Shown here one piece after another: positions 1 to 50,725 of a stretch of DNA of 50,725 bases. How positions within the stretch are numbered: the stretch's first letter is position 1; every line of letters begins with the position of its first letter. This stretch comes from an uncultured Legionellales bacterium (GTDB lineage: Bacteria; Pseudomonadota; Gammaproteobacteria; UBA1113). The notes under the pieces were generated by a model that was not told the origin of the DNA, did no database searches, and worked only from the letters and a program-made list of their open reading frames with translations. Made by a program: the position numbers and the translations under genes. The stretch is taken from positions 1-50,725 of the forward strand of contig CAZULF010000002.1 in the NCBI GenBank assembly GCA_964621215.1, in the 5' to 3' direction.

Positions 1-1
1 T

Positions 2-820
2 TCTGCTTTAGGTTATGACTTGCTGACGTTGATCCTAGATGACCCTTCCGATAAATTAAATCAAACTGAATATACGCAACCCGCTTTACTCGCTGCTAGC
101 GTTGCTGTTTGGCGGCTATGGCAAGAAAAAACAGATATGATGCCTGTAATTATGGCGGGCCATAGTTTAGGTGAGTATAGTGCTTTGGTGTGTGCGAACA
201 GTTTGGATTTTGCAGATGGATTACGATTGGTTGCAGAACGCGGTCGCTTAATGCAAGCTGCAGTTCCAGAAGGTGAAGGTGCAATGGCAGCAATCGTAGG
301 ATTGGATGATCAACAAGTGCAGGTTGTCTGTATGGAAGCAGCACAAGGGGATGTTTTGGCACCCGCGAATCTCAATGCGATCGGACAAGTTGTGATTTCT
401 GGTAAACACGAAGCAGTTGAACGCGCGGTAACAATAAGTTTAGCCATGGGCGCCAAGCTCGCTAAACTTCTTCCAGTAAGCGTTCCGTCACACTGCGAGT
501 TAATGCGTCCTGCTGCTGAAAAATTAGCAAAAAAATTAGAAGAAATAGATTTTCAGTCGCCAAAATATCGCATTTTACATAATGCTGACGTTGAATCACA
601 TGATGATCCTGATGCCATTCGACAAGTTTTAATGACGCAATTATATCGTCCAGTGCGCTGGGTTGAAACAATGCAACGTTGTGCGAATGCAGGCATAACC
701 ACCGTGCTAGAAATAGGCCCGGGTAAAGTATTAGCCGGTTTAAACCGACGTATCGACAATCGACTGCAAACGATTTCGATTTATGATAATGCCACATTAG
801 AAACAGCTTTGAAGATTTAG
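2..820 (+). CDS. fabD: malonyl CoA-ACP transacylase, 5' end cut by the window edge
   Basis: The frame is open from base 2 with no stop. It has the GHSLGEYSALV active-site Ser motif and is followed by fabG-acpP-fabF. Confidence 0.93.
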   Translation, partial: SALGYDLLTLILDDPSDKLNQTEYTQPALLAASVAVWRLWQEKTDMMPVIMAGHSLGEYSALVCANSLDFADGLRLVAERGRLMQAAVPEGEGAMAAIVGLDDQQVQVVCMEAAQGDVLAPANLNAIGQVVISGKHEAVERAVTISLAMGAKLAKLLPVSVPSHCELMRPAAEKLAKKLEEIDFQSPKYRILHNADVESHDDPDAIRQVLMTQLYRPVRWVETMQRCANAGITTVLEIGPGKVLAGLNRRIDNRLQTISIYDNATLETALKI

Positions 821-869
821 TGAAACAAATGTCTCCCGCAAGTGGGAGTAGGGCTGAGGGAGAGGGTAC

Positions 870-1637
870 ATGACTAACTTACTAAATGAATCACTTACAG
901 GTCGGGTTGCTTTAGTCACTGGCGCTACTCGTGGTATTGGTAAAGCGATTGCTCTGCAATTAGGAGCGCAAGGTGCGACAGTTATTGGCACCGCTACCAG
1001 TGATACTGGAGCTGAAACAATTAATCATTATCTCGCAGAAAATAACATTAAAGGCGGTGGTATCGTTTTGGATGTCACTGATGCCGCTGCTGTGGCGACG
1101 CAATTGGATCTTATCGAAGAAAAATACGGTGTAGTGCAAGTACTAGTGAATAATGCGGGTATTACGCGCGATAACTTGATGTTGCGCATGAAAGATGATG
1201 AATGGCATGATATTTTGGATACCAACCTTACGGCGGTATATCGATTATGTCGTTTGATACTGCGTAATATGTTGAAATCTAAATGGGGCCGTATTATTAA
1301 TATTAGCTCTGTGTCGGGATTTATGGGTAACCCGGGCCAGGCAAATTATGCCGCAGCGAAAGCGGGTATGGTGGGTTTTAGCAAGTCATTGGCAGCAGAA
1401 ATAGCCAGCCCGAGCCGTAACCTAACGGTTAACGTGGTTGCACCGGGGTTTATTGATACAGATATGACCCGCGCTATTCCTGAAGCACAGCAGCAGGAGT
1501 TAAACGAACGTATACCTATGGGACGAGTAGGGCATCCAGAAGAAATCGCGGCCGTGGTAGGTTTCTTAGCTTCCCCAGGCGCTTCTTACGTTACGGGAGC
1601 TACTATACATGTGAATGGCGGTATGTATATGCATTAA
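870..1637 (+). CDS. fabG: 3-oxoacyl-ACP reductase
   Basis: SDR signatures are present (TGATRGIGKAIA, NNAGI, YAAAKAG). A GAGGG Shine-Dalgarno precedes the ATG, and the gene sits in the fab cluster. Confidence 0.95.
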   Translation: MTNLLNESLTGRVALVTGATRGIGKAIALQLGAQGATVIGTATSDTGAETINHYLAENNIKGGGIVLDVTDAAAVATQLDLIEEKYGVVQVLVNNAGITRDNLMLRMKDDEWHDILDTNLTAVYRLCRLILRNMLKSKWGRIINISSVSGFMGNPGQANYAAAKAGMVGFSKSLAAEIASPSRNLTVNVVAPGFIDTDMTRAIPEAQQQELNERIPMGRVGHPEEIAAVVGFLASPGASYVTGATIHVNGGMYMH

Positions 1638-1820
1638 ACGGACCGGCCTAGCGAATTGTTGGGAATAGGACAAAAAAGAAGGTAAAAAGAGCTCCAAAGA
1701 GGGATTTTAGTAGATAAATACAACAAAAAGCATAATTTATCTTGGCAAATCCAAAAAGCTTGATAAAATGGGCGCTTACATATTTGTAAGCTCAGTTAAC
1801 TTAAAGAGGACTTCATTGCG

Positions 1821-2060
1821 ATGAGTAGTATTGAACAACGTGTCAAAAAAATTGTTGTAGAACAGTTAGGCGTGAAAGAAGATGATGTACGCCCTGACGC
1901 TTCCTTTGTTGATGATCTGGGGGCAGACTCATTAGACACAGTTGAGTTGATCATGGCGTTGGAAGAAGAATTTGAGGTAGAAATCTCAGACGAAGACGCA
2001 GAAAAGATCGTTACCGTCCAAGATACTATTGATTATGTTAAGAAGGTTACTGAAGAGTAA
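1821..2060 (+). CDS. acpP: acyl carrier protein
   Basis: 79 aa with the [19 protein letters not shown] phosphopantetheine-attachment motif. Confidence 0.97.
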
Positions 2061-2106
2061 AACCGAATTTTCATATTCGTAGCAGTTATATGCCTTCATC
2101 ATATAA

Positions 2107-2140
2107 ACTCACCGCTTCTCAAAAAAAGCGGTGAGTTTTA
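2107..2140 (+). terminator. rho-independent terminator/attenuator after acpP
   Basis: The perfect stem actcaccgc (2107-2115) pairs with gcggtgagt (2128-2136) and is followed by TTTT. Confidence 0.7.
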
Positions 2141-2176
2141 GTTATGGGGCATTTTTTTTCGTGGAGGACAAGAATC

Positions 2177-3418
2177 ATGACTAAACGCAGAGTCGTAGTC
2201 ACTGGCATGGGTATGCTATCGCCGGTTGGCCATGATGTTAAAAGTTCGTGGCAAGCTATTACTGCGGGTGAAAGCGGTGTACGTCTGATTCAAGCATTCG
2301 ATGTTAGCAATTTCCCTGCACGTATTGCTGGAGAAATTGTCGATTTCGATCCTTCCCTTTATTTAGATGTAAAAGAACGCCGCAAATTAGATTTATTTGT
2401 GCAATACGGCGTGGTTGCGGCCTGCCAAGCATTAGAAGATTCTGGTTTGCAAGTTACAGAATCCAATGCACATCGTATCGGGGTGGCTATTGGTTCTGGG
2501 ATTGGTGGGTTACCCTCGATCGAACGAACACACGATGCCTTAATTACGGGCGGCCCACGCAAAATGTCACCGTTTTTTATTCCTGGCGCTATTATCAATA
2601 TGGCTTCTGGTTATGTTTCCATTTTAAAAGGGTTAAAAGGCCCTAATATTTCCGTTGTTACTGCCTGCACGACCAGTGCCCACAATATTGGTTTGGCAGC
2701 ACGCATGATTGCTTATAGTGATGCCGACGTCATGCTGGCGGGTGGAACAGAAATGGCAACCTGTGGCTTAGGCATAGGTGGTTTTTCAGCTATGCGTGCG
2801 CTGTCTACGCGCAACGATGAGCCAAAACGCGCGAGCCGTCCTTGGGATCGTGATCGAGATGGCTTCGTGTTGGGTGAAGGCGCAGGAGTTTTAGTGCTTG
2901 AAGAATATGAGGCGGCTAAAAAACGCGGTGCCCATATTTATGCTGAAATTGCTGGTTTTGGCATGAGCAGTGATGCATATCATATTTCAGCACCGGACGA
3001 ACATGGAGAAGGTTTTATTGCTTCTATGCAAAATGCATTGCATGATGCGGGGCTAAATCCAGAAGATATCGATTATATCAATGCCCATGGAACTTCTACA
3101 CCGGTAGGCGATGTGATTGAAGCGATGGCGGTGAAAAAAACCTTTGGTGATCATGCTTACAAATTAGCTGTGAGCTCAACTAAATCAATGACCGGGCACT
3201 TATTAGGCGCTTCTGGTGCGGTTGAAGCAATTTTCAGCATTTTAGCTATTCGCGATAGCATAGTGCCACCGACCATCAATCTTGAAAACCCAGATGAGGG
3301 ATGTGATTTAAACTTTGTGGCTAATGTTGCTCAAGAGCGTCCAGTGCGAATCAGCCTCTCAAATTCCTTTGGTTTTGGCGGAACTAATGGCACGTTAATC
3401 TTTAAAAAAATAACGTAA
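2177..3418 (+). CDS. fabF: 3-oxoacyl-ACP synthase II
   Basis: The sequence is KAS II-like throughout (VVVTGMG, TACTTS active-site Cys, HGTSTP, GFGGTN). The ATG at 2177 has a GGAGG Shine-Dalgarno 9 nt upstream; the ORF-track start at 2144 is probably too long. Confidence 0.95.
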
Positions 3419-3428
3419 GGGCAAGAAA

Positions 3429-4445
3429 TTGCAGCAACGACGATGGTGGGCAATCGGTTCATTGGTATTACTTGCCATCATTTGTTTATACCAGCTTAAT
3501 GTAGTAAGAGCAGCCTGGTATCGATCCAGCGTTAATCCTTATATCTCCGTTTATATTAATGTTCCTGCGGGTACCTCGCTCATTAATCTAGCTAAACAAC
3601 TCCAAGCGCAAGGTCTTATTAATAATGCCCGTTATTTCATTTGGCTCGCACGACTGCGTTATGCACATAATTCGATAAAAGCAGGTGAATATGCTATTCC
3701 TCCCTCATCCTCTCCAGCTAACATCTTAAAACAATTGCATCAAGGTAAAGTTTTTCAATATACCATCACGCTGGTGGATGGTTGGACAATATACCAAGTT
3801 CAGGCAGCACTGAATGAGCAACCGCGTCTTAAACATCAAGTAGGCAATACACCTCCCAAGCAGTTAATGCAGCAATTGGGTTTTGCACCGAGCTGGCCAG
3901 AAGGATTATTTTTTCCTGATACCTATTTTTATATAGCCGGTACTTCTGACAAGGCTATTTTACAACGTGCGCACAAGTCGATGCAGCAAAAACTTAACCA
4001 AGCATGGCAGCACCGCGCAGCAGGATTGCCTTATGACTCACCGTATCAAGCGTTAATTGCTGCCTCATTGATCGAAAAAGAAAGTGCAGACCCAAGCGAA
4101 CGAACGCTTATTTCCAGCGTTCTGGTTAACCGATTACGGTTGGGCATGCCGTTGCAAATCGATCCGACGGTCATTTATGGTATGGGCGAGCAATATGACG
4201 GCAGTATTACCAGCAAAGACTTACGACAAGATACCTTGTATAATACCTATATTCGTATGGGCTTACCGCCAACGCCGATCGCAATACCAAGCGAAAGTGC
4301 AATTGAAGCGGCATTGCATCCAGCAACAACAAAATATTTGTATTTTGTTGCGAAGGGAAATGGCTTACATCAATTTTCTGAAACGCTGACGCAACACGAT
4401 AAAGCCGTAAAAAATTATTTATTAATGCTGAAGCAGAATATGTAA
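3429..4445 (+). CDS. mltG: endolytic murein transglycosylase MltG/YceG family
   Basis: N-terminal TM helix and YceG-like core (ASLIEKES, LQIDPTVIYG). TTG start with AAGGG upstream, and the conserved position before tmk. Confidence 0.85.
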   Translation: MQQRRWWAIGSLVLLAIICLYQLNVVRAAWYRSSVNPYISVYINVPAGTSLINLAKQLQAQGLINNARYFIWLARLRYAHNSIKAGEYAIPPSSSPANILKQLHQGKVFQYTITLVDGWTIYQVQAALNEQPRLKHQVGNTPPKQLMQQLGFAPSWPEGLFFPDTYFYIAGTSDKAILQRAHKSMQQKLNQAWQHRAAGLPYDSPYQALIAASLIEKESADPSERTLISSVLVNRLRLGMPLQIDPTVIYGMGEQYDGSITSKDLRQDTLYNTYIRMGLPPTPIAIPSESAIEAALHPATTKYLYFVAKGNGLHQFSETLTQHDKAVKNYLLMLKQNM

Positions 4446-4453
4446 TTAAAATT

Positions 4454-4517
4454 TGTCATGCCAGCGAAGGCTGGCATCCATTTTCGGGACTGGATGCCAG
4501 CCTTCGCTGGCATGACA
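4454..4517. repeat. REP-A full palindrome (27-nt arms tgtcatgccagcgaaggctggcatcca, 10-nt loop)
   Basis: Perfect inverted repeat of 4454-4480 and 4491-4517. Further copies lie at 6364, 19666 and 30149. Confidence 0.9.
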
Positions 4518-4545
4518 ATCTAGTATGACTAAAAGAGGGAACAAC

Positions 4546-5199
4546 ATGACTAAGAAACGCGGATTATTTATCACTGTCGAAGGCATCGAAGGTGTCGGCA
4601 AAACGACGGCCATGCAATTTTTGCAACATTGGCTGGAGCATAAAGGTATCGATTTTTTGCAAACTCGTGAACCCGGTGGAACCTTGATTGCAGAACAAAT
4701 CCGTCACTTATTTTTGAAAAAACAAATTGAATCAATTCATGCTGATACCGAATTACTGCTAGTATTTGCCGCAAGGGCGCAGCATCTTCAAAATGTAATT
4801 TTACCGGCTATGGCTGAAGGCAAGTGGGTGATATGCGATCGTTTTACTGATGCAACCTATGCTTATCAAGGCGGTGGCCGTGGGATGGATGTGCAGCGTA
4901 TTGAATTGATAGAAAATTGGGTGCAGAATGATTTTAGGCCAGATTGTATTTTATTATTAGATGCGCCCATTGAAGTTTGTTTGGACCGCGCTAAAAAGCG
5001 CGGCGCATTGGATCGCATTGAATCAGAAAAAACCGCATTTTTTGTACGAGCACGTAATGCCTATCTACAGCGCGCCACTGCAGCGCCGGATCGTTATCGC
5101 ATTGTTGATGCTTCATTGCCAATACAACAAGTGCAAGAGAACATTAATCACATTCTCGACCAATTGTGGGAACAACACCATCATGCCAGTAAGAAATGA
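4546..5199 (+). CDS. tmk: thymidylate kinase
   Basis: P-loop FITVEGIEGVGKTT and DRF motif. The ATG at 4546 has an AGAGGGA Shine-Dalgarno. Confidence 0.93.
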   Translation: MTKKRGLFITVEGIEGVGKTTAMQFLQHWLEHKGIDFLQTREPGGTLIAEQIRHLFLKKQIESIHADTELLLVFAARAQHLQNVILPAMAEGKWVICDRFTDATYAYQGGGRGMDVQRIELIENWVQNDFRPDCILLLDAPIEVCLDRAKKRGALDRIESEKTAFFVRARNAYLQRATAAPDRYRIVDASLPIQQVQENINHILDQLWEQHHHASKK

Positions 5200-6388
5200 C
5201 ATCTACCCCTGGCAACAGCAACCGTGGCAGCATTTTCTTGCATATCGTCAATCGGGTCGTTTACCGCATGCTTTATTGCTCAGCGGTGTTAAAGGCTTAG
5301 GTAAAGCGGATTTTGCCAAGCAAATTGCTCGAATCGTTTTGTGTAAAAATGCCAAAACGACCGGTGAATTATGTCAAACTTGTTATAGCTGTTTGCTAGC
5401 AGATATTATTGAACATCCCGATTTTTATAGTTTAGCGCCGGAAGCAGAAGGGCAAGCTATTAAAATTGAATCGGTGCGAGAGTTGATCACGGAATTACAA
5501 TCCACCAGCCATTACCATGGTTATCGCATAGTACAAATATCACCGGCAGAAAATATGAACATGGCGTCAGCTAATGCTTTATTAAAAACGTTAGAAGAGC
5601 CGGGCGACGATATTTTATTTATTTTAATGACGAGCGCAATTGGGCGACTCCCTGCAACGTTACGCAGTCGCTGCCAAATGCTACATTTTTCTCCTGATTT
5701 TAGCGATGCTACGCAAAAGTGGTTAGTCGATGTGGCAGATTGCAATAAAGAAACGGCGCAGCAATTATTAGCACAAGCAGAAGGTGCGCCATTGCAAGCA
5801 TTACATTTGGCACAAGATGCGCCATCACTACAATACCAACAAACATTATTAGCGGATTTGCTTGCTTTAACACAACCGCATACATCGCCTTTAGTTATTG
5901 CACAACGTTGGCACGAACTTGGCGGTACTATTTTTATTGATCAATTGTTGACATTATTAAATCAACTTTTATGGCTTAAGGCCGAAGTTACGTCGTCCCG
6001 CGGCCCCACACCTTCGTCGTCCCACGACGCCACACCTTCGTCGTCCCACGGCCCCACACCTTCGTCGTCCCACGACGCCACACCTTCGTCGTCCCACGAC
6101 GCCACACCTTCGTCGTCCCACGGCCCCACACCTTCGTCGTCACACGACGCCACACCTTCGTCGTCCCGCGGCTTGTCCGCGGGATCCATGCCTTCTCAAG
6201 CCGACGTGAACACCCTATTATTTCGCACGCAACACATTTCACTCCGGCAATGGATCGACTATACTAATGAAATCTTGCAAATCCGAACGCGCTACATAAA
6301 AAGCTCGAATTTGAATTTGCAATTGTTGGTTGAGTCTATTTTGATCAAGTGGCTACGAATTACTGGATGCCAGCCTACGCTGGCATGA
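5183..6388 (+). CDS. holB: DNA polymerase III delta-prime subunit carrying a 66-aa in-frame repeat insertion
   Basis: PWQQQPW...HALLLSGVKGLGK start, a CxxC-type zinc module and the LKTLEEP box. The ATG at 5183 overlaps the tmk stop. The ORF-track start at 4961 lies inside tmk and is rejected. Confidence 0.88.
   Translation: MPVRNDIYPWQQQPWQHFLAYRQSGRLPHALLLSGVKGLGKADFAKQIARIVLCKNAKTTGELCQTCYSCLLADIIEHPDFYSLAPEAEGQAIKIESVRELITELQSTSHYHGYRIVQISPAENMNMASANALLKTLEEPGDDILFILMTSAIGRLPATLRSRCQMLHFSPDFSDATQKWLVDVADCNKETAQQLLAQAEGAPLQALHLAQDAPSLQYQQTLLADLLALTQPHTSPLVIAQRWHELGGTIFIDQLLTLLNQLLWLKAEVTSSRGPTPSSSHDATPSSSHGPTPSSSHDATPSSSHDATPSSSHGPTPSSSHDATPSSSRGLSAGSMPSQADVNTLLFRTQHISLRQWIDYTNEILQIRTRYIKSSNLNLQLLVESILIKWLRITGCQPTLA
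5991..6188 (+). repeat. 7 x 24-bp tandem repeat (cgtcgtcccacgRcScacacctt) ending in a REP-B module, in frame within holB
   Basis: Units start at 5991, 6015, 6039, 6063, 6087, 6111 and 6135. The terminal module cgtcgtcccgcggcttgtccgcgggatcca is at 6159-6188. The array encodes (TPSSSH[DG][AP])n. Confidence 0.95.
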
Positions 6389-6390
6389 CA
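6364..6390. repeat. REP-A half copy forming the last codons and stop of holB
   Basis: tggatgccagcctacgctggcatgaca has 1 mismatch to the REP-A arm. The holB TGA at 6386-6388 lies inside it. Confidence 0.85.
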
Positions 6391-6416
6391 ACTTTCAATA
6401 TTAAAAAGGTTACATC

Positions 6417-7220
6417 ATGCGTTGCGCGTCTTATTGTTTGGCAAATAGTTTTAAATTAAGCAAGTTAGCGGATTATTTTAAAAGTCAGAAATATACTGTC
6501 GATTTGTATCGCAATGTATTACAAGTTAATCAACCCGGCAAAAGTTTTGAGCTGTTCTTTTTTGCGCATGGCACTATGGTGATTTGGGGATTGACCAGCG
6601 CGGAAGAACGAAAATTATTGGCGTCGCTGCAGTTATTTTTACCGCAATACCATGAAAAACCCGATTATCGTCACTTTGTTTATCAACATGGCAATAAAAC
6701 GCGTATTTATTCGCATAAACGCTTTCAGCTCGAAGTGATCGTTTTAGAATCGGATGATTCACAAATTAAATTAGCGATTTCTTATGGCTTAGCACAGTCA
6801 GTGAAATTAGAGTTTTTTGAAGATACAGTGCAACGTATTATTCGTGAAAATACGCCTTTATTTGAAAGCTTGGCCAAGACCGGTAAAGTATTATTAACTA
6901 AATCCGATATCACTCGCCGTATGGGTGAAATTTTTCTTACCCGAAGCTCTGTCAATTTGAATAGTGAATATTTGGATGTTCCTGAATATTTTTGGGAATA
7001 TCCTAATCTTGAAACCTATTATCTAATCAGCGCCCACTTTTTAGATATTCCTGTGCGGGTTTCTGCATTGAATCAACAGCTTGATGTGTTGCATGAACTG
7101 TTTAATATGTTAAACGGCCAATTACAGCATCAGCATGCCAGCTTTTTAGAAATCATTATTATTGTATTGATTGCTTTTGAAATTTTGCTCACTAGCATTC
7201 AAATGATTTGGTTCCATTAA
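6417..7220 (+). CDS. RMD1/DUF155 family protein with C-terminal TM helix
   Basis: 267 aa. The FFFAHGTMVIWGL block and a C-terminal hydrophobic helix resemble bacterial DUF155 proteins. This is recalled family resemblance only. Confidence 0.55.
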   Translation: MRCASYCLANSFKLSKLADYFKSQKYTVDLYRNVLQVNQPGKSFELFFFAHGTMVIWGLTSAEERKLLASLQLFLPQYHEKPDYRHFVYQHGNKTRIYSHKRFQLEVIVLESDDSQIKLAISYGLAQSVKLEFFEDTVQRIIRENTPLFESLAKTGKVLLTKSDITRRMGEIFLTRSSVNLNSEYLDVPEYFWEYPNLETYYLISAHFLDIPVRVSALNQQLDVLHELFNMLNGQLQHQHASFLEIIIIVLIAFEILLTSIQMIWFH

Positions 7221-7248
7221 GAACTTTGCCATACCAGCACAGCACCAA

Positions 7249-7279
7249 TAGCCTGGATGGAGCGTTAGCGGAATCCGGG
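7249..7279. repeat. REP-C single arm (tagcctggatggagcgttagcggaatccggg)
   Basis: Matches arms at 30113, 33189, 38077 and 43133. Confidence 0.85.
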
Positions 7280-7288
7280 TTGCGATTA

Positions 7289-10200
7289 TTACACCCTTAA
7301 GCTTATATTTGATAGATTAATTCTGTTAATTGCTTCAGGATTTGGTGGACGCTGCCAAAGTGTTTGGCGCGCTAAATAATAACCAGCAACGCAGCCAGTG
7401 ATGGCACCAACAGCTATCCCTAAAGGACCACTGAAGGCACCTGCAAGAATGCTAAAAGCAGCAGCAGCAACCAATATATGTGCGGCATAATGAGTAAATA
7501 CTTTCAAGTTATAATTATCTTTGTATTTGTTAATATAGTTTTCTACATTTTCATGCAGGACTTTAGGTTGTAGGGATTTTCGACAGAAAAGATTTAAAGT
7601 CGCATCCATTTCTGTAGTCGATGCAGTGGCAGGATTTCCATTTTTATGTTGATCTCGGTGAGCAGTTACCAAATGTTGTATCGTGGTATGAGACTCTACC
7701 GCAAAGTTAATCATTTCACGATATTCATTGACTAGTTGTAATAATGCTTTTGGATCATGCCGACGAGCATCATACTGTTGTTGAGAAGCAGAAAACCACA
7801 AACGCAGATCATTACTGCTTTTTTGTTTATCCTCAAGCTGAGTTATTGTGCTCCTAAGAGTTGCGACGCTACTAGTTTCGTACGGAGGCACGGTATTATT
7901 TCTCTGATAATATGCTAACAGACGTTTCAAGCAAAAAATGGATTGAGTCAAAGTTTGATTTAATCTTTTCAACTCTTTATGTGTTGGCCGTTGTTTATTT
8001 TCATAATCACTTTTAAGGTTATCAATAGTTTTTTTACAATCGCTATAAGCGATAAAGTAACCTACAGATTTGAGATGACTTTTCCTAAGGAGACTTTTTT
8101 GAGGAATAGGTACATTTTCTGTCGATGTGATACGTGACAAAAACTCATCAATACTAGCGCTAGCATGGCGATAATGATTAATGCGATTTTGTCCTTCAAT
8201 AATATCTCTTGGCGGATTGGTATCGTATTGTTGTTGTGTTTCTTGTAATTCTTGGAGCAAGAAATAGATTGCATCCACCAAAGCAGGATCCTGTGCAGCT
8301 GTTATTGCAGAAGAAAGCTGTTGTTGTTTCTGGGCTAAGGCTTTAATTTTTTCCATTAGCTCATCCTTAGCAGGAGTATACTCTCTAAAGAAGACCATGG
8401 ATGTTAAGGTGCTGGTCATAATAACGTTTGAGTAAGCATCATTTTCCTGACGGATTTTTAATATAAATTCATGTACGATCTTTAGGGCATGATAATAATG
8501 ATTCATGCGCTCTTGCAAGATGGTAATATCATTGGTTGGGTTATTATAATAAGCTTGTTGTTTTTCTTGCAGCTCTACTAATAAAAATTGGATAACTACT
8601 CTAAAGAGAGGGTGTTCTGCATGATTAGGTGGAATGCGTTTTTGAAGTTTATTCAACCAGTTAATTTCTTTGCTAAGTCCATGCTGTAAGTAGGGTAATA
8701 TGACGGTATTTATTAATTGACTGGCGTAGTATGCTTTATTCGAGTCATTTAAGCTTGAAGTACGTTGTCCAGGATTATCTGAAGACTTTATACAGTTAGT
8801 GAAGAAAGTGCTTAATGCGATGGAGTTTAACTGTTTTTCAGTTAAGTCACGATCATTTCTTTGATTTAAGATGTCTCTTAAGTTTTTTTGTAGTGCGCGA
8901 ACTAGAGTGGCGAAGGTTGAATATTGAGCATTTTCATTACCTAAAGGAAAGAGCTCAGCTATTGCTTCTATATCGGGTAAAATTCGACGTCCTATCCAGT
9001 TTTTATATTGCTGTGTATATGAGAAGATAACTCGGTCGATCTCAGGTCGCTTTTCCGGATCGCAAGCTATCATTGTCTCAAGCAACGCAGTGATTTCCTT
9101 TTTTTCCTGCTCAGTCACATGAGGATCAGCATTAAAAACACCATGAGCTTTAAATGGATTCAACGCCCAATCTTTCTTATCAGGCTGCTTAGCCTCATCG
9201 AAATAGAGGGCATTAATCATTGCTATATCATCACATTGTTTCTTTTTTTTAAATCTTACTAACCGATTGTTTATAATGCAGTTTTTCTCTTGTGGAAATG
9301 CATCATAGAATTTTCTAAATTTACTGTCTCCATCGCAACCACCCAAAATTTCAGTTAGAGTTACGCCGAGAGAAAAGCTATCTTCCGAAGGGCAAGGTGG
9401 TAATTGATTAACGAAGATAATTGGAGTAGGGGAGGTGGGGTGATCATCATATTCACCGTTAAAACGCAATGGCAATGCTTCAGGGGCACAATATCCGGGT
9501 GTGCCGAAGGTGGCAGCTTTTTCGATATTATTCGACTTAGTTGCACTACCAAAATCGCAAAGGTTTAATTTACCCTTGGTTGAGTCAATCAAAAAATTAG
9601 TGAGCTTAATATCGCGATGTATAATTCCTTTTTGTACTACTTGATCACGACTAGCATAGAGTGCTTTTAATCCGACTAACCAGCGATCATTTGTGGATAA
9701 TGGAAGAGTATCGTGAGCGCCTAAAAAATTTGCTAAATCTTGTCCAGCATGTTTCATGATCAGTAGGCCGGTTCGTCCGTATTTTTCTTGTATTTCATAA
9801 ACCCCGCGTCCTACCTTTTGCTTACACTTTATCGGATCACCTGCTGCTTTGTAAGATTCAAGTTCCTTTTTTGCTTGTGCTACACCCGCATAAACAGTTT
9901 TTTCTACATATTGGGCGGGATTAAATAAACAATCAAGTTTATTTTCTTGATTGTTCCATTTAATTTTAGCGATACTTTCTCTAATTTCTGAGTTGCCAGT
10001 TGCTGCGAGAGGATCCTCATAATAAAAAACATCTAATACAGGCTGTTTGTTGTTAATTTTGTTACCTAGACGATAATCTAGAGAATAAGATCGCGTAGTT
10101 GAAGTTTCTGCATTTAATGTAATCACTAATTGATCTTCGGTTTCTGCTATTGTATGACCTAGTTGTCTTGCTGCTGCCATAAAAAAATGCTGGTTCTTAC

Positions 10201-22540: not shown

Positions 22541-22663
22541 TCTGCCGCTTATATCAAAGCTATAAGCGGCAGAAAAAACGAAAAATTTGATTTTTTTTGC
22601 CGTTTATAGTAACATTATAAGTGGCGGAAAAAACATGAAGCTCGATTTTTTCTGCCGCTTATA
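22541..22663. repeat. about 55-bp periodic array of dyads TCTGCCGCTTATA-N7-TATAAGCGGCAGA (2 full dyads plus 1 half site)
   Basis: Dyad 1 at 22541-22573 is perfect. Dyad 2 at 22598-22627 is imperfect. The half site at 22651-22663 abuts the Shine-Dalgarno of the downstream ATPase gene. Confidence 0.8.
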
Positions 22664-22675
22664 ACTTTAGGAGCA

Positions 22676-24154
22676 ATGTGGATGAACCTTTCCTCCCCTC
22701 GACAACGGGTTGGTCGTGAGCAAGAGCAAGCGATTTTGCAGCAACTATTAAAGTCAGATAAAGCCGAGTTTTTGGCGTTATACGGTCGTCGCCGTGTTGG
22801 TAAGACCTTTTTGATTAAGACTTTTTTTGAAACAGCGAACAGTGTGTTTTTCTATAACTCAGGTTTAAAGGATGGTACGCTAAAAGATCAGCTAGAGGAA
22901 TTTGCCAAACACATAGGCGAAGCTTTTTATGGTGGTGTATCCCTCATGCCAAGGACCAATTGGCGGGCTGCGTTTGCAGACTTAACTAAAGCGATTGAGC
23001 AAATCCCCAAACGCCAAAAGGTAGTGATATTTTTAGATGAATTGCCCTGGATGGCTACCAAGCGCTCTCGATTGTTGCAAGCCCTTGACTATTATTGGAA
23101 TCGCTACTGGAGCCATGACCCACGTATTAAACTCATTGTTTGTGGTTCATCTGCATCCTGGATACTGGAAAAAATTATCAATAATAAAGGCGGATTATAT
23201 AATCGTGTGACCCGCACCATGCATTTAACACCGTTTAATCTACATGAAACACAGGCTTTTTTAAAAAGACGCGGACATCATTTAAATCAAAAACAAATAA
23301 CAGAACTGTATCTTGCATTAGGCGGTATCCCGCATTATTTGTCATTAGCGAAAAAAGGCTATTCAGCACAACAGTGTTTAGATGAGTTATGTTTTCAAAA
23401 AGGTGGCGCATTAGTCGAAGAATTTGAACGTTTATTTGCGTCACTGTTTAATGATGCGGAATACTATATAACACTGATCCGCGTGATTGCTAAACATCAT
23501 TATGGTATTAGCCAGGTACAATTAATTCAAGAAAGCGGTGCGCCATCGGGTGGGCGGACAGTGCAGCGACTAAAAGACTTGGAAGAAGCTGGATTTATTT
23601 CATCTTTTGTTCCTTATGGTCACCAAGAACGCGGTATTTATTATAAAGTTGTCGATGAATTCAGTTTATTTTATTTACGTTGGATAGAGCCTAATCTCAT
23701 GACCATTAAAAAGCAAACGCATGCAGATGGATTTTGGCTTGCCAAAACGAAGACACCTGCCTGGCGGTCATGGAGTGGTTATGCGTTTGAATCGCTTTGC
23801 TATAAACATCTGCCGCAAATCAGAACGAAACTAAAAATTGATCCAGGTGCAGCGATCGGTAGTTGGCGTCATCAGGCAAAAGCAGCTGATGATCAAGGCA
23901 CACAGATTGATTTATTATTTGATCGTGATGATGGAGCTATTACGATTTGTGAAATTAAATATGCTGAGCAGCCATTCGTTCTTGATAAAGCCTATGCTAA
24001 AACTTTGCTTGACAAAGTTAAGATTTTTCAAACGAAAACACAAAGCAAGAAGCAAATTTTTATTGCCTTAATTGCAGCTAATGGGGTGAAGCCGAGTATG
24101 TATTCAGAAGATTTGATTGATGGGATCGTAATATTAGATGATTTGTTTACCTAA
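22676..24154 (+). CDS. AAA-type ATP-binding protein (archaeal-ATPase-like N-domain) with C-terminal DUF234/PD-(D/E)xK-like domain
   Basis: GREQEQAIL...LALYGRRRVGKTFLI Walker A, VIFLDELPW Walker B and a C-terminal IDLLFDRDDGAITICEIKY (D...ExK) motif. An alternative ATG at 22682 is better spaced from the AGGAG. Confidence 0.75.
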   Translation: MWMNLSSPRQRVGREQEQAILQQLLKSDKAEFLALYGRRRVGKTFLIKTFFETANSVFFYNSGLKDGTLKDQLEEFAKHIGEAFYGGVSLMPRTNWRAAFADLTKAIEQIPKRQKVVIFLDELPWMATKRSRLLQALDYYWNRYWSHDPRIKLIVCGSSASWILEKIINNKGGLYNRVTRTMHLTPFNLHETQAFLKRRGHHLNQKQITELYLALGGIPHYLSLAKKGYSAQQCLDELCFQKGGALVEEFERLFASLFNDAEYYITLIRVIAKHHYGISQVQLIQESGAPSGGRTVQRLKDLEEAGFISSFVPYGHQERGIYYKVVDEFSLFYLRWIEPNLMTIKKQTHADGFWLAKTKTPAWRSWSGYAFESLCYKHLPQIRTKLKIDPGAAIGSWRHQAKAADDQGTQIDLLFDRDDGAITICEIKYAEQPFVLDKAYAKTLLDKVKIFQTKTQSKKQIFIALIAANGVKPSMYSEDLIDGIVILDDLFT

Positions 24155-24223
24155 GCGTGAGGTAAAATAACTTATCATAGATAGATTAGCTGTATTGGTC
24201 TTGATTTAATCGCCATACTCACA

Positions 24224-24252
24224 TTGCCACCCCCCTCACGGTGCGGTATGAT
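24224..24252 (+). promoter_or_regulatory. candidate sigma70 promoter for fadE
   Basis: TTGCCA (24224-24229), 17-nt spacer, TATGAT (24247-24252), 35 nt upstream of the ATG. Confidence 0.35.
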
Positions 24253-24286
24253 ACTCTCGTCTAATAAACAATAGAAGGAATACTTC

Positions 24287-26773
24287 ATGTCTTCATTTAT
24301 AGAATTGCTAGTGATATTAGGGGCTGTCGGTGCTGTAGCCTACTGGCGCTTAAGTGTTACCGCTTGGGCCGGCACTATCGGTGGGGTGTTATTACTATTG
24401 ACCTTAGTGACGCATATGTCATGGTGGCTTTTAATCCCTTGCTGGCTTATTTTTGCTGTCGCAGCCGGTATTTTTCTTTCCCCCAATTTGCGTGAACATG
24501 CGTTCATGCGCAAGACATTCAATCTCTTTAAAAAACTATTGCCTCCCATCAGCCAAACAGAGCAAGAAGCATTAGATGCAGGTGATACATGGTGGGAAGC
24601 GGATTTATTTCGTGGTCAACCCGATTGGCAAAAATTGCATGCGGTTGCCAAACCAACCCTAACTGATGAAGAACAAGCTTTTATCGATAATCAAGTGATG
24701 ACACTTTGTAGCATGGTTGATGACTGGAAAATTGTACAAGAAGAAAGAGATTTGCCTGCGGCAGTGTGGGATTATCTGAAAAAAGAAGGTTTTTTTGGTT
24801 TAGTGATCGATAAAAAATACGGTGGTCGAGGATTTTCTGCATTGGCACATTCCACTATTATCTCATCACTTGCATCACGCAGTATTAGTGTTGCGGTGGA
24901 TGTGATGGTACCAAACTCTCTCGGACCAGCAGAATTGTTATGTCATTATGGGACAGAAGCACAAAAAGACCACTATTTACCTAAACTAGCAAAAGGCGAA
25001 GAAATTCCTTGTTTCTGCCTCACAGGACCGGATGCCGGTAGTGATGCGGGCGCGATGACGGATATTGGTATTGTTTGTCGTGGCATGCACGAAGGGAAAG
25101 AAGTCGTAGGAATACGCTTAAGCTGGGATAAACGTTATATTACTATGGCGCCGATGGCGACATTACTTGGGGTTGCATTTAAACTTTATGATCCCAATCA
25201 CTTTTTGGGTGATAAAGAAGAGGTGGGAATTACTCTTGCATTAGTACCTTCGACCCACCCTGGTGTTGAAGTCAGCAAACGTCACTTTCCAGCAGGTATG
25301 GCGTTTTTAAATGGTCCTGTGCGTGGCAACGATGTATTTATTCCAATGGATTGGATTATTGGTGGTCAAGCGATGGTGGGGCACGGCTGGCGCATGTTGA
25401 TGGAATGTCTGGCCATGGGACGCGGTATTTCCTTGCCAGCAATTAGTACCGCAGTTGGCGCAGTGTCTTATCGAATGACTGGCGCTTATTCGCGTATTCG
25501 CAAACAGTTTAAAACCGCTATCGCTAACTTTGAAGGTGTAGAAGAATCCTTAGCGCGTATTTGTGGTAATGCTTATATGCTGGAAGCAACGAGAGTGATG
25601 ACAGCGGGTGCAGTGGATTTAAAAATCAAGCCATCAGTTACTACAGCCATTGCCAAATATCACATGACAGAAATCAGTCGTCAGGTAATGAACGATACTA
25701 TGGATATCCATGGTGGTCGTGGCATTCAAATGGGTCCACGTAATTATTTAGCGCACGGACATTGCGCATTACCCATTAGTATCACAGTTGAAGGTGCTAA
25801 TATTCTTACGCGCAATTTAATCATTTTTGGTCAGGGTGCAATGCGTTGTCATCCGTTTATTCGACAAGAAATGGCTGCGGCTAATGATGCCAATGTAGAG
25901 CAGGGTTATGCTCAATTTGATAAGTTATTGTGTGCGCATATGGGATATACCGCATCCAATTTAGTACGAACTTTTGTTTATGGCGTGACAGGCGGTTTCT
26001 TTATCAAAGCCCCTACTAAAAATAAGAAATTGGCACGTTGCTATAAACAATTAACTCGCATGAGCACAGCCTTGGCATCGGTTTCAGATATTGCCATGAT
26101 GATGTTAGGCGGCGATTTGAAGCGTAAAGAACGTTTATCTGCGCGTTTAGGCGATGTTTTAAGTAATTTATATCTTGCGTCTAGCGTATTGAAATATTAT
26201 CAAGATCAAGGTCAGTTAGAAGAAGATATTCCTTATGTTGAATGGTGTGTGCAAACCTGTTTGCATCGCATTCAAAAAGCCTTTGATGACTTCTTTGCTA
26301 ACTTCTCACGTCCTTGGTTAGGAACATTGCTGAGCTTGATAGTATTTCCGATTGATCACAGCTACAAGCAAGGACCCAGCGATAAATTGGATCACGCTAT
26401 TGTGCAACCCATGTTAATTAACTCGGGCTTGCGTCAGCGCTTAAGTAAATTAAGTGTCGCGTTTATGAAACCAGATGATATTATGGGGCGCGTTGAATTA
26501 GCATTCCAGCAAGTCTTGCAAACAGCGGAATTGGAAAAAATCTTGCATCGCGCAGTTCGAGATGGCAAATTGCCTAATCAGCCCACGCGGCAAGCGTTGC
26601 TAGAAACTGCTGTGGCAACGGGCATATTAACTGGTGCTCAAGCGCAACAGTTGATTGAAGTGGATGTAGCAGTGGCAGATGCAATTGCTGTGGATGAATT
26701 TCGTTATGAACAATTGACAGGGAAAAGCCCATCATGGTCGAAGAAAGCACAAAAAGTAACCGAAACAGTGTAG
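24287..26773 (+). CDS. fadE: acyl-CoA dehydrogenase, long FadE type
   Basis: 828 aa with N-terminal TM segments and an ACAD core, similar in length to enterobacterial FadE. Confidence 0.9.
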   Translation: MSSFIELLVILGAVGAVAYWRLSVTAWAGTIGGVLLLLTLVTHMSWWLLIPCWLIFAVAAGIFLSPNLREHAFMRKTFNLFKKLLPPISQTEQEALDAGDTWWEADLFRGQPDWQKLHAVAKPTLTDEEQAFIDNQVMTLCSMVDDWKIVQEERDLPAAVWDYLKKEGFFGLVIDKKYGGRGFSALAHSTIISSLASRSISVAVDVMVPNSLGPAELLCHYGTEAQKDHYLPKLAKGEEIPCFCLTGPDAGSDAGAMTDIGIVCRGMHEGKEVVGIRLSWDKRYITMAPMATLLGVAFKLYDPNHFLGDKEEVGITLALVPSTHPGVEVSKRHFPAGMAFLNGPVRGNDVFIPMDWIIGGQAMVGHGWRMLMECLAMGRGISLPAISTAVGAVSYRMTGAYSRIRKQFKTAIANFEGVEESLARICGNAYMLEATRVMTAGAVDLKIKPSVTTAIAKYHMTEISRQVMNDTMDIHGGRGIQMGPRNYLAHGHCALPISITVEGANILTRNLIIFGQGAMRCHPFIRQEMAAANDANVEQGYAQFDKLLCAHMGYTASNLVRTFVYGVTGGFFIKAPTKNKKLARCYKQLTRMSTALASVSDIAMMMLGGDLKRKERLSARLGDVLSNLYLASSVLKYYQDQGQLEEDIPYVEWCVQTCLHRIQKAFDDFFANFSRPWLGTLLSLIVFPIDHSYKQGPSDKLDHAIVQPMLINSGLRQRLSKLSVAFMKPDDIMGRVELAFQQVLQTAELEKILHRAVRDGKLPNQPTRQALLETAVATGILTGAQAQQLIEVDVAVADAIAVDEFRYEQLTGKSPSWSKKAQKVTETV

Positions 26774-28053
26774 TTTATATTGTCGATGGTTGTCGCACGC
26801 CTTTTTTAAAGGCACGCACGCAACCAGGCCCATTTACGGGCTCAGACCTTGCCGTCGCAGCTGCGAAAACCTTACTCATGCGGCAACCGTTTTTACCGAC
26901 CGATTTAGGCGAGGTAATTGTAGGATGTATGATGCCCAGCGCCGATGAAGCCAATATCGGCCGTGTTATTTCTTTGCGCTTGGGCTGTGGTAAAAAGGTT
27001 CCAGCATGGACAGTACAGCGCAATTGCGCCTCAGGTTTGCAAGCGATTGATAGCGCCTATCAAGATATTGTAATGGGGCGTCATCAACTTGTCTTAGCCG
27101 GTGGCACGGATGCTATGAGTCATTCACCGTTGTTGTATCCACCAGAAATGAGTGCGTGGATGGGGCAATGGTTTGCCGCAAAAAAATTGACTGATAGATT
27201 AAAACTCATTACTCAAATTCGTCCTAGTTATTTCAAGCCGATTGTTTCTTTATTACGTGGCTTGACCGATCATACCATTGGTTTATCCATGGGACAAACT
27301 GCAGAAAACGTCGCTTATCGTTTCGGTATTACACGCCAAGAAATGGATGAATTTGCCGCAAGAAGCCATCAACGCGTGATCGCAGCGCAAAAAGCGGGTT
27401 ATTTAAATGAAGTGGTGCCGATTATTGATGCCAATGGCAAGGTATATGACGTCGATGATGGTGTGCGAGCAGATTCTTCAGTAGAAAAACTTGCTAAATT
27501 GTCGCCATTTTTTGATAAAAAACTTGGAGCGGTGACAGCCGGCAATAGTTCACAAGTGACGGATGGCGCTGCGTTTGTGATTTTAGCTAATCGCGATGCG
27601 GTGAAACGGTTTAATCTACCCGTTATCGGTAAAATTGTTGATATGGAATGGGCTGGTGTTGCGCCTGAGCAAATGGGTTTAGGTCCGGTGCATGCGATTA
27701 CGCCGATACTACAACGGCAGCATTTGCAATTGAGTGATATCGATTACTGGGAAATCAACGAGGCTTTTGCTGCACAAGTATTAGGTTGTGTAAAAGCGTG
27801 GGAAAGTGTGGAATATTGTCGCGAAGAATTAGGCTTGGATAAAGCATTGGGATCTATTCCACTCGATCGATTAAACGTTGATGGCGGTGCAATTGCATTA
27901 GGTCATCCTATTGGTGCAAGCGGCACTCGAGTTTTATTACATGTATTAGAAGTATTGCAACGCATCAATGCCAAACGAGGCATTGCTTCATTGTGCATTG
28001 GTGGTGGCCAGGGTGGCGCGATGTTAGTTGAACGTGTAACGGAGGTAGAATAA
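26734..28053 (+). CDS. fadI: acetyl-CoA C-acyltransferase (FadI-like thiolase)
   Basis: Thiolase Cys (RNCASGLQA), the LKL...GLSMGQTAE insertion typical of FadI, and a C-terminal GGGQGGAMLVE. The start is uncertain because of a 40-nt overlap with fadE. Confidence 0.88.
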   Translation: MVEESTKSNRNSVVYIVDGCRTPFLKARTQPGPFTGSDLAVAAAKTLLMRQPFLPTDLGEVIVGCMMPSADEANIGRVISLRLGCGKKVPAWTVQRNCASGLQAIDSAYQDIVMGRHQLVLAGGTDAMSHSPLLYPPEMSAWMGQWFAAKKLTDRLKLITQIRPSYFKPIVSLLRGLTDHTIGLSMGQTAENVAYRFGITRQEMDEFAARSHQRVIAAQKAGYLNEVVPIIDANGKVYDVDDGVRADSSVEKLAKLSPFFDKKLGAVTAGNSSQVTDGAAFVILANRDAVKRFNLPVIGKIVDMEWAGVAPEQMGLGPVHAITPILQRQHLQLSDIDYWEINEAFAAQVLGCVKAWESVEYCREELGLDKALGSIPLDRLNVDGGAIALGHPIGASGTRVLLHVLEVLQRINAKRGIASLCIGGGQGGAMLVERVTEVE

Positions 28054-30116
28054 TGCAAGAAACAAGCTATAAAAATTGGCAATTGACATTAGATGATCGT
28101 TACATTTTGTGGTTGACCTTAAATCGTGCTGATTCTTCAGTCAACTCATTAAACGCAAGTGTGTTGGACGAGTTTGATCATATTCTTACTGAGATTCCAC
28201 GCAGCAATCCACGTCCAGTAGCGGTGATTATTAAGTCGGGTAAAACTTCAGGCTTTATTCCCGGCGCTGATATTCAGCAGTTTGGGCAATTAGCGGATGT
28301 GAATGAAGCATTTGAATTATTACGCAAAGGCCAAACTATTTTTAGTAAGCTTGAACATTTACCTATGCCAACCGTAGCAATGATCGAAGGTTTTTGCTTG
28401 GGCGGTGGTATGGAGCTAGCCTTAGCTTGTACGTATCGCGTAGCGGAAGAGGGCAACAAAACCCGTTTAGGGTTACCTGAAATTTTACTAGGCATTCATC
28501 CCGGCTGGGGTGGCAGTGTGCGTTTACCGCGTTTAATTGGCATTAATGCAGCAATGGATCTGATGTTGTCTGGTCGTACAGTCACGGCGCGTGCCGCGGC
28601 AAAAATGGGTATTGTTGACATGGCAGTACCAAAACGACAGCTTGAAAATGCAGCACGTTATTACGCGCTAAATAAACCCGCACAGCACCATGCTTCCTGG
28701 ATCAATAAAGTTTTTGAATTATCGTTTGTGCGTCCATTATTGTGCTATATGTTCCGTCGCGTTGTGGAAACGCGAGAGACCCCAAAAACACCATTAGATC
28801 AGCTGAACCTGTTATTTAATAGCAAATTAGCGAAGAAAACCACGCCAGATCAATATCCCGCTCCATTTGCGTTAATTCAAAATTGGGTAGAAGAGGGCGT
28901 TAATTCTGAGAAGGCGTATATCAAAGAAGCGCAATCGGTAGGGAAATTGTTATTGAGTGATACCTCAAAAAATTTAGTGCGTATTTTCTTTTTGCAAGAA
29001 AAATTAAAGGGATTAGCCAAAGGTATTGATTTCAAACCGCACCACGTGCATGTGATTGGTGCGGGCACTATGGGCGGCGACATCGCGGCCTGGTGCGCAT
29101 TACGTGGTATGACAGTCACTTTGCAAGATCGTGAAGCTAAATTTATTGCTCCCGCTATTCAACGCGCGGCTAAGTTATTTAAAAATAAATTACGTGTTCC
29201 ACGTGATGTGCAAGCGGCAATGGATCGCTTAATTCCTGATGTTAATGGCACCGGAGTGAAAAAAGCCGATGTCATTATTGAAGCGATTTTTGAAAATCTA
29301 GAAGCTAAGCAAGCCTTATTCGCTGAATTAGAAAAGCAAGCGAAACCAGAGGCCATTTTAGCGACTAATACCTCATCTATTCCTTTAGATGAAATTAGTC
29401 AGGCGCTGAAAGATCCTTCTCGTTTAGTGGGTATTCACTTCTTTAATCCAGTGGCCAAAATGCAATTAGTTGAAGTGGTACATAGCGAGAAAACGCAGCA
29501 AGATGTGGTGAATAAAGCCATTGCTTTTGTGCGCAAAATCGATCGCTTACCGCTGCCAGTTAAAAGCAGCCCGGGTTTCTTAATCAACCGTGTATTAATG
29601 CCTTATTTAATGGAAGCAATGACGTTAGTGGATGAAGGTGTTCCGCTGGCCGCGATCGATGAAGCGGCTGTCGAGTTCGGTATGCCGATGGGCCCCGTCG
29701 AACTTGCCGATACGGTTGGTTTAGATGTGTGTTTATCCGTTGCTAAAAACTTATCGGACCATTTTGGTGGTACGGTTCCGAGTCGTTTACAGCATTTGGT
29801 CGACATCGGTAAATTAGGCCGCAAGACCAATGAAGGTTTTTATGTCTATAAAAACGGGAAAGCATTAAAGCCAGACACAAGCAAATCCCCAATCGATAAG
29901 GCCGTTATTGCGGATCGTATGATTCAAAAAATGCTTGATGAAGCACAGGCGTGTTTGCGTGAAGGCGTAGTGGCCGATCCTGATCTATTAGACGTGGGAA
30001 TGATTTTTGGCACCGGTTTTGCCCCATTCCGTGGCGGCCCAATGCACTATTTGCAAACAAGAGAACGGACGGTGCCAGTCGTTTCTGAAGCGCATTCAGA
30101 AGCAGCAGAGGCGTAG
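28053..30116 (+). CDS. fadJ: bifunctional enoyl-CoA hydratase / 3-hydroxyacyl-CoA dehydrogenase (FadJ-like)
   Basis: Crotonase N-domain and a VIGAGTMGGDIA Rossmann motif; 687 aa. ATGA-type coupling with fadI. The stop codon lies in a REP-C arm. Confidence 0.9.
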   Translation: MQETSYKNWQLTLDDRYILWLTLNRADSSVNSLNASVLDEFDHILTEIPRSNPRPVAVIIKSGKTSGFIPGADIQQFGQLADVNEAFELLRKGQTIFSKLEHLPMPTVAMIEGFCLGGGMELALACTYRVAEEGNKTRLGLPEILLGIHPGWGGSVRLPRLIGINAAMDLMLSGRTVTARAAAKMGIVDMAVPKRQLENAARYYALNKPAQHHASWINKVFELSFVRPLLCYMFRRVVETRETPKTPLDQLNLLFNSKLAKKTTPDQYPAPFALIQNWVEEGVNSEKAYIKEAQSVGKLLLSDTSKNLVRIFFLQEKLKGLAKGIDFKPHHVHVIGAGTMGGDIAAWCALRGMTVTLQDREAKFIAPAIQRAAKLFKNKLRVPRDVQAAMDRLIPDVNGTGVKKADVIIEAIFENLEAKQALFAELEKQAKPEAILATNTSSIPLDEISQALKDPSRLVGIHFFNPVAKMQLVEVVHSEKTQQDVVNKAIAFVRKIDRLPLPVKSSPGFLINRVLMPYLMEAMTLVDEGVPLAAIDEAAVEFGMPMGPVELADTVGLDVCLSVAKNLSDHFGGTVPSRLQHLVDIGKLGRKTNEGFYVYKNGKALKPDTSKSPIDKAVIADRMIQKMLDEAQACLREGVVADPDLLDVGMIFGTGFAPFRGGPMHYLQTRERTVPVVSEAHSEAAEA

Positions 30117-30212
30117 CCTGGATGCAGCGAAGCGGAATCTATCAGATTTGTCATGCCAGCGAAGGCTGGCATCCAAGTCCACAGATGGATGCCAGCCTTC
30201 GCTGGCATGATA
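30113..30212. repeat. REP cluster: REP-C arm (30113-30140) plus REP-A full palindrome (30149-30212)
   Basis: gtagcctggatgcagcgaagcggaatct, followed by tgtcatgccagcgaaggctggcatcca...tggatgccagccttcgctggcatga. Confidence 0.9.
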
Positions 30213-30242
30213 ACATTTAAAAAGTGTCTGGTACAGAGGGCG

Positions 30243-31766
30243 CTACTCCATCCCGCGTGCAGGGCCGCTCAAAAACGGAGGCCGTGCAAACCAGATAACA
30301 AAAGCTAGAATTAAAAATACGAAACCGGATAACCAGAAAACATCATCCGTTGCCAACATGTAGGCTTGATTTAAAACAAGCTCATAAATTTCAGCGTAGC
30401 TCATTTTTCCTATGAATCCCATACCCTGTAATTTCGCAATCACATCAGGCAAATTCGGTGTGTAGGTGGTTACCGTTTCCACAATTTGGCTTTGGTGTAC
30501 CGACTCACGGTGCGCCCATAAGGTGACGCTAACGGAGGTACCGAAGCTTCCGGCTAAGATACGTAAGAAATTAAATAATCCCGAGGCACTCGCTATTCGA
30601 TTATCGGGCAAGCCGGATAAAATAATTGAAATTAAGGGAATGAAAAAACAGGGCACTCCAATTCCTTGAATAAATCGAATCAAGGTAATATTGTTAAATC
30701 CAATATTCGTATTAAAATGCGCCATCCAAAAAGAACAAAAAGCAAAAATCAAAAAACCAAAACTGACTAACACACGCAGATCCACTTTATCCATAATGCG
30801 ACCAAAGAATGGCGATACGAGAAAAGGAATGAGACCAATCGGAGCAACAGCAAGGCCGGCCCACGTTGGGGTATAACCCATTTGAGTTTGTAACCACAGA
30901 GGTAAAATAACCATTGAACCAAAGAAGGTCATATAACCAAAACTGATCGCCATGCTGCCTATAGTAAAATTGCGACGTTTAAATAACGTCAGATCAACAA
31001 TGGGATGTTTTTCAGTTAATTCCCATGCGACAAAATAAATTAAACTAACGCTAGAAATAATCGCTAACGTGATGATGGTAGAAGAGTTAAACCAATCTAA
31101 ATCCTTACCTTTATCTAATAATATTTGCAAACAGCCGACACCAACAGCTAATAAAAGTAAACCGATATAATCAACCGGTTTTTTTACAATCGCGGTTTCG
31201 CGTTTCGCTAAAATAGTCCAGGTGAAATACGCCGAAGCAATACCGACCGGAATATTAATATAAAATATCCACGGCCATGTATAGGTATCAGTAATATAGC
31301 CTCCAAGAATCGGACCTATTACAGGCGCCACTACCGCTACCATCGACCACAGTCCTGTAGCTAAGCCTTTTTTCTCAGGGGGATAGTTAGCGAGTAATAA
31401 ACTTTGTGATAAAGCTATCATTGGCCCTGCAGCGGCACCTTGTACTACACGAAAGACGATTAACATAGCTAATGAGTTAGAAGAACCACATAACATTGAA
31501 GCAAGGGTAAATACTATCATTGAACCAACGAAACAACGTACCTCACCCAAACGACCGGCCAACCAACCTGTGAGGGGTAGCATAATTGCCATACTGACAG
31601 CAAACGAGGTGATGACCCAGGTTCCTTGCTCTGCACTCACGCCCAAGTTGCCAGCAATCGTCGGCACAGCCACATTGGCGATGGAGGTATCTAACACATT
31701 CATGAAGATACCTAGCGAAACGGCAATAGTCAATAATACTAATTGAATGCCTTTAATTGGCGGCAT
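30243..31766 (-). CDS. emrB: MFS DHA2-family multidrug efflux permease (EmrB/QacA type)
   Basis: 14-TM MFS protein with MPPIKGIQLVLLT start at 31766. The ORF-track extension to 31865 reads through REP-B and is rejected. Confidence 0.88.
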   Translation of the reverse strand: MPPIKGIQLVLLTIAVSLGIFMNVLDTSIANVAVPTIAGNLGVSAEQGTWVITSFAVSMAIMLPLTGWLAGRLGEVRCFVGSMIVFTLASMLCGSSNSLAMLIVFRVVQGAAAGPMIALSQSLLLANYPPEKKGLATGLWSMVAVVAPVIGPILGGYITDTYTWPWIFYINIPVGIASAYFTWTILAKRETAIVKKPVDYIGLLLLAVGVGCLQILLDKGKDLDWFNSSTIITLAIISSVSLIYFVAWELTEKHPIVDLTLFKRRNFTIGSMAISFGYMTFFGSMVILPLWLQTQMGYTPTWAGLAVAPIGLIPFLVSPFFGRIMDKVDLRVLVSFGFLIFAFCSFWMAHFNTNIGFNNITLIRFIQGIGVPCFFIPLISIILSGLPDNRIASASGLFNFLRILAGSFGTSVSVTLWAHRESVHQSQIVETVTTYTPNLPDVIAKLQGMGFIGKMSYAEIYELVLNQAYMLATDDVFWLSGFVFLILAFVIWFARPPFLSGPARGME

Positions 31767-31785
31767 AGTGGCTATCCTTTTCCAG

Positions 31786-31897
31786 CAGAAATCGTCATCC
31801 CGCGGCTTGCAGAAATTGTCATCCCGCGGCTTGTCCGCGGGATCCAGAACGCATCGACACGCCATGGATCCCGCGAATAAATCGCGGGACGACGAGG
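31786..31897. repeat. REP-B element with 24-bp tandem duplication, filling the emrA-emrB spacer
   Basis: cagaaatcgtcatcccgcggcttg (31786-31809) is duplicated at 31810-31833 with 1 mismatch. This is followed by a full REP-B with its arms swapped relative to copy 15011. Confidence 0.9.
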
Positions 31898-31900
31898 AAT

Positions 31901-33124
31901 CTAAGAATTATCCGGCGTAGCAATCGGCTTTATCAAATCATTCGGCGCAACTTGTGTCGATGGATTTGCGGATAAGTCCTTAGCGTTATTTTGCAAAATC
32001 TTCTGAATCATTTTATTCACAGCGAGCAAGTCTTGCGTATAATCACGTGTTTGGTAGATAGCTTCTTGCGTAGGAGCTTGCGCCAATATTTCGCCTTTAC
32101 GATTATGTGTATTTACCGTCACGATCATGGATAAACCCATTCGTAGCGGATGCTTCTTTAACTCTTTAGCATCGACTGCAATTCTCACCGGCACCCGTTG
32201 CACTATCTTGATCCAATTTCCTGTTGCATTTTGTGGTGGTAGCAGGGCGAACGTGCTGCCTGTGCCAGGACTTAAACCTACAACGGTACCTTTATATTTT
32301 ATACCGCTACCATAGGCATCGGAGGTTAATTCTACCGACTGACCAATACGTATGTTGCGTAGTTGCGATTCTTTAAAATTGGCATCAACCCAAATTTGGT
32401 TTAAAGGCACGATCACCATCAATACAGTATCAGGATCAACTTGTTGGCCTACCTGTACCGGTCGCTTACCTACATAGCCTGTTTCAGGCGCATAGATGGT
32501 TGTACGCCGCCAATCAAGATAAGCATCGGCTAACTTAGTTGCAGCTAATAATATTTTCGGATGATGATATAAATCGGTATTAGAAACGATAGCTAATGCC
32601 GCAGCTAGGCGATGTTTTGCTAAGGCTAATTCATTGGCTGTGCTGGATGCGGCGATTTGTGCATGTTGAAAATCTTCGATGGAAATAGTTTTATTGATTT
32701 CTAAGCCCATGCGGCGTTTTAAATCTTCTGCCGCACGTTTGTCAGAATCTTGCTGCACCGCCACACTAGATCGCAATTGTGCAATATCCAGATAAATTTG
32801 GCTCACTTGTCGCGCGGTAATGGCTAAATTTGCTTGCGCTACTTTTAAATTGATAAGAGCATCAGCTTGGTCTAATAAAACTAACGGTTGTCCTTTTTTG
32901 ACTAAATCGGTCGTATCCGCATGAATGCTCATAACTTGACCAGAAGTTTGCGGCATCACAGCTACTAAGTTACCGCTAACATAGGCGTCATCAGTACTAA
33001 CGTAAAAGCGTCCAATAAAAAACCAATACACAAAGACAATAAAAGCGATGATTAAGAAGCAAATCGTCAACAGACGCAGGATGTGTTTGCGGTGAAACTT
33101 GGTTTTTTCCTCGACATTTTCCAT
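31901..33124 (-). CDS. emrA: HlyD/EmrA-family membrane fusion protein
   Basis: 407 aa with an N-terminal TM helix, a biotinyl-lipoyl-like/coiled-coil architecture, lying upstream of emrB. Confidence 0.88.
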   Translation of the reverse strand: MENVEEKTKFHRKHILRLLTICFLIIAFIVFVYWFFIGRFYVSTDDAYVSGNLVAVMPQTSGQVMSIHADTTDLVKKGQPLVLLDQADALINLKVAQANLAITARQVSQIYLDIAQLRSSVAVQQDSDKRAAEDLKRRMGLEINKTISIEDFQHAQIAASSTANELALAKHRLAAALAIVSNTDLYHHPKILLAATKLADAYLDWRRTTIYAPETGYVGKRPVQVGQQVDPDTVLMVIVPLNQIWVDANFKESQLRNIRIGQSVELTSDAYGSGIKYKGTVVGLSPGTGSTFALLPPQNATGNWIKIVQRVPVRIAVDAKELKKHPLRMGLSMIVTVNTHNRKGEILAQAPTQEAIYQTRDYTQDLLAVNKMIQKILQNNAKDLSANPSTQVAPNDLIKPIATPDNS

Positions 33125-33188
33125 GACACGGCCTTGTTAATTCCTTTTAATAAGTTTAGCAGATAAAGTGGAAGATGGGAGCTTTTAA

Positions 33189-33395
33189 TGTAGCCTGGAT
33201 GTAGCGCTAGCGGAATCCGGGAAACGATCTGATAACTAGCTTTTGACCTTGGGGCATGAATGTCTTCGTGAAGCGTGTGAGGCAGGGATGCCGAACCCGA
33301 GCCTACAGGGACGTATTTACGGTGTCTTCACGAAGATCTTTCATGCCTCAAGGTCGCGTCATCCCGGATTCCGCTGCGCTGCATCCGGGCTACGG
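33189..33395. repeat. composite nested palindromic element: REP-C arms enclosing a REP-D palindrome
   Basis: Outer arms are 33189-33222 and 33358-33395. Inner arms gaccttggggcatgaatgtcttcgtgaag (33245-33273) and cttcacgaagatctttcatgcctcaaggtc (33326-33355) flank a loop of about 52 nt. Confidence 0.85.
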
Positions 33396-33396
33396 A

Positions 33397-36300
33397 CTAT
33401 AGATTATGTCTTTTCAACTCATCTGCAGCAGAATGAAGCTCTTGCCCTTGCTTTTCAAGTTCCTGAGTTGAGGCAGCACTTAACATTGAATTAGGATTGG
33501 CTGAAATTTTTTCGGCACTTCTTAACGAGGCGCGGACACTTTGAGGTTTTAATAAGTCGAATTCAGAGACTTTTTTGCCATCTTGCGTTTGTTGAATACT
33601 GCGATGACTTAAATCCTCTTTAATCTCGTGATAAGTAGTAGCATATTTATCATCAGTCAAATGAAGTTTATAAACAGCTTCAATTGCATTGGGTTGAAGC
33701 GGCGTTTTTACCCCTTCTTTTTCTACGTAAGCGGCCACGCAATGTGCAGGTACTTCCAATGCAGCTAGTGTTTGTAATGCAAAAGCTAGCATCTTAGGAT
33801 CTGTACAAGAAACATTAATTTTTTGAGGTGGTTTAGGTTCTTTTCCTTGTATTTGTACATTATGGATCAGCATTTCAGTAATTAAATTTTGGCCTGAAGT
33901 TAATTTACCATCGCCTGTTGAGGTTAATAAAGAGGCTTTATCACCAGTATAAGATAAATTTGTTTTGGTTACTTCATACTCGATGCCGTCAGAAGATTTT
34001 GCCGTGGATTGTTCCACTTTATTTTTCGACACTTCAGTTTTTGTTACAATTTTATCAGCGACTTTCTCATGCGATATGATTATATTTTTTGCAAAATGAT
34101 CTTCGCTAGAAAATTTATTATATATTTCAAATAAATGTGAATTTATATTTTCACTACTGTTTAACAAGCTTTGATGTAATGCATTATTCTCGCGTAATGT
34201 AGCTACGGTAGCGCGTATTAATTCTATTGAGCTTTCATCGGTGTTATTTTCTAAAGTCTTAAGTATGTCTTTTAACTCATCAGCATTTTTGTCTAAGAGT
34301 TTTATCCAAGTTTGTTCCGTATTGCGACAAGTTAGCATTTTTTCCTGAATATCATCCATAAAACTTTGTGTATAAGGAATCACTTGACCGTCAGAAAGAA
34401 ATAAATCTTGAGCGTCTTTGACGGCTTTATTTGTAGCCTCGAGATCAATCGCAATTAACTCAGCTTGCTGGGTTAAGAAATGTTGATACTCTTCTACTTT
34501 TTCTTTAATTTGTGTTAAATCTAAGCTTTGATTAGCATCGCTGCCATTGTTTGGTTGTGATTTTTCATCGTGTAACCGGCGTGGTGTAGTATCAGGTTCT
34601 ACAGGAATTTCTGAGTTATCGAAACTTCCTTCTGTTGTTATTGTATCTAATTCAATTTCTACAGGATTTACCGGTTCTTCAGTATCTAAGCCTATTTCTT
34701 GATCGGCAATTGCGCCAGCGGAGGCTCTTTGCTGCTGTTCCGCAGCAGCAGTTTCTGAATCCACTTCTTCATGAATTTCTAAGTCAGAGGAGTTGAATCC
34801 ACGATTGGGTAGAGGTTTAGTCGCTTGTGTTTTAAAAGTGATTTCTTCATCTGATAAACTCAGAGGATCTTCTGATGAATGGGTAGATGAGGGGGTAGTT
34901 TTAGGTGTTAAAGTTACATTTGGTCCAACAGAAATAGAAAAACCACCCTCGAGATTACTATCTGAATCTATTAAATTCAGAAAATCATCCGAATTCATAC
35001 CGCCAGAACTTGAGCTAGATGAGCTACTTTCGGCAGAAACAGCCGAGGTAAAACTCTCTGAACTTTTTGTTGCGGCAGAAGGAGGTAAGTTTGTATTTTG
35101 CTTGGAAGGGTTATTATATTCAGCTACGAAATCTAAAAGAGAATTTGATTGATCCATTGATTTCATTACAATATCAGTAGTTACAGAATCATTAGCTTTA
35201 ATTAGACTATCAAGTTCGGTTGTTGTCGTATTAATAGAATGAATAAGCGCTTTGCATGTGCTATCTAATATTTCGAAAGGAGCAACTTCTACCAAACCCT
35301 GTAAATTAGCAGGAGAAATTAAGCGTTCAGATAAAGAGTTTAACGCGCTTAGCTGTTTTTTATATTCGTTTTTTACATTTGCGTCTAATTTGGATGATTC
35401 AATCGAATCTAATAACTCGCCATATCTCACTATAGAGCGATTAAGTTCTTTTTTTAACTCACTCATTTGTTCGGGCAGCACTTTAGTTTCCTGAACTGGT
35501 TGAGAATTGGTATTTAAATCTGAAGCAACACTTTGTTGAGCAAGATTAATTTTTTCGATATTTTCTTGTGTTTCAGTCAGATAACTCGATACATTATCAG
35601 TCGATTTGCCGATATTTAATGCGGCGTCCACAACTTCGTCTTTGAGTGCTTTAGCCTTATTTATCAGATTGTTGAAACTGGGATCAAATCGTGGATTTGC
35701 TATGTCAGTAGACTTTATTGGTTGAAATAATGCATTTTTGATTACATTCAATGCTGCGAGTTTTAGCTGAATGGTCCGTTGCTCTAATATAACTTTGTCA
35801 TGTTCTTGTTGGGCACTTGTAAGCAGCGCCTCAAGTTCTGCGGAGTTTGAGTTGGTTTCAGTAGCAGATGTTTTTATTACATTAGCGTTATCTATAGTTG
35901 CTTGCAAATATTGCTGTGATAAGTCCGCGTCGGAATTAGCTTGCTCTGCAATACTTTCTGCTTCTTTAATTAAGTTGCGAACTTGTTCTAACGCTTGAGC
36001 TTTATTTTTTTCAGCTTCGACAAGTTTGCGTGCGTCTTCACGCACTTCCTTCAGCTTTTCATCAACAGGCGGTTCTTCTTTTAACGAGCTAGTAGATACC
36101 GAAGTGGTTGATGGTGATGCTGATGTTGGAAAAGTGAAGTCTAGCTCATCGCCAAATACTTCTATTTCGCGTTGAAGTATTTTCTCGCTAGGTTTTTCCT
36201 CAGATAGAATATTCAGGTCCCGACGAAGCATATTTTGATAATTTTTATCTTCTTCAGCTTCAGAGGGCGGGTCTGGAAGTACTACAGGGGTACCATCTCC

Positions 36301-36588
36301 CTCTAGAATATTACAGTAATCATTAGTATTATTTATATATTTATCTATATCTCGTCCTTTGATATATGCTTCTGCATATTCGACACCACTAGGCTCATTT
36401 AACCTTTTTAGTACTTCGGTAAATTTGTTTTTATTTTCCTCATAATCCTGTAGTCCTTCCTCTTGACTTTGCGCTCTTTGTTTTTTCGCAAAATATTCGT
36501 TTGCGTTTTTTTGTTGTACAGGATCGATAAAGCGTTGTATTGCTCTTTTGAAATCTTGGACTTGTTGCCATTGTTTGCGAGTAAGCAT
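33397..36588 (-). CDS. very large coiled-coil / Ser-rich hypothetical protein, candidate effector
   Basis: 1063 aa from the ATG at 36588 (GAGG Shine-Dalgarno; the ORF track uses GTG at 36603). Low complexity with poly-Ser and acidic stretches; no recognisable domain. Confidence 0.7.
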   Translation of the reverse strand: MLTRKQWQQVQDFKRAIQRFIDPVQQKNANEYFAKKQRAQSQEEGLQDYEENKNKFTEVLKRLNEPSGVEYAEAYIKGRDIDKYINNTNDYCNILEGDGTPVVLPDPPSEAEEDKNYQNMLRRDLNILSEEKPSEKILQREIEVFGDELDFTFPTSASPSTTSVSTSSLKEEPPVDEKLKEVREDARKLVEAEKNKAQALEQVRNLIKEAESIAEQANSDADLSQQYLQATIDNANVIKTSATETNSNSAELEALLTSAQQEHDKVILEQRTIQLKLAALNVIKNALFQPIKSTDIANPRFDPSFNNLINKAKALKDEVVDAALNIGKSTDNVSSYLTETQENIEKINLAQQSVASDLNTNSQPVQETKVLPEQMSELKKELNRSIVRYGELLDSIESSKLDANVKNEYKKQLSALNSLSERLISPANLQGLVEVAPFEILDSTCKALIHSINTTTTELDSLIKANDSVTTDIVMKSMDQSNSLLDFVAEYNNPSKQNTNLPPSAATKSSESFTSAVSAESSSSSSSSGGMNSDDFLNLIDSDSNLEGGFSISVGPNVTLTPKTTPSSTHSSEDPLSLSDEEITFKTQATKPLPNRGFNSSDLEIHEEVDSETAAAEQQQRASAGAIADQEIGLDTEEPVNPVEIELDTITTEGSFDNSEIPVEPDTTPRRLHDEKSQPNNGSDANQSLDLTQIKEKVEEYQHFLTQQAELIAIDLEATNKAVKDAQDLFLSDGQVIPYTQSFMDDIQEKMLTCRNTEQTWIKLLDKNADELKDILKTLENNTDESSIELIRATVATLRENNALHQSLLNSSENINSHLFEIYNKFSSEDHFAKNIIISHEKVADKIVTKTEVSKNKVEQSTAKSSDGIEYEVTKTNLSYTGDKASLLTSTGDGKLTSGQNLITEMLIHNVQIQGKEPKPPQKINVSCTDPKMLAFALQTLAALEVPAHCVAAYVEKEGVKTPLQPNAIEAVYKLHLTDDKYATTYHEIKEDLSHRSIQQTQDGKKVSEFDLLKPQSVRASLRSAEKISANPNSMLSAASTQELEKQGQELHSAADELKRHNL

Positions 36589-36744
36589 CTGAAAATACCT
36601 CACATTCTACTTAAAAGTACCTTTATATTAGTATAGTGTAAAGACTATGCTTAAGGCGGTGTTTCTTTAAGTCTTTTACAATATCTTCATATTTAGAATA
36701 TCAGAAAAAGATTAAGGCAAGATTAGGTAAATTAGATATTTCTT

Positions 36745-36825
36745 ATCGTTCCGTGGCTTGTCCACGGGATCCAGAACGCGTTGACACGACCTGGATCCCG
36801 CGAATAAATCGCGGGACGACGCGAT
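36745..36825. repeat. REP-B full element (diverged)
   Basis: atcgttccgtggcttgtccacgggatcc-agaacgcgttgacacgacct-ggatcccgcgaataaatcgcgggacgacgcgat. Confidence 0.85.
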
Positions 36826-36833
36826 AGAGGAGA

Positions 36834-38048
36834 TTACCTAATTCGCAATCCCCACCGAATTATCACTATTACCGCGCTACTCATGGCAACCAGCATCAAA
36901 GCAAGGCCCATTTGAGTTTGTGCGGGCAATAGGGCAGCGATAGTACTGGCTAAACCCGCGGCAAGCATTTGTAAACTGGCATACATGGCGCCGGCCATGC
37001 CCGCGGCGTGGGGGAAGGGTTCAAACGCACCCGCAAATGCATTGGTGAACACAAATCCATTGGCGACGACGGTGAGCATGAGCGGGAGCAAGACGACCCA
37101 TATGTTTAGGCTGCCGGTGCAGGCAAATGCCAGCATGATAAAAGCACCCGCAAACATCACGAAACCGGCTTTATGTAGCAAAAATTGTGATGAATAATAA
37201 TTCAACAACTTAGCATTCAGTATCGTACCTAACACGTAGCTAAGAGCGGTTAATGGTGCTAACCAGCCGTATTGTATGGGAGTTAAGCCTAAAGTGTGTT
37301 GGAACAGGAATGGGCTGATAGTGATATACGCAATCAGGTTAGCAAAGGCCAGGCTCGAACAAGCGGTATAACCGAGAAATTGACGGTGGGTGAGAAACTC
37401 TTGATAGACTAATAATACCTCTTTTAAGCTCCGTTTACGGCGATGGCTGGGATCTAATGTTTCAGGTAAGAAAATGGCCAGTAGAGAGCCTAAGACGACA
37501 GATAATATTAAACTAATCAAAAAATTGGCGCGCCAACCGTATTCGGCTTGGATATAACCCCCGGTAATAGGAGCTAGGGGAGGAATAATCGAAAAAACAG
37601 TCCCCAGGTAAGACCCAATTTTAGCCAATTGATTACCGGCAAACACATCGCGCATGATAGCACGGAAGAGGGCGCCACTGGCGCCGATACCCAAGGCTTG
37701 CACTACACGACCGATTAGTAGTATCTCTATGGAATGGGCGACGGTGACCATCACACAACCCAATGTGAAAATAACATAACCGAACAGGATCACACTGCGA
37801 CGGCCGTAGTAATCTGATAATGGACCATAAATCAGTTGTGAAAAGCATAATCCAATGAGGTATAACGCAATACAAAGTTGAGCCGTGCTGCTAGGTGCAT
37901 GTAAATCCGCTGCAATGGCGGGCAGTGAGGGTAAAAAATTATCAGATGAAAATTGGCTGATCGTACCCATCATCACTAACAATAGCAGAATCATCCCGGC
38001 GTGAAATTTTGTCGGTTCTGTTTCTGATTGTGCGAGTTTTTGTTTCAT
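36834..38048 (-). CDS. MFS transporter, Bcr/CflA (DHA1) family
   Basis: 404 aa, 12 TM helices, with the GPLSDYYGRR motif between TM2 and TM3. Confidence 0.85.
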   Translation of the reverse strand: MKQKLAQSETEPTKFHAGMILLLLVMMGTISQFSSDNFLPSLPAIAADLHAPSSTAQLCIALYLIGLCFSQLIYGPLSDYYGRRSVILFGYVIFTLGCVMVTVAHSIEILLIGRVVQALGIGASGALFRAIMRDVFAGNQLAKIGSYLGTVFSIIPPLAPITGGYIQAEYGWRANFLISLILSVVLGSLLAIFLPETLDPSHRRKRSLKEVLLVYQEFLTHRQFLGYTACSSLAFANLIAYITISPFLFQHTLGLTPIQYGWLAPLTALSYVLGTILNAKLLNYYSSQFLLHKAGFVMFAGAFIMLAFACTGSLNIWVVLLPLMLTVVANGFVFTNAFAGAFEPFPHAAGMAGAMYASLQMLAAGLASTIAALLPAQTQMGLALMLVAMSSAVIVIIRWGLRIR

Positions 38049-38076
38049 TATCGTTGCTCTGATTCAATGTTCCAAA

Positions 38077-38156
38077 TGTAGTCTGGATGGAGCGTAGCGG
38101 AATCCGGGATTCTCGGATAAAAAACCCGGATTCCGCTACGCGTCATCCAGGCTACA
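38077..38156. repeat. REP-C full palindrome
   Basis: tgtagtctggatggagcgtagcggaatccggg, a 16-nt loop, then cccggattccgctacgcgtcatccaggctaca. The bolA stop codon (38152-38154) lies in the right arm. Confidence 0.9.
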
Positions 38157-38412
38157 CTATTTTTATTCGCAGTGCATGGATTTCAGTTGGAATCATATTC
38201 GCCACTGCTGCATACACCATGCGATGACAAGCGAGAGTATTTTTCCCTGTAAAATGAGCGCTGCTAATTTCTACCGTATAATGGCCGGCTCCACCAGCAG
38301 CGCCAGCGTGGCCTATATGCTCATCGCTGTCATCGATAATTTTTAAATAACTAGGCTGCAAAGCCTTTTCTAATAATTGCTGCATGTGGTGTATTCGTGG
38401 AGTGTTAGTCAT
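38152..38412 (-). CDS. bolA: BolA family protein
   Basis: 86 aa from the ATG at 38412. DDSDEHIGHAG...HYTVEISSAHFTGKNTLACHRMVY matches the BolA fold signature. Confidence 0.85.
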   Translation of the reverse strand: MTNTPRIHHMQQLLEKALQPSYLKIIDDSDEHIGHAGAAGGAGHYTVEISSAHFTGKNTLACHRMVYAAVANMIPTEIHALRIKIV

Positions 38413-38419
38413 GCAAAAC

Positions 38420-38965
38420 TTATTTGTTATTATCTTCAGGCTGAATATACCGCAACAAAAATATACTTTGTGCAATGATAAATATTACCGTTAAACCCAA
38501 GGCGCCAAACAATTTAAAATCTACCCAAATGCGTGTCGAAAAATTATAAACTACAAATAAGTTCAATGCGCCCATCAAGGCAAAAAAAGCTACCCACCCT
38601 AAATTTAATTTATGCCACGTTGATTGTGGTAAATGGATGTTATGACCTAATATGCGTTGGATCAACGATTTTCCTTGAAAAAGATATTCGCTCGCAAGAA
38701 AGGCAATGGCAAATAACCAATAAATAACAGTCGGTTTCCATTTAATAAAAATATCATCATGCAATAACAAAGTAATCGTGCCTAACACGACGATAGAAAC
38801 GGTGCTGACCACCAGCAATGTATCAACTCGACGATGTCGGAACCAGATATAACCAAATTGCAGGATCGCCGCTACGATGACCACAGCGGTGGCAACATAA
38901 ATACCTTTAAGTTGATAAGCAATAAAAAACAAAATAATCGGCAAAAAATCAAACAGTAATTTCAT
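38420..38965 (-). CDS. yciB: intracellular septation protein A (YciB/IspZ)
   Basis: 181 aa with a MKLLFDFLPIILFFIAY start and 5 TM helices. Confidence 0.88.
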   Translation of the reverse strand: MKLLFDFLPIILFFIAYQLKGIYVATAVVIVAAILQFGYIWFRHRRVDTLLVVSTVSIVVLGTITLLLHDDIFIKWKPTVIYWLFAIAFLASEYLFQGKSLIQRILGHNIHLPQSTWHKLNLGWVAFFALMGALNLFVVYNFSTRIWVDFKLFGALGLTVIFIIAQSIFLLRYIQPEDNNK

Positions 38966-39083
38966 AATTTTTATCTCAGTTTTGAGTAATTGGGTATAAA
39001 AAAGACATTATACCATAATTTATAGCTCTATACACAGTTTTAGACTAAACTGAAAAATTACCATGCAAAGGACTGCGTAATCA

Positions 39084-39704
39084 ATGCCACAAATTTTTGT
39101 CATACACCCCAACAACCCGCAATCGCGTTTAATACAGCAAACGGCTCATGTTCTTCAGCAAGGTGGAGTGATCGCTTTACCCACTGATGCAGCGTATGTT
39201 TTGGCATGTCATATGGGCGATAAAGACGCATTGGAGCACATGCGAGCGATTCGACAACTGGATGAAGAACATTTGTTTACTCTCATGTGTCGAGATCTTT
39301 CTGATTTAAGTACATACGCGCAAGTGAGTAACACTGCTTATCGCGTGTTAAAAAAACTTACGCCAGGCGCTTTTACCTTTATTTTACCAGCTACTCGCGA
39401 TGTGCCACGCCGTTTATTACATCCAAAACGTAAAACCATAGGTTTGCGGATTCCGGATAATAAAATTTGCCAAGCGTTATTAGCTGAATTAGGCGAACCG
39501 TTGTTGACAACGACACTGCAATTACCAGCGACAGAATGGCCGCTCACTGATCCGCATGAAATAGAACATCAACTGGATGATCGCATCAATCTCATTATCG
39601 ATGGCGGTAGTAGTCACATCGATACCACGACCGTCATTGATTTCACCAGCGGCGCACCTGAGTTAGTGCGCCAGGGGATGGGTGATGTCGGTGGTATGTT
39701 TTAG
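39084..39704 (+). CDS. yciO: L-threonylcarbamoyladenylate synthase family protein (YciO type)
   Basis: 206 aa YrdC-like domain (ALPTDAAYVLAC, TFILPA, RIPD). Confidence 0.85.
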   Translation: MPQIFVIHPNNPQSRLIQQTAHVLQQGGVIALPTDAAYVLACHMGDKDALEHMRAIRQLDEEHLFTLMCRDLSDLSTYAQVSNTAYRVLKKLTPGAFTFILPATRDVPRRLLHPKRKTIGLRIPDNKICQALLAELGEPLLTTTLQLPATEWPLTDPHEIEHQLDDRINLIIDGGSSHIDTTTVIDFTSGAPELVRQGMGDVGGMF

Positions 39705-41515
39705 ATGTAAGAAAACGGATTCCATGGACTTGCCGGTTCAGCTTTTGATGCGGGTTTCGTTGCTGAGGTAGACAAAGGATGATGAAAGCCTGCGCTTGAT
39801 CGCCCAGCTGTAATATTACTTGATAGTCGCTGTTCAAACTCTTTAGTAGAACCAACAATAATTGGAGGTAATTCCGCTTCACGGTCCTCTTTTTGTAAAA
39901 GAAAAGCTTTAGCATCTTGTGTTGTTGATTTAACTGTACCATCGTTAAAAAAGAATTTTCTCTCTTGGTACTCGCCTGAGGAGCTGAAGGCTTTCTGAGA
40001 AATGGAGTTTGAAGAGCTTACGGGCATTGGCGTGGGTTTAGTGGAGGAGCTGGATGAACTGCTAGATGAGGTTGAAATGGACGGAGTGGGTGTAGTGCCT
40101 GTAACTCTTAATGGGGCTGCCCAGTTAAGAAACTTATCCCCAGAGCTGCGTTGAGAATCTGAACTTGCAGCAGATATCGATGAAGTGGATGCTACTGGTT
40201 GTGTAATGCTAGCGGATTTAACATTCAAAGTAGGCGGAGAAAGTAAGCTTTCCCGAGGTGAAACTAAAGCCTGTATAGTTTGTGTTGGCGCTGCATGAGT
40301 CGGTGGTTGGGATATTGATGTAGTAACAGGCGACGGGTCAGAAGAAGTTTTTGTTAAGCCATTTTGCGATTGTTGTATTGGTGCAGGAGGATCAGAAGTA
40401 AATATAGATAGAATTGACGAAAAGAAGGAGTTAGAACTGGTACTTTTATGCATGGTTTGCGAGGAATCAGAGGATACTTCTTTCACATCAGCGGATCTTT
40501 GATATGAATCGTCCGATGTAGAAATTTGCGCCCGCGATGGAGCCGACATTGTTATTGTCGGAGTTTGCGAATCAGAAATAACGGCATACTTACCCTCTAA
40601 GCTTTTTATCATTTCCTTTATTTTTGGAATATATTTTTCAGCGAGGATTGATGAATGTTTACTAAGTTTTTCCTGCAGCAATTGTAGCTCTGAAATAACT
40701 TTAGTTTTTTCATCTTGAATTTGAGTCAGATCTAGTTGCGGCAACCGCTGGAAAAAGTAAGAGCAATCATGATCTTCAAATTTAAAATCAGGCTGAGAAA
40801 TAAGAAAACCAAAGATATGAAGTACAATATGACAATGTTGAACAGAAATGTTATGGGCAAACAACCTTATAATGTTACCCTTTTGAGTCAATAGCTTACT
40901 TAGGTGCTGAGCTTTTTGCTTATTAGCAAGAAGCGTATTTTCATCTTGGAATTGTTTATCATCCACAACTAAGGGATCTAAATATCGGGCTTTCAAATAA
41001 GTCAGCAAAAAGTAGTCACCGTGCATATCTGCAAGTATTTCGCTTTCCCAGCAAAATTTTTTATGATAAATAATAAGCGGGTCCAAATAAATTAAAGCTT
41101 CAAGCGATGCTGGTTGGCCTAAGATAGTTTTTCCATCCTCATCTTTTGTTACATTATTATATCGAGCTGTTAAAATAGAGTCCGTAATTAATTCACGTAA
41201 TTGTGCTAGAATTGGAGCGTTGCCCTGGCTATATGAAGAGCTTAAGTCGCGAGGAGAGTTGATAAAGCGTTCATTTGCAGGAATTTCATAGTCATCTCCC
41301 TTACACCAACTAATATCCTTTTCATTATTTAAATAAATTTTGCAGTCAATCGGTGCTTGGAATTTTTTATAATCAAGTAAAGGCGTTAAAAAATTAATAA
41401 GCTCTTTTTTTACAGACGTTGTTTTTTCTTCAAAGAGTTTTGCAATTTCATGGAAATTAAAATTAAATGGCTCAGTATCAGTTATAAACACAATGCTGCT
41501 AAATTCGGGGTACAT
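39701..41515 (-). CDS. hypothetical protein with globular N-domain and long Ser/Thr/Pro-rich C-terminal half, candidate effector
   Basis: 604 aa, ATG with GGAGG Shine-Dalgarno. The stop overlaps the yciO stop (convergent). No recognisable domain. Confidence 0.7.
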   Translation of the reverse strand: MYPEFSSIVFITDTEPFNFNFHEIAKLFEEKTTSVKKELINFLTPLLDYKKFQAPIDCKIYLNNEKDISWCKGDDYEIPANERFINSPRDLSSSYSQGNAPILAQLRELITDSILTARYNNVTKDEDGKTILGQPASLEALIYLDPLIIYHKKFCWESEILADMHGDYFLLTYLKARYLDPLVVDDKQFQDENTLLANKQKAQHLSKLLTQKGNIIRLFAHNISVQHCHIVLHIFGFLISQPDFKFEDHDCSYFFQRLPQLDLTQIQDEKTKVISELQLLQEKLSKHSSILAEKYIPKIKEMIKSLEGKYAVISDSQTPTITMSAPSRAQISTSDDSYQRSADVKEVSSDSSQTMHKSTSSNSFFSSILSIFTSDPPAPIQQSQNGLTKTSSDPSPVTTSISQPPTHAAPTQTIQALVSPRESLLSPPTLNVKSASITQPVASTSSISAASSDSQRSSGDKFLNWAAPLRVTGTTPTPSISTSSSSSSSSSTKPTPMPVSSSNSISQKAFSSSGEYQERKFFFNDGTVKSTTQDAKAFLLQKEDREAELPPIIVGSTKEFEQRLSSNITAGRSSAGFHHPLSTSATKPASKAEPASPWNPFSYI

Positions 41516-41645
41516 ACATCATCCTCCAATAACGGCATTTATGACTTTTATTGGTACGTCGTAAACGCGAGAGTAAATTTATAATTTATCAATATTCAAG
41601 TTTTTATTTTTAGGGTCTTAATCTTTATGCTGTACTCAGGGTTGG

Positions 41646-43037
41646 TTAAAATGGCAACTTCAAACTCGCATCTAACCCAAGCAACATCTCTCGAAAACTT
41701 TGTTGAATCCGCTCTAATCCTGATTGATTATCCGATTCAAAACGCAAAATTAAATATGGTGTGGTGTTAGAAGGTCGCACTAAACCCCAGCCATCGGCAA
41801 AATCAACACGTAAACCATCAATGGTATGTAAAATGGCTCCAGGAAAATTAGCAGCTTTAATCAACAATTCCATAAAGCCAAATTTTTTGCTTTCCGCCAT
41901 CGGTAATTTTAATTCGGGTGTATTAATACTATTGGGTATAGTTTGAAATAACTCCGCACTGCTAAGGGGTTGTTGGGTTAAAATTTCTAGCAAGCGTGCG
42001 CCAGTATACATTCCATCATCAAAACCGAACCAGCGTTCTTTAAAATAAATATGACCACTCATTTCACCCGATATCAGGGCACCACATTCATGCATTTTGT
42101 TTTTAATTAGAGAATGCCCAGTTTTATACATTAACGGCACGCCACCACTTTCTCGAATGATGTGAGCCAAATGTTTCGAACATTTTACATCATAAACGAC
42201 TAAATTACCAGGATTACGCGCAAGGATATCTTTAGCAAATAAGGCTAATTGGCGATCCGCCCAGATAATATCGCCCTCATTGGTGACCACACCTAAACGA
42301 TCGCCATCGCCATCAAAGGCAAAACCAATATCGGCCTGGGTTTCTTTTACTGTTTGAATTAAAGTGGTGAGATTTTCAGGGACGCTGGGATCGGGATGAT
42401 GATTCGGGAAATTACCGTCGATTTCTTCATATAAAGCAATCACTTCGCAGCCTAATGCGTTAAATAAACGGGGAGCTAATTCACCGGTCACACCATTACC
42501 GCAATCAAGAACAATTTTGACTGGCTGAGTCAGTTTAATATGATTAGTAATTTGTTCAATATAACGATCTTCAACGTCAGCGCTTTCTAATCGACCATGA
42601 CCTTGAGTAAAATCTTCATTCTGAATGCGGTGATAAAGGTGTTGAATATCTTCGGGAGTTAACGTCTTCTCGGCGATAACGATTTTAATGCCATTGTAGT
42701 TAGGAGGATTATGGCTGCCAGTTAATATGACGCCAGAAGAATGTCCGAGAATGTGTGTTGCATAATACAAGACGGGGGTAGGTTGCATGCCGATATCAAT
42801 CACATTACAGCCGGTAGATAATATGCCTTGTTGCAAGGCCATCATTAAATGCGGGCCCGAAAGGCGGCCATCGCGTGCAGTAATGATGCTCGTTTCACCT
42901 TGTGCTAATACTTCAGAACCTATCCCTCGGCCAATGGCATAGACGGAAGATTCATTTAATTGAGTTTCAACGATCCCTCGAATGTCATAAGCCCGAAAAA
43001 TTTCCTGCGCAATTTCCATGTTCTTTTGTACCATCAT
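41646..43037 (-). CDS. algC: phosphomannomutase/phosphoglucomutase
   Basis: TGSHNPPNYNGIK phosphoserine loop, DGDGDR metal loop and GEMSGH motif. Confidence 0.93.
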   Translation of the reverse strand: MMVQKNMEIAQEIFRAYDIRGIVETQLNESSVYAIGRGIGSEVLAQGETSIITARDGRLSGPHLMMALQQGILSTGCNVIDIGMQPTPVLYYATHILGHSSGVILTGSHNPPNYNGIKIVIAEKTLTPEDIQHLYHRIQNEDFTQGHGRLESADVEDRYIEQITNHIKLTQPVKIVLDCGNGVTGELAPRLFNALGCEVIALYEEIDGNFPNHHPDPSVPENLTTLIQTVKETQADIGFAFDGDGDRLGVVTNEGDIIWADRQLALFAKDILARNPGNLVVYDVKCSKHLAHIIRESGGVPLMYKTGHSLIKNKMHECGALISGEMSGHIYFKERWFGFDDGMYTGARLLEILTQQPLSSAELFQTIPNSINTPELKLPMAESKKFGFMELLIKAANFPGAILHTIDGLRVDFADGWGLVRPSNTTPYLILRFESDNQSGLERIQQSFREMLLGLDASLKLPF

Positions 43038-43132
43038 TAAGCTTTATAAAGAGCCACATTCTACATTTTCCTCGTGCTCACTGCAACGGAACATGAAAAA
43101 AATAACTTTTTTCTGAATTTCATGAAATTTCC

Positions 43133-43263
43133 GTAGCCTGGATGGAGCGCTAGCGAAATCCGGGGTGCATACCCCAAGGTCAGACCGTCGTCCCGCGGCT
43201 TGTCCGCGGGATCCAGAATACATCGTCATCCCCGGATTTCGCTAGCGCTCCATCCAGGCTACA
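43133..43263. repeat. composite nested element: REP-C arms enclosing a REP-D fragment and one REP-B module
   Basis: Arms are 43133-43165 and 43230-43263. The interior holds ccccaaggtc (REP-D-like) and cgtcgtcccgcggcttgtccgcgggatccag (43186-43216). Confidence 0.88.
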
Positions 43264-43322
43264 GGAACTAGAATACTTGCGAAAACCCGGTGGGTAGCGT
43301 ATTCTTTGCTCCTTATTCAATT

Positions 43323-43467
43323 GGAGAGGTACCGAAGTGGTCATAACGGCACCGACTCGACAAAAACGGCAGGATAGCCGTTTTGGACGCGCGAAGCGCG
43401 GGGCGCAGCCCCGAGGCACATGGATGTGCCGAGTCCAATCGGTCGGGGGCGTGAGCTCCCGACCATA
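43323..43467 (+). pseudogene. tRNA-Ser pseudo-copy: 5' half, 76-nt insert in the anticodon loop, altered variable arm, no T-arm
   Basis: 43323-43360 is identical to 43496-43533, and 43437-43449 (aatcggtcggggg) is identical to 43534-43546. No T-arm or 3' acceptor strand follows. Confidence 0.75.
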
Positions 43468-43495
43468 CAGACCTTGAGATAGAGATTTATGCATT

Positions 43496-43586
43496 GGAGA
43501 GGTACCGAAGTGGTCATAACGGCACCGACTCGAAATCGGTCGGGGGCTAACGCCCCACAAGGGTTCGAATCCCTTCCTCTCCGCCA
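43496..43586 (+). tRNA. tRNA-Ser (anticodon CGA)
   Basis: Manual cloverleaf: acceptor GGAGAGG/CCTCTCC, anticodon stem ACCGA/TCGGT with loop CTCGAAA, long variable arm, T-arm AAGGG-TTCGAAT-CCCTT, and an encoded GCCA end. Confidence 0.92.
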
Positions 43587-43609
43587 CTTCCTTAAATGGT
43601 AACTAACCT

Positions 43610-44269
43610 ATGGCTATCCCTATAAACAACATCGCCAGCTTTGATATCGACGCACAAAATTGCTTTACTCCCGTTTGCCCTAATGAACTACCCGTGCAAG
43701 ATGGAGAAAAAATTGTCGATGAGCTTAATCGACAGGCAAAATATGCTACCTATCGACTCGGCAGTAAAGATGCTCATTCTCCAGCCGCAAAGTGGATAGC
43801 AACAGCGGAGGCGCCGATATTTTCTCCGATAAAAGATGAAAATATCGATATGCGTTGGCCGTTACATGCGGTGCCCGGCACACAAGGATTTGAACTTATT
43901 CAAGGCTTACCCGCGGTAAAAGACTATAATTTTTTTGTTTGGAAAGGTATCGAACTAGATATGCATCCTTATGGTGCTTGCTACCATGATTTAAAGGGTA
44001 AGTTAAGTACTGGCGCAATTGAATTTTTACGAGCGCATCATGTCCAATTAGTTATTGTTGGTGGCTTGACAACAGAATACTGCGTGAAGACAACTGTGCT
44101 AGACTTATTGAAAGTGGGATTTCAAGTGATTGTGAATTTAGCAGCGTGCAGGGGCGTGACGCCAATACATGTTGAAACAGCGCTTCAAGAAATGCAGGCA
44201 GCGGGGGCTGTTATCGTTCAATCCGCAGCAGAGCTGCCAGATGTGATTAACAAGTTGGTATTACTGTGA
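43610..44269 (+). CDS. pncA: nicotinamidase / isochorismatase-family hydrolase
   Basis: 219 aa with catalytic-triad context (FDIDAQNCF Asp, conserved Lys, TEYCV Cys). Translationally coupled to pncB. Confidence 0.8.
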
Positions 44270-45429
44270 TTATTAAATCGTTATTAGACACAGATTTTTA
44301 TAAGTTTACTATGATGCAAGTCGTGTTGCATCAGTTTCCTTCTGCTATGGTGGAGTATCGTTTTAAATGCCGCACCGAAGGTGTAGACTTGCGCCCCTAT
44401 GCGACAGAAATTCGCGATGAAATTAATCAACTGTGCCAATTACGTTTGACTCGAGATGAACTTCAATATCTTAGCAAAATCAGCTTTTTCAAAGATGACT
44501 TCATTGAGTTTTTAAGAATATTTGAATTGAACCCTGAGTTTGTGAATATTGACGCAAGCGGCGAAGAATTTGCTTTAACCATTCAAGGCCCCTGGTTACA
44601 TACTATTTTATTTGAAGTGCCCATATTGGCGATTATTAGCGAAGTATTTTATCGTAATACACAACCGCAAGCAGATTACGAAGAAGGTAAACGCCGGTTA
44701 CGCGACAAAATCACCTTTTTAAAAGAAAAAACTGCCGGCGAAGAATTTAAATTTACGGAATTTGGTACTCGCCGCCGTTTTTCAGGCGCATGGCATGCAC
44801 ATATTATTGAAGAGTTACAAAAAGAATTACGCAATAATTTAGTCGGAACCAGCAATGTTTTTTATGCTAAAGAATTTGGCTTGTCTCCGGTCGGCACCAT
44901 GGCACATGAATATTTACAAGCGTGCCAATCACTCGGCCCACGTTTGGCCTACAGTCAGAAGTTTGCTTTAAGTAAATGGGCACAAGAATATCGCGGTGAA
45001 CTAGGCATCGCATTGTCCGATGTGTTTGGTATGGATGCATTCTTAAAAGATTTCGATTTATATTTTTGCAAATTATTTGATGGCGCACGCCACGATTCCG
45101 GCGACCCATTTGAATGGGGAGAAAAATTATTAGCACATTATCGCCGTATGGGGATTGACCCTAAAACCAAAACCTTTGTTTTTAGCGATGGATTAAGTTT
45201 CGATTTAGCCGTGCAGTTATTCAATTACTTCCATAAACAAGTGAATGTCAGATTCGGTATTGGCACCTATCTAACAAATGATTTAAGCTACCCAGCCCTG
45301 CAAAATGTGATCAAAATGGTCTACTGCAATGGCCAACCCGTAGCCAAAGTCTCCGATTCTCCAGGCAAAACCATGTGCCCCGATCCATCGTATTTGGCGT
45401 ATTTGAAGCAGGTATTCAATATTACCTAA
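44266..45429 (+). CDS. pncB: nicotinate phosphoribosyltransferase
   Basis: [14 protein letters not shown]-terminus and the FGTRRR motif. GTG start overlapping the pncA stop. Confidence 0.92.
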
Positions 45430-45482
45430 TGCCGCCCGGATCCACTAACATTGAACACCCTCATTCAACGCGAGACCGGCGT

Positions 45483-45506
45483 AGGGGCAATTCACGAATT
45501 GCCCCT
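45483..45506. repeat. short GC-rich palindrome aggggcaattc-ac-gaattgcccct
   Basis: Perfect 11-bp arms. It is the only copy in the window and there is no T-tract, so it may be a different REP type rather than a terminator. Confidence 0.5.
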
Positions 45507-45657
45507 CTTAGCCTCTGTCCAAGCTCCACAAAAAGCCGTGAGTTAGCCGTCTATGGTTAAAAACCGACGGTATACATCAAAACAGAGCGATCAACCACGA
45601 CACCTTACAAACGACACCAACCAGATAAAATACCCCACCCCAAACAAAAATTACCCC

Positions 45658-45686
45658 TTGAGCAAATCCCCAAATATCTTTATACT
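45658..45686 (+). promoter_or_regulatory. candidate sigma70 promoter for tRNA-Thr
   Basis: TTGAGC, 17-nt spacer, TATACT, followed by a C-rich discriminator, about 60 nt upstream of the tRNA. Confidence 0.35.
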
Positions 45687-45745
45687 TCCCCCTTCCTTCC
45701 GAGGGATCATTTCCCCTCCCAAGGTGCCCATCATCACCATCCCAT

Positions 45746-45821
<76 letters not shown>

Positions 45822-45855
45822 AACTTAAAAGGCCCCCTAAACGGGGTAGAGCCAA

Positions 45856-46782
45856 TTAATAACAATCTAACAATGTCTGTTGTAATTTATCTTGTTCACA
45901 ATTGTATGGATTGCGTATCCAATCTTTAACAGATATAACAGTGTTATTTATAAATGCATATTCCTCTTTTACATTTATAGTATTAAATGGTATTTTATTT
46001 TTTGCATTAGGGTTATGAATCATAATAAAGTCATTAAAAACATCATGATCTGGAGAAGCATTTTTTCCTGAAATGATAACGGCACTTAGTGAAGCAAATC
46101 TCTTATCTAAAAAGATGTCTTTTCTTATTAAACTATCATTATGTTTTTGAATTGCGTCTTGGAGTGTTAAATATAGGGTATCATCAACTTCTTCTCTTGG
46201 ATCAATACTAAATCGGATGGCTGGAGGACCAAATGGAAAAAAGGTACCTATAATGTGATGGGGAATTAAATTAAAGCCTATTTTATTATAGTAAGAAATA
46301 AGATCACTAAAAGGAATCTCACCATATAAGCCAATTACGATAATAAATGGATCTGTTTTTTCAATTATACCCGTACTTAAATAGGCTTTATATCGTGCTT
46401 CTTTTTTAGGAGCTCCAATCATTTTTTCATGTAATGCATTTATTATCATTAATTGAATTTTCTGTATATCTGGAGTATGAACTCCCCCGTTTGTTTTGTC
46501 TTCTATGCGGTTTTCGTCAGATGAAAATTGATTTTGTGGAGTTGTACACTCAATGAAAATTTTTTCTTCGCCTCTATGAAGAAGAAAGTCAGGACTTGCT
46601 TTATTTTTTCGACTTGGAGAACTTAGATGAAAATCACTATTATTTTCGGCTAAAATTTTCGCAGTCAAAATTTCTGTATATTTAGTTGAAATGTACTTTG
46701 GAGATTTATCTAGTTTTCTAAGAAAATCTTTATCTAACACGTGAGAGTAGTTGGGATACCATTCATTTATTCGGTTTAACAT
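45856..46782 (-). CDS. hypothetical 308-aa protein, possible PD-(D/E)xK-like N-terminal nuclease fold
   Basis: The ATG at 46782 has a strong AAGGAG Shine-Dalgarno. The segment TEILTAKILAE...SPDFLL...KIFIECTT resembles an E...D...ExK-type core with the Lys replaced. I recognise no family. Confidence 0.6.
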   Translation of the reverse strand: MLNRINEWYPNYSHVLDKDFLRKLDKSPKYISTKYTEILTAKILAENNSDFHLSSPSRKNKASPDFLLHRGEEKIFIECTTPQNQFSSDENRIEDKTNGGVHTPDIQKIQLMIINALHEKMIGAPKKEARYKAYLSTGIIEKTDPFIIVIGLYGEIPFSDLISYYNKIGFNLIPHHIIGTFFPFGPPAIRFSIDPREEVDDTLYLTLQDAIQKHNDSLIRKDIFLDKRFASLSAVIISGKNASPDHDVFNDFIMIHNPNAKNKIPFNTINVKEEYAFINNTVISVKDWIRNPYNCEQDKLQQTLLDCY

Positions 46783-46831
46783 ATTTATCTCCTTTTGAAT
46801 ATAGTTAAGATGAGTACTTAAACATGGGGGC

Positions 46832-46923
46832 AAATAGCGAGGTAGCCCTCATTACACGCGTGATAATTTCGTTTTCTAACTTAATATCGAGACGCGTTTT
46901 AATGGGGGCTACCTCGCTTATTT
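46832..46923. repeat. long inverted repeat (about 23-bp arms, about 45-nt loop) between the two uncharacterised islet genes
   Basis: aaatagcgaggtagccctcatta (46832-46854) pairs with taatgggggctacctcgcttattt (46900-46923), with 1 indel and 1 mismatch. Confidence 0.8.
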
Positions 46924-46966
46924 TACATAACAATTTCATTAAGTAAGAAACATTTCCTAATAATCT

Positions 46967-47323
46967 TTACTGGCTAGATGGTTTACTCGATCTTAGACCA
47001 AGTGGAACAGAGAACTTGATACGATTGACCGCAGAGTTTTTTACAGTACTATTTGCCCCAATATTAGCTTCGAGGCCAAGTACTTTTACTCCAGCTTTGC
47101 CTCCATTGTTACCAGTAGTTTCAGCAGTAACTGCAACATCGAATTCAATCTGTTGGAAGTAGCGCCCCACAATGTGATCGTATGATACGTCAGTTTTTGT
47201 CGAGGTGCTTTTATTAAAAGGGAAGCATATTGCATCGCCTTGTTCCTTCAGTTCGATTCTAGCAGCGTCAACCCCATTTATGATAGAAACCAAAACACTG
47301 TTTATAAATTCTGTTAATTCCAT
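46967..47323 (-). CDS. small protein resembling the trypco2 (trypsin-co-occurring domain 2) family
   Basis: 118 aa. An N-terminal helix MELTEFINSVLVSIINGVDAARIELKE is followed by IEFDVAVTAETTGNNGGKAGVKVLGLEANIG...RIKFSVPL. This matches my recollection of the trypco2 pattern (helix, then beta strands around a GGxxG(V/I)K segment). Confidence 0.5.
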   Translation of the reverse strand: MELTEFINSVLVSIINGVDAARIELKEQGDAICFPFNKSTSTKTDVSYDHIVGRYFQQIEFDVAVTAETTGNNGGKAGVKVLGLEANIGANSTVKNSAVNRIKFSVPLGLRSSKPSSQ

Positions 47324-47532
47324 AATAAATCCTCATTATAATTAATAGATAAGGGATATATGAGGGCAAAGTTTTATTTTGCAAGCGGAAAATGTAATTT
47401 AAGTAATTAATTGGCAGCGACGTAGTAAGGGATTATCAGATTTTGCCGGAACAAAATGCTACTAGCTTTGGTTAGAAGATCGTGCGTTAAATAACAAATA
47501 TATCTTGAGGATCTTGTTTTCATTAATATGAG

Positions 47533-48519
47533 CTACATCACCATTAAATCATTATTCAGCGATATAAAAATATTTTTGCTGAGCGAATTAAGATTATCCA
47601 ACGCTTCTTCATAGGTTGGTTTCTTTTCGCCATAAACCATAGCTTGCATAAAATCACTCCAGTTTTTTGCCCACAGGGTATTTCCCTTGAGCGTTAATAA
47701 AGCACTCTTAATTTCCTCGACTGGATTCTTAGCATAATCTTTATTTTGATTTTTATAACGACTAACATCTTCATTGATAAGTCTGCTAATCAGTGTGTAA
47801 ACATCCTTATTCATGGCTTCTTTAGTCTTAATACAATAAAGATCGTAGATATGTCTCACTAATGTCGGATCAGAAAAAGCATCTGGTTTTCGATTGGCAT
47901 TTGCTGCTCTTCTGGTAAAAGCAACCCATTTTTCTGCGGCTGTTTCACTGACAGCAACACATGCCAACATTCTGCTTGGGTGCTCGGCGATATCGCCTAA
48001 AACTTGCTGAATTAAAGTTGTTATAGGCAATGATGAAATAGGTAGCTTTGATGTGACAACCATAAATTCAAGCTGTATATGCGGTCTCAGTACTAAATTT
48101 TTTTCATATAGCGAAGGATACAACAATGCAAATTGGAAATAATTACCAGCATCTCTAACCTTAAAATCCTCATCGGACACTGAAAACCCTAATCGCTTAA
48201 AGTGTGTAATTAGTTGCTCACGAAACTCACGTAATTTATTTCGTCGCTGGTTCAGACTGAGTTTTTCTCCCGCTTCAGTTAGATGAATACGAAAATCACA
48301 ATCTTCTGACATTCGTTCAACAATGCGGTGAGCCTTAGCAAGAGCAGTCCCGCCTTGAAAAACTAAGGTAAAATATTCGTTATTCAACTCTGATATTGCA
48401 TGAATAGCTCTAGTTACATGAAAATCTTTTTCAACGATGGATGGGGTATTAAGATTGAGTAAGTCGGTAGTTTCAATAACTAATGCATCTAACCTAATAG
48501 GATCATACGGAATACTCAA
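47533..48519 (-). CDS. abiEii: nucleotidyltransferase AbiEii/AbiGii-family toxin (DUF1814)
   Basis: 328 aa. FQGGTALAKAHRIVERMSEDCDFRI matches the GGTAL...R(F/M)SEDxDF NTase motif. It overlaps the upstream antitoxin gene by 17 nt. Confidence 0.8.
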   Translation of the reverse strand: MSIPYDPIRLDALVIETTDLLNLNTPSIVEKDFHVTRAIHAISELNNEYFTLVFQGGTALAKAHRIVERMSEDCDFRIHLTEAGEKLSLNQRRNKLREFREQLITHFKRLGFSVSDEDFKVRDAGNYFQFALLYPSLYEKNLVLRPHIQLEFMVVTSKLPISSLPITTLIQQVLGDIAEHPSRMLACVAVSETAAEKWVAFTRRAANANRKPDAFSDPTLVRHIYDLYCIKTKEAMNKDVYTLISRLINEDVSRYKNQNKDYAKNPVEEIKSALLTLKGNTLWAKNWSDFMQAMVYGEKKPTYEEALDNLNSLSKNIFISLNNDLMVM

Positions 48520-48928
48520 AAGGAAACTCCCTATTTTTATAGCTGACTTTTCGTCTAAAGCGTTTACCTATAATGGTAACTGGAGATGCTGGAATCTGAG
48601 TTGAGCGTCCTTCGTTATAGAGTCGTTCATATTCTGAAATAGCCCACGGTATACCCATCTTGGTGAGAGCTTCTCGCATAATTTCAATAAAACCGCGTGG
48701 TAAAATGGATTCACCTTTTCTGAATAGGGAGGGTCGTAGGGGCGCGTAAATACCATAGCCGAGACGCGCTAATCTACCTTTTTTTACAAGAGAAGATAAC
48801 GCTCGACTTAACTGCCTTTCAGAGCCGCCTAATTGAATTAAGTCACTCCGCAAAATAGCGATACTATCGGTGGACTCTATATTTTTCAATACAATATATT
48901 CAAATGAATCTTCATATTTAACTTTCAT
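48503..48928 (-). CDS. abiEi: AbiEi-family (type IV TA) antitoxin, short wHTH form
   Basis: ILRSDLIQLGGSERQLSRALSSLVKKGRLARLGYGIYA matches the AbiEi N-terminal wHTH pattern. The ATG at 48928 lies downstream of the promoter at 48959-48987, so the ORF-track start at 48997 would sit upstream of the -35. Confidence 0.72.
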   Translation of the reverse strand: MKVKYEDSFEYIVLKNIESTDSIAILRSDLIQLGGSERQLSRALSSLVKKGRLARLGYGIYAPLRPSLFRKGESILPRGFIEIMREALTKMGIPWAISEYERLYNEGRSTQIPASPVTIIGKRFRRKVSYKNREFPFEYSV

Positions 48929-48945
48929 GGTACTCACCAACCAAC

Positions 48946-49002
48946 AATGGACAATTAAAGTATATCTCTTTTTCATCGTTATGTCAAAAATGGACAATTA
49001 AA
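48946..49002 (-). promoter_or_regulatory. abiE promoter (TTGACA-17-TATACT) bracketed by two 14-bp direct repeats (putative AbiEi operators)
   Basis: The minus strand has -35 TTGACA (plus-strand coordinates 48982-48987) and -10 TATACT (48959-48964) with an exact 17-nt spacer. The repeat TTTAATTGTCCATT occurs at 48946-48959 and 48989-49002. Confidence 0.65.
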
Positions 49003-49132
49003 ATTGTTTCTAATATTTATAGGCAAAAATGGCGAATTATTGACAAATTAGGTATAAATTTACGAAAAGTATTAGAAACAAAATAGGCTATAACTCATTG
49101 AAAAACTTAATCTTTATTCCACTTGAAAACAA

Positions 49133-49180
49133 TGATTCGTAATCAGTAGGTCGGGGGTTCGACTCCTCTTTCCAGCACCA
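49133..49180 (+). repeat. attR-like partial tRNA-Thr copy (3' 48 nt)
   Basis: tgattcgtaatcagtaggtcgggggttcgactcctctttccagcacca matches the tRNA at 47 of 48 positions. Confidence 0.9.
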
Positions 49181-49232
49181 ACACCAGATTTAAAATGCCT
49201 CCTGATATGGGCTAGAGCCTAGTTTTCAGGAT

Positions 49233-50663
49233 TTATCTCACTAAAGGTGTCGTAGAAACATTTGCCTCGGTCATTGTGGGCGGAGTGAGCGGGCGTTGCC
49301 AAAATGTTTGACGTGCCAGATAATAACCCATAACGCAACCAGTAGCCGCAGCCACGGCTATCCCTAATGGACCACCGAGGACAGCCGCAACGGTGCTGAA
49401 AGCAGCAGCCGTCAGCACTATATGTGCAGCGTAATGCGTAAATATTTTTAAGTTATAACTGTGTTTGTATGTGTTAATATACTTTTCCACATGGTCGTGT
49501 AGTGCAGTGGGGTACAGTGGGCTTCGACAAAAAGTATCTAACGGAGTATTTTTTTCTATCGTTGTACTATGCATGTTTTTATAGTGGTTTCTACGAGAAG
49601 TCACGAGATATTGGACACAAGTATGGGTGTCAGTCGCAAAACTAATCATTTCCCGATATTCATTGACCAGTTGTAATAATGCTTTCGGATCCTGTCGGCG
49701 TGCATCATACTGTTTATGAGGGTCAGCAAACCACGTTCGGAGGTCATTACTGTTTTTTTGTTTATCTTCAAGTTGTTGAATGGCAACTTCCAGTGTTGGG
49801 ATGCTATTTGTTTCATAAACAGGTGCATTTTCCTGTCTCTGATAATACGCTAAAAGACATTTCAAGACCTGGATGGACTGCGTCAACAGTTGATTTAATG
49901 TCTCTAATTCGTTAAGTGTTGGACGTTGTTTATTGTTATTAACCGTATGCTCACTTATCTTAGCATCACAATCACAATACGCAACGAAATAAGCCACAGA
50001 TTTTAGAGCGCTTTGTCGTATTTCTTGCGAAATAATGGCTGTTTCTGTTGCGGTAATGTCCGATAAAAATGCATCAACCATGCGAATGGCATGTTCATAA
50101 TGAGCAGTATATTGTTCTGCCTCTGCCATATTGTGAGGTGGATTAGCCTCATCATGCCGCTGTTTTTCCTGCAGTTCTTGCAATAAGAAGTAGATGGTAT
50201 CCATCAAAACGGGGGCATTTTCTTTTTCTATACTGGTATGATAGCGGTATTTTGCTACTAAATCCGCAATTTTTTGTGCAAGACTATTTTTTGCAGTACT
50301 ATAACGTACAAAGAGGTTAATTGAGCTAAACGGTGAATGCACAAACGTATCGTTGCTCCTTATTTCCTCGATAACCGCATTGTTTGCTGTATTGGGCATT
50401 GACCGCAATTTTCCTATCACTTTTCTCGCCTGAGAATAATGACTTATACGATTATTTAATGTGGCAATATTATTGGTCGGATTAGCATCGTACTGGTTTT
50501 GTATTTCTTGCAGCTCCAACAATAAAAAGTCGATGATAGTTGGTAAGTATGTATATTCCAATGAAGTCGCAGGAATACGTTTTTTCTTCTTATTTAGCTG
50601 ATCGATTTCTTTGCTGAGGGCGTACTGTAAGTAGGGCAATAGAGTCGTATTTATTAATTTCAA
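49233..50663 (-). CDS. paralog of the C-terminal (non-kinase) region of the 1016-aa kinase protein; may be truncated or frameshifted at the window edge
   Basis: It aligns by eye along its whole length with kinase residues from about 545 to 1016, including both FLLxELQE modules, the KALLQLVNEYREM block and the bilobed hydrophobic domain. An in-frame TAA lies at 50709-50711. Confidence 0.75.
   Translation of the reverse strand: MKLINTTLLPYLQYALSKEIDQLNKKKKRIPATSLEYTYLPTIIDFLLLELQEIQNQYDANPTNNIATLNNRISHYSQARKVIGKLRSMPNTANNAVIEEIRSNDTFVHSPFSSINLFVRYSTAKNSLAQKIADLVAKYRYHTSIEKENAPVLMDTIYFLLQELQEKQRHDEANPPHNMAEAEQYTAHYEHAIRMVDAFLSDITATETAIISQEIRQSALKSVAYFVAYCDCDAKISEHTVNNNKQRPTLNELETLNQLLTQSIQVLKCLLAYYQRQENAPVYETNSIPTLEVAIQQLEDKQKNSNDLRTWFADPHKQYDARRQDPKALLQLVNEYREMISFATDTHTCVQYLVTSRRNHYKNMHSTTIEKNTPLDTFCRSPLYPTALHDHVEKYINTYKHSYNLKIFTHYAAHIVLTAAAFSTVAAVLGGPLGIAVAAATGCVMGYYLARQTFWQRPLTPPTMTEANVSTTPLVR

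Positions 50664-50725: not shown

Follow-up and report, generated by a model that had tools for sequence, protein, structure and literature searches.

An integrase-less tRNA-Thr islet whose four genes probably form three independent conflict-type units

A short region of a 50,725-nucleotide stretch of DNA from an uncultured Legionellales bacterium (the whole stretch analysed, hereafter the window) is probably the cargo of an integrase-less islet at a tRNA-Thr gene, holding three independent conflict-type units that are co-oriented by chance. The islet, of 3.36 kb, would have been inserted at the 3' end of the tRNA gene, with a 49-nt direct repeat as its bounds. Its units would be a complete AbiEi/AbiEii pair, a stand-alone 118-aa Pepco-like protein, and a 308-aa nuclease, also stand-alone, with a core homologous to that of PD-T7-5 and PD-T7-1. 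A first-pass annotation had put forward the 118-aa and 308-aa genes as a candidate for a new system of two genes, and that proposal is not supported. The analysis establishes how the genes are built, which families they belong to, that these families do not co-occur and where the islet ends; pore formation, proteolytic activation, nuclease activity, a role in defence and what the hairpin does are inferred. The features of the region are as follows.

43496-43586: tRNA-Ser gene, call confirmed
45746-45821, plus strand: tRNA-Thr gene, anticodon CGU (ARAGORN; Rfam tRNA, 75.3 bits)
45774-45822: left (attL-like) copy of the 49-nt direct repeat, 98% identical to 49133-49181
45856-46782, minus strand: 308-aa gene (PADLOC matches to PD-T7-5 and PD-T7-1)
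about 46828-46927: long imperfect hairpin (inverted-repeat search; RNA fold z = -5.0)
46967-47323, minus strand: 118-aa gene of the Trypco2/Pepco superfamily (Pfam Trypco2, E = 6.9e-4, below the gathering score)
47533-48519, minus strand: AbiEii nucleotidyltransferase toxin gene (Pfam PF08843, E = 9e-31; PADLOC AbiEii, E = 8.5e-92)
48503-48997, minus strand: AbiEi antitoxin/regulator gene (PADLOC AbiEi, E = 9.6e-31, residues 36-161)
49133-49181: right (attR-like) copy of the 49-nt direct repeat (repeat search and alignment)

The 49-nt repeat is a copy of the 3' half of the tRNA-Thr gene, and alignment showed weaker similarity for ~35 nt more. The tRNA-Thr gene is the integration target and the right copy, where ARAGORN called no tRNA, marks the islet end. 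Exactly four genes lie between the repeats: abiEi, abiEii, the 118-aa gene and the 308-aa gene. No integrase is among them, and no cognate integrase was found in the window. G+C content is 0.32–0.37 in the islet interior and about 0.42–0.45 outside. Much of the first-pass description of this region held up. Its tRNA islet beside AbiE was confirmed in every part (tRNA-Thr, tRNA-Ser, AbiEi, AbiEii, with the genes in a tRNA-linked islet); both genes, the hairpin, and the motifs NNGGKAGVKV, SPDFLL and IFIECTT were present in the DNA or its translations as it had described them; and it was right that a trypsin-like protease is missing, there being no protease gene nearby in the islet.

The two AbiE genes form a complete adjoining pair that overlaps by 17 nt (48503-48519); AbiEi translation probably begins downstream of the TTG at 48997. 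Upstream of AbiEi are two 18-nt direct repeats and a promoter-like site, running from 48987 to 48959, that gave 11 of 12 matches in the promoter scan. Since this is the only strong promoter-like site, and the 3.36-kb islet has all four genes in one orientation, the 118-aa and 308-aa genes might be taken for accessory components of AbiE in a four-gene operon, abiEi-abiEii-118-308. We regard such an operon as extremely improbable. AbiE is a self-sufficient type IV toxin-antitoxin system of two genes, and was not found among the recurrent neighbours of either family in the fetched loci. The gaps also argue against it, at 209 nt between abiEii and the 118-aa gene and 184 nt between the 118-aa and 308-aa genes, as do the separate Shine-Dalgarno sequence of each gene and a candidate promoter, TTGCAA-N18-TATATC, upstream of the 118-aa gene.

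The 118-aa open reading frame starts with ATG, 6 nt after the Shine-Dalgarno sequence GAGGA at 47334-47330. Its product matched Pfam PF19631 with 20.3 bits (E = 6.9e-4), under the gathering score of 24.2, with the match running over residues 57-104 of the protein and positions 31-74 of the 78 in the model. Close homologues matched Trypco2 in nine of nine cases (best E = 3.3e-5), and a search with the family profile yielded at least 1360 proteins of about 115-125 aa, several carrying precomputed PF19631 matches. Judged by sequence, the family thus grades into Pfam Trypco2 (Pepco), which bears out the earlier description of the protein as Trypco2-like. The clade has the signature EFDVAVT ... SRIKFSVP, and the 118-aa protein and six relatives were without a PADLOC match.

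AlphaFold2 (AF2) modelled the 118-aa monomer with moderate confidence (pLDDT 67.9, with the 71-96 loop below 50) as a helix at 3-28 followed by a beta-hairpin with a Gly-rich tip, its strands at 54-69 and 96-110. The hydrophobic moment of residues 1-18 is 0.40, and the strands alternate in polarity. The layout of an N-terminal amphipathic helix and then beta strands, as first suggested, is therefore what the model shows, for the monomer. A fold search with this model returned nothing significant, only noise, and sequence searches found no relatives of solved structure for either the 118-aa or the 308-aa family. Among 120 family sequences R101, I102 and K103 are kept in at least 90% and F104 is invariant; the R-I-K triplet lies 16 residues from the C-terminus, and a 14-residue tail containing Pro follows F104. 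By analogy with the characterised Pepco, the protein would oligomerise into a small beta-barrel with the N-terminal helix as its anchor, and cleavage after the conserved I102, which takes off the short C-terminal tail, would make it toxic to membranes.

The activating protease would not be encoded beside the gene in this clade. The 150 flanking proteins of the 118-aa family represented 131 Pfam families; no partner was dominant among them and no peptidase family recurrent, and no open reading frames with a GDSG serine-protease motif were found in the fetched flanks of 79 loci. The nearest relatives (46-52% identity) are encoded by solitary genes, found next to an IS transposase and PemK/MazE, on a conjugative element, within a P4-like satellite, and next to a SinI/Vsr restriction-modification system.

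The 308-aa open reading frame also starts with ATG, 6 nt after a Shine-Dalgarno sequence (AAGGAG at 46794-46789), and this start is backed by alignment with a 53%-identical homologue, P0002. The first-pass annotation recognised no family for its product; we found that it is distantly related to PD-T7-5 and PD-T7-1, two named single-gene systems. The protein itself matched PADLOC PD-T7-5 at E = 2.8e-6 and PD-T7-1 at E = 6.5e-4. Its family of ~300-aa proteins has 359 representatives, and of 71 members tested 70 matched PD-T7-5 and 69 of 71 matched PD-T7-1, with best scores of 4e-25 and 5e-19, respectively. It also matched PHROG 8571 (E = 2.3e-8). Close homologues are few, with only one among 5.8 billion protein clusters. 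A narrower search with the family alignment gave only five metagenome loci, and no relatives were found in IMG/VR or by tblastn of plasmid and phage collections.

The possible PD-(D/E)xK core noted earlier in this protein is a probable one. In the alignment of 71 family sequences E37, K120 and N257 show no variation, and D65 and E78 are kept in 90% or more; all five are invariant among the eight closest relatives. The AF2 model is confident over almost the whole length (pLDDT 87.5, pTM 0.88) and puts E37 on a helix, P64-D65 just before strand 2 (66-70) and E78 in strand 3, the positions expected for such a core. The top matches of a fold search were all restriction-endonuclease-fold proteins, none of them significant (E >= 0.01). 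The canonical Lys of the (D/E)xK motif is replaced here (E78-C79-T80), with an invariant K120 elsewhere, so that catalysis would rely on K120 or another residue. The protein presumably cuts nucleic acid with a site made of E37, D65, E78 and K120. Its C-terminal domain is distinct, bearing the motif NDFI[LM]IHNPxAKN with D251, H256, N257, A260 and N262 invariant.

Co-occurrence of the two families was surveyed by running both family profiles on six-frame open reading frames of all 97 fetched loci. For most loci of the 118-aa family the flanks reach 5–6 kb on either side; some loci are shorter contigs. The families coincide only in the window and in L093, which is another assembly of the same locus. 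Relatives of the 308-aa protein were found in none of the 80 non-redundant loci of the 118-aa family. In the other direction the census is thin, with only four loci having usable flanks (L001, L088, L089 and L091), and none of these four had a relative of the 118-aa protein. The closest homologue of the 308-aa protein, in L001, starts 70 nt after the 3' end of a tRNA gene and has no small partner gene; a SLFN/ATPase gene and JetABCD come next. The first-pass claim of a two-gene module is therefore unsupported, since the homologues do not co-occur in any related locus fetched.

Could the pair nonetheless be a true two-gene defence system, only recently assembled? One protein would then sense infection and the other act as effector, with the nuclease-fold protein as the sensor and the Pepco-like protein as a membrane effector, or the reverse, and the hairpin would tune the ratio of their expression. 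The genes are adjacent and co-oriented, and the promoter scan detected no promoter-like site between the hairpin and the 308-aa start, so transcription of the 308-aa gene may rely on read-through out of the 118-aa gene. Avs4 systems use Pepco and PD-DExK nuclease domains interchangeably as effector modules, and in locus L004 a Trypco2-like gene follows a different protein of 292 aa with a nuclease-like D...ExE motif. That protein falls outside the 308-aa family, with no match at E <= 1; a 300-aa neighbour of a Trypco2-like gene in L094 likewise lies outside the family. We consider a two-gene system highly unlikely, given that each gene's closest homologue occurs without the other gene, as is the case in all the related loci counted above, that the genes are separated by a 184-nt spacer with a hairpin of -44 to -51 kcal/mol, and that both proteins come from effector-type families with no recognisable sensor in either. 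Co-orientation and tight packing of four genes in so small an islet do make functional cross-talk possible.

The hairpin, of 92 nt, has 19-nt arms (46836-46854 and 46900-46918) that are 95% complementary, and the stem extends on both sides of them. As RNA, the 184-nt intergenic sequence folds at -51 kcal/mol, compared with -30.5 +/- 4.1 for shuffles (z = -5.0), and none of 200 shuffles folded as well. The first-pass annotation called this hairpin unusually long. Its presence and strong fold stand, but long hairpins are not unusual here: the window has 13 inverted repeats of 16 nt or more, and at least three multi-copy families of palindromes are among them. The arm sequence itself was not found elsewhere in the window, and no copies of the hairpin were found in 92 related loci or in IMG/VR. 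The suggested role as attenuator or operator finds nothing to support it, with the hairpin absent from all related loci and the genome rich in intergenic palindromes.

Other identities for the hairpin were considered and rejected. Its best Rfam match had E = 0.81. An integron attC would have RYYYAAC and GTTRRRY, which are absent at the stem ends, and the stem is more perfect than that of attC. As a classic intrinsic terminator of the 118-aa gene it has a poor minus-strand U-tract (UAUUUG), the better T-tract being on the plus strand. Most likely it is a palindromic intergenic element or an insulator/terminator, and not a regulatory link. In the arrangement that we favour, of independent units, it would lie between two transcription units that both have a strong ribosome-binding site of their own.

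A further reading is that at least one of the two genes is a passenger that is decaying or has no function, and that the islet is what is left of a larger integrative element after loss of the integrase. The absence of an integrase between the repeats, of a protease partner to activate the 118-aa clade, and of more than a single close homologue of the 308-aa protein would fit this. Nevertheless we judge it unlikely: both open reading frames are intact and of family-typical length, with strong ribosome-binding sites, all invariant family residues are retained, and the 308-aa model is confident almost throughout.

If the islet does carry three independent units, it is a compact example of very small tRNA-linked islets that stack unrelated defence genes, and it adds two branches to known families: a PD-T7-5/PD-T7-1-like nuclease branch with a new C-terminal domain, and a large Pepco-like clade with no protease partner. 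Of these the Pepco-like clade is the more useful lead. Pepco has been shown only recently to be a protease-gated pore (bioRxiv 10.1101/2025.11.14.688446), and a clade of more than 1000 members, none beside a protease in the loci examined, raises the question of its trigger. One tentative answer, which we doubt without dismissing, is that the EFDVAVT/SRIKF clade is a widespread stand-alone membrane-pore effector without a dedicated host protease, and thus a new single-gene abortive-infection module. The trigger might then be a phage-encoded or housekeeping protease, or cleavage might not be needed. On this proposal the 118-aa gene would share a 3.4-kb cis-mobilisable mini-islet with AbiE and the PD-T7-5-like nuclease and move with them.

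Pepco/Trypco2 proteins are pore-forming effectors that proteases activate, and they serve Avs4, vWA-MoxR and other NTPase conflict systems (eLife 2020 e52696; bioRxiv 10.1101/2025.11.14.688446). The characterised Pepco, a 117-aa protein with an amphipathic helix, assembles as a beta-barrel of 9-10 subunits, and its cleavage site lies after Ile97-Arg98 (bioRxiv 10.1101/2025.11.14.688446). The window protein is similar in length (118 aa vs 117 aa for SsPepco), in having an N-terminal helix with a hydrophobic face and a long beta-hairpin after it, and in a C-terminal tail with Pro and charged residues. It has a near-invariant Ile and basic residue 16 residues from its end, where SsPepco is cleaved at Ile97-Arg98, 20 from the end; the two sites are tentatively equated by position, not by alignment with SsPepco. 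Unlike Pepco, it has no adjacent gene for trypsin, caspase or another protease, either here or in 80 related loci, so that the feature that gave Trypco2 its name is missing. It also differs in falling below the PF19631 cut-off and in belonging to a clade with its own signature. Pepco is prevalent in Actinobacteria and cyanobacteria, whereas this clade is mostly from Proteobacteria, Planctomycetota and Verrucomicrobiota.

PD-T7-5 and PD-T7-1 are anti-phage systems from a screen of the E. coli pangenome (Vassallo et al. 2022, PMC9519451), and both are listed as PD(D/E)XK nucleases (PMC10952713). The 308-aa protein resembles them by significant HMM similarity across the nuclease region. Its gene is also solitary, with no conserved neighbour in L001, L088, L089 or L091, and the family likewise occurs in defence or mobile contexts, next to AbiE in the window, Wadjet and SLFN-ATPase in L001, and in an element with a P4-like primase in L091. 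The resemblance is partial. In 10 of 10 family members examined the match covers only about positions 14-238 of 346 in PD-T7-5 and about positions 108-349 of 452 in PD-T7-1; the C-terminal third of the 308-aa protein is a different domain, and the protein departs from the consensus of the class in the canonical Lys.

The islet as a whole resembles tRNA-linked, att-flanked, integrase-less islets of the cis-mobilisable type. Its mobility is putative, and the features that it shares with them are a 49-nt repeat of the tRNA 3' half at both ends, an intact tRNA at one end, lower interior G+C, and defence cargo.

The features named in the first-pass annotation are all present where it had placed them, on the minus strand. 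The locus is laid out as follows.

Upstream of the 118-aa gene: AbiEi/AbiEii pair, complete
47323 to 46967, minus strand: 118-aa ORF, ATG start with GAGGA before it
46836-46854 and 46900-46918: 19-nt core arms of a hairpin, 95% complementary
46782 to 45856, minus strand: 308-aa ORF, ATG start with AAGGAG before it
Abutting the 3' end of the 308-aa gene: tRNA-Thr(CGU)
45774-45822 and 49133-49181: 49-nt direct repeat of the tRNA-Thr 3' half, one mismatch (98% identical)

The 49-nt repeat spans the tRNA-Thr from anticodon loop to end, and alignment gives weaker similarity (about 75% identity) for ~35 nt more. Exactly four genes (abiEi, abiEii and the 118-aa and 308-aa genes) and no integrase lie between the repeat copies, and G+C is 0.32–0.37 in the islet vs 0.42–0.45 immediately outside. 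The locus is therefore a 3.36-kb integrase-less islet of the type that a tRNA-targeting integrative element leaves behind or mobilises in cis, in agreement with the earlier call of a tRNA islet beside AbiE. Upstream of abiEi, two 18-nt direct repeats (CAA[C/A]AATGGACAATTAAA; 48942-48959 and 48985-49002), spaced by 43 nt, overlap a sigma-70-like promoter (48987 to 48959; 11 of 12 matches) and are a candidate AbiEi operator. Elsewhere in the window, 14 nt of a tRNA-Ser are repeated exactly (43437-43450 and 43534-43547), the copy lying 97 nt upstream of the in-gene position and adjoining a 38-nt-arm palindrome (43128-43267); this may be a remnant of another integration event.

The 118-aa and 308-aa genes had been proposed to form a new two-gene defence system, a reading tied to co-occurrence of their homologues. 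This is not supported. Profiles of both families were run on six-frame ORFs from every fetched locus. On the 118-aa side, 74 genome loci and those of the closest relatives made 80 non-redundant loci, most with 5–6 kb on each side, and none of the 80 held a member of the 308-aa family. On the 308-aa side four loci had usable flanks (L001, L088, L089 and L091/L092), and a Trypco2-like ORF was found in 0 of 4. Apart from the window itself, only another assembly of this same locus carried the exact pair. The L001 homologue of the 308-aa protein (53% identity) begins 70 nt past a tRNA 3' end, so that a small partner gene could not fit between them, and is followed by a SLFN_AlbA_2/HATPase_c_4 gene and then a complete JetABCD (Wadjet) operon. 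This only close homologue sits at the tRNA-proximal edge of its island (L001 118-9322). For the 118-aa protein, the nearest relatives (46–52% identity) are likewise solitary genes, found in four settings: adjoining an IS transposase and PemK/MazE pairs, within a conjugative element, within a P4-like satellite, and adjoining a SinI/Vsr restriction-modification system. Of the 131 Pfam families represented among the 150 genes flanking members of the 118-aa clade, the only recurrent ones were 2-oxoacid dehydrogenase E2 (five loci, Rhodobacterales), integrases (five) and MAPEG (three), reflecting local synteny.

The hairpin, which lies in the 184-nt spacer between the two genes, is real and strong: further pairs lengthen its stem to about 46828-46927, and the folding energy of the spacer RNA is -51 kcal/mol vs -30.5 ± 4.1 for dinucleotide shuffles (z = -5.0). 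The suggestion that it regulates the pair found no backing: the hairpin matched no Rfam family and had no counterpart in any related locus or in IMG/VR. An integron attC site was also considered and rejected, as the end motifs of attC are missing. The minus-strand U-tract after the hairpin is poor, and a better T-run lies on the plus strand. Inverted repeats of 16 nt or more number 13 in the window, and among them are at least three multi-copy palindrome families, which are intergenic with arms of 28–58 nt:

4453-4518 and 30148-30213: palindrome family, two copies
38077-38156 and 43128-43267: palindrome family, two copies
14984-15117, 31818-31893 and 36746-36819: palindrome family, three copies

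This genome thus makes a habit of long palindromes between genes, which suggests an abundance of REP- or MITE-like elements. The most economical reading of the hairpin is a palindromic intergenic element or an insulator between two transcription units. Read-through into the 308-aa gene may nonetheless occur, since the promoter scan gave nothing promoter-like in the stretch from the hairpin to the start of that gene. The hairpin flank (46821-46837) is 88% complementary over 17 nt to a site within the 118-aa coding region (47049-47065), which may be due to chance.

Taken alone, the 118-aa protein matches Pfam Trypco2 (PF19631) at E = 6.9e-4, its 20.3 bits falling below the gathering score of 24.2, and it has no match in PADLOC or NCBIfam. 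Nine of nine close homologues do match Trypco2, and a profile built from them retrieved 1360 proteins of ~115–125 aa, some already carrying PF19631. The earlier Trypco2-like guess is thereby upheld at the family level, where sequence makes the link solid. Among 120 members, F61 and D62 of an FDVAVT motif are invariant and V63-T66 nearly so; in a RIKF motif F104 is invariant and R101, I102 and K103 nearly so. An AF2 model (pLDDT 67.9) gives a helix at 3-28, with a hydrophobic moment of 0.40 over residues 1-18, and a long beta-hairpin (54-69 / 96-110) whose Gly-rich tip is of low confidence.

One P4-like satellite (L009), carrying integrase, AlpA, Toprim primase and small terminase genes, with DUF3800 and RelB/YafQ genes near, holds two Trypco2-like paralogues, 4536-4883 on the minus strand and 6001-6342 on the plus strand. 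In Nitrosomonas, Halomonas and related genomes, four loci encode a conserved 196-aa protein directly upstream of the Trypco2-like gene (4407-4994 in L056, L082 and L086; 3538-4125 in L078). This protein weakly resembles the PADLOC candidate PDC-M14B (E about 1e-9), and in one Trypco2-like subclade the two may be genuine two-gene partners. In L094 a 116-aa protein flagged PF19631 (5001-5351) is followed, 97 nt on, by a 300-aa protein (5448-6350) with a FVDLLGFS motif reminiscent of nucleotide cyclases; by profile on six-frame ORFs, the latter is unrelated to the 308-aa family.

The 308-aa protein falls in no Pfam or NCBIfam family, and among 5.8 billion protein clusters, searched by word index, the sole close relative was its L001 homologue, P0002 (53% identity). 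A full HMMER search gave 359 representative proteins of ~300 aa. PADLOC matched the 308-aa protein itself to PD-T7-5 (E = 2.8e-6) and PD-T7-1 (E = 6.5e-4), and these models were matched by 70 (best 4e-25) and 69 (best 5e-19) of 71 aligned members, respectively. E37, K120 and N257 are invariant across the 71, while D65 and E78 are kept in at least 90% and are invariant in the eight closest. In the confident model (pLDDT 87.5, pTM 0.88), E37 lies on the helix preceding the sheet, P64-D65 right before strand 2 (66-70), and E78 in strand 3, the predicted placement being the canonical PD-(D/E)xK arrangement. Fold searches with this model gave no significant match; the top of the non-significant lists was almost all restriction-endonuclease-fold proteins (FokI, LmuA, BspD6I, Bax1, Hjc, HincII, SfsA, DdmD, RecU and VRR-NUC). 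Because of these lists, and because a review places PD-T7-1 and PD-T7-5 under PD(D/E)XK nucleases (PMC10952713), the first-pass guess of a degenerate nuclease core was reasonable; its statement that the protein had no recognisable family gives way to the PD-T7-5/PD-T7-1 relatives.

Compared with these known systems, the 308-aa family covers only ~14-238 of 346 positions of the PD-T7-5 model and ~108-349 of 452 of PD-T7-1. It therefore has the nuclease region common to both and a C-terminal domain of its own (NDFI[LM]IHNPxAKN). That motif spans residues 251-262, outside the common region; D251, H256, N257, A260 and N262 are invariant in the eight closest members. The canonical PD-(D/E)xK lysine is replaced by threonine (E78-C79-T80), with the invariant K120 on the next helix.

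Pepco, a name that covers both Trypco1 and Trypco2, has been described as a 117-aa protein with a basal amphipathic helix that pre-assembles as a 9–10-mer beta-barrel and becomes toxic when a protease cuts off its ~20-residue C-terminal tail after a conserved Ile (I97-R98) (bioRxiv 10.1101/2025.11.14.688446, a 2025 preprint). The 118-aa protein agrees in length, N-terminal helix and beta-hairpin; judged by position, its I102-K103, 16 residues from the end, would correspond to I97-R98. Pepco's defining companion, a protease gene, is missing beside the 118-aa gene and from the whole islet, as the first-pass annotation had remarked for a trypsin-like protease. Nor did the flanking genes of the 80 non-redundant loci include a recurrent peptidase family, or the fetched flanks any ORF with a GDSG motif.

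The first-pass family guesses were thus largely right. The small tRNA-Thr islet stacks AbiE, a Pepco-like protein lacking its protease partner and a putative, divergent PD-T7-5/PD-T7-1-like nuclease, each unit a variant of an already known kind. The most interesting remainder is a large Pepco-like clade with no protease beside it in the loci examined.
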